A stretch of 64,000 nt of DNA from Faecousia sp. (GTDB lineage Bacteria > Bacillota > Clostridia > Oscillospirales > Oscillospiraceae): positions 10,672-74,671 of the forward strand of contig JAZUQE010000147.1 of the NCBI GenBank assembly GCA_045605575.1. The letters run 5' to 3'. This document shows positions 1-64,000 of this stretch, piece by piece (the first letter of the stretch is position 1; every line of letters begins with the position of its first letter). The translations under genes were made by a program, and so were the position numbers. The notes under the pieces were generated by a model that did not search any database, had not been told where the DNA came from, and saw only the letters and a program-made list of their open reading frames with translations.

Positions 1-1
1 A

Positions 2-313
2 GCAGGTCACGAGAAAAAAGTCTGTGTATTCCAAGGTGATGACCCGACCTTCTGTATCCAGATCAGATGCACCGATACCATATTGGACATCCAAAGGTTC
101 ATGTTTTGTAAATATGGCAGTGCCGGAGTATCCCTTCTTTTCAGCATAACACCAATATTGGAAGTATCCGGGAAGCTCCAAAGAAATTTGACCTGCCTGA
201 AGCTTGGTTTCCTGTAGGCAGAAAAAATCAGCGTCTGCATCCCGAAAAAAATCCAGGAAGCCTTTTCCAACACAGGCGCGAAGACCGTTTACGTTCCAGG
301 ATATGAATTTCAT
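2..313 (-). CDS. xth: Exodeoxyribonuclease III / AP endonuclease (5' part; runs off the window edge)
   Basis: Not in ORF track. Manual translation from ATG 313 (RBS GGAGG): MKFISWNVNGLRAC...FCLQETK...KKGYSGTAIF...DTEGRVITLEY, the ExoIII signature motifs. Confidence 0.93.
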   Translation of the reverse strand, partial: MKFISWNVNGLRACVGKGFLDFFRDADADFFCLQETKLQAGQISLELPGYFQYWCYAEKKGYSGTAIFTKHEPLDVQYGIGASDLDTEGRVITLEYTDFFLVTC

Positions 314-324
314 AATAACCTCCG

Positions 325-825
325 TTAAGAATCGCTCTGTCCGGCTGCGAAATAAGTACTGCTGGAAATGTTCAGCGTGTCGGGTGTAAAAACGATCTCC
401 TTATTCCCGCCAAGGAGCGAATTTTCGGTGCGAATCCGAATAACCTGCGCACTGGTCAAGTCCATGCTTGTTTTTGCCAGGCAAGCACAGGCCAATGGAA
501 GATCTATGCCTGTCAATTGTGCCAGTTCGTCGCTGATCACAAGCTCCAGTGTCTGGTCATAGTGGTGCAGGGAGATAACAACGCAGCCGGAAGGGAAAGG
601 ATTGAGAAAGTGGACATTTTGCGGTCCTTGCATATATAGATCCAGTACCGACGCAGTATTTGGTTCCTGAACGATTTCCCGAATCTCAGAGTCCAGTATA
701 GACCCGTCCTGCATGTGGATGTAATCATTGGGAGGATAGTAAAATACTGCGGGCTTTTTCGCATTGTTTGCGTTGCAACCAAAGAGAAAGACGGCGAGGA
801 GCAGAATCACCAAAAGACGTTTCAT
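325..825 (-). CDS. GerMN-domain lipoprotein
   Basis: Lipobox LFGC; L..GP...NPFPSG pattern typical of GerMN; lies downstream of a two-component pair. Confidence 0.7.
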   Translation of the reverse strand: MKRLLVILLLAVFLFGCNANNAKKPAVFYYPPNDYIHMQDGSILDSEIREIVQEPNTASVLDLYMQGPQNVHFLNPFPSGCVVISLHHYDQTLELVISDELAQLTGIDLPLACACLAKTSMDLTSAQVIRIRTENSLLGGNKEIVFTPDTLNISSSTYFAAGQSDS

Positions 826-2288
826 TTTTCTGCCTCCTCTGATTCCGTATCAAAGACTGGGAAGGTGACTGTGAACACGGAACCCTTTCCGACAACACTT
901 TCTACAGTAATCGTGCCGGTATTCCGTTCTACCATATTCCGAACGATGGCAAGTCCCAGTCCACTGCCACCGGATTTACGGGAGCGAGCCTTATCCACTC
1001 GGTAAAAACGTTCGAACAGGTGTTTTAAAGATTCCTCAGGAACACCAACGCCTGTATCCATAACTTGGATCACAGCGTTATCGTCCTTGCGGGACAAAAG
1101 AATGGTAACGTTTCCGCCTGCAACATTATACTTGATGCCATTTTCAACCAAATTGAATAGAATCTGATATAGATCGTCTTCAAAGATCAATATGGGGCTG
1201 TCCTGCTCAATGGACTGGATGATCGTGACCTGCTCTTGTTTAGCCAGCAGTGAAAGCATTTTAACGACACGTTCCACCGTTGGGCCGATATTTACGATCT
1301 CGCAGTCTCCATCACTTTGAGATTCGATCTTGGTAAGGGAAAGCAGTTTCGAGGACATTCGGTTCAGACGATCTGCCTCATTTCCGATATCGTTAACAAA
1401 TTCCCGTACGGTTGCCATATCCATATCGTTTTGCAAAATGGAGTCGGAAAGGAGCTTGATGGAAGCCAGCGGCGTTTTTAATTCGTGGGATGCATCGGAA
1501 ACAAAACGTCTTCTCTTGTTTTCGGAGACGGACAGGATCTCGCTCATATCGTTGAATTCGTTGCCAAGCAAGGTCAGTTCGTCGTGACCACCCATTACCA
1601 CTTTGTGGTCATAGTTACCGCTGCGGATAATCTGCATGGAACTGCGGATCCTGCGAAGACGGGCGGAGAAAACATTGGCAAACGCTACGGAGAACACGAT
1701 AACGACAATCTCCAGCAGTGCGGTGATAGAAAAAATATTATGCTGCAGAGATTGAATGAGCGCACCTTGTTCGGGATCAGTCTCCATCATAAATACACAG
1801 CCGGTCAAAGTTCCGTAGGAGAGAATCGGCGCAGCGGCTCTGGAGAGCATAGAGCCTTCATGGTATTGCCAAGTAAAAACATCGTAAAGATCCAAAGCCT
1901 TTACGACTTCCGGGTACAGTGCATATTGGTTTAGAAGCACAGGCTCATCAGAAGAATCATAGATGACAATTCCGGAAGGATCCGTGACCAGAGTATGACT
2001 ATCCTTCAATGGCTCCTCGGATGAATTGTCTAATTGGGTTACAATGCCTCCGATATTGTCGGCGTTCAAAACTTCCAGTTCAGATATTTCCGAGGAGATC
2101 AGCAGGCACCGCTCGATCATAGCTGCTTCCTTGCTCTTGTAGAAGAGCTCCTGGCTGGTTTGAGAACAGTAGATATTCAAAAAGAGCAACACAACAAAGG
2201 TGATCATAACATAGATCACCGCATATCGGAATTGTGCGCTGCCATAACGGCGGCGAGTTGGTCTGTTATTTTCGGAAGTAATAGCCAA
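822..2288 (-). CDS. Sensor histidine kinase (2 TM, HAMP, HisKA, HATPase)
   Basis: H-box ASHELKTPL, N-box NLVENGIKY, G-boxes DTGVG and GSGLGLAI. Confidence 0.95.
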   Translation of the reverse strand: MAITSENNRPTRRRYGSAQFRYAVIYVMITFVVLLFLNIYCSQTSQELFYKSKEAAMIERCLLISSEISELEVLNADNIGGIVTQLDNSSEEPLKDSHTLVTDPSGIVIYDSSDEPVLLNQYALYPEVVKALDLYDVFTWQYHEGSMLSRAAAPILSYGTLTGCVFMMETDPEQGALIQSLQHNIFSITALLEIVVIVFSVAFANVFSARLRRIRSSMQIIRSGNYDHKVVMGGHDELTLLGNEFNDMSEILSVSENKRRRFVSDASHELKTPLASIKLLSDSILQNDMDMATVREFVNDIGNEADRLNRMSSKLLSLTKIESQSDGDCEIVNIGPTVERVVKMLSLLAKQEQVTIIQSIEQDSPILIFEDDLYQILFNLVENGIKYNVAGGNVTILLSRKDDNAVIQVMDTGVGVPEESLKHLFERFYRVDKARSRKSGGSGLGLAIVRNMVERNTGTITVESVVGKGSVFTVTFPVFDTESEEAEK

Positions 2289-2943
2289 CGCCCCACTTTG
2301 TCATGATATATTGCGGCTGTGCAGGATTTTCCTCAAGTTTTTCCCGCAAACGCCGTATGTGAACATCCACAGTTCGGATATCGCTTCGGTATTCATAAGC
2401 CCAGATGGTATCCAGCAGCACCTCTCTGGAATAAACACGGTTTGGATTGCGCATTAGGAATTCGATTACATCAAATTCCTTTGCTGTCAGATCAGCAAGC
2501 TTTCCGCCTGTAAAAGCGTTTCTGGCATCCATGTCCAGCGTGATGTTTCCTATTGTTAATACATTACCGGCCTGCTTCCCGGAAATAGCGGAACGCTTCA
2601 GCAGAGCACGTATTCTTGCTTTGAGTTCCAAAATGTTAAAGGGTTTTGTCAAATAATCGTCAGCACCGTGATCAAAGCCCATGAGTTTATCCATATCGTC
2701 CGCCTTAGCGGTGAGATAAATAACCGGAACATCCGAGAATTCTCTGATTTTGCTGCAAGCTGTTAAACCGTCCATCTCCGGCATCATAATATCCAGAATC
2801 ACCAGATCCGGTGATTCCGTTTTGGCAAGCTGAACTGCATCTGCACCGGTAAAACCGGTGATCACCTCGTAGCCTTCACTTTGCAGATTAAAACGAATCC
2901 CTTTGACAAGGAGTTCTTCGTCGTCGACAACCAGTATTTTCAT
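2266..2943 (-). CDS. OmpR/PhoB-family response regulator
   Basis: MKILVVDDE, LDIMMP, KPF, RTVDVHIRRLR, WGVGY; start moved to ATG 2943 after GGAGG. Confidence 0.95.
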   Translation of the reverse strand: MKILVVDDEELLVKGIRFNLQSEGYEVITGFTGADAVQLAKTESPDLVILDIMMPEMDGLTACSKIREFSDVPVIYLTAKADDMDKLMGFDHGADDYLTKPFNILELKARIRALLKRSAISGKQAGNVLTIGNITLDMDARNAFTGGKLADLTAKEFDVIEFLMRNPNRVYSREVLLDTIWAYEYRSDIRTVDVHIRRLREKLEENPAQPQYIMTKWGVGYYFRK

Positions 2944-2945
2944 GT

Positions 2946-3392
2946 TCAGTCCTCCAATGTGATCAAATCGGCAATGGCGGCCAGCTTTTTCTCGCCAATG
3001 CCGCTGATGTCGCAAAGCTCTTCGATATAGTCAAGTGGTCCATATGTTTCCCTGTAATCCAGGATCCTTTGGGCAAGGGTGGGTCCGATCCCCGGAAGTG
3101 TAGTCAATTCCTCCAAAGTGGCAGTGTTGATATTCACCTTACTGACCGTTGTAGCAGCTGTTTCGGCAGGGTCGGTTGTGCTTGTAGGAGTTGCGGTGGG
3201 GGCTGTTGCAGCACCAAAAGAGACGGTCTCGGCAACAGGTGAATGCACACTGTCACCAGGTGTCGTTTCATCTTGCGCATAGGAGCGGATGATCACCGTA
3301 TCTTTATGTGTGTTTCTGCCGACTAACACACCAATTGTGAAAGAGGCAAACAGAAGCGTTATGATAACCATGACATATGCGCCTTTTTTCAC
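2946..3392 (-). CDS. comEA: ComEA-family helix-hairpin-helix DNA-binding protein
   Basis: N-terminal TM, Thr/Ala-rich linker, VNINTAT..EL..LPGIG..LA.RI...R, GIGEK. Confidence 0.85.
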   Translation of the reverse strand: MKKGAYVMVIITLLFASFTIGVLVGRNTHKDTVIIRSYAQDETTPGDSVHSPVAETVSFGAATAPTATPTSTTDPAETAATTVSKVNINTATLEELTTLPGIGPTLAQRILDYRETYGPLDYIEELCDISGIGEKKLAAIADLITLED

Positions 3393-3410
3393 GCGGATGA
3401 ACCTCCTAGA

Positions 3411-3439
3411 TTGACTCAGAAAGAATTTGCTGATATAAT
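3411..3439 (+). promoter_or_regulatory. SigA-type promoter
   Basis: TTGACT-17 bp-TATAAT with extended -10 TG, upstream of the gene at 3503. Confidence 0.65.
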
Positions 3440-3502
3440 AACACCATTATACACGAGTTTTTACTGTCGGACAAGCCCGACAATGGAATAAGAGGTCAAA
3501 AA

Positions 3503-4936
3503 ATGAAAAAAAACAGATTGCTTTGTGGAATATTATGCGTTCTATTCCTAATTGGCAGCGCCTTGTCAGCGTCTGCAACGATGATGGGATCCGATTATCC
3601 GGCTGCGGATGTAGACGGTTCTGTTGCTGGCGGAAGTCATTCTATGGACGCGCAGGTACCGCTGTGGGGAAGCAATAAGATGCTCCAGACAGCCGCTGCG
3701 GCGCTTTTATATGAGACGAACAGTGATACGCTGGTGTATGCCTGGAACCCGGATGCACAGCGCTATCCGGGCGCCCTTGTGAAGATCATGACCGGCCTTC
3801 TGGCGGTGGAAAACGGCAATGTGGATGATGTGATCGCGGTTACTGAGGAGGCACTTTCCGCATTGCCTCCCTATTCCTCGACTTTGCATCTGCGTGCCGG
3901 TGAGATCGTGACGCTTAAGCAGCTGTTGTATGCCCTTTTTGTTGGCGGTGCCAATGATGCGGCTGTTGTGATCTCTCATCATATTGCTGGTTCGGAAGAA
4001 CAGTTTGTGCAAATGATGAATGACCGGGCTGAAGAATTTGGCTGTACTGGTACCAACTTTACGAACAGTACCGGTATCCATAATAACGATCAGGTCACCA
4101 CTGCCAGAGATCTGGGTAAGATCCTGGAGGCTGCATCTGAGAACGATTTGTTCATGGACTTCTTCTCATCAACCTTTTATACGTTCCCGGAGACCAATCT
4201 ATCCGCCGCCAGAGAGCCTATGCTGACAACAAATTACCTGATGACACCCGGTATGGAATTTTACTATGATGAGCGTGTCACCGGCGGCAGAACCGGCACA
4301 ACAGTCGATAATAAACGGTGTCTGGCAATCACATCGGATAGTGATGGACTCTCCTATATCGTGATCATTCTGGAAGCGATCCCCATTATTGCAGAGGATG
4401 GCTATACGGCAAAGCGATTCGGCAATCTGGAAGAAGCGGAAACTCTGCTGGAGCTGGGCTTTAACAATTATGATATTTTCCAGATCCTGATGGATACGGA
4501 TATTACGAATCAATATGCTGTCACCAACGGGGCCAACAGTGTAACCGTTGGCCCGGCCACCGGTGTACGTGCTTTGCTCCCCAATGGCGTAACAAAGGAT
4601 GACTTGAATGTCCGTTACCTGCTAAACGAGAGCTCGTTAACAGCACCAATTGACATCGGTCAGACAGTTGCGACCATGCAGGTTTGGTATGAGAATGTTT
4701 GCGTTGCACAAGCACCTGTGGTGGCACGCAATGCGGTGAAGGAATACATTCCCTCCGAAGAGCGAAATGCAGGTGCGGATACGGATGCACTGGTAACAGC
4801 GCTGATCGTGATCGGTGTGATACTGGGTGTGATCTTGTGTGTCCTCGGTGTGCTGTTTGTGATTCAGATGGTTCGTCGTGCAGGTAAACAGGCGCAGCAT
4901 CGCCGCAGACGCCGCAGCAGAAGAAGGAGCAGGTAA
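3503..4936 (+). CDS. Peptidase S11 (D-Ala-D-Ala carboxypeptidase)-like protein with degenerate catalytic motifs
   Basis: Signal peptide, S11-like core (YPGALVKIMT, GANDAA, FV..MN..A...G..GTNFTN..G, GRTG), C-terminal TM and Arg-rich tail. Confidence 0.85.
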   Translation: MKKNRLLCGILCVLFLIGSALSASATMMGSDYPAADVDGSVAGGSHSMDAQVPLWGSNKMLQTAAAALLYETNSDTLVYAWNPDAQRYPGALVKIMTGLLAVENGNVDDVIAVTEEALSALPPYSSTLHLRAGEIVTLKQLLYALFVGGANDAAVVISHHIAGSEEQFVQMMNDRAEEFGCTGTNFTNSTGIHNNDQVTTARDLGKILEAASENDLFMDFFSSTFYTFPETNLSAAREPMLTTNYLMTPGMEFYYDERVTGGRTGTTVDNKRCLAITSDSDGLSYIVIILEAIPIIAEDGYTAKRFGNLEEAETLLELGFNNYDIFQILMDTDITNQYAVTNGANSVTVGPATGVRALLPNGVTKDDLNVRYLLNESSLTAPIDIGQTVATMQVWYENVCVAQAPVVARNAVKEYIPSEERNAGADTDALVTALIVIGVILGVILCVLGVLFVIQMVRRAGKQAQHRRRRRSRRRSR

Positions 4937-4939
4937 TCT

Positions 4940-5500
4940 ATGGATTGGGAATCTCTTGAAAGAGAATGCAGCAACTGCAGGAAGTGTGCGCTTTGCGAGC
5001 GTAGGACGAATGTGGTATTTGGCGTTGGCAATCAGAATGCAGATATTCTGTTTATCGGAGAAGGTCCTGGTGAACAGGAAGATCTGCAGGGAGAACCCTT
5101 TGTTGGACCGGCTGGAAAGCTCCTTGACGACATGCTTTCTATTATCGATTTGGATCGAAAAACATGCTATATTGCCAATATTGTCAAGTGCCGTCCGCCT
5201 GGAAACAGGGATCCAAAGGATGATGAGCAGGATGCCTGCATTGGTTACCTGCGTGCACAGGTCGCATTGATCCAGCCAAAGATCATTATATGCCTTGGCA
5301 GGGTTGCGGCCAAACGGATTATCAATCCGGACTTTCGGATCACCCGTGATCATGGTTTCTGGACCTATAAGAACGGCGTATGGATGATGGCGATCTACCA
5401 TCCGTCAGCGTTGCTTCGCGATCTTTCAAAACGTCCGGAAACATTTGATGACTTGCTCTTGCTTCGCAGAAAGTATAAGGAACTTGGGATAAGTGTATAA
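4940..5500 (+). CDS. Family-4 uracil-DNA glycosylase (4Fe-4S)
   Basis: C..C.LC, GEGPG, PFVG, VKCRPP.NR.P, YHPS motifs. Confidence 0.93.
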   Translation: MDWESLERECSNCRKCALCERRTNVVFGVGNQNADILFIGEGPGEQEDLQGEPFVGPAGKLLDDMLSIIDLDRKTCYIANIVKCRPPGNRDPKDDEQDACIGYLRAQVALIQPKIIICLGRVAAKRIINPDFRITRDHGFWTYKNGVWMMAIYHPSALLRDLSKRPETFDDLLLLRRKYKELGISV

Positions 5501-5532
5501 AGAATGTGGCTTCCGGAAGGAAGCCACATTTG

Positions 5533-6480
5533 TCATTCTTCGCGCTTTTCGTCGTAGGTAAGGATCTCTTTTGCTACATATATGGGGCGGTTTTTGCTTT
5601 GCTCAAACGTTTTTCCTACATATTCCCCGATGATACCGATGCAGAAGAGCTGCATGCTGCCAAGCAGCAGGATCAAAACGATGATCGTCGCATAGCCGGG
5701 GACATCAATCCCGGCGATCAGCTTTTGCAGCACGACGGCAATCAAGTAAAGCACCGCAGCAACACCGGTAAAAACACCTAAATAAACGGACATCCTCAGT
5801 GGAGCAGTGGAGAAGCCGATGATCCCCTCAATGGCGTAGTTGAGCAGTTTGCGGAAATTCCACTTGGTAACGCCTGCTGCCCGCTTACAGGCAGTGTAGG
5901 GAATAAAGCATGTCTCATAACCTACCCAAGAAAAAATCCCCTTGGAAAAACGGTGGTATTCTGCAAGCTCCAACATGCTTTGCGCCACACTTCGGCGAAA
6001 AGTGCGGAAGTCGCTGGCATCCGGCTGCAGCTTTACAGAGGAAAGCTTGTTGATAACGGCATAGAAGCTACGCTTGAAGAAGGATAGTACCTTACCTTCG
6101 CCACGGCGGTCCTGATAGGCGGCTACGACATCGATTTCTGGTTTTTCGTCCAGAGTAGAAACCATATTCCGCACGATCTCCGGACGTTGCTGCAGGTCCG
6201 CATCGATCAGAGAAATGTACGCACCGCTAGCTTGCTGCATACCGGCGTAAATACCGGCCTCCTTTCCGAAATTGCGGGAGAAGCAGACAACTTTAACGGG
6301 GCATTTTTGAGCGGCATGGAGCTTGCGCAGATTGTGCATGGTAGCATCCTTACTACCATCATTTACAAATATGATTTCATAATCATAGCCGCAGCCATCA
6401 AACGCCTGGATCACAGCGTCTTGGAATGCGGCAACATTTTCTGCTTCGTTGTAGCAGGGAACGACTAATGAAAGTTTCAT
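5533..6480 (-). CDS. GT2 glycosyltransferase, bactoprenol glycosyltransferase (GtrB/YkcC-like)
   Basis: VVPCYNE, VNDGSKD, FSRNFGKE, DADLQ, two C-terminal TMs, IGEY...RP.Y. Confidence 0.9.
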   Translation of the reverse strand: MKLSLVVPCYNEAENVAAFQDAVIQAFDGCGYDYEIIFVNDGSKDATMHNLRKLHAAQKCPVKVVCFSRNFGKEAGIYAGMQQASGAYISLIDADLQQRPEIVRNMVSTLDEKPEIDVVAAYQDRRGEGKVLSFFKRSFYAVINKLSSVKLQPDASDFRTFRRSVAQSMLELAEYHRFSKGIFSWVGYETCFIPYTACKRAAGVTKWNFRKLLNYAIEGIIGFSTAPLRMSVYLGVFTGVAAVLYLIAVVLQKLIAGIDVPGYATIIVLILLLGSMQLFCIGIIGEYVGKTFEQSKNRPIYVAKEILTYDEKREE

Positions 6481-6644
6481 AGTTCTCACTCTCGCCAGTT
6501 TTTTAATCTATTATACGCAGATTTGAAAATATAGTCAAGATAATGTTGTATTAACTGTATAGATGCGGCTGATCCATGCTTTTTCATGAATTAAGAATTT
6601 ATTTGTTGACAGAAGACTGAAAATATGATAGTTTATCTGCATAA

Positions 6645-6872
6645 ATGCATAGATGGGGAGGTTCTGCTCTCATATTCCTTATAGAGAGCGCGCGGAGGGT
6701 GAAAGCGCGCAGGAATGGCAGCAGATGGTCGCCCCGGAGCAGACTGCCCGAAGCATAGTAGGGTGGTTCGGGTTAGCCCGTTATAGCTTTCAAGTGCCCG
6801 CTTTTGCGGGAATTCAGGTGGTACCGCGGAACTTGTAGTTTTCGCCCTGAGCAGTCTGCTCGGGGCGTTTTT
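6645..6872 (+). promoter_or_regulatory. T-box riboswitch leader (Val)
   Basis: AGAGA/GGTGAAA stem-I elements, T-box AGGTGGTACCGCGG at 6816-6829, terminator hairpin CGCCCTGAGCAG/CTGCTCGGGGCG plus T-run at 6843-6872; probable specifier GTC (Val) at 6728-6730; directly precedes valS. Confidence 0.9.
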
Positions 6873-6898
6873 CATTTTTGTAAGGAGAGTGTGTTATT

Positions 6899-9544
6899 AT
6901 GGCCAGAGAATTGCCGAAGGTGTATGAATCTCAGCAGGTCGAGGATCGCATTTATAATATGTGGGAGCAGGGCGGCTATTTCCACGCGGATAGGTGCGCA
7001 GACCGCAAGCCTTTTACCATCGTTATGCCGCCTCCCAATGTGACCGGTCAGCTGCACATGGGCCATGCCATGGATGCCACGCTGCAGGATACCTTGATCC
7101 GTTTTAAGCGCATGCAGGGCTACAATGCTCTGTGGGTACCCGGAACGGATCACGCAGGCATTGCCACGCAGATCAAGGTCGAGGAGGAGCTTCGCAAGAA
7201 GGAAGGCTTGAGCCGCCATGATCTGGGCAGAGAGAAGTTCCTGGAGCGTGTCTGGGCATGGAAGCATCAGTATGGCAATCGGATCGTGGAACAGCAGAAG
7301 AAGCTGGGTGCCTCCTGTGATTGGGAGCGGGCAAGATTTACTATGGATGAAGGCTGCTCCAAGGCGGTCCGCGAAGTCTTTGTTTCCTTGTACGAGAAAG
7401 GCCTCATCTATAAGGGCTCCCGCATCGTTAACTGGTGTCCCCATTGTGTAACGGCTCTGTCTGACGCAGAAGTGGAGTACGTGGATAAGCCTAGCCACCT
7501 GTGGCATCTGAAATATCCCATCGTCGGCGAGGAAGGCCGTTATGTGATCGTTGCAACTACCAGACCGGAAACCATGCTGGGTGACAGCGGTGTGGCTGTC
7601 AATCCCAATGACCCTCGTTATCAGGATCTGATCGGCAAAAAGTGCTTGCTGCCTTTGATGGATCGGCAGATACCGATCGTTGCAGACGAGTATGTTAGCC
7701 TGGAGTTCGGTACCGGCTGCGTAAAGATGACCCCTGCCCATGACCCCAATGACTTTGAGGTCGGTCTGCGTCATAACCTGGAGATGATCCGGGTGCTGGA
7801 TGATAACGGCAAGGTTAATGAATTGGGCGGTAAGTACTGTGGCATGGACCGCTATGAAGCACGAAAGGCTGTCGTCGCGGATCTGGATGCTATGGGTCTG
7901 CTGGAGAAGATTGAGGATCATCAGCATAACGTGGGCACCTGCTATCGTTGTGGTAATGATGTAGAGCCCATCGTGTCCGCCCAGTGGTTTGTGAAGATGA
8001 AACCTCTGGCGGAGGAGGCCATCCGTTCTGTCCGTAAGGGCGAGACTAAGTTTGTCCCCGAACGCTTCACTAAGAATTATATGAACTGGATGGAGAATCT
8101 CCATGATTGGTGCATTTCCAGACAGCTCTGGTGGGGTCACCAGATCCCGGTGTGGTACTGCAGCGAGTGCGGACATATGACCTGCACACGGGAGGATGCC
8201 ACATGCTGCGAGAAGTGTGGCAGCACAAGGATCGAGCGGGATCCCGATGTATTGGATACTTGGTTCTCGTCTGCTTTGTGGCCTTTCTCTACCTTGGGGT
8301 GGCCCGATAGCAGCGAAGATCTGGATTATTTCTATCCTACGGATGTGCTGGTAACCGGTTACGATATCATCACCTTCTGGGTCTCCCGTATGATCGTTTC
8401 TGGCCTTGAGCATATGAAAAAGGCACCTTTCCATACGGTTCTGATCCATGGCCTTGTTCGTGATAACCAGGGACGTAAGATGAGTAAGTCTCTGGGTAAT
8501 GGTATCGATCCTCTGGAAATGATCTCTCAGTACGGCTGCGATGCCTTGCGTATGAACATGGTCATGAGTAACTCGCCCGGAAATGACATGCGTTTCTTTG
8601 TGGAGCGCTGCGAAGCTATGCGTAATTTTGCCAATAAGCTCTGGAATGCCAGTCGCTATGTGCTGATGAATCTGGGTGAGGATGTTGTTAACAAACTGCC
8701 TGCTGAGGATCAGTTGACGACTGCAGACAAGTGGGTGCTGTCAAAGCTGAACAGCTTGATCGCCGATGTGACGGAGAATCTGGAAAAGTATGAATTGGGC
8801 GTTGCCGTCCAGAAGGTTTACGACTTCCTGTGGGATACCTATTGTGACTGGTATATCGAGCTGACCAAGGCAAGACTTTACAGCGAAGATCCTGCTCAGA
8901 AGCAGACGGCTCTGCAGGTTCTGGTCTATGTGCTGGATCAGACGCTGCGTCTGATGCATCCCTTTATGCCTTTCATCACAGAAGAGATTTGGCAGAGCCT
9001 GCCTCATGATGGTGAGGCGCTGATCGTGGCTCAGTGGCCTGTTTACAGCGACAGCCTGAATTTTAAGGCGGAAGAGAATCTGATGGAGTCTGTAATGAGC
9101 GCCATCCGTGCTATTCGTAACCGCCGTGCGGAGATGAATGTTCCGCCGTCCAAGAAAGCTGCGTTGTTTGTGCTGACTTCCAAACCCCAGGTTTTTGCGG
9201 AGGGTGAGGGTTTTATCCAGCGCCTAGCCTATGCAGATAGCGTAACGCTGCTGCAGAAGGAACCTGAGAACATCGACGGTATGGTTTGCTGCACCACCGC
9301 AGATGCCAAACTGTATATTCCCATGGGTCAGCTTGTGGATGTTGCAAAGGAATTGGAGCGTGTAGCCAAGGAACTTGAGAAGGCAAGGAAGAACCTTGCT
9401 TCTCTGGAAGCTAAGTTATCTAACGAGAAGTTTACTTCTCGTGCACCTGAGGCTGTGGTTCAGGCCGAAAAAGATAAGGCAGCTAAAGCAAAAGATCTGA
9501 TCGTGCAGCTGGAAGAAAGCGATGCTGCACTGAAGAAGCTGTAA
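6899..9544 (+). CDS. valS: Valine--tRNA ligase
   Basis: PPPNVTGQLHMGH (HIGH), KMSKS, C-terminal coiled coil. Confidence 0.98.
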   Translation: MARELPKVYESQQVEDRIYNMWEQGGYFHADRCADRKPFTIVMPPPNVTGQLHMGHAMDATLQDTLIRFKRMQGYNALWVPGTDHAGIATQIKVEEELRKKEGLSRHDLGREKFLERVWAWKHQYGNRIVEQQKKLGASCDWERARFTMDEGCSKAVREVFVSLYEKGLIYKGSRIVNWCPHCVTALSDAEVEYVDKPSHLWHLKYPIVGEEGRYVIVATTRPETMLGDSGVAVNPNDPRYQDLIGKKCLLPLMDRQIPIVADEYVSLEFGTGCVKMTPAHDPNDFEVGLRHNLEMIRVLDDNGKVNELGGKYCGMDRYEARKAVVADLDAMGLLEKIEDHQHNVGTCYRCGNDVEPIVSAQWFVKMKPLAEEAIRSVRKGETKFVPERFTKNYMNWMENLHDWCISRQLWWGHQIPVWYCSECGHMTCTREDATCCEKCGSTRIERDPDVLDTWFSSALWPFSTLGWPDSSEDLDYFYPTDVLVTGYDIITFWVSRMIVSGLEHMKKAPFHTVLIHGLVRDNQGRKMSKSLGNGIDPLEMISQYGCDALRMNMVMSNSPGNDMRFFVERCEAMRNFANKLWNASRYVLMNLGEDVVNKLPAEDQLTTADKWVLSKLNSLIADVTENLEKYELGVAVQKVYDFLWDTYCDWYIELTKARLYSEDPAQKQTALQVLVYVLDQTLRLMHPFMPFITEEIWQSLPHDGEALIVAQWPVYSDSLNFKAEENLMESVMSAIRAIRNRRAEMNVPPSKKAALFVLTSKPQVFAEGEGFIQRLAYADSVTLLQKEPENIDGMVCCTTADAKLYIPMGQLVDVAKELERVAKELEKARKNLASLEAKLSNEKFTSRAPEAVVQAEKDKAAKAKDLIVQLEESDAALKKL

Positions 9545-9557
9545 TTCAAATTTACCG

Positions 9558-9602
9558 GTATGCGGTGCAAACCTTTGGTTTGCATCGCATACTTATTTTT
9601 TT
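9558..9602 (+). terminator. Intrinsic terminator
   Basis: GTATGCGGTGCAAACC/GGTTTGCATCGCATAC hairpin followed by T-tract. Confidence 0.8.
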
Positions 9603-9677
9603 GCTTTCTTGTTTGCGACAGCAAATTGCGTTCAGTTCTTTTTATACTGATTATGCAAAATGAAAGGAGGATATCAG

Positions 9678-9995
9678 ATGCAATTTACGAGTTTCCTACA
9701 TAATGGCCATCTGACAGTGGCACTGACAGGGGAAATTGATCATCACAGAGCCAAGGGGTATATTCAAGCAATTGCTGCAAAGATAGAAGCATATAACCCG
9801 GATGTTTGTACATTGGATTTTCAGGAAGTTACCTTTATGGATTCGTCTGGAATAGCTGTGGTGATCAATGCAATGCGTGCAATGGCAAGAATAGAAGGTA
9901 AGCTGTACTTGACCGGACTTGGCAGCCAGCCTATGAAGGTTTTCCGGGCGTCCGGCATTGATAAATTGGTGGAGATTAAGGAGGCGGTATTATGA
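9678..9995 (+). CDS. spoIIAA: Anti-sigma-F antagonist (STAS domain)
   Basis: GEIDHH, TFMDSSG; first gene of the spoIIA operon; RBS AAGGAGG before ATG 9678. Confidence 0.93.
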   Translation: MQFTSFLHNGHLTVALTGEIDHHRAKGYIQAIAAKIEAYNPDVCTLDFQEVTFMDSSGIAVVINAMRAMARIEGKLYLTGLGSQPMKVFRASGIDKLVEIKEAVL

Positions 9996-10423
9996 AATTT
10001 GAAAACTATATGATTTTGGAATTCCCAAGTAAATCTTCTAATGAGGCTTTCGCCAGGTCGTCGGTGGCCTGCTTCGCAGCACAGATGGATCCAACTATTG
10101 AGGAATTAGGGGACATTCGGACGGCAGTATCTGAGGCGGTAACCAATTGTATTGTCCATGCCTACCCGGATGCACTGGGGATCATCACTGTGCGATGCCG
10201 GATATTAAAGGATAATGTGCTGGATATTGTGATCAAAGACAGAGGAATTGGGATACCCGACCTGGAGCAGGCAAAAAAGCCCATGTTTACTACCGGAGGT
10301 GCGGACCGCAGCGGCATGGGCTTTACGATCATGGAGAGCTTTATGACCAGCTTTGAAGTATCCTCTCAACCCGGAAAAGGCACCAGCGTACATATGCGCC
10401 GGAAGCTGCAGCGCAGAAAATGA
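9992..10423 (+). CDS. spoIIAB: Anti-sigma-F factor / kinase
   Basis: NEAFAR, AVSEAVTNCIVHAY, RSGMGFTIMESFM. Confidence 0.96.
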   Translation: MKFENYMILEFPSKSSNEAFARSSVACFAAQMDPTIEELGDIRTAVSEAVTNCIVHAYPDALGIITVRCRILKDNVLDIVIKDRGIGIPDLEQAKKPMFTTGGADRSGMGFTIMESFMTSFEVSSQPGKGTSVHMRRKLQRRK

Positions 10424-11124
10424 ACAGGATAGAAGAACTGATCCGAAAAAGCCAGTCAGGCGACAGGGAAGCGGGAGAACTGCTGATCACAGAGAATGCG
10501 GGGTTGATATGGTCCATTGCCAAACGATTCCTTGGAAGAGGAACAGAGGCAGATGATCTGTATCAGTTGGGATGTCTCGGCTTTTTGAAGGCCGTGGAAG
10601 GTTTTGACTTGGATTATGGCACGCAGTTTTCTACTTATGCTGTGCCGAAGATTGCCGGGGAGATACGGCGATTTCTGCGTGATGACGGAGCGATAAAAGT
10701 TTCCAGAAGTCTGAAAGAGCAAGCTGTACAGATTAAGAATACAAGAAATCTTCTCGTACATGCTTTAGGCAGAGAACCTACGATCCGGGAGATTTCGGAG
10801 CATTCCGGTTTGACTGCGGAAGAGATCGCGTTGGCAGAAACTGCAACCGCCGCCACGGAATCGATACATAGAGAAAGCGGGGAAGACGGCTATACGCTGG
10901 AAAATATACTGTCGGATACGGAATCGGAAGAAACGATGGTTGAGAGGATCTCTTTGCGCCAGGCTATTGCGCACTTGCCGGAACGGGAAGCCATGGTGAT
11001 CAAGCTGAGATATTTTCACGGTCTTACACAGGAACGTGTATCCAGGATCCTTGAGGTGAGCCAAGTGCAGGTTTCACGTATTGAAAAGAAAGCTTTGAAT
11101 CTTTTAAGAAATCTAATGGAGTAA
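10420..11124 (+). CDS. sigF: Forespore sigma factor F
   Basis: DDLYQLGC.G..KA, FSTYAVP.I.GEIRRFLRDDG.IKVSRSLK, SQVQVSR; follows spoIIAB. Confidence 0.93.
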   Translation: MNRIEELIRKSQSGDREAGELLITENAGLIWSIAKRFLGRGTEADDLYQLGCLGFLKAVEGFDLDYGTQFSTYAVPKIAGEIRRFLRDDGAIKVSRSLKEQAVQIKNTRNLLVHALGREPTIREISEHSGLTAEEIALAETATAATESIHRESGEDGYTLENILSDTESEETMVERISLRQAIAHLPEREAMVIKLRYFHGLTQERVSRILEVSQVQVSRIEKKALNLLRNLME

Positions 11125-11195
11125 AAAATAGCTTTACCTTTTGAAGGATTTGGAGTAGAATAGGGGGAGATTAAAAAGTAAGATAGGTATATACC

Positions 11196-13601
11196 ATGAT
11201 AGATCAAATGCTTTCAAGATTTATTGCTGCTAGAAGGCAGTATATTACTTCCCAATTCTCCCACCTAAACGGCATGCAGCAGAAAGCGGTGCTTGCAACG
11301 GAAGGACCGCTACTGTTGCTGGCAGGTGCCGGAAGCGGAAAAACTACCGTGCTGATCAACCGGATCGCTAATTTGATACGTTTTGGCCGAGGTAGCGATA
11401 CTACGGAAGTGCCGGATACGATTACGGAGGATGAACTTATCTTTTTGGAGTCGCTTTCCGAGCCTCTTGCCGATTATGACCGCCACAGAGCAGATTATTT
11501 GTGTGCATTGGAGCCTGCAGTACCGTGGAGCATCCTTGCCATTACGTTTACGAACAAGGCTGCCAACGAGTTGAAAGAGCGGCTTGCTGCAATGCTTGGC
11601 TCCGGTGCAGAGGATATTTGGGCGATGACGTTTCACTCTGCCTGCTGCCGAATTCTGCGCAGAGAGATTGAACGGCTCGGTTATAGCAGAAGCTTCACCA
11701 TTTACGATGCTTCGGACTCGGAACGGATCATGAAAGACATCATTAAGGACATGGGTCTGGATGATAAGACTTTCCCTGCGAAATATGTTTTATCGGTGAT
11801 CAGCCGTGAAAAGGATAAGATGGTCATGCCAGATCAGCTTCTTGAGCGGGCTGAGGGAAGCAGTGATTACCGATTGCTGCATATTGCCCGGGCCTATGTG
11901 ATCTATCAAAACAGACTTAAGGAACATAATGCCCTTGATTTTGATGACATCATTTTCCGGACAGTTGAACTGCTGCGAGATAATGAGGATGTCCGCACAT
12001 ACTATCAGCGAAAGTTCAAGTATGTCTTGGTAGACGAGTACCAGGATACGAACTACATGCAATATTTACTGACTTCTCTGCTAGCCGGTGGTTATGGGAA
12101 TATCTGCGTAGTTGGCGATGATGATCAGAGTATTTACCGTTTTCGCGGCGCGACTATCGAAAATATTCTGAATTTTGAGAAGCAATATCGTGGATCGCGT
12201 ACCATTCGCCTGGAGCAGAACTACCGCTCCACGCAGTCGATTCTGAACGCGGCCAATGCAGTGATTGCGCATAACATAGGCAGAAAGGGAAAACGCCTGT
12301 GGACTGCCAATGTGCAAGGAGAGCCTATTACTGTTTACGAAGCCCAGGATGAAAGTGCGGAGGCAACTTTCGTAGCAGGTCAAATTATTTCCGGATCGAA
12401 GGGCAAAAATTTTAAGGATTATGCCATCCTATACCGCACCAATGCCCAGTCTAACGCACTGGAATTTGCCATGAAGCGCAATGGAATCCCTTACCGTGTG
12501 ATCGGCGGTATGCGCTTTTTTGACCGTGCTGAAATCAAAGATATGTTGTCTTACCTGTGCGTGATCAACAATCGAAGTGATGACTTGCGGCTAAAGCGGA
12601 TCATTAACAATCCACCGAGAGGGATTGGCGCGAAAACACTTGAAACTGCGGAACGATTGGCGCAAGCGGAGAAAAAGCCGCTTTACGAAATCGTTTCAGA
12701 TCCCTATTCCTACAATCCCCTGGAAAAAGCGGCACAGAAGCTGCTCCAATTCACAGTTATGATCGAAGAATTGGCTGCTATGCTTGATCAGGGTATGGCA
12801 TTGCCGGATTTTTATGATGCAGTGATTGCTAGGACAGGCTATGCGGCAATGCTTGAGGATAAGCCCACTGAAGAGAATATGACCCGATTGGAAAATATAC
12901 GAGAGTTAAAATCCAGTATTCAATCCTATGTGCAGAATGCGGAAGAGCCTACGCTTGCAGGGTTTCTGGAAGAAATTGCCTTGTATACGGATATAGAGCA
13001 GTATCATGAAGGCGACGATGCTGTAGTTATGATGACGATGCATTCAGCAAAGGGACTGGAATTCCCCCATGTGTTTCTCGTTGGATTTGAAGACGGATTG
13101 TTTCCGGGACTGCGGGCGATCGGTGAGATGGATGAGATGGAAGAAGAGCGGCGGCTTTGCTACGTGGCGATCACCAGGGCAAAGGAGAAGCTTACGATCT
13201 GTTATGCAAGGCAGCGTATGCTCTATGGCCGGACCAATGCGGCACTGCCTTCCCGTTTCCTTCGGGAGATCCCGGAGGATATGTTACTGCGAAAGGGCGG
13301 TTACCATGTGCCGTCCGAACATAGAAGCTACGTTTCGGGATCGATGAGCAATGACTTCCGGTCGGATGCCAGACGCTATGGCCAGTCGCGCGAGCAGAAG
13401 GTATATGGCTCAGTCGGCCAGACGGCCTACCTGGAGTTAAATAAGGGCGACATGGTCCAGCATACAGCGTTCGGCAGAGGCATGGTACTGTCCGTGATGA
13501 AAATGGGCGGCGATGCGCTGCTGGAGATCGCCTTTGATGAGATCGGCACTAAAAAATTGATGGCCAAAACAGCCTCTGCACACATGAGGCGACTGTCATA
13601 A
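11196..13601 (+). CDS. pcrA: UvrD/PcrA DNA helicase
   Basis: AGAGSGKT, DEYQD, GDDDQSIY, HSAKGLEF, EEERRL.YVAITRA. Confidence 0.96.
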   Translation: MIDQMLSRFIAARRQYITSQFSHLNGMQQKAVLATEGPLLLLAGAGSGKTTVLINRIANLIRFGRGSDTTEVPDTITEDELIFLESLSEPLADYDRHRADYLCALEPAVPWSILAITFTNKAANELKERLAAMLGSGAEDIWAMTFHSACCRILRREIERLGYSRSFTIYDASDSERIMKDIIKDMGLDDKTFPAKYVLSVISREKDKMVMPDQLLERAEGSSDYRLLHIARAYVIYQNRLKEHNALDFDDIIFRTVELLRDNEDVRTYYQRKFKYVLVDEYQDTNYMQYLLTSLLAGGYGNICVVGDDDQSIYRFRGATIENILNFEKQYRGSRTIRLEQNYRSTQSILNAANAVIAHNIGRKGKRLWTANVQGEPITVYEAQDESAEATFVAGQIISGSKGKNFKDYAILYRTNAQSNALEFAMKRNGIPYRVIGGMRFFDRAEIKDMLSYLCVINNRSDDLRLKRIINNPPRGIGAKTLETAERLAQAEKKPLYEIVSDPYSYNPLEKAAQKLLQFTVMIEELAAMLDQGMALPDFYDAVIARTGYAAMLEDKPTEENMTRLENIRELKSSIQSYVQNAEEPTLAGFLEEIALYTDIEQYHEGDDAVVMMTMHSAKGLEFPHVFLVGFEDGLFPGLRAIGEMDEMEEERRLCYVAITRAKEKLTICYARQRMLYGRTNAALPSRFLREIPEDMLLRKGGYHVPSEHRSYVSGSMSNDFRSDARRYGQSREQKVYGSVGQTAYLELNKGDMVQHTAFGRGMVLSVMKMGGDALLEIAFDEIGTKKLMAKTASAHMRRLS

Positions 13602-13623
13602 CTTTGAAATCGCGGCATATCCT
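13595..13623 (+). promoter_or_regulatory. Putative sigma-E promoter of yunB
   Basis: GTCATAAC-13 bp-CATATCCT, same geometry as the spoIIIA promoter in this window. Confidence 0.55.
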
Positions 13624-13640
13624 CCACAGGGGGGATCTGA

Positions 13641-16245
<2,605 letters not shown>

Positions 16246-16487
16246 AAACCGGGCTGCCGTTAGGCGAGTGCCGAATCAGAAAACATAGATTTTGTCCCAT
16301 AGCCAAAAGCTATGGGGCAAAACGGATTCTACGCCATTCATCTGGGATTTTTTTCTTCGGGACAAGGCATTTTTTTCGCAGTGCTACTTGGTGTAATACA
16401 AGAAAAAATAACGAAGTCCCGGAGAAAAAGGCCCGATGAAGGAGCTATGTTTTCTTATGAGGTACGAGCATATTAGCAGCCCGGTTT
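16246..16487. repeat. Nested inverted-repeat intergenic element (MITE/REP-like or structured RNA)
   Basis: Terminal IR AAACCGGGCTGC/GCAGCCCGGTTT; inner pairs AGAAAACATAG/CTATGTTTTCT, TTCATC(T)GGG/CCCGATGAA, TTTTTCTTCGGGAC/GTCCCGGAGAAAAA; extra hairpin at 16290-16322. Confidence 0.7.
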
Positions 16488-16490
16488 AAA

Positions 16491-16700
16491 TTATAAAGAA
16501 AAATCTTCTTCATCATATTTACGAAAATCCAAGGTTTTTGCCTTAGCGGGAACACGCTTACATGGATCATAGCAAAACTTTATGCATTTTCCATCAGAAG
16601 AAACGACACCTTTTTTTGCGCATAGTATCTGTCCGTCATCAACTTTTGTACCGTGGGCACAGTAGGCGCAGGACTTTTCCATCTTTTTCCGAAACAGCAT
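16491..16700 (-). CDS. Small Cys-rich hypothetical protein
   Basis: MLFRKK..CAYC..G...C.KKG....C.KF.YDP.KR.P; GGAG upstream; immediately downstream of ylbJ. Confidence 0.7.
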   Translation of the reverse strand: MLFRKKMEKSCAYCAHGTKVDDGQILCAKKGVVSSDGKCIKFCYDPCKRVPAKAKTLDFRKYDEEDFSL

Positions 16701-16723
16701 ACGCAATCTCCTTGTCTGTTATA

Positions 16724-17755
16724 TCATTCATTATACACCCGGATTTCTGGAAAATCTACTGCTTTTTTCTTTTTTACTGCGGCTTTTAAACTGCACAGTA
16801 TGATATAAGTACAAAAGAACAACAGTGAAGGTATGGTAATGAAAAAACCGTTCTCTGGGAAAAGAAAACAGGAGATTGTGACAGAAATTAGACCGGCGAT
16901 CACTGCTTGAAGGATTTTTCCAATTAGGTAGGCCGACAGGTTCATTCCATGGGTAACGGCTTGTGTCTGCTTGAGAACACAAATGCTTCCAAATGCTAGG
17001 AACATGGCACAGAGTATAAAACGAAGCTGCTCACTTGGGATTCGATGCAGAAACCAACAGCCGTTTGTCAGCTCCAGCATTCCTGTCAGAATTGCCTGTA
17101 TTGCAATTGGAAGAAACGGATACAACCATTTTTCCAGGTAAGCGAGCAGACACCGAAATAGAAGGATCCATCCACAAACGCTTGTGAGTGCGCGTATGGA
17201 GGTTTGCAGTGCTTGTGCTAATGTTATAGGCTTGCTGCTGCTTGGTAGTGAAACTGAGGGGCTGCTGTTATTTAGCAAAAAACCGGTCAACAATGCCGAT
17301 GCAATTTGTATCATCCAAAGCAACCAGGGAGCTGATCTGCTGGTAAAGAGCGTACTTGTGATGCCGAATATGAAGGAGGGACCGGCATTGCTGCAAAAGG
17401 ATAGCATTTTTTCGGCATCTTTTTTGGACAGATTTCCTGCTTTGCAGACCTGCGCGACACATTGCGCTCCGGAAGGATATCCGCTGAGAAATCCGGTCAG
17501 CAACAGACGGTCGCTCTGCCTGGATATATGGACAAAATTTCCAAGTGGTCTGAGAAATGAAAGATTTCCTCCTTCCAGACTGGAGGTCAGCAGAATAGAA
17601 AGAACAAATAAAGGAAAAAGCGATGGCACCACAACCTGTATGCACAGCTGTAAAGCATCGGCGACAGCACGGATCGCTGTCTGACTGTCCAGAATCATAA
17701 TTAGCATGCTGATACCTGCCAGAAAGGGCATATACCAAGTTTTCTTTTTCCTCAA
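16724..17755 (-). CDS. ylbJ: Sporulation integral membrane protein YlbJ-like
   Basis: VPSLFP, LSGYPSGA, FCSNAGPSF, G.LELTNG motifs; probable TTG start after GAGGTG. Confidence 0.85.
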   Translation of the reverse strand: MRKKKTWYMPFLAGISMLIMILDSQTAIRAVADALQLCIQVVVPSLFPLFVLSILLTSSLEGGNLSFLRPLGNFVHISRQSDRLLLTGFLSGYPSGAQCVAQVCKAGNLSKKDAEKMLSFCSNAGPSFIFGITSTLFTSRSAPWLLWMIQIASALLTGFLLNNSSPSVSLPSSSKPITLAQALQTSIRALTSVCGWILLFRCLLAYLEKWLYPFLPIAIQAILTGMLELTNGCWFLHRIPSEQLRFILCAMFLAFGSICVLKQTQAVTHGMNLSAYLIGKILQAVIAGLISVTISCFLFPENGFFITIPSLLFFCTYIILCSLKAAVKKKKAVDFPEIRVYNE

Positions 17756-17840
17756 TTTGATCACCTCAAAAGAATTTATGCGAGGCAATTGGCAAACATC
17801 ACGGATTTGTTCATACCATTTTCTAAAGGAGTGATGGATC

Positions 17841-18137
17841 ATGATGTTGCCTGAGTTCGTATGGAAACGCTTGTTTTCCTACGATGCTGTGAGTCAATCG
17901 CTGCCTGGAGTGCCGGTTGTAGAATTGGCGGGGGATAGGCGTGTGCTGATTGAGAATCATGAAGGTGTGGCAGAATATGGGGATCAAAGAATATGCATTA
18001 AAGTTGCGTTTGGCGTGTTATGTATGTACGGCCAGGAATTGACTTTGCGCTCCATGAGCAGGCATCAGTTGGTTGTTTGTGGCCTAATTGATAGGATTGA
18101 AATTCATAGGGAGGATGTGATCAAGCGTGATCGGTAG
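17841..18137 (+). CDS. yqfC: YqfC/YabP-family sporulation protein
   Basis: P.VEL.G...VLIENH.GV.EY; precedes yqfD. Confidence 0.85.
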   Translation: MMLPEFVWKRLFSYDAVSQSLPGVPVVELAGDRRVLIENHEGVAEYGDQRICIKVAFGVLCMYGQELTLRSMSRHQLVVCGLIDRIEIHREDVIKRDR

Positions 18138-19299
18138 CTATATACAGCTTCAACTCGTTTCTGCCGATTGTGCAGGTATTCTGGACATGTTGAACAGAGC
18201 ACGGATCCCAGTGTACGATGTGCGCTATAAAGATGATCTGACCCTTTCTTTTCGGATTTCTAATGCGGATCTAAGTAAGTGTCAGAAAATCATTTATAGG
18301 AGCGGCGGTAACCTTCGTATTATCGCCACTGTAAGTAAACTGCGGTCTGTATCTGGCTTGATCAAGCGGCCCGTCATGGTGTTTGGTTTGCTACTCGTAG
18401 CTATTCTGACATTTCTGTTGCCTACCAGGATCTTTTTTGTTAAGGTTGTGGGGAATGAACAGATCACCGATAGGCTAATCTTGGAAAGAGCAGAACTATG
18501 CGGAATTTCATTTGGTGCTTCCAGAAGAGGGATAAAAAGTGAGCAGGTAAAAAACCGCCTGCTGGAAGAGCTGCCGCAGCTGCAATGGGTTGGTGTCAAT
18601 ACATACGGTTGTACAGCGGTCATTTCGGTAAGTGAGCGAGAGTGTGAGGACAATATGCGAACAGGGCATGGAGTCAGTAGTATTGTAGCAGCCAGAGACG
18701 GCATTATTGAGTCCTGTACAGCAACGAAAGGTAATTTGATTTGCAAGCCCGGTCAAGCGGTAAAAGCAGGACAGGTATTGGTTTCCGGTTATACAGATTG
18801 TGGCCTCTCCATTCGGGCATCACAGTCAGAAGGGGAGATCTATGCGCAAACGATCCATGCCCTGCAGGTCTTTGTCCCTGCTGACTGGGATCAAAAAGGG
18901 GATTTAGAGACTGTACGGAAAAAATATAGCTTAATCATCGGAAAAAAACGGATAAATTTCTACAAAGATAGTGGAATTTTAGAGGGTACTTGTGATAAAA
19001 TGTACACGGAGTATGTCCTGACACTTCCGGGAGGCTTTCAGCTTCCGGTGGCACTTCTTGTGGAAGAGCAGACCTGGCGTAGTGTCAGACAGACAAGTGC
19101 ACAGATGCAGGATGTATCGGGGTTGGCGCAAGAGATCGCAGATAATTATTTGAATGCACAAATGATTTCTGGCAAGATCCTAAGCGCTAATCTTACAGAA
19201 GAATTGAACAATGGCGTATATGTGCTGAATGGAGCATATCGATGCTCTGAGATGATCGGCCGTGTGCGTAGTGAGGAGATCGTACAAGGAAATGAGTAA
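18127..19299 (+). CDS. yqfD: Sporulation protein YqfD
   Basis: WVGVN..G....I.V.ER, IVAARDGII, VKAGQVLVSG; synteny with yqfC and phoH. Confidence 0.88.
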   Translation: MIGSYIQLQLVSADCAGILDMLNRARIPVYDVRYKDDLTLSFRISNADLSKCQKIIYRSGGNLRIIATVSKLRSVSGLIKRPVMVFGLLLVAILTFLLPTRIFFVKVVGNEQITDRLILERAELCGISFGASRRGIKSEQVKNRLLEELPQLQWVGVNTYGCTAVISVSERECEDNMRTGHGVSSIVAARDGIIESCTATKGNLICKPGQAVKAGQVLVSGYTDCGLSIRASQSEGEIYAQTIHALQVFVPADWDQKGDLETVRKKYSLIIGKKRINFYKDSGILEGTCDKMYTEYVLTLPGGFQLPVALLVEEQTWRSVRQTSAQMQDVSGLAQEIADNYLNAQMISGKILSANLTEELNNGVYVLNGAYRCSEMIGRVRSEEIVQGNE

Positions 19300-20314
19300 A
19301 ATTGTGGAACGGTATGTAAGTGCTGATCGTGTTGAGGATCTGGTTAGTCTTTTCGGTTCTTTCGACGAGAATATGAAACGCATTGAAGAGAGCTTTTGCG
19401 TTAGCATTGTCAACCGGGGTACGGAATTAAAAGTGAATGGCAATGAGGAAGCGGTGGATCAAGCGGTAAGGACACTGGAAGGCCTGCTTTCGCTGGCTTC
19501 CAAGTCAGAGCAAATCGACGAACAACGTGTTCGGTATCTCATCACGCTTGTCAAAGAGGGAAACGATGCACAGGTGTCCCAAATGGCAAAGGATGTTGTC
19601 TGCATTACGGCAAAGGGAAAACCCATTAAGGCAAAGACTGTAGGCCAGCAGAATTACATGCGTGCGATCAGTCAAAATACGATTACCATTGGTGTAGGTC
19701 CTGCCGGCACCGGCAAGACCTACCTTGCTGTAGCTGCAGCAGTTGCAGCCTTTCGTGAACGGACGGTTAATAGGATCGTGCTGACACGTCCTGCTGTAGA
19801 GGCTGGAGAGCGCTTGGGATTTTTGCCGGGTGATCTGCAAAATAAGGTGGATCCTTATCTGCGTCCCCTTTATGATGCGCTATTTGACATGCTTGGCCCG
19901 GAGACGTTCCAGAAGTATCAGGAGCGTGGGTCGATTGAAGTAGCACCTTTGGCCTACATGCGTGGTAGAACGTTGGATGACAGCTTTATTATTCTGGATG
20001 AGGCACAGAATACAACATGCGAACAAATGAAAATGTTTCTGACCCGGTTGGGTTTCGGTTCCAAAGTTGTTATCACAGGCGACGTAACACAGATCGATCT
20101 GCCAAGTGACAAGGTGTCGGGGCTGAAGGATGCTGTTAGGGTCCTGGATGGCGTAAAGGACATTGCAATCTGCCGACTGACATCCGCAGACGTTGTCCGC
20201 CATGCGCTGGTGCAGGAGATCATCAACGCGTATGAACGCGCTGCGCAAAAGAATGAAGTAAAGAAAAATTCCGGTCAATTTCATGGCAGGTATCAGAGGA
20301 AGAGAACAGTATGA
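19292..20314 (+). CDS. phoH: PhoH-family ATPase
   Basis: GPAGTGKTYLA, RPAVEAGERLGFLPG, APLAYMRGRT, DEAQN. Confidence 0.95.
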   Translation: MSKIVERYVSADRVEDLVSLFGSFDENMKRIEESFCVSIVNRGTELKVNGNEEAVDQAVRTLEGLLSLASKSEQIDEQRVRYLITLVKEGNDAQVSQMAKDVVCITAKGKPIKAKTVGQQNYMRAISQNTITIGVGPAGTGKTYLAVAAAVAAFRERTVNRIVLTRPAVEAGERLGFLPGDLQNKVDPYLRPLYDALFDMLGPETFQKYQERGSIEVAPLAYMRGRTLDDSFIILDEAQNTTCEQMKMFLTRLGFGSKVVITGDVTQIDLPSDKVSGLKDAVRVLDGVKDIAICRLTSADVVRHALVQEIINAYERAAQKNEVKKNSGQFHGRYQRKRTV

Positions 20315-20817
20315 GTCAGAATATAAAAATAAATATCACTTTTGAAGTGTTTACGATCCGTCAGCCGTTTATCACAGGGATCATACAAAAGTGCGTTGAA
20401 ACCGTTTTAAAAGAGGAAAAGGTAAGCATACCTTGTGAGATTAATGTGCTGGTAACCAATGATTGCGGGATCCGGGCGATCAATAATGCCAGTAGAGGCA
20501 TTGATAAACCAACAGATGTACTCAGTTTCCCAATGTTTTCTTTGGAACCTGGGCAATTACCAGAAGATTGGGATGCGTATATGGATCCGGAAACCGAAAT
20601 GTGCCCCCTTGGGGATATGGCGATTTCTCTTGAGCGGGCAATGGCACAGGCTAAGGAATTTGGACATAGTGTGCGTAGGGAAGTGGGCTATTTGACGATC
20701 CATTCCGTCTTGCATTTACTTGGTTATGATCATTTGGATGAGGGACCTCAGAAAGCTGCTATGCGTAGCAGAGAAGAGGCGATTGCTGCGTGCATAAGCG
20801 GCATGAGCAGAGAATGA
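20311..20817 (+). CDS. ybeY: rRNA maturation endoribonuclease
   Basis: PTDVLSFP, HSVLHLLGYDH. Confidence 0.96.
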   Translation: MSQNIKINITFEVFTIRQPFITGIIQKCVETVLKEEKVSIPCEINVLVTNDCGIRAINNASRGIDKPTDVLSFPMFSLEPGQLPEDWDAYMDPETEMCPLGDMAISLERAMAQAKEFGHSVRREVGYLTIHSVLHLLGYDHLDEGPQKAAMRSREEAIAACISGMSRE

Positions 20818-20838
20818 TAGGTATACAGGAGAAGAATT

Positions 20839-21726
20839 ATGACGACAAAGACTGCTATGATCACCATTGCTGGACGGCCAAACGTAGGCAAGTCCACGCT
20901 GACCAATTATCTGGTAGGTGAAAAGATCGCTATTGTTTCCAATAAACCCCAGACAACAAGAAACCGGATCTGCGGTATTCTGACCCGTGAGAATACCCAG
21001 TTTGTTTTCGTGGATACGCCCGGTTTCCACAAGCCGAAGACTAGGCTCGGCGATTACATGGTCAATGTTACGAAGGATTCTATTGCAGATGTGGATCTGA
21101 CGATCCTAGTTGTAGAACCGATCCCTTCGGTAGGGCCCCAGGAAGAAGCATTGATCGAACAATTGAAAGGCCGCAAGTGTCCTGTTTTGCTGGCGATCAA
21201 TAAGATTGACACCGTAGAAAAGGACAAACTACTGGAGATCATCTCTGTCTATTCTTCTGCTTGTTGCTTTGAGGCGATCATCCCAATCAGCGCCAAGACT
21301 GGGGACGGAGTGGAGCAGCTGCTGAGTGTTTGTGAACAATTTGCGGTGGAAAGTCCGTTCCTGTTCCCGGAGGATTCTACTACCGATCAGCCTGAGCGAC
21401 AAGTTATGGCGGAGATCATTCGAGAAAAGCTGCTTTGGTGTTTGGATCGGGAGGTCCCTCATGGTACTGCGGTTGAGATCACAAAGTTTTCTGAACGTGA
21501 TAATGGAATTATTGACATTGATGCAACGATTTACTGTGAAAAGGCCAGTCACAAGGGTATCATTATCGGCAAGCATGGTGATATGCTGAAAAAGATCTCT
21601 ACCATGGCCCGTGCGGATTGTGAACGTTTTATGGGAACGAGGGTGTACCTGACCACATGGGTGAAGGTGAAGGAAAATTGGCGGGACAGTGATTTCTTAG
21701 TGCGTAACTTTGGTTACAGTGAATAA
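20839..21726 (+). CDS. era: GTPase Era
   Basis: GRPNVGKST, QTTR, DTPG, NKID, KH domain GIIIGK.G. Confidence 0.97.
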   Translation: MTTKTAMITIAGRPNVGKSTLTNYLVGEKIAIVSNKPQTTRNRICGILTRENTQFVFVDTPGFHKPKTRLGDYMVNVTKDSIADVDLTILVVEPIPSVGPQEEALIEQLKGRKCPVLLAINKIDTVEKDKLLEIISVYSSACCFEAIIPISAKTGDGVEQLLSVCEQFAVESPFLFPEDSTTDQPERQVMAEIIREKLLWCLDREVPHGTAVEITKFSERDNGIIDIDATIYCEKASHKGIIIGKHGDMLKKISTMARADCERFMGTRVYLTTWVKVKENWRDSDFLVRNFGYSE

Positions 21727-21780
21727 CTTCCATGGCTAATTCATGCATTGCCGGCACATCCTATCTCCGGAGGGATGAAG

Positions 21781-21924
21781 GTGAATGCACGAAACTATTG
21801 GATGATGTTCTTAGAAACCGGTGCGCCGGAGATTTATTTGCTGTACAATGAAGCACGCAGGATGGAGGATTCTGATGTACTTGACGATCCGGGGCTTAGT
21901 GCTTCGCGTCACGGATTACAATGA
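21781..21924 (+). CDS. yqzL: YqzL-family small protein (47 aa)
   Basis: Not in ORF track. GTG start, MNARNYWMMFLETGAPEIYLLYNE...; W..F..TG....YLLY motif; era-yqzL-recO synteny. Confidence 0.75.
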   Translation: MNARNYWMMFLETGAPEIYLLYNEARRMEDSDVLDDPGLSASRHGLQ

Positions 21925-22618
21925 TAAGGACGCCATGGTTACTCTATTAACGGAGGACCAAGGAAGGCTAGCCGTAAAAGCCAGAGGGTTGCGACGTAAG
22001 AACAGCCCTCTGGTCGCGCCATGTCAGCTGCTGGCCTTTGGGGAGTTTACTTTATTTGAGTACCGTGGCAGTTACACGATTAACGAGGCACATTCTTTGG
22101 CTTTGTTTCATCCACTACGCAAAGATCTGCTTAAATTGACTCTGGGTACTTATTTTGCGCAGGCTGCGGAGCTGATCTCCCAGGAGGACATGCCCAATAA
22201 AGAGCTACTATCATTGGTTTTAAATTGTCTGCATGCATTGGCGCATTTAGAGCTTCCGTTAGAGCAGGTAAAAGCGGTGTTTGAACTTCGATGTGCCTGT
22301 TTGGCAGGCTATACTCCAGATCTTTCCTGCTGTCATATTTGTGATAATGAAGTTCCTGACCGCTTTCATGTATCTTTGGGTGTGTTGGAGTGCTCACAAT
22401 GCAGGTCCTTGAACAGTGAGGGGATTCGTATGCCGCTGGAACCTGGAACACTGGATTGTATGAGATATATTGTGTATTGCAGCCCGAAGGCGCTGTTTCG
22501 TTTTTCTGCATCCATGCGCACTCTGAGCCAGCTATCACAGACCTCGGAAGTCTATTTGACCACACAGCTGGAAAAAAGCTTTCCAGCGCTGGATTTTTAT
22601 AAGTCTCTGTTGCTATGA
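21875..22618 (+). CDS. recO: DNA repair protein RecO
   Basis: GLVLR..DY...D..VTLLT...G, C..C/C..C zinc site; ATG 21875 after GGAGG. Confidence 0.92.
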   Translation: MYLTIRGLVLRVTDYNDKDAMVTLLTEDQGRLAVKARGLRRKNSPLVAPCQLLAFGEFTLFEYRGSYTINEAHSLALFHPLRKDLLKLTLGTYFAQAAELISQEDMPNKELLSLVLNCLHALAHLELPLEQVKAVFELRCACLAGYTPDLSCCHICDNEVPDRFHVSLGVLECSQCRSLNSEGIRMPLEPGTLDCMRYIVYCSPKALFRFSASMRTLSQLSQTSEVYLTTQLEKSFPALDFYKSLLL

Positions 22619-22650
22619 TGTAATGTTACTTAGTGATTTAGGAGAATACC

Positions 22651-25029
22651 ATGTCTGATTTATATGAAAAATCCCTCCTAAAGCTGGAGCTGGATCAAGT
22701 TCTGGGACTGCTGGCCGACTGTGCCGGCAGCGCTGAGGGTAAGAACGTTTGTCGTGGGCTTCGCCCAATAAGCGATTTGGATGAGGTCCGGATCATGCTG
22801 TCCCAGACAACTGCGGCATCGGACCTGTGTACAAAGAAAGGAAATCCCAACTTTTCGGATATCCACGATCCTACGGCTGCGCTGGAGCGCGCTGACCGTG
22901 GCGGTATATTGCAGCCAAAAGAATTGCTGTCCATTGCCGGAGTTTTGCGCTGTGCCAGAACCGTTAAAAGCTATAAAAGTGAAACGGATACGCCTACAGT
23001 CCTGGATCCGCTGTTTATGGCGCTGAATGCGAATAAATACCTGGAAGACAGAATTTTTGGTGCTATCCTCTCCGAGGAGGAGATCGCAGATACTGCCAGC
23101 ACTGCACTTGCAGATATCCGCAGACATATGCGGGTACAAAGTGCTAAGATCCGCGACAGCCTGCAGAAGGTGATTTCTTCGCCAGCCTATTCGAAGCTTC
23201 TTAGAGAGCCGATTATTACCATAAGGCAAGGTCGGTATGTGGTTCCGGTCAAGAGTGAATGCAAAAATGACCTCCCTGGTTTGGTTCACGATGTTTCCGC
23301 AACCGGTTCTACCTATTTTGTGGAACCTATGTCCGCGGTCAATGCCAACAACGCATTGCGGGAGTTGGAAATTAAAGAGAAAAAGGAGATCGAGCGGATT
23401 CTCGCTGAGCTGTCCGCTGAAGCTGCAGCCCACCGGGAGTCTATTGATCTGGATTTCCGTATGCTGGTGCAGCTGGATGTGATCTTTGCCAAGGCTCGTC
23501 TGGCTTACCGGATGCGCGCATGGGAACCGGTAATGAACGATGAGGGCCGTGTGCAGCTGCGAAATGCACGCCATCCGCTGATCGATCCGCAGAAGGTCGT
23601 GCCAATCAATCTGCGTATTGGCAGTGACTTTGACAGCATGATCATCACGGGCCCCAATACCGGAGGTAAGACGGTAACATTAAAAACGGTAGGTCTTTTG
23701 GTGCTGATGGCAGAATGTGGCTTGCACATTCCGGCAGGTGATGGAAGCTGCCTGTCCACCTTTGACGCTATTTTAGCGGATATTGGCGACGAGCAGTCTA
23801 TCGCGCAGAGTCTTTCTACTTTTTCTAGTCATATGCGTACCATAGTGGATGTGGTATCGGAATGTGATAGCCGCACATTGGTGTTGTTTGATGAGCTAGG
23901 TGCCGGTACGGATCCTGCTGAAGGTGCGGCTTTGGCGATCGCTTTGATTGAGTTTTGCAGACAAATGGGAGCGCATGTAGTAGCAACGACACACTATGCA
24001 GAGCTGAAACTGTACGCTATGCGTACACCGGGAGTCATCAACGCGTCCTGCGAGTTTGATGTGGAATCCTTGCAGCCCACATATAGACTGCTGATAGGGA
24101 TCCCCGGTAAGTCCAATGCTTTTGCAATTTCCAGGCGTCTAGGCTTGTCTGAAGATATCCTAAAGCAGGCAGCAGATTTCGTGGGTCAAAGTGATCGCGA
24201 TTTCGAGGATGTGCTTTCCCAGCTTGAGCAGCAGCGCCAGCAAATGGAGGCAGCGAAGCGCGAGGCGGAACGTCTGCGTCAAGAAACAGAAAAGATCAAG
24301 CGTCAGAGTGAGGAGTTCAGCTTGCAACTCCAAAAAGAGCGTGAAAAGGCCTTGGAGCAGGCAAGACGAGAGGCACAGGAGATCATAGAAGATGCCAGAA
24401 GAACGGCGAACGCCGCTTCTGAGGAACTGAAAGCCTTGAGGAAGCAATTGACAGAGTCTGCTGATACGCAGGGTATCAATCAGCGTCAGTCAGAGCTTCG
24501 GAAGAGCTTGAATGAAGCAGAAGCTAGGATCCGCGCCAATCAAGTAGAAAAGAAACGCCCGGAACCGACGAGAGGGATTTTGGTTGGAGACACAGTGGAA
24601 CTTTTGAAGCTTGGCACGAAAGCAAGCGTGATCGCAATCAATAAAGATGGCTCCTATCAGCTTCAGGCAGGCATTTTGAAGCTCTCCGCGAAGGCAGATG
24701 AGATTTATCTGCTTGAGCATGAAAATCCGTATATTCAAAAGCAGGGGCGTCCTGCTCACTCCGGCAGAGAAATGAGGATGGCTGCCACGTCCAGTGAAGT
24801 GGATCTACGTGGTATGGATGCTGTAGAGGCTATATGTGTGTTAGAACGTTATCTGGATGAGGCTATGCGTTCTAACTTGCAGTCTGTGCGTATTATTCAC
24901 GGAAAAGGAACCGGTACTCTGCGTGCTGCTGTTCAGCAGTCGCTTCGTAAGAATAAATTCGTGAAGAAATACCGTCTTGGTGTATATGGAGAGGGAGAAG
25001 ATGGCGTCACGATTGCCGAATTTTCCTAA
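22651..25029 (+). CDS. mutS2: Endonuclease MutS2
   Basis: ITGPNTGGKT, SLSTFSSHM, DELGAGTDP, C-terminal Smr domain (DLRG...IIHGKGTG). Confidence 0.96.
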   Translation: MSDLYEKSLLKLELDQVLGLLADCAGSAEGKNVCRGLRPISDLDEVRIMLSQTTAASDLCTKKGNPNFSDIHDPTAALERADRGGILQPKELLSIAGVLRCARTVKSYKSETDTPTVLDPLFMALNANKYLEDRIFGAILSEEEIADTASTALADIRRHMRVQSAKIRDSLQKVISSPAYSKLLREPIITIRQGRYVVPVKSECKNDLPGLVHDVSATGSTYFVEPMSAVNANNALRELEIKEKKEIERILAELSAEAAAHRESIDLDFRMLVQLDVIFAKARLAYRMRAWEPVMNDEGRVQLRNARHPLIDPQKVVPINLRIGSDFDSMIITGPNTGGKTVTLKTVGLLVLMAECGLHIPAGDGSCLSTFDAILADIGDEQSIAQSLSTFSSHMRTIVDVVSECDSRTLVLFDELGAGTDPAEGAALAIALIEFCRQMGAHVVATTHYAELKLYAMRTPGVINASCEFDVESLQPTYRLLIGIPGKSNAFAISRRLGLSEDILKQAADFVGQSDRDFEDVLSQLEQQRQQMEAAKREAERLRQETEKIKRQSEEFSLQLQKEREKALEQARREAQEIIEDARRTANAASEELKALRKQLTESADTQGINQRQSELRKSLNEAEARIRANQVEKKRPEPTRGILVGDTVELLKLGTKASVIAINKDGSYQLQAGILKLSAKADEIYLLEHENPYIQKQGRPAHSGREMRMAATSSEVDLRGMDAVEAICVLERYLDEAMRSNLQSVRIIHGKGTGTLRAAVQQSLRKNKFVKKYRLGVYGEGEDGVTIAEFS

Positions 25030-25140
25030 CAAAATTGACTGACAGCCAGAAATCTGTTGACTTTTTTAATTAGTTTGGTATGATATAGGCATACAAGGCA
25101 GCTGTCTGTCCTTGTTGTACAGTAAGGAGTGTGTCACGCT

Positions 25141-25401
25141 ATGTTCAGTAAAGAAGTTGTGGTTCGCTGTGAGTCCGGTCTGCATAATAAGCAGGCTACA
25201 TATTTCGTGCAGAAGGCGAACGAGTTTGATAGCAGCGTTTGGCTTGAGTCTGACAACCGTAAAATGAATGCCAAGAGTCTTCTCGGAATTATGTCTCTGG
25301 GTATCGTTACCGGTTCTGTTGTGAATCTGATCGCTTCCGGCCCAGATGCTGAGGCGGCAGTCAATGCTCTGGAGGCTTTGCTCCAGCGAGATATTTATTG
25401 A
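25141..25401 (+). CDS. ptsH: HPr-family phosphocarrier protein
   Basis: GLH (His15) and NAKSLLG (Ser46) motifs. Confidence 0.85.
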   Translation: MFSKEVVVRCESGLHNKQATYFVQKANEFDSSVWLESDNRKMNAKSLLGIMSLGIVTGSVVNLIASGPDAEAAVNALEALLQRDIY

Positions 25402-25412
25402 CAGTTTTATCT

Positions 25413-25451
25413 TACCGCCCCGGTATGCCTTATACTGGGGCGGTTTCTTTT
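25413..25451 (+). terminator. Intrinsic terminator after HPr
   Basis: ACCGCCCCGGTAT/ATACTGGGGCGGT hairpin followed by TTCTTTT. Confidence 0.7.
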
Positions 25452-25463
25452 GGGAGCAATGCT

Positions 25464-27284
25464 ATGACATTTGAAGCATTAAAGGAAAAAGCACATTCTT
25501 TACCATATGCCCCCGGTGTATACATTATGCGCAATGAGTCCGGACAAGTTATTTACGTCGGAAAGGCGAAAAAACTTCGCAATCGGGTGAGCCAGTACTT
25601 CTTGGATACAGTCAGTCATACACAGAAGACCAGAACTATGGTAAGCAAAATCCATGATTTTGATGTGATCATTGCCGCCTCAGAGTTCGAAGCCTTGGTG
25701 CTGGAGTGTTCTCTGATCAAGCGGTATATGCCGAAGTATAACATTCTTCTTAAAGATGATAAGGGATACCCTTATATTCGTTTGGACATGCGGCAGAGCT
25801 ATCCGATGCTGAGCATGGTCGGTAAAATTACGGATGATGGCGCTTCTTATTTCGGCCCGTTTGGCAGCAGGGGCGTGACGCAAAACTTACTGCAAACACT
25901 GCTGACTACGCTGAAGCTGCCATCTTGTAAAAGAAGCTTTCCTAAGGACATCGGTAAAGACAGACCTTGTTTAAATTATCACATGAATCAGTGTGCCGGC
26001 TGGTGTCAACCTCACTGCACACAGTCGCAATATTTGCAAACGATTGAACATGCCAAGCAGCTCCTCTCAGGTAATTATAAAGAGGTTGCAGCGCAAATTC
26101 GCGAGCAGATGCTGGAAGCCGCTGCAAATCTGGAATTTGAGCTGGCAGCTGGCCTTAGAGACCGGTTGAATGCCGTTCAAATGCTGGGACAGAAGCAGCT
26201 TGTGACAGCAAGTGCGTTGGCGGATGTGGACGTGATTGGTTATGAGCAAACCGAATCAAAGGCTTGCTTTGCTGTGCTTCACTTTGCCGGTGGCAATTTG
26301 CTGGATAAAGACTATGAAGTGCTTGCGGTTCAGGATGATCCCACTATCGCGGTTTCCAGCCTGATCAAACAATATTATTTGAGCAGGGGCAGCGTGCCGA
26401 AAGCCATCTTTTTGCCATTTGAAATTGAGGACGCAGAACTGTTTGAGCAACTTTTACTGCAGCAATATGATAAGCGTGTGCGGTTCAAGGTTCCACAACG
26501 CGGTGATAATGTGAAATTGGTTGAACTGGCAAGGAAGAATGCATTGGAAGAAGCCCAGCGTGCTACCACAAAAGAAGAGAGAAGCCATGCGGCCTTAGCC
26601 ATGCTTGGAAAGATGCTATCGATTTCTGCACCAAAACGTATAGAGTCCTATGATATTTCAAACATTTCAGGAACGGATATGGTCGCAAGCATGGTTGTTT
26701 TTGTAAACGGGAAACCATTTAAGGGCGGATATAGGCGTTTTAAAATCGAAGAACTGGATGATCAGAATGACTATGCCGCTATGGCGCAGGTCATACACCG
26801 AAGATTTAAGCATTATCTGGAAGGCAATAAGGGCTTTGAGGAAATGCCGGATCTGGTTTTGATCGACGGCGGTGCTGCTCATGCCAAAATTGCCGCAGAT
26901 GTCCTTGCGGAGTTACAGATCCATGCAACGGTTGTTGGTATGGTTAAGGATGACCGACACAGGACCCGAGCATTGATGATGCCTGATGGTAAGGAAATAG
27001 CCATCGATGGACAACCAGCGGTTTTTTCACTCATAGGCTCTGTACAGGAAGAGACGCACCGGTTTGCGATTACCTATCATCGGCAGCTTCGCAGCAAACG
27101 ACTCCGGTACTCGGAACTGGATGGAATTACCGGAATTGGGCCGAAGAGAAAAGAGGCTCTTTTAAAACAGTTTAAGTCATTGACCGCAATACGGGAAGCG
27201 GCATTGCCTGAGTTGATGAGAGTTTTGCCGAGCGATGCTGCATATGCAGTGTATCAACATTTTCACAAAGAGGGATCCACATGA
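25464..27284 (+). CDS. uvrC: Excinuclease ABC subunit C
   Basis: GIY-YIG (PGVY...IYVGKAK.LR.RV..YF), RIESYDIS, LIDGG, HhH GIGPKR. Confidence 0.96.
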   Translation: MTFEALKEKAHSLPYAPGVYIMRNESGQVIYVGKAKKLRNRVSQYFLDTVSHTQKTRTMVSKIHDFDVIIAASEFEALVLECSLIKRYMPKYNILLKDDKGYPYIRLDMRQSYPMLSMVGKITDDGASYFGPFGSRGVTQNLLQTLLTTLKLPSCKRSFPKDIGKDRPCLNYHMNQCAGWCQPHCTQSQYLQTIEHAKQLLSGNYKEVAAQIREQMLEAAANLEFELAAGLRDRLNAVQMLGQKQLVTASALADVDVIGYEQTESKACFAVLHFAGGNLLDKDYEVLAVQDDPTIAVSSLIKQYYLSRGSVPKAIFLPFEIEDAELFEQLLLQQYDKRVRFKVPQRGDNVKLVELARKNALEEAQRATTKEERSHAALAMLGKMLSISAPKRIESYDISNISGTDMVASMVVFVNGKPFKGGYRRFKIEELDDQNDYAAMAQVIHRRFKHYLEGNKGFEEMPDLVLIDGGAAHAKIAADVLAELQIHATVVGMVKDDRHRTRALMMPDGKEIAIDGQPAVFSLIGSVQEETHRFAITYHRQLRSKRLRYSELDGITGIGPKRKEALLKQFKSLTAIREAALPELMRVLPSDAAYAVYQHFHKEGST

Positions 27285-27832
27285 GAGTAATTGCCGGAAC
27301 AGCAAAAGGCAAACAGCTTAAAACGCCGGAAGGAATGCTTACCCGACCTACAACCGACCGTGTAAAGGAAGCACTATTCAGCATCATCCACTTTGACCTG
27401 CCGGAAGCAATCGTGCTTGACCTATTTGGCGGAACGGGACAGCTGGGAATTGAAGCTTTGAGCAGAGGTGCAAGAAAAGCGGTTTTTGTAGAGTCTCGCG
27501 AGGATGCGTGTAGATTGATCCGTGAGAATATAAAGCGAACCGGTTTTCAGGATAGAGCGCAAGTAGTTCGTTCGGACTATTTGGAATATTTACGGCATTG
27601 TAGGGAAAAATTTGATATTGTGCTTTTAGACCCGCCGTATGCAGAAGTTTTTTTAGAAAACGCATTAAAAATGATTACGGAAATTGACATTTTGCAATCT
27701 GGTGGTATAATAATCTCGGAGCGTCCTGCTGGGAAGGAACTGCCTTGGGTTTACGAAGGTTACTCCCGGTCTAAGGACTATAAGTACGGAAAGACGCTGC
27801 TTGCTGTATATCGAAAACAGGGAGCGGAATAG
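27281..27832 (+). CDS. rsmD: 16S rRNA m2G966 methyltransferase
   Basis: MRVIAG..KG, RPT.DRVKEALF, LDLF.GTG.LGIEALSRGA, DPPY. Confidence 0.95.
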   Translation: MRVIAGTAKGKQLKTPEGMLTRPTTDRVKEALFSIIHFDLPEAIVLDLFGGTGQLGIEALSRGARKAVFVESREDACRLIRENIKRTGFQDRAQVVRSDYLEYLRHCREKFDIVLLDPPYAEVFLENALKMITEIDILQSGGIIISERPAGKELPWVYEGYSRSKDYKYGKTLLAVYRKQGAE

Positions 27833-27840
27833 GACGAGCT

Positions 27841-28344
27841 ATGAAAGTTGCGATTTATCCCGGAAGCTTTGATCCAATCACAAGCGGTCACTTGAATATT
27901 ATACGCCGCGCTGCCCGGATTTTCGACAAACTGATCGTTTGCGTTATGGTCAATTCAGGCAAGCATCCCATGTTTGATCAGCAGGAGCGGGTAGATCTCA
28001 TCCGCCGTGTCACGCAGGATCTTCACAACGTTGAGGTCGATTCTTCTAATGAATTGTTAGCGGAATATGCCCGTAGAAAAGGCAGCTGTGTGATTGTGAA
28101 AGGGCTGCGGGCAGGTTCGGATTTTGAAAATGAATTTCAAATGGCACTGATCAATCATAAGATCAATCCAAGCCTGGATACCATGTTCCTGACAGCGGAA
28201 CATCAGTATATGTACCTTAGTTCCAGCACGGTGAAGGAACTTGGTAATTATGAGGTAGATCTTTCAGACTTTTTGCCGGAAGAGATTATTCCGGACTTTA
28301 AACAGCGTATTTATGAAATTCGCCAAGGAGGAAATAGAAAATGA
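27841..28344 (+). CDS. coaD: Pantetheine-phosphate adenylyltransferase
   Basis: YPGSFDPITSGH, KGLR...DF..E, LSSS.VKE. Confidence 0.96.
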   Translation: MKVAIYPGSFDPITSGHLNIIRRAARIFDKLIVCVMVNSGKHPMFDQQERVDLIRRVTQDLHNVEVDSSNELLAEYARRKGSCVIVKGLRAGSDFENEFQMALINHKINPSLDTMFLTAEHQYMYLSSSTVKELGNYEVDLSDFLPEEIIPDFKQRIYEIRQGGNRK

Positions 28345-28847
28345 ATGAGCAGCATATTGAGGATATTATTACAACATTATATGATACAATCCAGGATGCG
28401 AAATCCGTCCCTCTTGCGGCCGACAAGTGCATTGTTGAACGGGACAGACTGCTGGATATGCTGGATGAGATTATTGCCCAGTTGCCTTCCGAGCTGAAAC
28501 AGTCTCGTACAATTGTGGAGTCTCGCAATGAACTGATCGGTCAGGCACGCCGTGAGGCGGAATCTGTGATTCGTCAGGCACAGGAGAGAGCGGATGCCCT
28601 TGTGAAGCAGGAAGCTATTTACCAGGAAGCCAAGCGTCAGTGCCAGGAGATGGTTCTGCAGACACAGATTCGTATGGCGGAGCTGCGCAAGGCCAGTAAT
28701 GACTATATGGATAATGCTCTGGCACGTACGGAGGAAGCCATTGCGCAGTCTTTGGCTGAAGTGCGCGACACCCGGATCAAGTTCCAGGCCCTGTCTGAGG
28801 CTCAGGAAAAGAAATCCGGTGTTTCCAACATCAGTGCGGATGTGTGA
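28341..28847 (+). CDS. Coiled-coil protein (ATP synthase b/DivIVA-like hypothetical after coaD)
   Basis: AKSVPL....V.R...L...LP.EL..; helical heptads; position after coaD. Confidence 0.65.
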   Translation: MNEQHIEDIITTLYDTIQDAKSVPLAADKCIVERDRLLDMLDEIIAQLPSELKQSRTIVESRNELIGQARREAESVIRQAQERADALVKQEAIYQEAKRQCQEMVLQTQIRMAELRKASNDYMDNALARTEEAIAQSLAEVRDTRIKFQALSEAQEKKSGVSNISADV

Positions 28848-28918
28848 TTTATGAAACTAAGAAAGCGGCTCAAATATATGTTGGGCCGCTTTTTTGAATG
28901 AAATGGAGGAGCGTCAGT

Positions 28919-30613
28919 ATGGATTATTTGGAGCGTTATGAGTTTTGGAAGGGTGCAGGCTTGCCGGAGGAAGTGCAGCTGGAGCTGGAAGCAATCCGCG
29001 ATGATCATGAAGAATTAAAGGGAAGATTCGGCAGCGATCTCCAATTTGGCACAGCTGGTATGCGTGGAATTATGGGCGCGGGCAGCAACCGACTCAATCG
29101 TTATACAGTTCGCAGAGCGGCGCAGGGTATGGCTGCATGGCTGACCTCTACCGATCTGCCCCAGATCGCTGCAATCGGCTATGATTCCAGACATAATTCC
29201 CAGCTGTTTGCGCAGGTATGCGCCGTCGCTTTTGCTGAGGCCGGAATTCATACTTGGCTGTATGATCGCTTGGCTCCGACCCCTATGCTGTCTTATGCGG
29301 TTAGAGAGCTGAAATGCGGCTGTGGTATTGTGATCTCTGCCAGTCATAATGCAGGCGCCTATAATGGTGTAAAATGCTACGGTCCGGATGGCTGCCAAAT
29401 GACGGATGAGCCCGCAGCAATTGTTACACAGAAGATCTCCCAAATTCCCTATTTTGTGCCTGAAAGCAAAAGCTTCGATGCCTTTATGGATGATGGCATG
29501 ATTTCCTATATTGGTCAGGAGCTGTGGGAGAAATACTATGAAACAGTGCTCGCAGAAGCGGTTGCTCCGGAGCTGCTGGCCTCTGCCGGCTTGAGTGTCG
29601 TATACACACCCCTGTGCGGTACCGGTAATGAACCTGTCAGAGAGGTGCTGGGCAGGCTTGGTGTGAATATTCACATAGTCGCATGCCAGGAGAAGCCGGA
29701 TGGCGATTTTAAGACCTGTGAGTATCCGAATCCGGAGACCGATCAGGCGCTGAATGAGAGCTATAAAGTGGCAGCAACGGTTCCGTGCGATGTAATTCTG
29801 GGTACGGACCCCGATTGCGACCGTGTTGCCATTGCGGTGCCAGAGGGCGGCGGCTACCGAAAGCTTTCCGGTAACGAACTGGGCTGCTTGCTGTTGGATT
29901 ACATTTTAAAGGCTCGCAGTGCTAAGGGTGATATTCCCGAGGGTGCGATTGCAGTGAGAAGTATCGTTTCTTCTCCTTTGGCTGATCGGATCGCAGAGAC
30001 CTATGGAATTACCATGAAGAGTGTTTTGACTGGCTTTAAGTACATTGGCGGTGAGATCCTGGAGCTGGAGCAGAAGGGCGAGGAAGCTAAATATCTGTTT
30101 GGCTTTGAGGAAAGCTGTGGCTACCTAAAGGGCACCTATGCCCGTGATAAGGATGCTGTGGTTGCATCTATGCTGGTTTGTGAGTTGGCTGCCTCCTTGA
30201 AGAAGGAGGGCAAAACGATCCTGGATGCAATGGACGAGCTGTACCAGCAGTATGGATATTACCTGGCTTATGTGCAGAGTATCGAGCTCTCCGGTGCGGA
30301 TGCAATGGAAAAAGCGGCGAAGATGATGGCTGACCTGCGTGCAGATGCACCTGCTGCTATCGGCGGTGCAAAAGTTACGGAAGTGCGTGACTATAGATCC
30401 AGCATCGCAACAAATGTAGAAAACGGAAAGCAGACAACGATCCAGCTGCCTAAGTCCAATGTGCTGGAATTTATCCTGGGAAAGCAGGGAAGCGTTATTG
30501 CACGGCCGTCCGGTACAGAACCGAAAGTCAAGTTCTATTACACAGCGGTTGCAGAGAATCATGATAAAGCGCGCACGTTGTTGGATGCGATGATTGCGCA
30601 GATGTCAAAATAA
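28919..30613 (+). CDS. pgm: Phosphoglucomutase/phosphomannomutase
   Basis: FGTAGMRG, SASHN, TDPDCDR, FEES.G, RPSGTEPK. Confidence 0.93.
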   Translation: MDYLERYEFWKGAGLPEEVQLELEAIRDDHEELKGRFGSDLQFGTAGMRGIMGAGSNRLNRYTVRRAAQGMAAWLTSTDLPQIAAIGYDSRHNSQLFAQVCAVAFAEAGIHTWLYDRLAPTPMLSYAVRELKCGCGIVISASHNAGAYNGVKCYGPDGCQMTDEPAAIVTQKISQIPYFVPESKSFDAFMDDGMISYIGQELWEKYYETVLAEAVAPELLASAGLSVVYTPLCGTGNEPVREVLGRLGVNIHIVACQEKPDGDFKTCEYPNPETDQALNESYKVAATVPCDVILGTDPDCDRVAIAVPEGGGYRKLSGNELGCLLLDYILKARSAKGDIPEGAIAVRSIVSSPLADRIAETYGITMKSVLTGFKYIGGEILELEQKGEEAKYLFGFEESCGYLKGTYARDKDAVVASMLVCELAASLKKEGKTILDAMDELYQQYGYYLAYVQSIELSGADAMEKAAKMMADLRADAPAAIGGAKVTEVRDYRSSIATNVENGKQTTIQLPKSNVLEFILGKQGSVIARPSGTEPKVKFYYTAVAENHDKARTLLDAMIAQMSK

Positions 30614-30627
30614 AAGATACTCCCCAT

Positions 30628-30665
30628 AGAACCAAGGCGGTTTTAACTGCCTTGGTTCTTTTTTC
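30628..30665 (+). terminator. Intrinsic terminator
   Basis: AGAACCAAGGCGGTT/AACTGCCTTGGTTCT hairpin followed by T-run. Confidence 0.75.
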
Positions 30666-30708
30666 TTATGTAGAGGAATATGTTGCATTAGAAGCAAACT
30701 AAATCATT

Positions 30709-31161
30709 ATGGGATCAAAGGAGTGGCGTCTTATGGTCAATATACGCAAGCAGGGGAGAGAAGAGCCATCAATTTTAAAAAGTGCATTGATTGGTGCAGC
30801 GGTGAGCATTGTGTTGATGATTGTTTCGAATGCCTCAATTGCTTGGCTGACTGTCAGTGAGCGCATGCCTCAGGAGATGTTGGGGCATGGAGTATTGTTG
30901 ATACTTATGTTATCGGCTGGAGCTGGTGCGTTGACCTCTATCAAAATCGCTAAATGCAAACAACTACTCGTTTCTGTTCTAAGTGGCACGATTTATTGCG
31001 CGTGTCTGCTGATTGTTACAGTATTTTGCTTTGGTGGCGAGTTTGATGGTGTTGTAGTCACGATCAGCGTGATATTGGCAGGCGCGATTTGTGTTGCGTT
31101 ACTTTCTGCCGGAATTGGCCAAAAGGCACAGAAAGGGAATAAAAAGAGGCACCATCGTTAA
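30709..31161 (+). CDS. Four-TM membrane protein (TIGR04086/YrzE-like)
   Basis: Four hydrophobic Gly/Ala-rich segments and a basic tail; family assignment by resemblance only. Confidence 0.55.
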   Translation: MGSKEWRLMVNIRKQGREEPSILKSALIGAAVSIVLMIVSNASIAWLTVSERMPQEMLGHGVLLILMLSAGAGALTSIKIAKCKQLLVSVLSGTIYCACLLIVTVFCFGGEFDGVVVTISVILAGAICVALLSAGIGQKAQKGNKKRHHR

Positions 31162-31172
31162 GTTGTACAAAA

Positions 31173-31209
31173 ACAAATAGTAGGTAAATTATATTTACCT
31201 ACTATTTGT
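31173..31209. repeat. Perfect 17-bp inverted repeat
   Basis: ACAAATAGTAGGTAAAT-tat-ATTTACCTACTATTTGT. Confidence 0.85.
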
Positions 31210-31498
31210 AGAACGCAAGAAATCCTGCATTATCAACATTTTGACGTTAACGTTGATGTCTTCCACTATATCTTGAATTTTGCAGGAAATAATCACCAAT
31301 ATTGAGAATTTGGTTTACCAAGTTTACATAATGATGTTTACATAAATATTGGCATAATTTACAAAAATTCTAAAAAAGCCGGATTTTACTTGAAATTGAT
31401 TGTTTTTTGGAGTATAGTAATCATGCATTTTATAAGTTAGGTTTTGTGCCTACTTCTTTCTTTCTGCATGTTTATTATCTTTATTTATTCATAAGATC

Positions 31499-32026
31499 AT
31501 GCAGGGAGTAATGCTTATGTATGTACAAAAACTGTTGCTGTCTAGATTATCCGAAACGACTGTTCGCTATATGAAAGTGATCGTCATTTGGATGTTCGGT
31601 TTTCTTCTTGGTTGCTGTTCCGCCAGATCAGTAGAGCCGCCAATATATTCTTTGATGCGTCGGGCTGTTCAAATACCGATGTCGATCGATGGCTTGCTGA
31701 CTGCCTATTTTCTACCTTTTCTGACTGCCGCCGTAGCTTTTCAGATGAAACGTGAATCTTGGTTGCGGGCTGTATGTTTCATAAAAGCATTTACTTATGC
31801 CTATTTAGCCAATTGTTTGTTTTTTTCCCAGACTTCCGCCTGGTTGCTGATCCCGTTCTTCTGTTTTTCGGATTTGTTTTCCAATATTTTGGTGATGTGG
31901 TTTGCTGTTCGTGAGCATTCTTTTGAGTCAAAATTTGTAAATGCAATCCCGATGGTTTTTACTACAGCCGCTGCATGTCTGGATTTTTTTGTTTTTTCAC
32001 CCTTTTTGGCTATGATTACTGCATAA
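31499..32026 (+). CDS. Membrane protein, possibly a divergent SpoIIM
   Basis: About 5 TM segments; directly upstream of xerD, where spoIIM usually lies; CATAAGAT just upstream; start uncertain. Confidence 0.45.
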   Translation: MQGVMLMYVQKLLLSRLSETTVRYMKVIVIWMFGFLLGCCSARSVEPPIYSLMRRAVQIPMSIDGLLTAYFLPFLTAAVAFQMKRESWLRAVCFIKAFTYAYLANCLFFSQTSAWLLIPFFCFSDLFSNILVMWFAVREHSFESKFVNAIPMVFTTAAACLDFFVFSPFLAMITA

Positions 32027-32046
32027 TGGAAAGGTAGTACTGCTTC

Positions 32047-32931
32047 ATGTTAGATTTGGTTCGGGCATACGAAAATTACCTGACAAAGGTAAAGCAGGCA
32101 TCTGCCAACACCGTTTCCTCCTATATGAGAGATATTCGTCAGTTTGCTTCTTGGCTTTCTGACGAACGGGGGATCGATGTTGTTGATGCAACCCAACTGA
32201 ATATAGCCGATTATTTTTCTCACCTAGAATCTGAGGGCCGTTCCGGCGCGACACTTTCACGTAGCTTAGCCAGCCTAAAGAATTTCTACACTTATGTAGT
32301 ATCTACCGGTTTTTTGGAGCAGAGTCCTGTCCTGGATGTACATGTTGAGCGGGGAGAAAAGAAAGCTCCCCAAATCCTTACCAGCCGTGAGATCGAGCGC
32401 TTGCTTGCGCAACCTGCCTGTGTAGATGCAAAAGGTTATCGAGATAAAGCAATGCTCGAAGTAATGTATGCAACCGGTATTCGTGTTACGGAGCTGATCA
32501 ATCTCGATCTTTCTGACGTGAATCTGGAGCTTGGTATTATTAAATGTACCGGTTCTAAAAAATCCCGTGCCATTCCGTTGTATCCAGCAGCGCTTCGAGC
32601 TTTGAAAGCTTATTTGGATCAAGTGCGCTCCTCTATGATTCTGGATTCGGATGAGCGTGCACTGTTCGTGAATATCAGCGGTGTTCGTATGAGCAGGCAA
32701 GGGTTTTGGAAAATACTAAAGCATTATCAGCAAACGGCCCATATTGAGAAGGAAATCACGCCCCATACGCTTCGACATAGCTTTGCAGTGCATCTGCTGG
32801 AAAACGGTGCGGATATTGGCTCTGTTCAGGAACTGATGGGTCACAGTGATATTTCTTCTACACAGGTCTATACGCAAATGATCAACCAAAAATTGAAATC
32901 TGTGTATGCCAAATGTCATCCAAGAGCATAA
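32047..32931 (+). CDS. xerD: Tyrosine recombinase XerD/RipX
   Basis: NTVSSY.RD, RDKAMLE..YATG.RV.EL, SRQGFWK..K, HTLRHSFA.HLLENGAD, GH.DISSTQ.Y. Confidence 0.9.
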   Translation: MLDLVRAYENYLTKVKQASANTVSSYMRDIRQFASWLSDERGIDVVDATQLNIADYFSHLESEGRSGATLSRSLASLKNFYTYVVSTGFLEQSPVLDVHVERGEKKAPQILTSREIERLLAQPACVDAKGYRDKAMLEVMYATGIRVTELINLDLSDVNLELGIIKCTGSKKSRAIPLYPAALRALKAYLDQVRSSMILDSDERALFVNISGVRMSRQGFWKILKHYQQTAHIEKEITPHTLRHSFAVHLLENGADIGSVQELMGHSDISSTQVYTQMINQKLKSVYAKCHPRA

Positions 32932-32966
32932 AAAACCTCTGTTGAAATGAGTCAACAGAGGTTTTC
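32932..32966. terminator. Bidirectional terminator
   Basis: AAAACCTCTGTTGA/TCAACAGAGGTTTT between convergent xerD and pfkA. Confidence 0.8.
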
Positions 32967-32984
32967 TTATTTGTCATATCATTG

Positions 32985-33956
32985 TCAAATGCCGGTCATT
33001 GCACTTAACACATCTACTTCCATAGACTGAATGTCCTTTTGCATGGCCAGGGCTTCTTCAATATCAATATCCCGATAACTGCCTTCGTTGGTGCAGATAA
33101 TTCGGTTTGTTTTACCCTGTAGGAGTAGTTCTACTGCAAGGAAACCCATTTTTGTAGCATTTACGCGATCTCGGCCGGTAGGGGAGCCGCCGCGCTGAAT
33201 GTGTCCCAAAACAGTAACACGAGGATCCAGATCAATGGCATCCTTGATTTGCTTGGCAATGTCTGAAGCAGAGCCGGCACCTTCAGCAACCACGATCATG
33301 TAATGGGTAAAACCGTTGAAGCGTGCCTGGCGGATCTTTTCGATGACGTCCTTTTCGAAGTCAACAGCCTTTTCGGGCACCAGTACAGCGGTAGCGCCAA
33401 CTGCAAGGCCCACATACATAGCAAGGAAACCCGCATTCCGACCCATGACTTCGACCACAGAACAGCGCTCATGGGATTGCATGGTGTCACGCAGCTTGTC
33501 TATGCATTCGATGGCCGTGTTGGCGGCAGTATCAAAGCCGATGGAATAGTTCGTGCAGCTGATGTCATTATCGATGGTAGCAGGGATGCCTACTACGTTG
33601 ATGCCATATCTGGAAAGTGCTTGCGCGCCACGGAAAGTACCGTCACCACCAATGGCAACAATGCCGTCCAGACCCAGGAATTTACAGGTAGACACAGCTT
33701 TGAGCTGACCTTCTTCTGTCATAAATTCCTTGCTGCGGGCCGTGTAGAGGATCGTACCGCCACGATTGATGATATGGCCGATATTCTTCTCATCCAGACG
33801 GATAATATCGCCGTTGATCAACCCGTGCCAGCCACGGCGGATGCCATAGCACTCAATACCATGGTAAATGGCGGTACGTACAACGCTGCGAACGCAGGGA
33901 TTCATACCCGGTGCGTCACCGCCACTGGTCAGCACTCCGATTCTTTTGATAGGCAT
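32985..33956 (-). CDS. pfkA: 6-phosphofructokinase
   Basis: TSGGDAPGMN, GGDGT, TIDND, EVMGR, LGHIQRGG. Confidence 0.97.
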   Translation of the reverse strand: MPIKRIGVLTSGGDAPGMNPCVRSVVRTAIYHGIECYGIRRGWHGLINGDIIRLDEKNIGHIINRGGTILYTARSKEFMTEEGQLKAVSTCKFLGLDGIVAIGGDGTFRGAQALSRYGINVVGIPATIDNDISCTNYSIGFDTAANTAIECIDKLRDTMQSHERCSVVEVMGRNAGFLAMYVGLAVGATAVLVPEKAVDFEKDVIEKIRQARFNGFTHYMIVVAEGAGSASDIAKQIKDAIDLDPRVTVLGHIQRGGSPTGRDRVNATKMGFLAVELLLQGKTNRIICTNEGSYRDIDIEEALAMQKDIQSMEVDVLSAMTGI

Positions 33957-34077
33957 AAGCTCATCCTCCTAAAGGGTTATTATTTAAATCTATTCTACTA
34001 AAAATTCCGTAAAATGTAAAGCTGTTTACGGAAAAAGTATAAATCGGAAGAAATATGTGCTTTTATATAAATTATGC

Positions 34078-34108
34078 TTGACTGTAAACCTGCTTTATAG
34101 TATATGAT
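34078..34108 (+). promoter_or_regulatory. MerR-type promoter/operator
   Basis: TTGACT-19 bp-TATGAT with dyad ACTGTAAA-n5-TTTATAGT across the spacer, upstream of a MerR gene. Confidence 0.7.
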
Positions 34109-34132
34109 GTGTATCGAAAGGGGAGAGCTTGT

Positions 34133-35590
34133 ATGCTGATTCGGGAGCTGGAACAAAAATCCGGACTGGACCGGGCGACCATTCGGTACTATGAAAAAGA
34201 AGGGTTCATCACACCTCTTCGACAGGATAATGGCTATCGAGAGTATTCCAATGAGGATCTACAGCAGTTGATGAAGATCCGACTTCTGCGTCAGCTTGGA
34301 ATGTCATTGGAGACAATTAAAGGACTGCGGCAGGGGACAGAGGACTTCCACGCAGCACTGGCTGCTTGCATCAAGTCACTGGATGAGCAGGTGATGAATG
34401 CAGACAGAGCAAAAGCCGTATGTACTGCGCTTTACAAAGAAAATACCAGCTATTCGTCTCTAAGCCCTACCGCTTATCTGCAGCTGCTTAACAAGCCAGA
34501 ACTACAGACGGCAACAAACCAGACAAAACCGGCCTTGCATAATAGCTTCAGCGAGCCTGTGTACAGGCCATACCATCCTGTTAGGCGATTTCTTGCCAGA
34601 ATGACGGATTATGCACTGGTGAAAGTATTGGTGATTTTTCTGCTTGTTGTGGTACTTCGAATCCGTCCGCTTGGATCGTTCTGGTCTAATGCACTGACCT
34701 TTGTGATCCCTTTTTTCATGGTACGGGTTGAAGCCATCATGTTACATTGGTGGGGGACAACTCCTGGAAAATGGCTGTATGGTCTTTCTGTCAGGACAGA
34801 AAATGGCGACACTTTAAGCTATTACGATGCCCTTGAGCGTGAAAAATTGGTTCTGCAAGAGGGTTTCGGTTACGGTATCCCCCTATGGTCCGTTTATCGG
34901 CTGTATAAATCCTATATGTATTATGGAGATGTGGATCTCGACTGGGACAGGGAATCGGAGTACCAGTATCATAGATGGGGTGTAAAGAAAATATCCGTTT
35001 TGGTAGTGGCGATCATTCTGATAGTGGGTATGAATCTGTGGTCGAGCTTGGATATGATAAAGCCAACGCACAGGGGGGATTTGAGTATTGCTCAATTTGC
35101 TGAAAATTATAATTACTACATGAAAATGCTCAATGAGGATGCTGGCAGCACTTCGCTGCTGCAACCGGACGGCAAGCATAATGCACCGTCTCCCTATACA
35201 ACGATCGTCTACTTGGATGGCAAACCAAGTTCGGAGGAGATGGATTTTAGGTATAAAACGTCCAATGGCAATGTCCGATCCATTCATTATGAAAGCAACT
35301 GGACGGATGTATACATCTTAAATCCGAAATCGAGTGACTGTCAGATCGCAGCCATCACGCTCCTCATGTCCCAGAAGGGGATAGGGCTGAGAGAGCTTCT
35401 GGAATTTTGGGAACTGCTGAATTCTGCTGACTACAGTAAGAACGGAAAACTGACATATGAAAATATTCAATTGTCTTGGAGCGTAATTACGGAAAATTGC
35501 AAGGTGACTGCAAATTTGATCACAAAAGATGATGATACAAGACCGTCATATGCTGGGCTTGTTTACGATATCGAACTTTGCGGTGAGTAA
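34133..35590 (+). CDS. MerR-family regulator fused to an RDD membrane domain
   Basis: TIRYYEKEG.I.P.R.DNGYR.YS HTH; RRFLARMTDY and G.TPGKWL.GL.V (RDD); C-terminal region probably extracellular. Confidence 0.85.
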   Translation: MLIRELEQKSGLDRATIRYYEKEGFITPLRQDNGYREYSNEDLQQLMKIRLLRQLGMSLETIKGLRQGTEDFHAALAACIKSLDEQVMNADRAKAVCTALYKENTSYSSLSPTAYLQLLNKPELQTATNQTKPALHNSFSEPVYRPYHPVRRFLARMTDYALVKVLVIFLLVVVLRIRPLGSFWSNALTFVIPFFMVRVEAIMLHWWGTTPGKWLYGLSVRTENGDTLSYYDALEREKLVLQEGFGYGIPLWSVYRLYKSYMYYGDVDLDWDRESEYQYHRWGVKKISVLVVAIILIVGMNLWSSLDMIKPTHRGDLSIAQFAENYNYYMKMLNEDAGSTSLLQPDGKHNAPSPYTTIVYLDGKPSSEEMDFRYKTSNGNVRSIHYESNWTDVYILNPKSSDCQIAAITLLMSQKGIGLRELLEFWELLNSADYSKNGKLTYENIQLSWSVITENCKVTANLITKDDDTRPSYAGLVYDIELCGE

Positions 35591-35597
35591 AACGAAA

Positions 35598-35633
35598 CTA
35601 CAGCCGTCGCACCTTATGGTGGGCGGCTGTAGT
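35598..35633 (+). terminator. Hairpin, probable terminator
   Basis: ACTACAGCCG...CGGCTGTAGT immediately after the stop codon. Confidence 0.6.
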
Positions 35634-35654
35634 ATTCTAAAGAAGCACCAGCCG

Positions 35655-35684
35655 AACGACACAAAACCATTGTTTTGTTGCGAG
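35655..35684. other. Candidate dif-like tyrosine recombinase site (site 1)
   Basis: AACGACACAAAA-CCATTG-TTTTGTTGCGAG: imperfect 12-bp arms around a 6-bp asymmetric spacer, upstream of a Xer gene at the gene-orientation switch. Confidence 0.55.
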
Positions 35685-35784
35685 TGAGCACGATCCCGCA
35701 GCCGCGCGCCGGAGGTGCGAGGCAAGGGGGCAGCGGAGGGGTTCAGCAGGGCCTACAATGGCCTTGATTATTTTGGGCCCGCTG

Positions 35785-35836
35785 AACGCAACAAAATAAA
35801 AATTTTGTTGCGTTTAAGCTAGATGTGTGTTATAAT
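35785..35836 (+). promoter_or_regulatory. Palindromic site 2 overlapping the xer promoter
   Basis: AACGCAACAAAA-TAAAAA-TTTTGTTGCGTT (35785-35814) overlaps -35 TTGCGT (35808-35813); 17 bp to TATAAT (35831-35836) with extended TG. Confidence 0.7.
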
Positions 35837-35866
35837 ATATCTAACCTATGATTCAGGAGGTTTATT

Positions 35867-36871
35867 ATGCAGCGTTATCAAGATTGTCCGTTGATTTTGC
35901 GGGATTTTCTTACTTATCATGAGACGATTAAAGGTCAGTCTCCACGTACGATTCAAGAATATTACTTAGATCTAAGAATGTTTTTACGTTTTATGAAATT
36001 GATGCGAAACGATATGCCGATCCATACGCGTTTGGAAGACATTCCGATCAAAGATATTGATATTTCCTTTCTGCGTGATATCAATACATCTGACATCTTC
36101 GACTTCCTTTCTTATCTTGCGAATGATCGCACGCCGAATCCTGACGCTGCTTACCCTGATCATGGAATTGAAGCGTCTTCCCGTGCCAGAAAGCTTTCGG
36201 CAATTAAATCCTTTTATAAATATCTGACAGTCCGCACAAAACAGCTTCCCGAGAATCCAGTTGCGGATTTAGAGTATCCTAAACTTCGCAAGAGTCTTCC
36301 TAAGTATTTAACTCTTGAGCAATCTGCTGCATTGCTTCGAGCTGTATCCGGTCCCAATGAAAAACGCGATTATGCGATTTTAATGATCTTTCTGAATTGC
36401 GGCATCCGTCGTAGCGAATTGGTGGGATTGAACATGTCTGATGTTTATGAGGACCGCCTTAGGATCGTTGGTAAAGGCAACAAGGAGCGATTTGTGTATT
36501 TTGGCACTTCCTGCCGCAAGGCGATTGATGATTATCTTCCCGAACGCAACAAAAAAGTGCTATCAGACAACCGCGCGCTGTTCGGGTCCCGAGATAATAA
36601 TCGGATCAGCGTGACAGCTGTTCATCGGCTGGTGAAAAAAGCCCTTTTGCAGGCCGGTTTGGACGCAACGCAGTTTTCTGCCCATAAATTGCGGCATACT
36701 GCAGCGACTATGATGCTTTCCGGCGGCGTGGATGTAAAGACGGTTCAAGAAGTTTTGGGACACGAAAACCTGAATACTACCCAGATCTACACCCATATTG
36801 AGAACACAGAGCTAAAAATTGCGGCAGAGGCCAATCCTCTTTCTAAGCTGGATTTTTCTGCGGATGAATAA
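35867..36871 (+). CDS. Xer-family tyrosine recombinase (XerC/XerS-like)
   Basis: RDYAI...L.CGIRRSEL, GKG.KER, HKLRHT.AT, LGH..L.TTQIY: complete R-K-H-R-H-Y catalytic set. Confidence 0.92.
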   Translation: MQRYQDCPLILRDFLTYHETIKGQSPRTIQEYYLDLRMFLRFMKLMRNDMPIHTRLEDIPIKDIDISFLRDINTSDIFDFLSYLANDRTPNPDAAYPDHGIEASSRARKLSAIKSFYKYLTVRTKQLPENPVADLEYPKLRKSLPKYLTLEQSAALLRAVSGPNEKRDYAILMIFLNCGIRRSELVGLNMSDVYEDRLRIVGKGNKERFVYFGTSCRKAIDDYLPERNKKVLSDNRALFGSRDNNRISVTAVHRLVKKALLQAGLDATQFSAHKLRHTAATMMLSGGVDVKTVQEVLGHENLNTTQIYTHIENTELKIAAEANPLSKLDFSADE

Positions 36872-36900
36872 AAAAGGGAGGGTTGCCCCCTCCCCTTTTT
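36871..36900. terminator. Bidirectional terminator
   Basis: AAAAAGGGAGGG...CCCTCCCCTTTTT between convergent genes. Confidence 0.7.
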
Positions 36901-36905
36901 CGTTA

Positions 36906-38270
36906 TTACATTGCCGTTGCAATGGCTTCTAGTAGATTCTTGACGCGATAAACAGTCAGCCCTTTTGGAATTTCTAACTTTTCAGACCCGTTTTTTGGGA
37001 TAATACAGGTTTTAAACCCTAATCTTGCCACTTCTCCCAAGCGCTGATTCATATGCGATACACTACGAATTTCTCCGGTGAGACCAACCTCACCAATTGC
37101 CACAAGATCGCTTGGGATCACCGCATCCCGATAAGACGATGCAATGGCAAGAATCACGGGAAGATCAGCACCGGGCTCGTCCAACCTAAGTCCTCCGATC
37201 ACATTGATGTAGGCATCAAAAATGCTCAGCTTCATACCACCACGCTTTTCGGCCACAGCCAGTAAAAGCGCGGCTCGATTGAAATCAAAACCGTCTGCTG
37301 TGCGGCGGGGGACGTTGAAGCTTGTTTTTGAAACCAAAGCCTGCACTTCTGCAAGCACCGGGCGTGTACCTTCCATTACGCAGGCAACACAGGTTCCGGA
37401 AGCACCTTCCGGGCGTCCTTCCAGAAGCATTTGTGAGGGATTTGGCACTTCAATAAGGCCGGTATCCGCCATTTCGAATACACCGATTTCATTGGTAGAA
37501 CCAAAGCGGTTTTTTGCTGCTCGCAGAAGCCGATAGGAGGAATTTGGGTCACCTTCAAAGTACAAAACGCAGTCTACCATGTGCTCCAGTACTTTTGGGC
37601 CGGCAATCGCGCCATCTTTGTTGATGTGACCTACCACAAATACCGTGATGCCGCCTAGTTTGGAAAGGTGCATCATGGACATGGTGCAGTCTTTCACCTG
37701 GGACACGCTTCCGGGTGAAGAGTCATTTTCCTCATTATATAGGGTTTGGATGGAGTCAACGATCAAAATGTCTGGTTTTAGTGCCTGAGTGGCTTCCAGT
37801 ATATCGGAAAGTCTGGTCTCAGACAGGATATATAGTGAGTCCGGCGCCACGCCGAGTCTGTCAGCACGCAGTTTGAGCTGGCGTTCGCTTTCTTCACCGG
37901 AGATATACAGGACTTTTCTGTCGGCGCAAAGCTGATTGCAGATCTGCAAAAGCAACGTGGATTTACCAATACCCGGAGCACCGCCCACGAGCACCAGGCT
38001 GCCTTCTACCGCTCCTCCGCCCAGTACACGATCAAGTTCTCCCATTCCGGTAGAAAAGCGCGCCTCAAGGCCGCTATCGAGTTCAGAAAACCTATACGGC
38101 TGTCTGTGGTCGCTTGGTTGCTTACTTGCGGCAGCTCTGCCGGGGGATGAGGGCTTTTCGACATGCTCCTCCAGCGTATTCCATGCGCCACAGGCAGAGC
38201 ATCGTCCTTGCCATTTGGGACTTTCATTTCCGCAGGAGGTACAGTAGAACACGGTTTTTGTCTTTGCCAT
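36906..38270 (-). CDS. radA: DNA repair protein RadA/Sms
   Basis: C..CG...KWQG.C..C, PGIGKST, KNRFG, GEVGLTGE. Confidence 0.97.
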   Translation of the reverse strand: MAKTKTVFYCTSCGNESPKWQGRCSACGAWNTLEEHVEKPSSPGRAAASKQPSDHRQPYRFSELDSGLEARFSTGMGELDRVLGGGAVEGSLVLVGGAPGIGKSTLLLQICNQLCADRKVLYISGEESERQLKLRADRLGVAPDSLYILSETRLSDILEATQALKPDILIVDSIQTLYNEENDSSPGSVSQVKDCTMSMMHLSKLGGITVFVVGHINKDGAIAGPKVLEHMVDCVLYFEGDPNSSYRLLRAAKNRFGSTNEIGVFEMADTGLIEVPNPSQMLLEGRPEGASGTCVACVMEGTRPVLAEVQALVSKTSFNVPRRTADGFDFNRAALLLAVAEKRGGMKLSIFDAYINVIGGLRLDEPGADLPVILAIASSYRDAVIPSDLVAIGEVGLTGEIRSVSHMNQRLGEVARLGFKTCIIPKNGSEKLEIPKGLTVYRVKNLLEAIATAM

Positions 38271-38327
38271 AACTTAACTCCTTATCTCTGACTGTGATTC
38301 TTATTATATCAGTGTAGAATATACCAG

Positions 38328-39035
38328 TCAAGTGTTGATGAATTTTGCGAGAACAGATGCTATGACACAGCAAATCTTTTTTTGGTACGCCCCTTCCCTA
38401 AGCTTTGCCTCTTCCTCTGCATTGGACAGGAAACCGCATTCAACCAATATCCCAGGACATTGAATGTGCTCCATCATATAGATACCGGAGGCTTTTTTAG
38501 CTGATCGGTTGCTGCCATGGTTTAAAGCGCTTATGAAAGACGCTTGAAGTGCATCGCCCAGTTCCTTGCTGTAAGGATCGTTCGCATAAAATACCTGTGC
38601 GCCGTGATACTGGTTTTGGGGGAAGCTATTTTGGTGGATACTGACCAAAAGTGCATTATCTGCTTCATTGATGATCTCTACTCGTTTTTTCAAGTCAGAT
38701 ACTTTATGGGCTGCGATCGTATCCCCTTCGGTATGCATGGAAATGTCTTCCGTACGGATCATTTGTGTTTGGTATCCAAGGAAGCGAAGCAGCTCATTTA
38801 ATCTTACGGATATTTCCAAATTGATCTTGCTTTCATAAACACCGGTATATGAGACAGCACCGCCATCCTCCCCTCCGTGACCGGCGTCGATTATGATGTT
38901 GATGCGTCCGCTCAATGGTACGTTCTCGGCTATTGCGGTAACGGCACGGTTGGAAAAAGCAGCCAGCAGAATGCAGCCTCCGAATACAGCTAAATATACC
39001 GGAAGGAAATTAATAAAGGAAAGGCGTTTTTTCAT
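38328..39035 (-). CDS. cwlD: N-acetylmuramoyl-L-alanine amidase (CwlD-like)
   Basis: DAGHGG.DGGA, E..INL, SIHQNSF, GAQVFY, VECGFLSN; N-terminal TM; start approximate. Confidence 0.8.
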   Translation of the reverse strand: MKKRLSFINFLPVYLAVFGGCILLAAFSNRAVTAIAENVPLSGRINIIIDAGHGGEDGGAVSYTGVYESKINLEISVRLNELLRFLGYQTQMIRTEDISMHTEGDTIAAHKVSDLKKRVEIINEADNALLVSIHQNSFPQNQYHGAQVFYANDPYSKELGDALQASFISALNHGSNRSAKKASGIYMMEHIQCPGILVECGFLSNAEEEAKLREGAYQKKICCVIASVLAKFINT

Positions 39036-39155
39036 GCGAAGCACCTCCATGTTCATTTCTATGCACAGTGCGTAAAAAGAGAACCGAAGAGGCATATCTG
39101 GCATAGAATGACTCGGAACGACAGTTCCTATGTTACAAGACAGGAGGAATCTACC

Positions 39156-39602
39156 TTGAAAAACAAAACCGGAAGGGATATTGGCGGCGAGGGAAGATTA
39201 CCGTCGATGGCCCCACTGGCAAATCCTTATGTACCGTTTCAAATGGAAAACCCGCCGAAATATGAGGCAAGAAAGGGTTTGATCCGCGGCACGCTGTTCC
39301 CAGGTCTGGATCTGCCTTTTATGGGAATGGTCAATCAGAAAGAGAAGAAAGTAACACCTAGGACGGAAATGCAGGCAATGGCATTTGCGATCCAGGAACT
39401 GGCACTGTATCTGGACACTCACCGAGAAGATACGGAAGCACTTGCGCTGTACCAGACCTATCAAAGAATGTATCATGAGTGCATGAAGAATTATACAGCT
39501 GAGTGCGGTCCGCTTACCCATAGAACACCCACCGACGGGCAATGTTACAAGTGGCTTGATGATCCTTGGCCCTGGGAATACTGTGCCAATAAGGAGGCCT
39601 GA
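39156..39602 (+). CDS. cotJB: CotJA-CotJB fusion spore coat protein
   Basis: PLANPYVPFQ..Y....GL.RGTLFPGLDLPF (CotJA) followed in frame by ELALYLDTH...GPL...W...PWPWE (CotJB); TTG start after CAGGAGG. Confidence 0.85.
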   Translation: MKNKTGRDIGGEGRLPSMAPLANPYVPFQMENPPKYEARKGLIRGTLFPGLDLPFMGMVNQKEKKVTPRTEMQAMAFAIQELALYLDTHREDTEALALYQTYQRMYHECMKNYTAECGPLTHRTPTDGQCYKWLDDPWPWEYCANKEA

Positions 39603-39604
39603 GT

Positions 39605-39762
39605 ATGTTTATTTATGATAAGAAGCTGCAGTACCCTGTAAAGATCGACAAACCCAATCCCAGATTGGCTGCGATCATCATTTCCCAGTATGGCGGTCCG
39701 GATGGAGAGCTTGGTGCTTCCTTACGGTATCTCTCTCAACGCTATTCCATGCCATTCGATGA
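39605..39762 (+). pseudogene. cotJC: cotJC 5' half (codons 1-53) of an interrupted Mn-catalase-family gene
   Basis: Not in ORF track. RBS AAGGAGG, then MFIYDKKLQYPVKIDKPNPRLAAIIISQYGGPDGELGASLRYLSQRYSMPFDE; reads into the element and stops at 39781. Confidence 0.95.
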
Positions 39763-39780
39763 GCCGAAGCATACAGCATG
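39752..39780 (+). repeat. Left attachment junction
   Basis: Core CCATTCGATGA followed by GCCGAAGCA-TACAGCATG; TACAGCATG is the reverse complement of CATGCTGTA at 44182-44190. Confidence 0.88.
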
Positions 39781-39822
39781 AAACGCCGGTGACCTGAACA
39801 TCAGTCTCCGGCGTTTCATGCT
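39775..39822. terminator. Strong hairpin at the element's left end
   Basis: 15-bp perfect IR AGCATGAAACGCCGG/CCGGCGTTTCATGCT. Confidence 0.7.
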
Positions 39823-39852
39823 TATAATTCTATATTGTTATGTGAGTTTTGC

Positions 39853-40491
39853 TCAGCGGTGTTTGGACAGCAGCCAACTTACCAGTTCATCGGTATAGGC
39901 GTGATCCCAGGCGTTATGTCCAGCATTATCTAGCAATGTCATCTTGATCTCAGGATCATCCGGTCGGACTTCCCGCAGTTTTTGTATCATATTCATGGTC
40001 TCGGAAGGGTAAACCGTCTGGTCCTGTGTGCCATGAAAAGCCCAAACGGGCATATCCAGTACAGGTACCTTCCATACCATACCGCCACCACAAATAGGAG
40101 CGATTGCGGCAAAGGTCTGTGGGAACCTGCAGGCCGTCAACCAGGTGCCGTAACCGCCCATGCTCAAACCTGTCAGATAGATACGGGAACGATCTATATC
40201 GAAAAGGGTAATCAGTTTTTGGATGAAGCAGTGCAGATTTAGAATTTCCGCAGCCCAGAAGCTATCGGGGGGACATTGAGGCATGATAAACAAGCAGGGA
40301 TATTCGACTTCTGGCCCTAAAATATGAGATAAGCCATGGAGATCCACCTTTGGCAGGTCATCTCCCCCGTTGCCTACCTCGCCTGCGCCATGCAGCTGAA
40401 TGATCACAGGCATATTGTGTGTGCAGCAGGAGGGCTTGTACATAACAAATGGAAATTCCAAATTATTGGGGCTGTATTCTTCGCGGATCAT
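39853..40491 (-). CDS. Alpha/beta hydrolase (phospholipase/carboxylesterase or peptidase type), element cargo
   Basis: LHGAGE.G, PQCP...W, RIYLTGLSMGGYGTW, FHG..D..V, GHNAW. Confidence 0.88.
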   Translation of the reverse strand: MIREEYSPNNLEFPFVMYKPSCCTHNMPVIIQLHGAGEVGNGGDDLPKVDLHGLSHILGPEVEYPCLFIMPQCPPDSFWAAEILNLHCFIQKLITLFDIDRSRIYLTGLSMGGYGTWLTACRFPQTFAAIAPICGGGMVWKVPVLDMPVWAFHGTQDQTVYPSETMNMIQKLREVRPDDPEIKMTLLDNAGHNAWDHAYTDELVSWLLSKHR

Positions 40492-40561
40492 CGCATAAAC
40501 CTCTTTCTTTTTGCATTGCAAATCCGAAGACTGACTATATGAGATTTTTATGCTATTGGTT

Positions 40562-41434
40562 CTAAATCAGATAGCTGTTAAGAATGGAGATGCCGATTTG
40601 GTTTGCATAGATGTTATCGGTATATTCTGCCAGTAAAAATGCATGGCGGGTCCCTTCGATCACATGCAGATCGCAGGAAAGGTTCATCCTTTGCATCTTC
40701 TCATAAAAGCTTTCTGAATGATACAATCCAACGGTATTGTCACATGCACCATGGATCAGTACAACAGGACACAGATGATCATGGACATGACATATGGGAG
40801 ATAGATAGCGCATCCGTTCTTCAAAGTCCATATGCGCCAGAATAGGATGGTTTGTTTCCGAAGGAATGCACTTTCTCCAAACCGGGCAGTTTTCAAAATC
40901 CAGGATCGCATTCACAAGGAAAGCGCAACGAAATGCAAAGGCTTCTCTGCGATAAGTAGTTGCCAGTAAACCAGCCAGATGGCCGCCGGCAGACTCGCCC
41001 AGGATGGAAACATGATTGGCATCGATATGGTGAACAAGAGCGTGCTCAAGGATATAATCCATTGCTTCCGCGCAGTCATCATAGCAATCTATGATCTGAT
41101 AACCGGGCTTCTGTCCCTCCTCCCTGCTCAGTCGGTAGTCAATACAAACGCAGACGTAACCGTGATCTGCGTAGTACCTGGCAAGATAGCCTAAATAATC
41201 CCCTTGCCAGAGACCATTCTGATCCGGGAATATCTTATGTGTGCTCCAGCCGCCACCATGCACCAGTACAAGCGTGGGAAGCAAGCGGTCCGGCATGGAA
41301 TCCGGATAAAAATAGCTTAAATAGATGTTTTGTCCATCTGCAGATTTGTATGCAACAGTTTCATCACCGCAGTGCCGCTGGATTGCGGAGGAAAAGTCAA
41401 GCTCATGAGATTGCAGTGCGTACACTTTTTTCAT
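40562..41434 (-). CDS. Alpha/beta hydrolase (HSL-like / carbohydrate esterase), element cargo
   Basis: VHGGGW, DYRL, GESAGGHLA, IHG..D..V, H.F. Confidence 0.88.
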   Translation of the reverse strand: MKKVYALQSHELDFSSAIQRHCGDETVAYKSADGQNIYLSYFYPDSMPDRLLPTLVLVHGGGWSTHKIFPDQNGLWQGDYLGYLARYYADHGYVCVCIDYRLSREEGQKPGYQIIDCYDDCAEAMDYILEHALVHHIDANHVSILGESAGGHLAGLLATTYRREAFAFRCAFLVNAILDFENCPVWRKCIPSETNHPILAHMDFEERMRYLSPICHVHDHLCPVVLIHGACDNTVGLYHSESFYEKMQRMNLSCDLHVIEGTRHAFLLAEYTDNIYANQIGISILNSYLI

Positions 41435-41452
41435 AAATTTTTACCTCTGTAC

Positions 41453-42208
41453 TTACAGCCAAGCATCTACAGCGCAGCGGATCTTGCGCAGCAATGCTTC
41501 GTTCGGCGCGGAAAGTATATTGATTGACTGAGGAATATAATTTATGGGCTCCAGCTGAATACCGAGCAGAGTTTTTAGCCAAACACACGCCAAAACGTAT
41601 CTTCCATATTCAAAGCTCATATGGAAGCCGTCGCGGCAAAGAGAAAGGCCGCCGGACGGCACATGGAATTCCGGTAGCTGCCGAAGCTTTTGAATTACGG
41701 TACCGCTGGGGATCAAGCCGAGCTGATATTTCTCGGCCATTTGGGTATAGCAGCTATGCAGCTTCTCGTACATAAGCTGTTGGTTCCGGTTATACCGCAT
41801 AAAATTCCCGTGGGTGCTGGTATGCTCGTATGCCCAGGTTTCCTGTAAAAAAAGTTTGGCATTGGGAGCATGGTTATGCAGATAGTTGACCAGGAGGCCC
41901 AGGAAAGGTTCGTAGGAGCAGATCCAACCGCTGTCGTGGCTCGCCTGCTGGGTAACGATCACATCCCAGGAGCGCATTGCAAGTGCCTCCTGAATGGAGA
42001 TCATCCGTGCGCTCTTGATTCCGTTGTGGTGGTAGTTGTACGTTCCTTCCGTCTCAACATTTTGCCAGTGCTTTTCCAGAGGACATCCGCCTATATAGAG
42101 ATTGGTGATCTGAATATCCTCACCTGCCGCCACAGATAGTTGGTGCAAATATGCACAGGCATCTTCGGAAAAGCTGTTACCAATTGCTAAAACCTTCATT
42201 ACACTCAT
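41453..42208 (-). CDS. SGNH-like hydrolase (DUF4886-like), element cargo
   Basis: LAIGNSFSED, NLYIGGC.L..H, WD....QQAS, ETWAY, RDGFH. Confidence 0.8.
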   Translation of the reverse strand: MSVMKVLAIGNSFSEDACAYLHQLSVAAGEDIQITNLYIGGCPLEKHWQNVETEGTYNYHHNGIKSARMISIQEALAMRSWDVIVTQQASHDSGWICSYEPFLGLLVNYLHNHAPNAKLFLQETWAYEHTSTHGNFMRYNRNQQLMYEKLHSCYTQMAEKYQLGLIPSGTVIQKLRQLPEFHVPSGGLSLCRDGFHMSFEYGRYVLACVWLKTLLGIQLEPINYIPQSINILSAPNEALLRKIRCAVDAWL

Positions 42209-42535
42209 TTTGATCTTCCTTTTTATTCGAAATGATATTGTTTCAACATATGGAAGGTTATCGTTCTTGCTTTATGATTGTTCTATCGTGCTGAGTGGGT
42301 GCTACACCCATAACATGCATAAATACCCTGAAAAAAATGGTTATCCGGAATCCGTACGGAAAATGATTGTCTATCTCTGAATCGTCACACCAGCGATATC
42401 TCTTCAGAAGATATCATTAACGCGAATTATAACATAAAAAAAGTGCTATGTAAATATATTAGCAAGAATTCGGTAGACGATTGGTTCAAGCTAGAAATAT
42501 ACTTGTGTATGATCAATAGAAAGGATGGATGCGAA

Positions 42536-42712
42536 ATGCCTTTTCCTCCCGAACTTGTAAACGGGCACGGATTTACTGTGGAACACTGTGATCAAATCTT
42601 TACAAATGACGCGCAAAAACTACGGGTAATCCAGCAGATCGCTGCCAAGGTTTCCGAGATTTTCCAAAACACCTGCATAAATGCCGAAATTATTCACGAT
42701 GGAGAGGATTGA
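42536..42712 (+). CDS. Small 58-aa protein, candidate recombination directionality factor
   Basis: GAAAGGA upstream of ATG 42536; MPFPPELVNGHGFTVEHCDQIF...; overlaps the recombinase start. Function inferred from position only. Confidence 0.5.
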   Translation: MPFPPELVNGHGFTVEHCDQIFTNDAQKLRVIQQIAAKVSEIFQNTCINAEIIHDGED

Positions 42713-44177
42713 TGCCATATACGCCAGACAATCCGCGGACCGTGCAGACAGTATTTCCATCGAAAGTCAAATTGAATTCTGCACATATGAAACCCACGGC
42801 GGCCCGCATCAGATATACGCAGACCGTGGATATAGTGGTAAGAACACAGAGCGGCCGGAATTTCAGCGCATGTTGGAGGATATCAAAGCGGGCGCCATCC
42901 GGCGTGTGATTTGCTACAAATTAGATCGATGCAGCCGCTCGATCTTGGATTTTACTTCCTTAATGGAATTTTTTCAACAACATGCTGTGGAGTTCATTTC
43001 ATGTACAGAAAAATTCGATACATCCAGCCCGATGGGGCGGGCCATGCTGAATATATGCATTGTATTTGCCCAATTGGAGCGTGAGACTATTCAGCAACGT
43101 GTATATGATGCCTACCATGCCAGATGTAAACACGGTTTTTATATGGGCGGGAGAATCCCATTCGGTTATCAACTACAGCCGCATAGGATCGAAAACAAGA
43201 AAACAGCATGCTATGTGCCCGATCCTGTAGAAGCACCGCTTCTGCAAAAGCTTTACGGGCTTTATGCGGTTAGCAGCTGTTCCCTCTCTGATGTTTGCCG
43301 TTACATGCACGGGCAAAAACTCGAAAATCCGCGGCGAGCAGATGGACTTTGGATCCGAAGTCATGTGGGAAGGCTTCTTCGAAATCCGATCTATGTGAAA
43401 GCAGATCTTGCAGTTTACTATTTCTTTCAAGAGAAAGGAATACAGATCCACAATCCACCGGCAGATTTTATTGGAATCAACGGTTGCTATCTCTATGAAG
43501 ATAAGGCGGATCATACTAAACTTTTGGTTTTGGCACCGCACGAAGGAATTGTGGATTCCAGAACCTGGCTTTCCTGCCGAAAAAAGGGGCGGGCAGAAAC
43601 GGAATATCAGCAAACAGGAGTCAAATACAGTTGGCTATCCGGCCGGATTAAATGCGGGATTTGTGGCTATGCAATGATCGTGCGTAAAGTGCGGAATCAG
43701 GCTTGCTTTCGCTGCAGTATGAACGTAGAGTCCAAAGAACATTGTCATGGTGTGGGATCTTTCCCGGTTGAACAGGTGGAAAACAGCATACTTCCTGGGT
43801 TGAAGCGGAAATTGAATATGTTGGCTCTCTTCCCTATACAAGCATGTAAAAAATGGGATAAGGATCAGGCACGGATCCATATCCAAATAGCCTCTTTGGA
43901 AGAAGAATCAGCGGCGCTGGTGCGAAAGCTTCCGGACGCCAATCCTACGGTATATGCATATATTCAAAACCGGTTGGAGACCATTCGTGATGAATTAAGA
44001 TCGTATCTTCAACAGCTGGAAAAGGTCTGCAAACCAGATGATGCAGATCGTAAGCCACAGGACTACGCATGTCTGTGGGATGCGATGCCATTGAAGAAAA
44101 AACTGAAAATTGCACATTTGTTGATCCGGCGGATAACAGTGCATACGGACAAGATTTGCGTCGAATGGACCTTATAG
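42699..44177 (+). CDS. Large serine recombinase (SpoIVCA/CisA-like)
   Basis: YARQS catalytic Ser, D.GYSG....RP, KLDR.SR, AQLERE.I..R, GG..PFGY, L.NP.Y, zinc ribbon C..CG...C...C, coiled coil; alternative start at 42681. Confidence 0.95.
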   Translation: MERIDAIYARQSADRADSISIESQIEFCTYETHGGPHQIYADRGYSGKNTERPEFQRMLEDIKAGAIRRVICYKLDRCSRSILDFTSLMEFFQQHAVEFISCTEKFDTSSPMGRAMLNICIVFAQLERETIQQRVYDAYHARCKHGFYMGGRIPFGYQLQPHRIENKKTACYVPDPVEAPLLQKLYGLYAVSSCSLSDVCRYMHGQKLENPRRADGLWIRSHVGRLLRNPIYVKADLAVYYFFQEKGIQIHNPPADFIGINGCYLYEDKADHTKLLVLAPHEGIVDSRTWLSCRKKGRAETEYQQTGVKYSWLSGRIKCGICGYAMIVRKVRNQACFRCSMNVESKEHCHGVGSFPVEQVENSILPGLKRKLNMLALFPIQACKKWDKDQARIHIQIASLEEESAALVRKLPDANPTVYAYIQNRLETIRDELRSYLQQLEKVCKPDDADRKPQDYACLWDAMPLKKKLKIAHLLIRRITVHTDKICVEWTL

Positions 44178-44181
44178 GCAG

Positions 44182-44201
44182 CATGCTGTACCATTCGATG
44201 A
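44182..44201 (+). repeat. Right attachment junction
   Basis: CATGCTGTA followed by core CCATTCGATGA. Confidence 0.88.
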
Positions 44202-44640
44202 ACTGAAAGGCCTGCTGACGGATATTGGGACGGAAGAGCTGGGGCATCTGGAGATGATCGGGGCATTGGTGCATCAGCTGACGCGCAATCTTTCTGACGC
44301 ACAGATCCAGGACTCGGCATTTGCACCCTACTTTGTAGATCATACGGCCGGTGTGTATCCTACAGCGGCATCCGGATTTCCTTGGACAGCTGCAAGCATG
44401 CAGGTGAAGGGAGATCCCATGGCTGACTTGGCAGAAGATTTAGGTGCAGAGCAAAAAGCGCGGGTCACGTATGATAATATTCTTCGGCTTTCGGATGACC
44501 CTGATGTTAATGATGTGATCAAGTTCCTAAGAGAACGGGAAGTTGTGCACTTCCAGCGCTTCGGTGAAGCGGTGCAGCTGCTGCGTGAAAAACTGAACCA
44601 GAAAAACGTGTATTATATGAATCCGGCTTTCGACATTTAA
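44191..44640 (+). pseudogene. cotJC: cotJC 3' half
   Basis: PFDELKGLLTDIGTEELGHLEMIG...KGDPMADLAEDLGAEQKAR.TY...FLREREVVHFQRF; continues exactly where the 5' half stops. Confidence 0.95.
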
Positions 44641-44645
44641 AAAGA

Positions 44646-44673
44646 TGGCGCGCTGCTTTTCTGCAGCGCGCCA
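44646..44673. terminator. Hairpin between convergent cotJC and asnA
   Basis: TGGCGCGCTGC/GCAGCGCGCCA. Confidence 0.7.
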
Positions 44674-44684
44674 AAGTATATTGC

Positions 44685-45692
44685 TTATAGCAGTGGGATA
44701 CCTGCTTCTTCGCAGGCGCGGATAGTATCCGCATCCCAGATGCTGGATTGGACCTCACCGATATGGGCGCAGCCCATCATCAGCATACTTAGTCTGGACT
44801 GACCGATACCGCCGCCGATGGTAAGCGGCAGCTGACCTTCCAGGAGCATTTTATGGAAAGGCAATTCCCGTCTGTTGTTGCAGCCGGTAAGCGTCAGCTG
44901 CCTGTCAAGTGCCTCTTCGTCCACACGAATACCCATAGAAGAGATCTCCAAAGCTTGCTCCAGCACATCGTTCCAGAAGAAAATGTCACAGTTCAGATTC
45001 CAGTCATCATAGTCTGGAGCTCTGGTACCGTGGGGCTTACCGGAACGCAGCTTACCGCCGATCTGCATAATGCAGGTGGTAGGATGGTCTTTCACATAGG
45101 CGTTCTCCCGCTGATGTCCATCCAGATCCGGGTACATATCTTCCAATTCCTGGGTCGTGATAAAGGAAACGTCATCGGATAGCGTTACTCGCAGCTGGGG
45201 ATAACGGACGTGCAGGCGGTCATTGGTGTTACAGATAGCGCGGACTATCGCTCGAACGATCAGTTTCAAATAGTCCAGATTGCGGTTTTCCCGGGTGATG
45301 ACCTTTTCCCAGTCCCACTGGTCTACGTAAATAGAGTGGATATTATCCAGCTCTTCATCACGGCGAATGGCATTCATATCTGTATAAAGGCCGTTTCCAA
45401 CGGTAAAATGGTACCGTTTCAAAGCCAGACGCTTCCATTTCGCAAGGGAATGCACCACCTGCGCATTCGTACCCACCGCAGGGACATCGAAGCCTACAGG
45501 ACGTTCTACGCCGCTTAGGTTGTCGTTCAGGCCGGAATATTCATCTACAAAGAGCGGTGCGGATACGCGCTTTAAGTTCAGTGCTGAGGAAAACTCCTCT
45601 TGAAAAGACTGCTTGATATAAGTAATGGCCCGCTGGGTATCATAAGCATCCAAAACCGGACGGTATCCTTCCGGAACAATCACACGGTTCAC
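44685..45692 (-). CDS. asnA: Aspartate--ammonia ligase
   Basis: VVHSLAKWKR, DMNAIRRDE, YVDQWDWE, RAPDYDDW, TIGGGIGQSR. Confidence 0.96.
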   Translation of the reverse strand: MNRVIVPEGYRPVLDAYDTQRAITYIKQSFQEEFSSALNLKRVSAPLFVDEYSGLNDNLSGVERPVGFDVPAVGTNAQVVHSLAKWKRLALKRYHFTVGNGLYTDMNAIRRDEELDNIHSIYVDQWDWEKVITRENRNLDYLKLIVRAIVRAICNTNDRLHVRYPQLRVTLSDDVSFITTQELEDMYPDLDGHQRENAYVKDHPTTCIMQIGGKLRSGKPHGTRAPDYDDWNLNCDIFFWNDVLEQALEISSMGIRVDEEALDRQLTLTGCNNRRELPFHKMLLEGQLPLTIGGGIGQSRLSMLMMGCAHIGEVQSSIWDADTIRACEEAGIPLL

Positions 45693-45766
45693 TCCCCTAT
45701 CCCCTTTCAAAAATTAATGCTAACATTTTACACGGATATTATCAAAAATCAAGTGCTGATTTACAA

Positions 45767-46144
45767 TTATTTGCTGTCAGTTAGCGCAATTGCTTCAATT
45801 TCACACAGTACATTCTTTGGCAGAGTTTTTACGGCCACACAGCTGCGGGCGGGCTTGCCGGTAAAGAATTTTGCATAGACGGCGTTGAATGCGGCAAAGT
45901 CATTCATATCGGCAAGGAAGCATGTGGTTTTTATGACCTTCGTTAGGTCTGTTCCGCCAGCTTCCAGGATCGCCTGTACGTTTTTGCAGCTGCGCTCCGC
46001 CTGTGCTTCGATTCCTTCGGGAATCGATCCTGTGGCGGGGTCTACGGGGATCTGACCGGATGTAAACACAAATCCGTTGGCACAATAACCTTGAGAATAT
46101 GGACCAATAGCTCCGGGTGCATTGGTTGTTTCGATGACAGTCAT
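45767..46144 (-). CDS. ridA: RidA-family enamine deaminase
   Basis: AP.AIGPYSQ, SGQIP, KPARSCV.V..LPK..L.EIE. Confidence 0.92.
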   Translation of the reverse strand: MTVIETTNAPGAIGPYSQGYCANGFVFTSGQIPVDPATGSIPEGIEAQAERSCKNVQAILEAGGTDLTKVIKTTCFLADMNDFAAFNAVYAKFFTGKPARSCVAVKTLPKNVLCEIEAIALTDSK

Positions 46145-46149
46145 ATGGA

Positions 46150-47220
46150 TTACCTCTTTTCAGATTTGATTTTCCAGGTCTTCAGCAGTGCTTTTTCACT
46201 GCATGAGATCCGGTTGCTTTCTATAGCTTTTTGGATGGTTTTATTATGGATCCAGACAGGGAGTTTTCCTTCTTTCAGATATGCGGAGGCAGTGTCAAAA
46301 TGTTTGGAAAGTGCAGTTGCGAAGAACCAGGCGACCATCATCTGGACATAGTAATCTTCGTGATGAACTGAAGCAGCCAGTTCCATAGCAGTCGTAGTGA
46401 AGGGCGCCTCCAGATAAAAGCGCATCAGCATTCCGAGTGAGAATCGGACAGTATAGCTGTGGCGGTTGGAAAGCCAACGGCGGATATGAGGAAGCAGCTG
46501 TATCTGATTCCCGGTGAATACCTTCGGTACGATCAAATCACAGGTCGCCCAATTGTCCACATAAGGGAGAAAGGCATCTAGTGCAGAAATGGCTTCGGAA
46601 AAATCAGTCATTTGGGATATCAGGATCCCGTGCAGATTATCTTCTTCATAGAATTTGTGGGGCAGCTGATGGAGAAATGTTGCAGTATCGCAACTGGCAG
46701 AGAACTCAGCGGCAATCTTGCGGAGCGCAGGCATTCTGACACCAAGGATCTTCTCTGGGCTGACAGTAGGCATCAGCTTGCTGTGAAAGGCTTGGTAGCT
46801 GGTATCTGAGGAGCTGAGAAGCTGAGTTTGTAAGAAGCCGGTGACCTGCTTCAGCCTGGAAAGGATCTCCACATCCGCCGGGCAAAAATCAAAATCATCA
46901 ATTTCACCGGTCTGGATCCAGCGGATATCATGATGCTCCAGCATCTGGGGAACACCCTCGGAAATGACAGCGTGGTACAGGGTCAGTTGGACAGTCAGAT
47001 CCGGGTACTCGTGGGTCAATTCCATGAAGATGTGCCCGGGACGGACGGTAATTGCCAATTCCTCCTGGCATTCCCGAATCAGTGCTTCTTGATGGGTTTC
47101 ACCCGGTTCTACCTTACCGCCAACAAATTCCCATAATAAACCTCTGGCTTTGTGGGCTGGGCGCTGGCAAATCAAAAAGCGGTCGCCATCCCATATTAAA
47201 GTGGCAACTACATCGGTCAT
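46150..47220 (-). CDS. NUDIX (MutT/NudG-like) hydrolase fused to an AlkD-like DNA alkylation repair domain
   Basis: WEF.GGKVEPGET..EAL.RECQEEL (Nudix box); then GVR.P.LRK, VDNWATCD, YYV.M.VAW (AlkD-like). Confidence 0.85.
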   Translation of the reverse strand: MTDVVATLIWDGDRFLICQRPAHKARGLLWEFVGGKVEPGETHQEALIRECQEELAITVRPGHIFMELTHEYPDLTVQLTLYHAVISEGVPQMLEHHDIRWIQTGEIDDFDFCPADVEILSRLKQVTGFLQTQLLSSSDTSYQAFHSKLMPTVSPEKILGVRMPALRKIAAEFSASCDTATFLHQLPHKFYEEDNLHGILISQMTDFSEAISALDAFLPYVDNWATCDLIVPKVFTGNQIQLLPHIRRWLSNRHSYTVRFSLGMLMRFYLEAPFTTTAMELAASVHHEDYYVQMMVAWFFATALSKHFDTASAYLKEGKLPVWIHNKTIQKAIESNRISCSEKALLKTWKIKSEKR

Positions 47221-47284
47221 TGGAACATCCTCCAAAGAATAATGTAAGTATTATAATGCGTAGTTGCGGCATTGTCAACGCTGC

Positions 47285-47322
47285 AAAAAAAGAACCCGGC
47301 CGCTCCCCAGAGCAGCCGGGTT
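47285..47322 (-). terminator. Intrinsic terminator
   Basis: AACCCGGC/GCCGGGTT hairpin with a T-run on the minus strand. Confidence 0.7.
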
Positions 47323-47335
47323 TATAAAGACGAAA

Positions 47336-48787
47336 TTACACAACCAGGAAGAACTTGACCAAGAACAGAGCGGAGATCACATAAGTCAGAACGCTGACTT
47401 CCTTGAACTTACCGCTGAAGACCTTGATCAAGGTATAGGCGATCAGACCCAGGCCGATGGCATGGCCAATAGAGCCGGACACGGGCATTCCGATCAGCAT
47501 CAGAGTGACGGGAACTACCTGATCCAGATCATCCCAATGGATGTTCTTCAGACCCATGAGCATCAAAACGCCGACGTAAATCAGAGCAGCGGAAGTAGCT
47601 GCGGGAGGAATGATCGCGGCGATGGGGGCGATAAAAATGCAGGCCAGGAACAGAACACCAGTGGTCAGCGCGGTCAGACCAGTACGGCCGCCGGCTTCTA
47701 CGCCGGAAGCGGACTCAACAAAGGTAGTAACAGTGGAGGTGCCGGTGCAACCGCCGACAACAGTACCGACGGCGTCAGACAGCAGAGCTTCCTTCATGTT
47801 GGGCATATTACCCTTCTCATCTACCATGCCGGCACGAGATGCGGTGCCGACCAAGGTGCCAATCGTATCGAACATATCGATGATGCAGAAGGTGATGATC
47901 AGAGTGATAGAGGTGAACCACCCGATCTGCACAAAGCCTGCAAAGTTAAACTTAAACAGCGTTGTAGAAGCCATATCGGCAAAGGGAGGCAGGAAACTTG
48001 CGGTAGCCAGAGAAGCAAAGGGATTGGTACCCAGGAAGATCCACTGGCCAGCCCAGTAGACAACAGAAGCGACCAGCATGCCAAACAGAACAGCACCCTT
48101 GACGCCCTTCTTTGCCATGATTACGATGGCAAACAGGCCGATGAACATAGTAACAACAGTCAGAATCATGGCAGAATAACCACTGCCCATGGAAGTCTGT
48201 GCAACACTGGGAGTCAGAGTACCAAAGAAATCACGCATGACAAAGAAAGGTCCGCCGGTTTCGGAGTATACACCGGCATTGGAGCCCAGGCCGATATTCA
48301 TCAGCATCAGGCCAATGGCAGGAGCAATACCGAGGCGCACGCCCAGAGGGATGGAGTCAACGATCTTTTCGCGGATGTTGAAGAAGGACATGACAATGAA
48401 CAGAATGCCTTCGACCAGGATGATGACCAGTGCGGCCTGGAAGGAAGCAACATAAGTGGCGCCGGTCAGACCAACAATATTGGCCACAACGACAGCAAAG
48501 AAGCTGTTCAGACCCATGCCTGGAGCCATAGCAAAGGGTTTATTTGCCAGGAAAGCCATGCAGAACATACCGATGGCAGAGGCAATACAGGTAGCCAGGA
48601 AAATACCATTCCAGAGTGCGTTCAGATCTTCGGAACCATCAACACCAAATTTGAAGTTGGTCAGAAGATTGGGGTTCAAAGCGATGATGTAAGCCATGGT
48701 CATGAAGGTGGTTAGACCTGCGATGAGTTCTGTCTTTACATTCGTCTTGTTTGCGGACAGTTTGAAAATTTTCTCAAGCATTTTCAT
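47336..48787 (-). CDS. NCS2/AzgA-family purine permease (PbuG-like)
   Basis: AGLTTF.TMAYI, APGMGLN.FF, FDTIGTL, ESASGV..GGRTGLT. Confidence 0.92.
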   Translation of the reverse strand: MKMLEKIFKLSANKTNVKTELIAGLTTFMTMAYIIALNPNLLTNFKFGVDGSEDLNALWNGIFLATCIASAIGMFCMAFLANKPFAMAPGMGLNSFFAVVVANIVGLTGATYVASFQAALVIILVEGILFIVMSFFNIREKIVDSIPLGVRLGIAPAIGLMLMNIGLGSNAGVYSETGGPFFVMRDFFGTLTPSVAQTSMGSGYSAMILTVVTMFIGLFAIVIMAKKGVKGAVLFGMLVASVVYWAGQWIFLGTNPFASLATASFLPPFADMASTTLFKFNFAGFVQIGWFTSITLIITFCIIDMFDTIGTLVGTASRAGMVDEKGNMPNMKEALLSDAVGTVVGGCTGTSTVTTFVESASGVEAGGRTGLTALTTGVLFLACIFIAPIAAIIPPAATSAALIYVGVLMLMGLKNIHWDDLDQVVPVTLMLIGMPVSGSIGHAIGLGLIAYTLIKVFSGKFKEVSVLTYVISALFLVKFFLVV

Positions 48788-49005
48788 ACAACCTTTCTTT
48801 CGTTTTTGGGGTCTGGCTGAGAGTCATTTGGGATGCGTTCTGATTACTTGCGCTTCGCAGGCAACAGATATGTATATATTAACATTTTTTGGATAAATTG
48901 CAACAGATTTATGAAAAAAACTTTATTTTTAAAAAGTGCACAGGATGATATAGGTCAAATGTAAAGAAAAGGTCTGCATCTTAGTGATGCAGACCTTTGG
49001 ATCGA

Positions 49006-49881
49006 TCAATTACGCCGGGTGGTGAGGGTCAATGCCAATTCTTGCATATAATCCGTATCTTGAAATACCTGCAGCTGCTCGATAGCAAGGGCAGTATAAC
49101 GAGCAACCAGTTCTTCACATTTTTCAAGCCCATAGATACGGATGAAGGTGTTCTTATTAGCGTCGGTACCTACACCCTTTCCCATCTCTTCCTTAGTGCC
49201 AATCCGGTCCAGCATGTCATCACGGATCTGGAATGCCAGTCCGAGAAGCCCGGCAAACCGTGCAGCAGCGGCAATCTGCTCCTGGGTGCCGCCTCCGGCT
49301 ATCACGCCAAGGGTACAGGCTGCATTGATCAATGCACCGGTTTTACGCGACTGTACTGCCAGCACTTCTGCTTCCGTACACTCACGTTCTTCACTCAAAA
49401 TGTCCAGAACCTGACCGCCTACCATACCAAGAGAACCGGCACACTCGCTCAGAACACCAATGGCAAGGGCCAGTTGTCTGACATCGGATAATTCAGCGGT
49501 GGAAGCTACAGAAAAGGCATCCGTCAGCAGGGCATCTCCTGCCAGGACCGCCATGGCCTCCCCATACACCTTATGATTTGTCAGTCTGCCGCGGCGGTAG
49601 TCGTCATTATCCATGCAGGGCAAATCGTCATGGATCAAGCTGTAAGTATGGATCATTTCCACGGCTGCGGCAAAGGGGGCAGCATTTTGCCAGTCTGCGC
49701 CACACATGCGGCAAAACTCAAAGGCGAGGATCGGACGAAGCCGCTTGCCGCCTGCAAGCAGACTGTACTTCATGGCATCAAAGAGTATCTTTTGCGGTTC
49801 ATTGTCAAAACGAGCATACCAATCAGCCAGAAAAGAACTCACATGATCGATGTAGGTCTGACCGCGTTCCTTATGGTTCAT
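49006..49881 (-). CDS. ispA: Farnesyl-diphosphate synthase
   Basis: GGKRLRP, SLIHDDLPCMD.DD.RRG, FQIRDD.LD. Confidence 0.93.
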   Translation of the reverse strand: MNHKERGQTYIDHVSSFLADWYARFDNEPQKILFDAMKYSLLAGGKRLRPILAFEFCRMCGADWQNAAPFAAAVEMIHTYSLIHDDLPCMDNDDYRRGRLTNHKVYGEAMAVLAGDALLTDAFSVASTAELSDVRQLALAIGVLSECAGSLGMVGGQVLDILSEERECTEAEVLAVQSRKTGALINAACTLGVIAGGGTQEQIAAAARFAGLLGLAFQIRDDMLDRIGTKEEMGKGVGTDANKNTFIRIYGLEKCEELVARYTALAIEQLQVFQDTDYMQELALTLTTRRN

Positions 49882-50104
49882 CAGAAAAATCCTCTTCTAC
49901 AGGTTCTCCGTCCGGCCCGGACAGGATCTTCTTGACTTGAAGTTCTGCTTCATCCAGGAGCTTTCCGCAGTTTCTGACAAGCTCTGTGCCCTCCTGGAAA
50001 AGCTTTAAAGATTCTTCCAGGGCAACATCACCGCGCTCCATGGCACGTACGATCTGCTCTAAGCGCTGCATATTTTCTTCAAAGGTCTTGTTATTCTGAT
50101 TCAT
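49871..50104 (-). CDS. xseB: Exonuclease VII small subunit
   Basis: FEE....LE.IV..ME.G...LEESL..F.EG. Confidence 0.95.
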   Translation of the reverse strand: MNQNNKTFEENMQRLEQIVRAMERGDVALEESLKLFQEGTELVRNCGKLLDEAELQVKKILSGPDGEPVEEDFSDEP

Positions 50105-51311
50105 GGGAATTCTCCTTTATTTCAGATACGGTTGCGGTTACATCGCCATCACCCAGGATCACACGGATCTGCTCTCCCCTATCCGTCTGACGGACGGAGC
50201 GAAGAACGGTTCCATCTGATTTTTGGGTGATCGCATAACCGCGGGTCAGAACTTTCAAAGGACTCATGGCATCCAGTTTCGCTGTCAAAGCAACAAAACG
50301 CTGACGCTTCCGATCTGAGTTCCTCTGTCCTGCGGCAGCCAGACGGGATGTGACAGCTGCCAGTGCATCCCGGCGCAGCCTGAGGTATCCATCCGGGCTT
50401 TTCATTGCATTGCTGGAAGCAAGCATCGCTAACTGACGTTTTGCATTTTTCAACTGACGGCCCAGTGAAGAAGCCATGCTATCCGAAAATGAGTCCAGCG
50501 TTTGGCGCAGAGCTTCCTGATCCGGAACGGCAAGCTCAGCCGCGTTGGATGGTGTGGCAGCGCGAAGATCGGCAACATAGTCGGAGATCGTTACGTCAGG
50601 CTCATGACCGACCGCTGAGATCACAGGGATCTTGGATTTGTAGATCGCGTAAGCAACGCGCTCGTCGTTAAAAGCCCACAGATCTTCAATAGAGCCTCCT
50701 CCCCGCCCTACGATCAACAAATCAGCCAGATGATGATAGTTGGCATATTGGATCGCAGCAACGATCTCTCCGGGCGCCTCTGCGCCTTGCACACGGACGG
50801 GAAGCAAACGTACTTTTGTCAACGGATAACGCTTACGCAGGATGCGGAGCATATCATGAACAGCTGCACCGGCAGAACTGGTAATGATACCAATGGTACC
50901 GGGATATTTAGGCAGCTGCTGTTTATGGGTTGGGTCGAAGAGTCCCTGCGCACCCAGCTTGGCTTTCAGTTGCTCAAAGGCTGCATAGAGGTCACCAATG
51001 CCGTCCAGGGCCATGGCACTGCAGTACATTTGATAAGCACCATCCCTGGGATATACAGAGATCTTACCCATTACAATGACTTGCATGCCGTTATCCGGTC
51101 GGAAACGGAGACGAACAGCGCTGCTCTTAAACATGACGCATTTTAAAGCTGCATTGGCATCCTTGATGGTAAAATAGTGATGACCCGATGGATAGACCTT
51201 ATAATTGCTGATCTCACCGCGAACTGCTACACCCGCAAGCAGGGCATCCCGATCCATCAAGGTGCGGATATAATCATTGATCTGAGAAACAGACAGAACT
51301 TCTTTCGCCAT
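50091..51311 (-). CDS. xseA: Exonuclease VII large subunit
   Basis: GEISN....SGH.YF, RGGGS.EDLW.FN, SAVGHE.D, ATPS.AAE. Confidence 0.96.
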   Translation of the reverse strand: MAKEVLSVSQINDYIRTLMDRDALLAGVAVRGEISNYKVYPSGHHYFTIKDANAALKCVMFKSSAVRLRFRPDNGMQVIVMGKISVYPRDGAYQMYCSAMALDGIGDLYAAFEQLKAKLGAQGLFDPTHKQQLPKYPGTIGIITSSAGAAVHDMLRILRKRYPLTKVRLLPVRVQGAEAPGEIVAAIQYANYHHLADLLIVGRGGGSIEDLWAFNDERVAYAIYKSKIPVISAVGHEPDVTISDYVADLRAATPSNAAELAVPDQEALRQTLDSFSDSMASSLGRQLKNAKRQLAMLASSNAMKSPDGYLRLRRDALAAVTSRLAAAGQRNSDRKRQRFVALTAKLDAMSPLKVLTRGYAITQKSDGTVLRSVRQTDRGEQIRVILGDGDVTATVSEIKENSHESE

Positions 51312-51314
51312 TTA

Positions 51315-52238
51315 TTACCTCTTTTGATTACGGTATGCCAAAACGGCAACACCCATAGCGTTATCGGTAGAGTACAGGGGCGGCGCAAAGACAGGCTCAA
51401 GGGGCCGCATTTGCTGACGCAGCATAGAATTGGATGCTACACCGCCGGAAAAGACAACTGGCAGGCCGGGAAAAGTTAGCTTTGCTTGTTTGGTTGCCTG
51501 AAACACGGCGCCAGCCACACACCGCAAGGCAAACGCGGCGGTTTCCTCCGCAAGGTTGTACTTTTCGTGGAACTGCTGCACTTTGTTTTGCACACCGGAA
51601 AGTGAAAAATAGCAATCTGTACATTTGACACGGAAGGTCTCCTGCATATGCGCGTTTTGTGAGAGTGCGTCGATATATTTGCCAGATGGGAACGGCAAGG
51701 AAAGAAGCTGGCCGGTCCGGTCGATCAGCTGACCTGCGGATATATCCGTAGTCCCGCCGATTTTGGTGCAGCGAACATTCCCATCTTCCGGCTCGATAAG
51801 CAGGAGCTCCGTGGTCCCGCCAGACAAATGCCAGGCCAGGTGTGGAGTATCCAAAAGATCCATTCTACCTGCACTCCATGTACAAGCCGCCACATGCCCC
51901 TGCTGGTGGGATACTTCGATCAGTGGTACACCCAAATAATCGGCAAGTAGCTTTGCATGGGAAAAACCTACCATAAAACAGGGCATATAGCTCCCTTCCA
52001 AAGCTCTGGGGCGGGTACTTACACCCACAGCTGTGATCTCACCTACCCGGACATGGGAAAATAGCCTGCCAGTCAGCTCCGGCAGGCTTTTGGTATGGGC
52101 AAATACGGCGTCGCTTTGACGAAGTCCTAACTCGCCGGGCTTCACCGGCAGAAGCTTGGAACAGTTTTCACCGATTTCTCCGTCAAACCAGGCAATAGAA
52201 GTGGTATAATTGCTGGTATCAAAGCCAATAACAGCCAT
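51315..52238 (-). CDS. TsaD/Kae1-like (peptidase M22) paralogue
   Basis: DTSNYTTS, HQQGH, SGGTTE, GQLIDR, GGVASN, TDNA. Confidence 0.8.
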   Translation of the reverse strand: MAVIGFDTSNYTTSIAWFDGEIGENCSKLLPVKPGELGLRQSDAVFAHTKSLPELTGRLFSHVRVGEITAVGVSTRPRALEGSYMPCFMVGFSHAKLLADYLGVPLIEVSHQQGHVAACTWSAGRMDLLDTPHLAWHLSGGTTELLLIEPEDGNVRCTKIGGTTDISAGQLIDRTGQLLSLPFPSGKYIDALSQNAHMQETFRVKCTDCYFSLSGVQNKVQQFHEKYNLAEETAAFALRCVAGAVFQATKQAKLTFPGLPVVFSGGVASNSMLRQQMRPLEPVFAPPLYSTDNAMGVAVLAYRNQKR

Positions 52239-52241
52239 AAC

Positions 52242-52712
52242 TTATACTTCCTCTACAGTAGACTCCTTATGCTCCTGCGCCCGTGCGAAGGAGCCAAGAA
52301 TTCCGTTAACAAAGGCACCTGTATCATCGCCATCGTACTTTTTGGCAAGGCGGACAGCCTCGGAAATTGCCACGCCAACAGGTACATCCTCGACGTAGAG
52401 AGCCTCAAAGATGGCAAGTTGCATGATCGCGCGGGTCAACCGGGAAATTCTGCTGACATCCCAACCAATTGAATAGGTTTGGATCTGAGCGTTCAAATCT
52501 TCCTCACGGTTTGCCACACCGGACACAACGCTATCCAAATACGCCTGCTGAGCGCGGCTGGGACGCTCGGAGTATACATCGTTTTCTGCAGAAAGCTTTG
52601 CGTAATACGCACGCTCCAAGCGTGCTGCAATCACACGTTCGGGCGATTCATCCGTAAAATTACGGCTATAGATCAAATGTACGGCCAGTTCTCTGGCATT
52701 TGCTCTTGTCAT
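52242..52712 (-). CDS. nusB: Transcription antitermination factor NusB
   Basis: R..ARE.A, VP..VAI.EAV.LAKKY, FVNGILG. Confidence 0.95.
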   Translation of the reverse strand: MTRANARELAVHLIYSRNFTDESPERVIAARLERAYYAKLSAENDVYSERPSRAQQAYLDSVVSGVANREEDLNAQIQTYSIGWDVSRISRLTRAIMQLAIFEALYVEDVPVGVAISEAVRLAKKYDGDDTGAFVNGILGSFARAQEHKESTVEEV

Positions 52713-52722
52713 ATCGGCGTCC

Positions 52723-53091
52723 TTACTTTACGGCAATGCCGCAGACATTGACATTCACGCAGTTGACCTTGCTCCCGGTCATGGATTCTACTGCAGAAGT
52801 AACGCCTTCCTGTACTGCCTTGGCCACAGAAACAACACTCTGGCCATATGCAATGATGATATTGCAGTCAACGCAAACGGAATTGTCCTCTTGGATGGTG
52901 ATCTTCATACCCTTGCCCCACTGCTTTCTGCCGATCAGATCCGCAATATCGGAGCCCGGCTTGGTGCTCAGAGATGCAACACCTTCCACTTCAGCGATGG
53001 TGTGGGAAACGATCGTAGACACTACGTCTTCAGAAATCATGACGGCCCCATTTTCCTGGATTTGGGAAATATACTGCTTATTATCTGCCAT
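52723..53091 (-). CDS. Asp23/Gls24 family protein (YqhY-like)
   Basis: G.V.ISEDV...I, EVEGV, VQ..V..AVESMTG, VNVNV. Confidence 0.9.
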   Translation of the reverse strand: MADNKQYISQIQENGAVMISEDVVSTIVSHTIAEVEGVASLSTKPGSDIADLIGRKQWGKGMKITIQEDNSVCVDCNIIIAYGQSVVSVAKAVQEGVTSAVESMTGSKVNCVNVNVCGIAVK

Positions 53092-53242
53092 AGTAATTCC
53101 TCCTAATCGCGCGCAATGCGCACACTTTTCTATATTGTACCACATATCCAGAAAAAAACAACTGTTTGTTTTTAGCCTTTTATGAAAAATCGCCATAGAT
53201 GCGTTAAAAAATGCATCTATGGCGAAGGATTCACGCGGCGAT

Positions 53243-53782
53243 CTACTGTACTTCGACAATACGAATGGAGTCTAATTCAAAATCCGACTGGGAAAGCACG
53301 ATGTCTGCGATCACAGCTACATCTTGCTGCTGCATCCCTCCCTCGGGTGTCGCAACGGCGACGGAGATCCCATCTTCCCCAATATAGGCCACACAGTCTG
53401 CATATCCCTTGGCAATGACCAGACTTTCAATCTGGGCCTCGCAAAGGGCCATTTGGACAATTTCTTCCAATTGCGCATTTGTATCGGATTCATCCGCTTC
53501 CTCATCATAGGCCATTGCTTCCTGCAGGAGCGTAACAGCACTGTCTCTGGCTTCCTGTCTGGACAGGCGGACTGCTGCAAAATAGTCTGTGATCGTATTG
53601 GAAGGATCACTCAGCGCATCACCCATGACCAGCATATCGGACGACATCAGTTTATCCGCATCAAGAGTTTGGGTCAAATCAGCAGTTGCCTGCTCCTCAC
53701 TATAGAGCCAATTTACGTAAATTCCTGCGCAAACCGTGACAAGAACTGCTGCTGCAATTAGGTTTTTCTTCCAGATTTTCAT
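53243..53782 (-). CDS. spoIIIAH: Stage III sporulation protein AH
   Basis: YFA..RL.R...R, E..IE....AKGY.D; last gene of the operon. Confidence 0.9.
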   Translation of the reverse strand: MKIWKKNLIAAAVLVTVCAGIYVNWLYSEEQATADLTQTLDADKLMSSDMLVMGDALSDPSNTITDYFAAVRLSRQEARDSAVTLLQEAMAYDEEADESDTNAQLEEIVQMALCEAQIESLVIAKGYADCVAYIGEDGISVAVATPEGGMQQQDVAVIADIVLSQSDFELDSIRIVEVQ

Positions 53783-53796
53783 GTAAAGTCCTCCTA

Positions 53797-54303
53797 TCAC
53801 TTCATTTTCAAGACGGAAATTTTGTCAGCACCCAGGCCAGTTGCTTTGCTGACAGCTTCTACGATAGCGAGACGAACAGATGGATCATCAGCGCCTTGAC
53901 ATACGATGATGGCGCCTAAATAAGAAGGGGGATTTACCTGACGAACCAGCCCGGACTCGTTACGCTGGGAATCGGTGATCGTGATGGTGCTTGTTTTGTT
54001 TTTTTGCTGCCCTTCCTGGTCTGTACGGTCTGTGTCCACCTGATAGAGCGTTTCTTCGCCGGAAGAAACTGTGAGCATTACATGCACCTCGCCTGCACCG
54101 GACACACGTGTCAGCATAGCGGACAAGCGCTGCTCAATGGTTATATCTTGTGGAACGCTGGGAGCAAGAGATTCGTTTTGCTTTGATTGAGATGTTTTTG
54201 AGGGCAGGATCATCAGAATGATACCAATCAGTAAAACGATCAAGGCATAACGATACTTGCGGTTTAGGTTGCTTAGTTTGCTCCTTATGGTTGACAAGTC
54301 CAC
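53797..54303 (-). CDS. spoIIIAG: Stage III sporulation protein AG
   Basis: L..V.GAG.V.VMLT, P...G..IVC.GA, I.VLKM. Confidence 0.9.
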   Translation of the reverse strand: MDLSTIRSKLSNLNRKYRYALIVLLIGIILMILPSKTSQSKQNESLAPSVPQDITIEQRLSAMLTRVSGAGEVHVMLTVSSGEETLYQVDTDRTDQEGQQKNKTSTITITDSQRNESGLVRQVNPPSYLGAIIVCQGADDPSVRLAIVEAVSKATGLGADKISVLKMK

Positions 54304-54758
54304 TCTTGTGCCTCCTTCGGTATTCCCAGCTGTACAGAAATCCATTCGGACAAGTGAGATCTTGTATAGGGGGATACTGCGCCATGAATCAGAGCTGCAG
54401 TGGGGAGTAAATCTTCTACCGTAACTTCCACATTAAGATCCACCCCCATTGCAGCCGCTTTGTCCAAGATATATGTTTCTGATCTCGACTTTATGACAGC
54501 GGTCAACTCTTCGGCAGCCGCTTCTTTTCCGGTACTTGCAGCTGCTTCTGCTTCTGCTGCAAAAGAATAACCGCTGGCTTCCAGTACGGAAAAATCCATG
54601 ATGCGCAGCGGAGCGATCAAGGTACAAGCCATAAAAATGCCGCTCAGTATCTTCACAAGACCGGAAGCAGCGGATTGTTTGCCGACCAATTCCCTGACGA
54701 TACCACAGAGAATGGCAGCGGCGGTCACGGACAATAGATAGTTCTTGAAGCCATCCAT
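54285..54758 (-). CDS. spoIIIAF: Stage III sporulation protein AF
   Basis: Two N-terminal TMs; position between AE and AG. Confidence 0.75.
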   Translation of the reverse strand: MDGFKNYLLSVTAAAILCGIVRELVGKQSAASGLVKILSGIFMACTLIAPLRIMDFSVLEASGYSFAAEAEAAASTGKEAAAEELTAVIKSRSETYILDKAAAMGVDLNVEVTVEDLLPTAALIHGAVSPYTRSHLSEWISVQLGIPKEAQEWTCQP

Positions 54759-55798
54759 CAGCTAATTCCTTTCATAAAGCAAACGGTACTGACCATGAGA
54801 AGCAGGCATACGGTTCCGGTCATAGCCAGCAGTAACCCCAAACCGCTGGAGAAATCTTTCAGTATACCAACAAATTGCTTGGATCCGAACACTTCACAGA
54901 CAGCACTCGTAATCTTCAAGAGTAAATAATGGGAACCGATTTGAAGAAATGGGAGTATGCATATTGAGATCAATGCCAGAATGCCATATACTCCGGCGGC
55001 GTTTTTGGCGATAGATGCACTGACCAGAATCGCTTCAGAGGCATCTGACAGGATGCCGCCTACCACAGGAACAGCACCGGAAATCGTTAGCTTTGTGGCT
55101 TTGATAGCAGCGGCATCGGCACTTCCGCTGACAACACCGGTCACGGCGATATAACCTGTGTACACATACAGGATCGTCTTCAACAACCAGGTAGCTAACC
55201 ACTTCAAAAAATCCCTTATTTTGCCGAGGAGTGCTTCTCCAACAGCACTGTATGCTGTGGATATACATAAATATGCGTATACAATTGGGATAATAGCGGC
55301 AGATATAAGACTGCTCAGCAATGCGTCGAAAGCAGCTGTGGCAGTATACAAAGCAACGGATGTTCCGCTTCCGCCTTGCGCTGCCACGGCTGCACTCATG
55401 ACTGGTAATAGAAGCCGGCCGTATTCACTAAGCTGCTGCACCGTTTCGGCAGCGAGGCCAATAAACGAGTGAGAGGTTTGCAATAGCAAGACGCCCACGG
55501 CAATCGTGCCAACAAGCTGCGCCACATGCTGAGGACAGCCGCGAACACTTTGCACCATGGCCAGCAGCAAAGCAAGTGCAATGAATGATGCACTAAGACG
55601 AAGTGCTTCGACCAGAGCTGGCTGAATTTTAGGGAGAACTTCTTGAAGAATGGATTGTAATCCTTCCGAAAAACTAACATTTGGTTCCGGCGTTATGGAC
55701 GCAGCTTCTCCGGTGACGGTGGGCGCAGTAAAAGAAACGGCTTCGGCGTGGGGGGCAAGTAAGAAAACAGAAAGAATAATTAAAATGATCTTACTCAT
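54758..55798 (-). CDS. spoIIIAE: Stage III sporulation protein AE
   Basis: VPVVGGILSDA...KNA.G..G; multiple TMs. Confidence 0.9.
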   Translation of the reverse strand: MSKIILIILSVFLLAPHAEAVSFTAPTVTGEAASITPEPNVSFSEGLQSILQEVLPKIQPALVEALRLSASFIALALLLAMVQSVRGCPQHVAQLVGTIAVGVLLLQTSHSFIGLAAETVQQLSEYGRLLLPVMSAAVAAQGGSGTSVALYTATAAFDALLSSLISAAIIPIVYAYLCISTAYSAVGEALLGKIRDFLKWLATWLLKTILYVYTGYIAVTGVVSGSADAAAIKATKLTISGAVPVVGGILSDASEAILVSASIAKNAAGVYGILALISICILPFLQIGSHYLLLKITSAVCEVFGSKQFVGILKDFSSGLGLLLAMTGTVCLLLMVSTVCFMKGIS

Positions 55799-56190
55799 AT
55801 GTTCTCCATAATATCATTTACCAGAGAAAGTAACTGTGTAAAGAGCGGGAGTGCAAGCCATAGAATGACTGCGGAAGCTGCAATTTGCAGTGTCTTACCC
55901 AATGCGCTGTTCCCAAGATCACTGCAAAGCGTGGATGTGATCTCTGTTAACAGGCCGATGCCAGCTGCTTTCATCAAGATCTCCACAAAAGCGCTGTCGA
56001 ATTGGCCGAGATCTTGCAGCTGCTCAAGGAAAGATGTCACAGGTTCCAGGTAGGTTAATGCGCCGATCAGCAGCAGGCAGCAGGCAGCTACTGTCAGTAC
56101 TGAGGCTATGTCCTTGTCCTTTTTTGCAAGGATCAGGTACAGGACCATGGAGATCAGCGCCAATGCAGAAGCTTTCCAAATAAATTCCAT
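55795..56190 (-). CDS. spoIIIAD: Stage III sporulation protein AD
   Basis: L.K..GI..LTE....C.D.G...L. Confidence 0.9.
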   Translation of the reverse strand: MEFIWKASALALISMVLYLILAKKDKDIASVLTVAACCLLLIGALTYLEPVTSFLEQLQDLGQFDSAFVEILMKAAGIGLLTEITSTLCSDLGNSALGKTLQIAASAVILWLALPLFTQLLSLVNDIMENI

Positions 56191-56384
56191 CAGAAATGAA
56201 AGAGGGATTTCACAAGATCAAACAGGTCTGCGATTTTTTGAACAAGCATCATCAAGACAACGATCAAGCCTGCCAGTGTTGTCATAGTTGCCTGTTCTTC
56301 CCTGCCCGAACGTGAAAGCACCTGGTTGAGAATTGAAACAATAATACCGACTGCGGCAATACGAAATATTAAATCAATTTCCAT
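56190..56384 (-). CDS. spoIIIAC: Stage III sporulation protein AC
   Basis: IDLIF.IAAVGI.V..LNQVL..SGREEQA..TTLAG. Confidence 0.95.
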   Translation of the reverse strand: MEIDLIFRIAAVGIIVSILNQVLSRSGREEQATMTTLAGLIVVLMMLVQKIADLFDLVKSLFHF

Positions 56385-56388
56385 ATGA

Positions 56389-56901
56389 TCAGATTAAAAT
56401 AATGACAAGGGCCGCACCGGCGCACAACCCAAAAATTTGATAGCTTCTAATTCGTATATCACGGTTTTCTTCCTGCTGCTGCAAAGCTTGTTTGCAACGC
56501 TGGAGCACTGCTTCCGCACCACGCAGCTGCCCTGTCAAATCGAAGCGTCCCAAAGACTTACCGAGATCAAGAAGATATGCCCGGGACAGTTCAGGCAAAT
56601 CCTTCACCTGGTCAATGGCATGAACCATGCAGGTGAATGGATCCGGTGATAACTGCTGCTCCATACTGTGACACATATGCATGAAAACCTGGCTCAATGG
56701 CACAACGGCATCAGCCTGCAACAATCGGAATAGCTGTGGTAGGGGCGTTTGATGATACTCCAAATGGCAAATCATAAACTCAAAATGTACGCAAAGCTGT
56801 CGAAGAATATTGGCCTCTTTGCAATAGGCACGGCCTGCTGCGAAACCGATATAACCGAATGCAGACAGCAAACATGCCGCTCCGATCCATTTTACATGCA
56901 T
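56389..56901 (-). CDS. spoIIIAB: Stage III sporulation protein AB
   Basis: K.IGA..., I..LEY..TPLP, LG..LG..D..GQ; operon position. Confidence 0.88.
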   Translation of the reverse strand: MHVKWIGAACLLSAFGYIGFAAGRAYCKEANILRQLCVHFEFMICHLEYHQTPLPQLFRLLQADAVVPLSQVFMHMCHSMEQQLSPDPFTCMVHAIDQVKDLPELSRAYLLDLGKSLGRFDLTGQLRGAEAVLQRCKQALQQQEENRDIRIRSYQIFGLCAGAALVIILI

Positions 56902-56902
56902 G

Positions 56903-57745
56903 CTATAAGCCTTCCGCTTTCCAGGACTTGTCCGGCTGCATAGTGACCAGCAGATCGAACAGCCCTTTTTCAATGATCGGGCGATACACCGGTCTGGAAA
57001 GTAAGTCGTGGCGGCTTTCTGCATGGGCCGTGGCCAGCAGATGTACACCGCTCCAGCCGGCTTGGACAAGGGCTTGACAATCTTCTTCCTGCGTTATCTC
57101 ATCAACCGCAATACTGCTCGGTCCCATTGTACGCAGCACATTGATAATGCCAATCTTCTTGGGGCAAAAGCTCAGGATATCCGTCCTTTTTCCTTGATCG
57201 AAACAAATGTGCCCATTGGATACTGGAAAGAGCTCTCCCCTTTCGTCCACAACACTGATACTTCCTGGGGAAGCATCAGATCTGCGTCTGATCATATCCC
57301 GCAGCAAAGTTGTCTTTCCGCTTCCCGGTTTGCCGATAATCAGAACGGAATGGGCGGATGTTGGGATGCCGGTACTGATTCCAGGAAAATCTCTGGCTAC
57401 GCGAATACACAGGCTATGGACTGTTCGTATGGCCGAAACGCCATCACGGTTCAGGATAGCTTCACCACAAATACCGATTCTGTGTCCGCCGGGTGCAGTC
57501 AGATAGCCTTGAGAACTGGTAGCAGCGGCCCAAGGAGAATACTGGGAAGCGGCATTGATAATAAACTGTATATCTTCTTGCTGGACCGTACGAGAAAGGC
57601 TTGTGCTGTTTCCGGACCGTATCAATTCGGGCGGCAATCCGGATCGGATCCGTAGCTCCTGTAATGTATTTGCTCCAAGCTCATGGACATCCTTGCGCAT
57701 CCAGAAAGGCAACAGATTTAAGAATTCTTGCCAGGCGCATATCAT
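56903..57745 (-). CDS. spoIIIAA: Stage III sporulation protein AA (ATPase)
   Basis: ELRIR, GYLT.PGGHRIG..G, GSGKTTLLRD, DERGE, VDEI, TAH. Confidence 0.93.
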   Translation of the reverse strand: MICAWQEFLNLLPFWMRKDVHELGANTLQELRIRSGLPPELIRSGNSTSLSRTVQQEDIQFIINAASQYSPWAAATSSQGYLTAPGGHRIGICGEAILNRDGVSAIRTVHSLCIRVARDFPGISTGIPTSAHSVLIIGKPGSGKTTLLRDMIRRRSDASPGSISVVDERGELFPVSNGHICFDQGKRTDILSFCPKKIGIINVLRTMGPSSIAVDEITQEEDCQALVQAGWSGVHLLATAHAESRHDLLSRPVYRPIIEKGLFDLLVTMQPDKSWKAEGL

Positions 57746-57764
57746 TTGCATCACTCCTTGGGAC

Positions 57765-57792
57765 ATCCTATGCACATTACATGGGAATATGA
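57765..57792 (-). promoter_or_regulatory. Sigma-E promoter of the spoIIIA operon
   Basis: Minus strand TCATATT-13 bp-CATAGGAT; spoIIIA is a known sigma-E operon. Confidence 0.75.
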
Positions 57793-57835
57793 AAAAAAGC
57801 TGACAGCAACAGCTGTCAGCTTGTATGATATAGGA

Positions 57836-58405
57836 TTACTGCTTACCAATACGGATCAGACGTGTGATGACTGGGGAGAGAACGATGTTGACACCAAGCT
57901 CGATCAGAAAATTAACACCGGCCAATGCGAAGATATAATAGGAACCAACATCGGTATATCCCATTTCGGCCGCCCAGCCTTTAACCGTTTCCAGGAAAAA
58001 GAGCTGGCAGCCCAGAAGAAATACGCCTGTGTTTACGATAGGACAGATGATGGCAGCGGTTATCACCGCAAGATCACGATTCCATTTTTGGACCAGCGCG
58101 TAAACCAATCCGGCGGCCAGACCGCAAAGAGTACCTTTGACCAATACAACTACGATCGTTGCCAACACATCCACCGACATAAATCCTGCCGCATCTCCCG
58201 AAAGCAGCACAGCAACGCCAAAGGCAAAGCCCAGCCAGGCGCCAGCCTTCCAAGAGTAGACCGCAGAGCCTACTACGATGGGGATCAGAACCAGCGAAAT
58301 GGAAAACATGCCGCCAAACTTGATGCCGCCTCCAAGAAGCTGAAGTACGACTACGATGGCGGTGAACAACCCGATTCCGACTATGTTTTTCGTTTTGCTA
58401 TTCAT
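57836..58405 (-). CDS. ECF transporter S component (PanT-like)
   Basis: About 6 TMs, A.F.AI..VL...ISL.LIP..VG....G...G; substrate is inferred. Confidence 0.75.
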   Translation of the reverse strand: MNSKTKNIVGIGLFTAIVVVLQLLGGGIKFGGMFSISLVLIPIVVGSAVYSWKAGAWLGFAFGVAVLLSGDAAGFMSVDVLATIVVVLVKGTLCGLAAGLVYALVQKWNRDLAVITAAIICPIVNTGVFLLGCQLFFLETVKGWAAEMGYTDVGSYYIFALAGVNFLIELGVNIVLSPVITRLIRIGKQ

Positions 58406-58417
58406 AAAAATACCTCC

Positions 58418-58449
58418 TGCTGTCGCTCCGGACCACCGGATGCGATGCA
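58418..58449 (-). ncRNA. Candidate pan-motif-like leader RNA
   Basis: Minus-strand stem UGC-A-UCGC-A-UCCGG/CCGGA-GCGA-CA-GCA with two unpaired As on the 5' side, abutting the RBS of the S-component gene. Confidence 0.45.
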
Positions 58450-58499
58450 TAATATTGCCTTTCGGCTATATGACCCAAAAACGGGACACATACAAGAAA

Positions 58500-61163
58500 T
58501 CAGAAATCCTCCAGATCGTCATCAAAGGATTCGTTGTCAAGGTCTTCAAATGCCATTTGAGCAACGCCACCGGAACGCATGAGTTCCCACTGTTCTTTTG
58601 TGATCAGGATAGAGCGGGGTTTGCTTCCCTGGAACGGGCCTACGATCCCCTTCTCTTCCATTTCATCCACAATTCTGGCAGCTCTCGCGTATCCAAGCTT
58701 CAAGCGACGCTGAAGCATAGAAACAGATGCCTGACCGGTTTCCAGGATCACGTCTACAGCAGCAGGAAGCATTTCGTCGCCGGCAAGCTCTTCTTGAGAA
58801 GGCTCCAAATCGGGTGCTGCGGACTTAGAACCGGTCTGCGCTGCTTTCCGCTCGATCTCCTCAATGACCTCTTGATCATAGGAGGTGGTATAATTCTCTT
58901 TTACGTAATTTGCAACTGCCTCCACCTCACTGTCGCTTACAAAACAGCCTTGAACCCGCTTGGGTTTGCCGCAACCAATGGGGGCATAGAGCATGTCACC
59001 CTTGCCGACCAATTTTTCTGCTCCCTGGGTGTCCAGTATAATGCGGGATTCCATTGCAGAAGACACAGCGAAAGCGATTCTGGAGGGGATGTTTGCCTTC
59101 ATCAAACCGGTGATCACATCCGCGGAAGGCCGCTGTGTGGCGATCACCAGGTGCATACCGGCAGCACGTCCCATCTGGGCGATACGGCAAATAGATTCCT
59201 CTACTTCTTTTGCGGCGACTAACATGAGGTCCGCCAGCTCGTCGATAATGACGACTACCTGAGGAAGCTTCTGCCCGCCTTCCTCCTGCTCGACAATGCT
59301 GTTATAAGATTCCAAATCGCGAACGCCAACGTCGGACATGGCTTTGTAACGCCGCATCATCTCCGTAACAGCCCACTGCAGCGAGCCTGCAGCTTTCTTC
59401 GGATCTGTTACAACAGGGATCAAAAGATGAGGAATAGAGTTGTAGATACCCAATTCTACCATCTTTGGATCGATCATGATCAGCTTCACATCTTCAGGGC
59501 TTGCCTTATACAGCAAAGAGATAATAATAGAGTTCATGCAGACGGACTTACCAGAACCGGTAGTACCTGCAATTAACATATGAGGAAGCTTTGCGATATT
59601 ACCTACAATGCTGTTGCCGCCGATATCTTTACCCACAGCAAAGGAGGATTTGGATTTTGCTTTCGTAAATTCAGGTGAATCAATGACTTCTCGCAGGGAA
59701 ACTGTAGTGACAGCTTTATTGGGAACTTCGATACCAACTACGGAGATCTTGCCGGGAACGGCAGCAATTCTTACACCGGAGGCACCCAAGCTCAGTGCAA
59801 TATCCACAGAAGCGGAGGTGAGCTTGCTGAGGCGGACACCCTTTTCCAGCTCTACCTCATAACGAGTAACACTGGGACCTCTGGTGACATTGATGATATG
59901 CGCCTCGATCTTGAAGCTTTCCAAAGTCTCGTTCAACCGACGGGAATTCTCGCGCATTTCAGCCGTACCGTCTGCAGCAGCGCCGAGAGGCTTTTTCAGC
60001 AGATCGATAGGCGGATAACAATACTCTACAGCTTCCTCGGCTGACTTTTGCTGAATCTCCCGTTCAACCTGAACAGCAGAAGCTTCCGCTTCTTTAGAGG
60101 TAACCTTTCTGGGTTTTACGATCTTGGGCGCGTTCTGCACGGGCGTACTGGGATCAAAGGGAGGCATCTGCTCCGGGATCTCCTCCTGTTCCGGCAAAGT
60201 GACAGGGGCAGCAAGGGTCTCGCGTTCTTCCTTAGCGGCAGCAACCGGTATTAATACCTCTTCGTCGGTATACTGGGACGTATCCTGTTTGTCAGATACC
60301 GCTGCAGTATCCACATCCGCCTCGATTTCACGCATCATCTCTTTGACACGATCTTCTTTAGTAGCGCGTTTTTCGTGTTTTTTCTTTTCAGAAAGATCAT
60401 CCTGCTGCTCAAGTGCAGCCTTATTTCGCTGATTCTGCACATACTCAATGCGCTTATTCGCAATATGATTGACCACAATGGCAGCAGGTTCGGGCTGCGG
60501 CTCCTTCTGATCTTCTTCCTCCCACTCGGCCCGGGGACGGTTTTGGATCGCGCGGATTATGCTGGGAATGGTGATCTGCATAGCACCCAAAAGTGTGAAA
60601 ATAGCTGTGAGAATCATGAGAATATAGGAGAGCACGATGCCGCAGAGCCACCGAACCAGCATTGCAATGCCGCCGCAGATGACACCTCCGGTGGAATAGG
60701 TAATGCCTCCCGAGTAAAGGTAACCGATCGTCTCAATACCGCTGGGCACGCTTTGAGGATTCAGACTCAAGTGGGCAATGCAGCCGCAAGCCAGCACGAA
60801 AACAGCAAGGCAAACGCTGCGCATAACCACAGGACGCTTCCCACTAAAGGCATGAATAAAGAACAAATAAAGGAATACCGGAATCGAGACAATAAAACCT
60901 ACCCGGCCAAAAAGGCCCAGCACAAAATCTTCCAGCAGGCCGGTCAGCGCGCCTTCCGGTTTCAGAAAGATCACCAGGAACAGGATAAACAGGGCCAAGA
61001 AAATGCCCGATGAGATGAAACGAATGGGCACTTGCTCTAAAATGGAAGGGGCAGTTTTTTTAGCTGCAGCTTTCTTGGAATTGGAAGCGGAGGTTCCTTT
61101 TTTAGAGCCGGACTTTGAAGAAGATGCTTTTTGGGCCTGGGACTTTCGCTTATTATCTGGCAT
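58500..61163 (-). CDS. ftsK: DNA translocase FtsK/SpoIIIE
   Basis: N-terminal TMs, GPSVTRYE, PHMLIAGTTGSGKS, IDELADLM, gamma domain S.LQRRLK.GY.RA.R. Confidence 0.96.
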   Translation of the reverse strand: MPDNKRKSQAQKASSSKSGSKKGTSASNSKKAAAKKTAPSILEQVPIRFISSGIFLALFILFLVIFLKPEGALTGLLEDFVLGLFGRVGFIVSIPVFLYLFFIHAFSGKRPVVMRSVCLAVFVLACGCIAHLSLNPQSVPSGIETIGYLYSGGITYSTGGVICGGIAMLVRWLCGIVLSYILMILTAIFTLLGAMQITIPSIIRAIQNRPRAEWEEEDQKEPQPEPAAIVVNHIANKRIEYVQNQRNKAALEQQDDLSEKKKHEKRATKEDRVKEMMREIEADVDTAAVSDKQDTSQYTDEEVLIPVAAAKEERETLAAPVTLPEQEEIPEQMPPFDPSTPVQNAPKIVKPRKVTSKEAEASAVQVEREIQQKSAEEAVEYCYPPIDLLKKPLGAAADGTAEMRENSRRLNETLESFKIEAHIINVTRGPSVTRYEVELEKGVRLSKLTSASVDIALSLGASGVRIAAVPGKISVVGIEVPNKAVTTVSLREVIDSPEFTKAKSKSSFAVGKDIGGNSIVGNIAKLPHMLIAGTTGSGKSVCMNSIIISLLYKASPEDVKLIMIDPKMVELGIYNSIPHLLIPVVTDPKKAAGSLQWAVTEMMRRYKAMSDVGVRDLESYNSIVEQEEGGQKLPQVVVIIDELADLMLVAAKEVEESICRIAQMGRAAGMHLVIATQRPSADVITGLMKANIPSRIAFAVSSAMESRIILDTQGAEKLVGKGDMLYAPIGCGKPKRVQGCFVSDSEVEAVANYVKENYTTSYDQEVIEEIERKAAQTGSKSAAPDLEPSQEELAGDEMLPAAVDVILETGQASVSMLQRRLKLGYARAARIVDEMEEKGIVGPFQGSKPRSILITKEQWELMRSGGVAQMAFEDLDNESFDDDLEDF

Positions 61164-61178
61164 ATGTACCTCCAATAA

Positions 61179-62015
61179 TCAGACATATAGGAAAAGAATG
61201 AATGTAAATAGGGCTGCGCCCCAGCAATAATACGAGAAATTCAAGTAGGAAGCCTTAGAAGACAGGAGTCTCATAAGGGACACAGCAAAGGTAGTACCAA
61301 TGAACGATGCGGCTGCGGCCAAGAAGGATTGCAGGATCTCTGGGAAGGCGATACCACTCATCCCAACGGATACCAGACCATAGGCATCCAGGCAGAGCAT
61401 GACAATTAAGGCAGGAAAGCTTAAATATAATCCCCACCGGAGTGCATAGGCAGGATCGGCACCGCGGCCAACAGCCACGCTGGTAATCATCCCCATTCTG
61501 GAAACACCGGGCAGTACGGATAAGATACTGCCGGTTCCGACCAGCAGCGCATCCATTCGGCTCATGCTTCGGGAATCTTTGTTGCCGTGCGGTAAGTACA
61601 TCGGAATATGCATGATAATGCCACCAAGCAGAAAAAATGCACTCATCCAATACAGAGGTTTGGTAAGACCGGATGTAAACGGATACAGTAGGAAGCCCAA
61701 AAGCATCGGAATAGCTGCAGATTTGACGAACTGAAAATCCAGAACACTTTGTATATCAGCGCGACGTCTGCTGCGGCGACGAACAGATCTGCTCAAACGG
61801 TAATCATGGTATGCGCGGCGCAGCTGCTTTCCGCAGGCGTAGTAAACCGCAGCCAAAGCACCAAAATGTACCATGAGGTCGAGCAAGTGAACATTTGCAT
61901 CAGAATTGAAGATCTGAACCATTAACACTTGATGGGCTTTTGAGGAAACAGGCAGGATTTCCGTAATACCGGAAATGAATCCATACAGCAATGCTTCCAG
62001 CAAATTGAAATCCAT
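61179..62015 (-). CDS. uppP: Undecaprenyl-diphosphatase (BacA/UppP family)
   Basis: GITE.LPVSS.AH, H.G...A, PGVSR.G. Confidence 0.8.
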   Translation of the reverse strand: MDFNLLEALLYGFISGITEILPVSSKAHQVLMVQIFNSDANVHLLDLMVHFGALAAVYYACGKQLRRAYHDYRLSRSVRRRSRRRADIQSVLDFQFVKSAAIPMLLGFLLYPFTSGLTKPLYWMSAFFLLGGIIMHIPMYLPHGNKDSRSMSRMDALLVGTGSILSVLPGVSRMGMITSVAVGRGADPAYALRWGLYLSFPALIVMLCLDAYGLVSVGMSGIAFPEILQSFLAAAASFIGTTFAVSLMRLLSSKASYLNFSYYCWGAALFTFILFLYV

Positions 62016-62083
62016 ACCTATCCCTCCCATTTTAGTCTTGGAGTATCATATCATATTTGTCAGCAAATTTCCACCCCAGATTC

Positions 62084-62791
62084 TTAATTTTCTTGTCCCT
62101 TGGGTTTATTTTGATTCTTTTTTTCGATCATTTTATGCAATGCAGCCAGGGCGTCGCTTAATCCACCCAATTTGTCGATCAATCCGGAGGCTACTGCCTC
62201 TTTGCCATACAGAATCGTACCAACATCGGTAGCCATCTCCCCTGTTGCCATCATATAGGCTTCAAACTTCTCTTTCGTAATTCCGGAGTTGGCAGTGACA
62301 AAATCCGCAATTTGTTCTTGAATGCGTTGAAAATACCGAAAAGTTTGGGGTGCGCCGACTACTAGACCCGTCATTCTTACAGGATGCACAGTCATACTGG
62401 CGGTTGGTGTAATAAACGACTTTTTTGTGCATACGGCCAGCGGGATACCGATGGAATGTCCTCCACCCAAAACAAGGGAGACGGTAGGCTTTTTCATACC
62501 GGCAATCATTTCTGCAATGGCAAGGCCGGCTTCGATATCACCGCCTACGGTATTCAATAGCAGTAAAAGTCCATCGATCTCTTCACTTTCCTCGATGCCT
62601 GCCAGAAGTGGCAGAACATGCTCATATTTTGTAGTTTTTGCGGTCTCCGGCAAAACCTGATGGCCTTCCACCTGGCCGATGATCGTGAGGGTATAAATGT
62701 TTCCCTTACTGCTTTTGGTAATATCTGACCCGAGCTCGACGACCTGCTCCCGTTCTTCCTTCTTTACTTCTGCATTTTTATTTTGTTCCAT
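62084..62791 (-). CDS. tepA: ClpP-family protein TepA
   Basis: IIGQVEGH..LP...KTTKYEH, LNTVGGD.EAGLA, GGGHSIG, HPVR; upstream of spoIIIE. Confidence 0.88.
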   Translation of the reverse strand: MEQNKNAEVKKEEREQVVELGSDITKSSKGNIYTLTIIGQVEGHQVLPETAKTTKYEHVLPLLAGIEESEEIDGLLLLLNTVGGDIEAGLAIAEMIAGMKKPTVSLVLGGGHSIGIPLAVCTKKSFITPTASMTVHPVRMTGLVVGAPQTFRYFQRIQEQIADFVTANSGITKEKFEAYMMATGEMATDVGTILYGKEAVASGLIDKLGGLSDALAALHKMIEKKNQNKPKGQEN

Positions 62792-62887
62792 AGCGTTACC
62801 TCCTGATTCCATCATATCATGCCCAATCAGGTAAAAACCATGCGAAAAGGGTGTTGACAGGTGTCGTATAATAAGTATGGTGATGAT

Positions 62888-63361
62888 ATGGCGCAAAAGA
62901 CAAACGCAATTCGAATCGTGCAGCAGGCCGGATTCCCCTGTGAGGAAGCGTTTTATGACTATAACGAACAGGATCTAAATGGCATTCATGCAGCGGAGGC
63001 GATCCATTATCCGCCGGAACAAGTGTTCAAGACACTGGTTGCACGTGGTCCGAAAACTGGGATCAATGTATTTTGCATTCCGGTGTGTTGCAGCCTGGAT
63101 CTGAAGAAGGCCGCGTCAGCCGCCGGTGACAAAAGTATGGAAATGGTGGCAGTCAAAGAACTGCTTGCACTGACCGGTTATATACGCGGCGGCTGCAGCC
63201 CCGTTGGAATGAAACGCAGCTACCCAACTTTTTTGGACGAGACCTGTCAACTGTTTGACAAGATCGCCGTATCTGCGGGTCAACGGGGACATCAGATGAT
63301 CCTATCCCCTGATGCCGTAGTAGAACTGACAAAAGCAAAATTATCAGATATTATAGTGTAA
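62888..63361 (+). CDS. ybaK: Cys-tRNA(Pro) deacylase
   Basis: KTNA.R, VFKTLV, LDLKK.A, TGYIRGGCSPVG, VSAG.RG. Confidence 0.93.
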   Translation: MAQKTNAIRIVQQAGFPCEEAFYDYNEQDLNGIHAAEAIHYPPEQVFKTLVARGPKTGINVFCIPVCCSLDLKKAASAAGDKSMEMVAVKELLALTGYIRGGCSPVGMKRSYPTFLDETCQLFDKIAVSAGQRGHQMILSPDAVVELTKAKLSDIIV

Positions 63362-63376
63362 GAAAGGAACATAATT

Positions 63377-63628
63377 ATGCAATACGAATACAAAACAAGC
63401 GGAACCTGCTCCCAGCGCATCCTGTTCGAAATAGAAGAAGGAAAGGTAAGAAACGTGACATTCCTTGGCGGCTGCAACGGCAATCTGAAGGGCATCGGTG
63501 CACTGGTAGAGGGTATGGATGCACAGGAAGTTGTCGCCAGACTGGAGGGTACTACATGCGGTATGAAATCTACCTCCTGCCCCGATCAGCTGGCAAAAGC
63601 TCTGAAGCAGGCGCTTGAACAAGCTTAA
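63377..63628 (+). CDS. TIGR03905-family TSCPD-domain protein
   Basis: G.CS..I, GGC.GN..G...LVEGM, C....TSCPDQLA.AL. Confidence 0.9.
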   Translation: MQYEYKTSGTCSQRILFEIEEGKVRNVTFLGGCNGNLKGIGALVEGMDAQEVVARLEGTTCGMKSTSCPDQLAKALKQALEQA

Positions 63629-63650
63629 ACAGAAAACACGCAATGATAGA

Positions 63651-63685
63651 AATATCCCGCAGTCTGCAAGGACTGCGGGATATAT
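63651..63685. terminator. Bidirectional hairpin
   Basis: ATATCCCGCAGTC/GACTGCGGGATAT between convergent genes. Confidence 0.7.
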
Positions 63686-63687
63686 TC

Positions 63688-64000
63688 TTATTCCTGAACT
63701 GCCTTTAAAATATGTTTGAGCAAGTCATCCTTTCCTGTTCCTTTTTCTGCAGAGAAAGGAATAACGGGGCATTCCTCCGGTAGCTCCAGATCCTGGCGGA
63801 TCGTCAATAGATTCGGTTCGATCTCGCTCTTTTTTAGCTTATCAAGCTTATTGGCGACCACAACGAAGGGGCAGCCGCTATCCATAAACCATCGAGCCAT
63901 CGTGATATCATTGTTGGTAGGCGCATGTCTGGCATCCACGATCAACACGCCGAGGTCGATACGGCCTGCTGCAAAGTAACTTTCCATCAGCCTTGCCCAT
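63688..64000 (-). CDS. engB: Ribosome biogenesis GTPase YihA/EngB (3' part)
   Basis: W..LMESYF, VDARH.PT..D, NKLDK, FSAEKGTG; 5' end lies outside the window. Confidence 0.9.
   Translation of the reverse strand, partial: WARLMESYFAAGRIDLGVLIVDARHAPTNNDITMARWFMDSGCPFVVVANKLDKLKKSEIEPNLLTIRQDLELPEECPVIPFSAEKGTGKDDLLKHILKAVQE

What the first reader, a model, noticed from the sequence alone, without database searches (positions are those of the whole stretch)
39605..44640. cotJC split by a compact serine-recombinase element: candidate sporulation-programmed gene reassembly
Seen: cotJC codons 1-53 (39605-39762) and the rest of the gene (to 44640) are separated by 4,439 bp bounded by CCATTCGATGA. 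Joining at the repeat gives ...SQRYSMPFDE-LKGLLTDIGTEELGH..., an uninterrupted 198-aa Mn-catalase-type CotJC. Both halves keep the expected metal-ligand motifs (GE, EELGH, AE, EVVH) and have no frameshifts or internal stops. The insert encodes an apparently intact large serine recombinase. Known: skin/sigK (SpoIVCA), SPbeta/spsM and the B. cereus gerE element are excised in the mother cell to rebuild sporulation genes, and cotJ is a mother-cell sigma-E operon in B. subtilis. Inference: this is an analogous, very small, phage-free developmental switch in a clostridial lineage. I cannot confirm whether it is already described.
Basis: partly seen in the sequence, partly recalled or inferred. Interest (0 to 1): 0.93.

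Follow-up and report, generated by a model that had tools for sequence, protein, structure and literature searches.

The report
Recombinase element splitting spore gene cotJC
A spore-coat catalase gene (cotJC) of a Faecousia-like bacterium is cut in two by a 4.4-kb element that carries its own recombinase and a predicted helper protein, and the element likely cuts itself out during spore formation to rebuild the gene, which makes it a new example of a known kind of switch.

Summary
cotJC is split at codon 53 by 4,439 bp; removing it gives a stop-free 198-aa CotJC, and no second copy lies in the 86%-complete genome. The element carries an intact large serine recombinase (LSR), three esterase-like cargo genes and a 58-aa ORF predicted to bind the LSR like a directionality factor (0.74; best control 0.02). 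The crossover is a GA at the centre of a dyad att site.

This is common, not unique: at least 69 of 334 genus genomes have a split cotJC, at four mapped sites. Split alleles are as conserved as intact ones. In sister genomes sharing an element at this codon, cotJC shows 16 synonymous and 0 non-synonymous changes, so reassembly is likely real.

Sporulation timing is untested: no mother-cell promoter was found for this element's recombinase genes, sigK was not found, and no reads span a junction. cotJC is already reported as a target of skin-like elements, and this scan found such splits before on other DNA. The newer lead lies in relatives: a series from conjugative element to remnants whose LSR lost its C-terminal domains. 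Verdict: new member of a known kind.

The parts
39080..39109 (+). cotJ operon promoter-like site (GAAC, 17 nt, CATAGAAT); mother-cell, sigma-K-like by recalled consensus
   Evidence: Same motif upstream of cotJA in 97 of 98 distinct loci; window score 19.8
39156..39602 (+). cotJA-cotJB fused ORF (likely TTG start after GGAGG; longest ORF starts 39108)
   Evidence: Pfam CotJA and CotJB in one ORF; same fusion in L002
39605..39762 (+). cotJC 5' part, codons 1-52 plus the GA of codon 53; reads on into the element and stops at 39781
   Evidence: Pfam Mn_catalase positions 1-51
39740..39782 (+). attL: host arm, crossover GA at 39761-39762, element arm with TACAGCATG at 39772-39780
   Evidence: Dyad symmetry peaks at this GA; GA in both attL and attR in 10 of 10 codon-53 elements
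39775..39822 (.). Strong hairpin just inside the left end; likely terminator for cotJ read-through and for the cargo operon
   Evidence: 19-nt arms, 95% complementary; fold z-score -9.2
39853..40491 (-). Cargo: alpha/beta-hydrolase (esterase-like)
   Evidence: Pfam Peptidase_S9; NCBIfam PHB-depolymerase-like esterase below cut-off
40562..41434 (-). Cargo: BD-FAE-type esterase
   Evidence: Pfam BD-FAE E 5e-26
41453..42208 (-). Cargo: DUF4886 protein
   Evidence: Pfam DUF4886 E 1e-67
42426..42454 (-). Sigma-70-type promoter-like site for the cargo operon (11 of 12 matches, extended -10)
   Evidence: Best site of 12 found; 9.9 expected in shuffles, so only this top site is suggestive
42536..42712 (+). 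58-aa ORF overlapping the LSR start; candidate recombination directionality factor (RDF)
   Evidence: Positional equivalent of a small-ORF family upstream of this LSR clade; predicted complex with LSR C-terminus 0.74 against best control 0.02; a family HMM built without it does not find it
42699..44177 (+). Large serine recombinase (492 aa from the ATG at 42699; longest ORF from 42681)
   Evidence: Pfam Resolvase, Recombinase, Zn_ribbon_recom; in a 10-row clade (97/94) of codon-53 elements
44180..44222 (+). attR: element arm with CATGCTGTA at 44182-44190, crossover GA at 44200-44201, host arm
44202..44640 (+). cotJC 3' part, from the last base of codon 53 to the stop; holds E65, H68, E136, E166, H169
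   Evidence: Pfam Mn_catalase positions 55-198
44646..44673 (.). Terminator-like hairpin between cotJC and asnA

Best explanation
The element is a 4.4-kb remnant of a cotJC-targeting integrative element whose large serine recombinase, likely switched to excision by the 58-aa protein predicted to bind it, would recombine the two ends at their central GA and rebuild a full cotJC, most likely during sporulation in the mother cell. Shown: the split, the att anatomy, the intact LSR, the lack of phage or conjugation genes, and conservation of split alleles across the genus. Inferred: in growing cells the element stays in place, its hairpin stops the cotJ transcript, and the esterase cargo is expressed from its own promoter. 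In the mother cell, excision lets the cotJ promoter make full CotJC for the coat, while the spore chromosome keeps the element. Not shown: any excision event, or what times it.
For: Precise, stop-free reassembly, and no other cotJC or Mn-catalase hit in the genome. Dyad att site centred on GA, 13 of 20 positions symmetric, with GA kept in 10 of 10 codon-53 elements and two-sided changes in the arms. 72 junctions in 69 genomes join with no stop in either half and metal ligands kept. 64 split alleles carry 1.02 changes at invariant columns against 0.88 for 26 intact alleles (p 0.50); the window allele has one. Sister genomes with co-diverged elements show purifying selection on split cotJC: G279/G374 at this same codon 16 synonymous and 0 non-synonymous changes while island genes differ at pS 0.04-0.19; G192/G394 24 and 1; G190/G236 32 and 3; G170/G423 50 and 2. 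Small ORF with LSR residues 296-491: score 0.74, best of 3 controls 0.02; runs agree in at least 60% of contacts, partner pLDDT at least 59; the mark was reached by 116 of 157 solved and 2 of 215 mismatched pairs. The predicted interface (a strand added to the C-terminal sheet, a helix on the Zn-domain and coiled-coil base) is the one reported for verified RDFs (PMC12286644 passages). The host has spo0A and spoIVA over cut-off, sigE, sigF/spoIIAB and spoIIIA genes. Precedents: skin, SPbeta and gin.
Against: No mother-cell promoter was found for the small ORF or LSR in the window: best score 2.6 against 19.8 for cotJ, and no CATA-N3-T in the 12-75 nt upstream. Only a 9-of-12 sigma-70-like site lies there, which is within chance. 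Across the clade the motif is in 8 of 14 cotJC-resident against 2 of 11 other elements, p 0.10 after correcting misclassified rows. sigK was not found in this genome (86% complete). The window's small ORF is divergent: family HMMs built without it miss it, it lacks the conserved Pro and Lys-Tyr, and it has no homolog among 5.8 billion proteins. No close relative of this element exists, so selection on its own LSR or halves since insertion could not be measured (nearest hosts about 69% DNA identity; synonymous sites saturated). In C. difficile, loss of cotCB or cotD does not reduce spore yield (PMC9542656 passage), so the pressure to rebuild may be mild.
Confidence: 0.6

Rival explanations
1. 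The element is excisable but not developmentally timed. cotJC is a conserved landing site that costs nothing in growing cells, excision is rare or stress-driven, and the halves stay intact because empty-site alleles circulate in the species and recombine in.
For: No mother-cell promoter in this element. The same site is used by a conjugative element that moved recently (G214/G363: LSR pS 0.02, host cotJC pS 0.72; VirB4-like and other ICE genes). At least five cotJC sites are targeted, several by different LSRs. The cargo could itself be the reason for retention.
Against: Co-divergence of island and host with 0 non-synonymous changes in the 3' parts of G279/G374 needs either routine reassembly or steady allele exchange. 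Several genomes carry two elements in the one gene, yet the pieces stay intact (G279, G150, G061). Some relatives have a CATAG-type -10 site before the small ORF.
Confidence: 0.29
2. The insertion is a dead end in this lineage: it no longer excises, and cotJC is a young pseudogene whose halves have not yet decayed.
For: The small ORF is degenerate relative to its family; no clear ribosome-binding site precedes the LSR start (sequence); one relative (G310) has a 2-nt loss at this crossover.
Against: The LSR is full-length with catalytic and Zn residues; both att arms keep inner and outer symmetry; the halves have one change at 109 invariant columns. The long LSR branch (0.54) and GC close to the flanks (0.46 against 0.47 and 0.50) do not suggest a very recent arrival, though neither dates it.
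Confidence: 0.09
3. The arrangement is an assembly chimera joined through the 11-nt repeat.
For: The genome is a fragmented assembly (213 contigs); no contig of run X1 bridges either junction.
Against: Nine other genomes and one metagenome contig (L302) have a related LSR with the same att arm at the same codon; an 11-nt repeat is too short to misjoin contigs (inference).
Confidence: 0.02

Closest known systems
skin-Cd in sigK of Clostridioides difficile (LSR CD1231, RDF CD1234; PMC5025042, passages read)
   Same: LSR at the element edge, co-oriented and next to the 3' gene part; a small separate protein predicted to act as RDF; target is a mother-cell gene.
   Different: Target is a coat catalase, not a sigma factor; 4.4 kb against 14.6 kb; the candidate RDF overlaps the LSR start and has no detected sigma-E or sigma-K promoter; excision not shown. 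Homology to CD1234 was not tested.
gin element in gerE of Bacillus cereus ATCC 10987 (GirC, GirX; PMC5595907, passages read)
   Same: Non-phage element with a serine recombinase splitting a sporulation gene; short shared core at both ends.
   Different: gin is 28.6 kb with three recombinases and excision was shown; this has one LSR and esterase cargo.
Skin-like element in cotJC of Laceyella sacchari (bioRxiv 2022.02.25.481979, passage read; its Table S3 not seen) and cotJC as a frequent integration target (Abe et al. 2013, seen only as cited in bioRxiv 2021.11.22.469490)
   Same: Same target gene and same kind of element.
   Different: Those are in-silico mentions in other lineages; whether they use codon 53 could not be checked.
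SPbeta in spsM (SprA, SprB) and skin-Bs (SpoIVCA) of Bacillus subtilis (PMC4191935, PMC6957869, passages read)
   Same: The described route from a mobile element to a small remnant kept for gene reconstitution matches the series seen here.
   Different: Those derive from prophages; the mobile members of this clade look like conjugative elements, and the best phage LSRs are about 31% identical.

Membership tests
Large-serine-recombinase integrative element | LSR with catalytic, recombinase and Zn-ribbon/coiled-coil domains | tested here: met
   Pfam PF00239, PF07508, PF13408; serine motif and four Cys invariant in 40 homologs
Large-serine-recombinase integrative element | attL and attR share a central dinucleotide, with a dyad attP | tested here: met
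   GA centre, 13 of 20 symmetric; GA in 10 of 10 codon-53 elements
Large-serine-recombinase integrative element | Cognate recombination directionality factor | tested here: inconclusive
   Complex prediction supports binding, 0.74 against 0.02; no Pfam or NCBIfam hit, and family HMMs built without it miss it
Large-serine-recombinase integrative element | Demonstrated attL x attR recombination | not testable with these tools
   Only thin contigs, none bridging a junction; no attP-like junction in any fetched locus
Sporulation gene-intervening elements (skin, vfbin, gin, SPbeta) | Inserted in a mother-cell-expressed sporulation gene | tested here: met
   cotJA/JB/JC by Pfam; conserved promoter motif in 97 of 98 loci; sigma assignment from recalled consensus
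Sporulation gene-intervening elements (skin, vfbin, gin, SPbeta) | Precise removal restores a full gene, and no intact copy exists elsewhere | tested here: met
   198 aa, no stop; tblastn finds only the two halves; genome 86% complete
Sporulation gene-intervening elements (skin, vfbin, gin, SPbeta) | Recombinase or RDF under sigma-E, sigma-K or SpoIIID control | tested here: inconclusive
   No matching site in the window element; the matrix came from one promoter family, no sigma-E matrix or SpoIIID box was tested; relatives 8 of 14 against 2 of 11, p 0.10
Sporulation gene-intervening elements (skin, vfbin, gin, SPbeta) | Excision happens during sporulation and only in the mother cell | not testable with these tools
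   No RNA holder or raw reads listed
Sporulation gene-intervening elements (skin, vfbin, gin, SPbeta) | Host is a spore former | tested here: inconclusive
   spo0A, spoIVA, sigE, spoIIAB/sigF, spoIIIAE/AG present; sigK not found
Prophage | Phage structural, packaging or lysis genes | tested here: not met
   The five element ORFs are an LSR, a small ORF, DUF4886 and two hydrolases
ICE / mobilizable element | Relaxase, coupling protein or type IV secretion genes | tested here: not met
   None in the element; present in clade members G214 and G260; an oriT was not searched for

The most novel reading that the evidence does not exclude
The codon-53 family records a conjugative element being domesticated into an excision-only switch. 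The window is the intermediate stage (full LSR, drifting RDF, no mobility genes). Five relatives in at least three lineages keep an LSR cut after the recombinase domain with no small ORF, one lacks only the coiled coil, and the cut LSR stays under purifying selection. These would be natural RDF-independent mini-recombinases that rebuild cotJC, in a genus where a fifth of species must rebuild this gene from two or three pieces to make it.
Probability: 0.22. Interest if true: 0.68.

Novelty: new member of a known kind. Interest (0 to 1): 0.4.

Why it matters
By itself this is one more sporulation-gene-intervening element in a gene already known as a target. Its value is comparative. It gives a complete, very small LSR, att and candidate-RDF set that can be tested on a plasmid. 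It belongs to a family whose members span mobile to minimal forms at one codon. It also supplies evolutionary evidence (purifying selection on split alleles in sister genomes) that cotJC is really rebuilt in uncultured Clostridia. If the truncated relatives are active, they would show how a selfish integrase becomes a one-way developmental excisionase and would be unusually small serine recombinases. For annotation, split cotJC genes in this genus should not be called pseudogenes by default.

Tried and rejected
Direct evidence of excision: the look-up of sequencing runs listed 3 runs, one holding 0.21 of the words, and no RNA holder. Laid contigs at depth 2-4 covered parts of the element and both halves, but none bridged a junction or showed the relevant joint; this says nothing either way. 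A 26-nt probe from the 5' half found 0 matches in metagenome contigs. No attP-like junction was found in any fetched locus, including 102 viral and metagenome loci.

Nearest host for a direct empty-site comparison: the best genus matches are about 69% identical, and synonymous sites are saturated, so dN/dS for the window's own halves is uninformative.

Promoter enrichment: a first count gave 8 of 11 against 2 of 14 (p 0.005). Three rows were misfiled, and the corrected table is 8 of 14 against 2 of 11 (p 0.10), so I do not use it as support.

Small ORF: no Pfam or NCBIfam family, a singleton in the protein database, and its model (two short strands plus a long helix, pLDDT 75) had no PDB match at E 0.001.

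Rejected: the 11-nt repeat as the functional att core (only GA is shared by all ten); prophage origin; restoration of cotJC by element-borne sequence (the 5' part stops five codons into the element, and the 3' part has no in-frame start before codon 70).

Literature: searches found no paper showing excision of a cotJC element or describing the Faecousia hotspot. Abe 2013 is not held and the supplement of the 2022 preprint was not seen, so either may hold more on cotJC.
Full report
OBSERVATION. The repeat CCATTCGATGA occurs at 39752-39762 and 44191-44201 and nowhere else in the 2.3-Mb genome. Joining there in a script yields a 198-aa protein without a stop. It aligns without gaps to intact genus orthologues (93% to L002). 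tblastn finds only the two halves in the genome, which is 86% complete. Upstream lies a fused cotJA-cotJB ORF. A promoter-like motif (consensus TGAAC, 16-18 nt, CATAGTAT) precedes cotJA in 97 of 98 distinct loci, including the window. By recalled consensus this is sigma-K-like.

ANATOMY. From left to right the insert holds a strong hairpin (39775-39822, z -9.2), three minus-strand cargo genes (two esterase-like hydrolases and DUF4886), a 58-aa ORF (42536-42712) and an LSR ending 13 bp before the right repeat. The LSR has all three domains, with the serine motif and four Zn cysteines invariant in 40 homologs. The two element arms form a dyad centred on the last two bases of the repeat: CATGCTGTA (44182-44190) mirrors TACAGCATG (39772-39780), and 13 of 20 positions are symmetric. 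All ten codon-53 elements with both ends in hand share this GA, while their longer cores differ. There are no phage or conjugation genes. GC is 0.46 against 0.47 and 0.50 in the flanks.

CANDIDATE RDF. A 40-70-aa ORF family sits just upstream of most full-length LSRs of this clade. The window's ORF occupies that position and aligns by pattern, but HMMs built without it do not detect it, and it has no homolog in the protein database. A complex prediction with LSR residues 296-491 scored 0.74 against a best control of 0.02. The runs agreed in at least 60% of contacts and the partner's pLDDT was at least 59. The mark was reached by 116 of 157 solved and 2 of 215 mismatched pairs, and those counts hold only roughly because my own alignments were used. 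The ORF is predicted to add a strand to the LSR's C-terminal sheet and lay a helix on the Zn-domain and coiled-coil base, as verified RDFs do (PMC12286644, passages). This supports binding; it does not show it.

CONTEXT IN THE GENUS. Record titles of the closest homologous loci name Faecousia or Oscillospiraceae. Of 401 genus genomes, 347 matched an intact CotJC query. I re-queried the 128 with weak best hits; by my reading 13 of these hold only a 38-41% paralogue, leaving 334. For 69 genomes (window included) I fetched pieces on both sides of a break, giving 72 junctions: 10 at codon 53, 39 at codons 60-66, 22 at 133-136 and 1 near 165-176. The other re-queried genomes had one half only, contig-edge breaks or, in two cases (G030, G087), unjoined pieces, and were not counted, so 69 of 334 (21%) is a floor. 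A further site near the 3' end, with the LSR in opposite orientation, was seen but not mapped. The joins are in frame by construction. The real tests are that no residues are missing, no half has a stop, and ligands are kept: E35 69 of 69, E65 and H68 72 of 72, E136 68 of 69, E166 and H169 68 of 68. One join (G279a) showed stops only because it ran into that genome's second element. G279, G150 and G061 are cut into three pieces. One genome (G310) has a 2-nt loss at the codon-53 crossover.

IS THE GENE REBUILT? Split alleles are no more decayed than intact ones: 1.02 against 0.88 changes at invariant columns, 64 against 26 alleles, p 0.50. The window allele has one such change. Four sister pairs are close enough to count changes. 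G279/G374 share a 15.9-kb island at this same codon. Its genes differ at pS 0.04-0.19, so it co-diverged with the host, and cotJC has 16 synonymous and 0 non-synonymous changes, all in the parts beyond codon 53 (p 1e-10 against neutrality). G192/G394 show 24 and 1, G190/G236 32 and 3, and G170/G423 50 and 2 (the last pair's left ends differ, so shared descent is less clean). This is the best evidence for functional reassembly. Its limits: it concerns relatives, not the window, whose nearest hosts are only about 69% identical. Exchange with empty-site alleles in the same species could also keep the halves clean.

A SERIES AT CODON 53. The window LSR falls in a 10-row clade (support 97/94) whose members all sit at codon 53 (31 rows chosen from the 80 loci plus the window, N-terminal 300 aa). 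G214, G260 and G363 carry a conjugative element (VirB4-like, RecD2, PcfK/J) that moved recently (LSR pS 0.02, host cotJC pS 0.72). The window and G337 are metabolic islands with a full LSR and a small ORF. G395 lacks the coiled coil and has its LSR at the left end. G244, G339, G279, G374 and G150 have LSRs ending just after the recombinase domain, with no small ORF detected. The truncated LSR is still constrained (40 synonymous and 9 non-synonymous changes in G279/G374). Outer att symmetry (positions 14-20, read) is 5-6 of 7 for the window, G337, G214 and G260 (G260's LSR was not fetched; its element ends match G214) and 0-4 of 7 for truncated ones. A coiled-coil-less integrase excises without an RDF, but truncations in the Zn domain impair DNA binding (PMC3783163, passages), so activity of the shortest forms is open.

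TIMING. The host has spo0A and spoIVA over cut-off, sigE, and the spoIIA and spoIIIA operons. sigK was not found; it appears split in three of five relatives checked. The window element shows no mother-cell promoter before the small ORF or LSR (score 2.6 against 19.8; no CATA-N3-T). Some relatives do, but the enrichment is not significant after correction (8 of 14 against 2 of 11, p 0.10). No reads test excision. Sporulation timing is therefore inferred from precedent and from selection, not seen.

WHAT IS KNOWN. Excision-rebuilt sporulation genes are established for skin, SPbeta, vfbin, vrin and the phage-free gin (PMC4191935, PMC5595907, PMC6957869, PMC5025042; passages). cotJC is named as a frequent integration target (bioRxiv 2021.11.22.469490 citing Abe 2013; one passage). 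A skin-like element in Laceyella sacchari cotJC and skin elements from 2.6 kb are reported (bioRxiv 2022.02.25.481979; passages; supplement not seen). My searches found no experimental excision of a cotJC element and no account of this hotspot. Earlier notes of this scan describe cotJC splits in at least seven other genomes; they are unchecked AI notes and are not counted as support.

VERDICT. Real, well-formed and probably functional, but a new member of a known kind: timed reassembly 0.60, untimed excision 0.29, dead insertion 0.09, artefact 0.02. Interest 0.40, lifted by the testable LSR-RDF pair and the truncation series in relatives.

Noticed in passing
G244, G339, G279, G374, G150 (L057, L061, L059, L060, L069) and G395 (L058): LSRs at the codon-53 site cut to about 300 aa (no Zn ribbon or coiled coil) in at least three lineages, or lacking only the coiled coil; small ORF not detected in the five short forms; truncated gene under purifying selection in G279/G374.
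   Followed up: partly
G279, G150, G061 (L059/L074, L068-L070, L114/L096); also G419, G030, G087: cotJC cut into three pieces by two separate elements; joined pieces remain stop-free in the first three.
   Followed up: partly
L072 (G310) about 1020-1030: A 2-nt loss exactly at the codon-53 crossover with no element present: possible scar of imprecise excision, or an assembly error.
   Followed up: no
G002, G088, G374; L197, L198: sigK appears split near codon 110-115 in three of five relatives checked; a recombinase-like ORF lies next to the 3' part in L198. sigK was not found in the window's genome.
   Followed up: partly
L036-L039, L214, L221, L222, L226: Related LSRs inserted in opposite orientation near cotJC codon 178, apparently supplying a replacement 3' end in some (L039); several have a good cotJ-type promoter match before the small ORF.
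   Followed up: no
window 39156-39602: cotJA and cotJB are fused in one ORF, also in relatives such as L002.
   Followed up: partly
window 32047-32931 and 35867-36871: Two tyrosine recombinases (XerD-like at cut-off, XerC-like below it) within 5 kb; probably chromosomal and unrelated to the element.
   Followed up: no
window 9660-11124 and about 52700-57800: spoIIAB-sigF and spoIIIA operon genes, consistent with a spore former; T-box leader at 6641-6852 before valS.
   Followed up: partly
L194, L195, L196 (own genome C84, C42, C98): Three other serine-recombinase loci in the genome, 23-34% identical to this LSR; the C42 one lies near an smpB-like gene. None was seen in a sporulation gene in the stretches read, but they were not annotated by family search.
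   Followed up: partly
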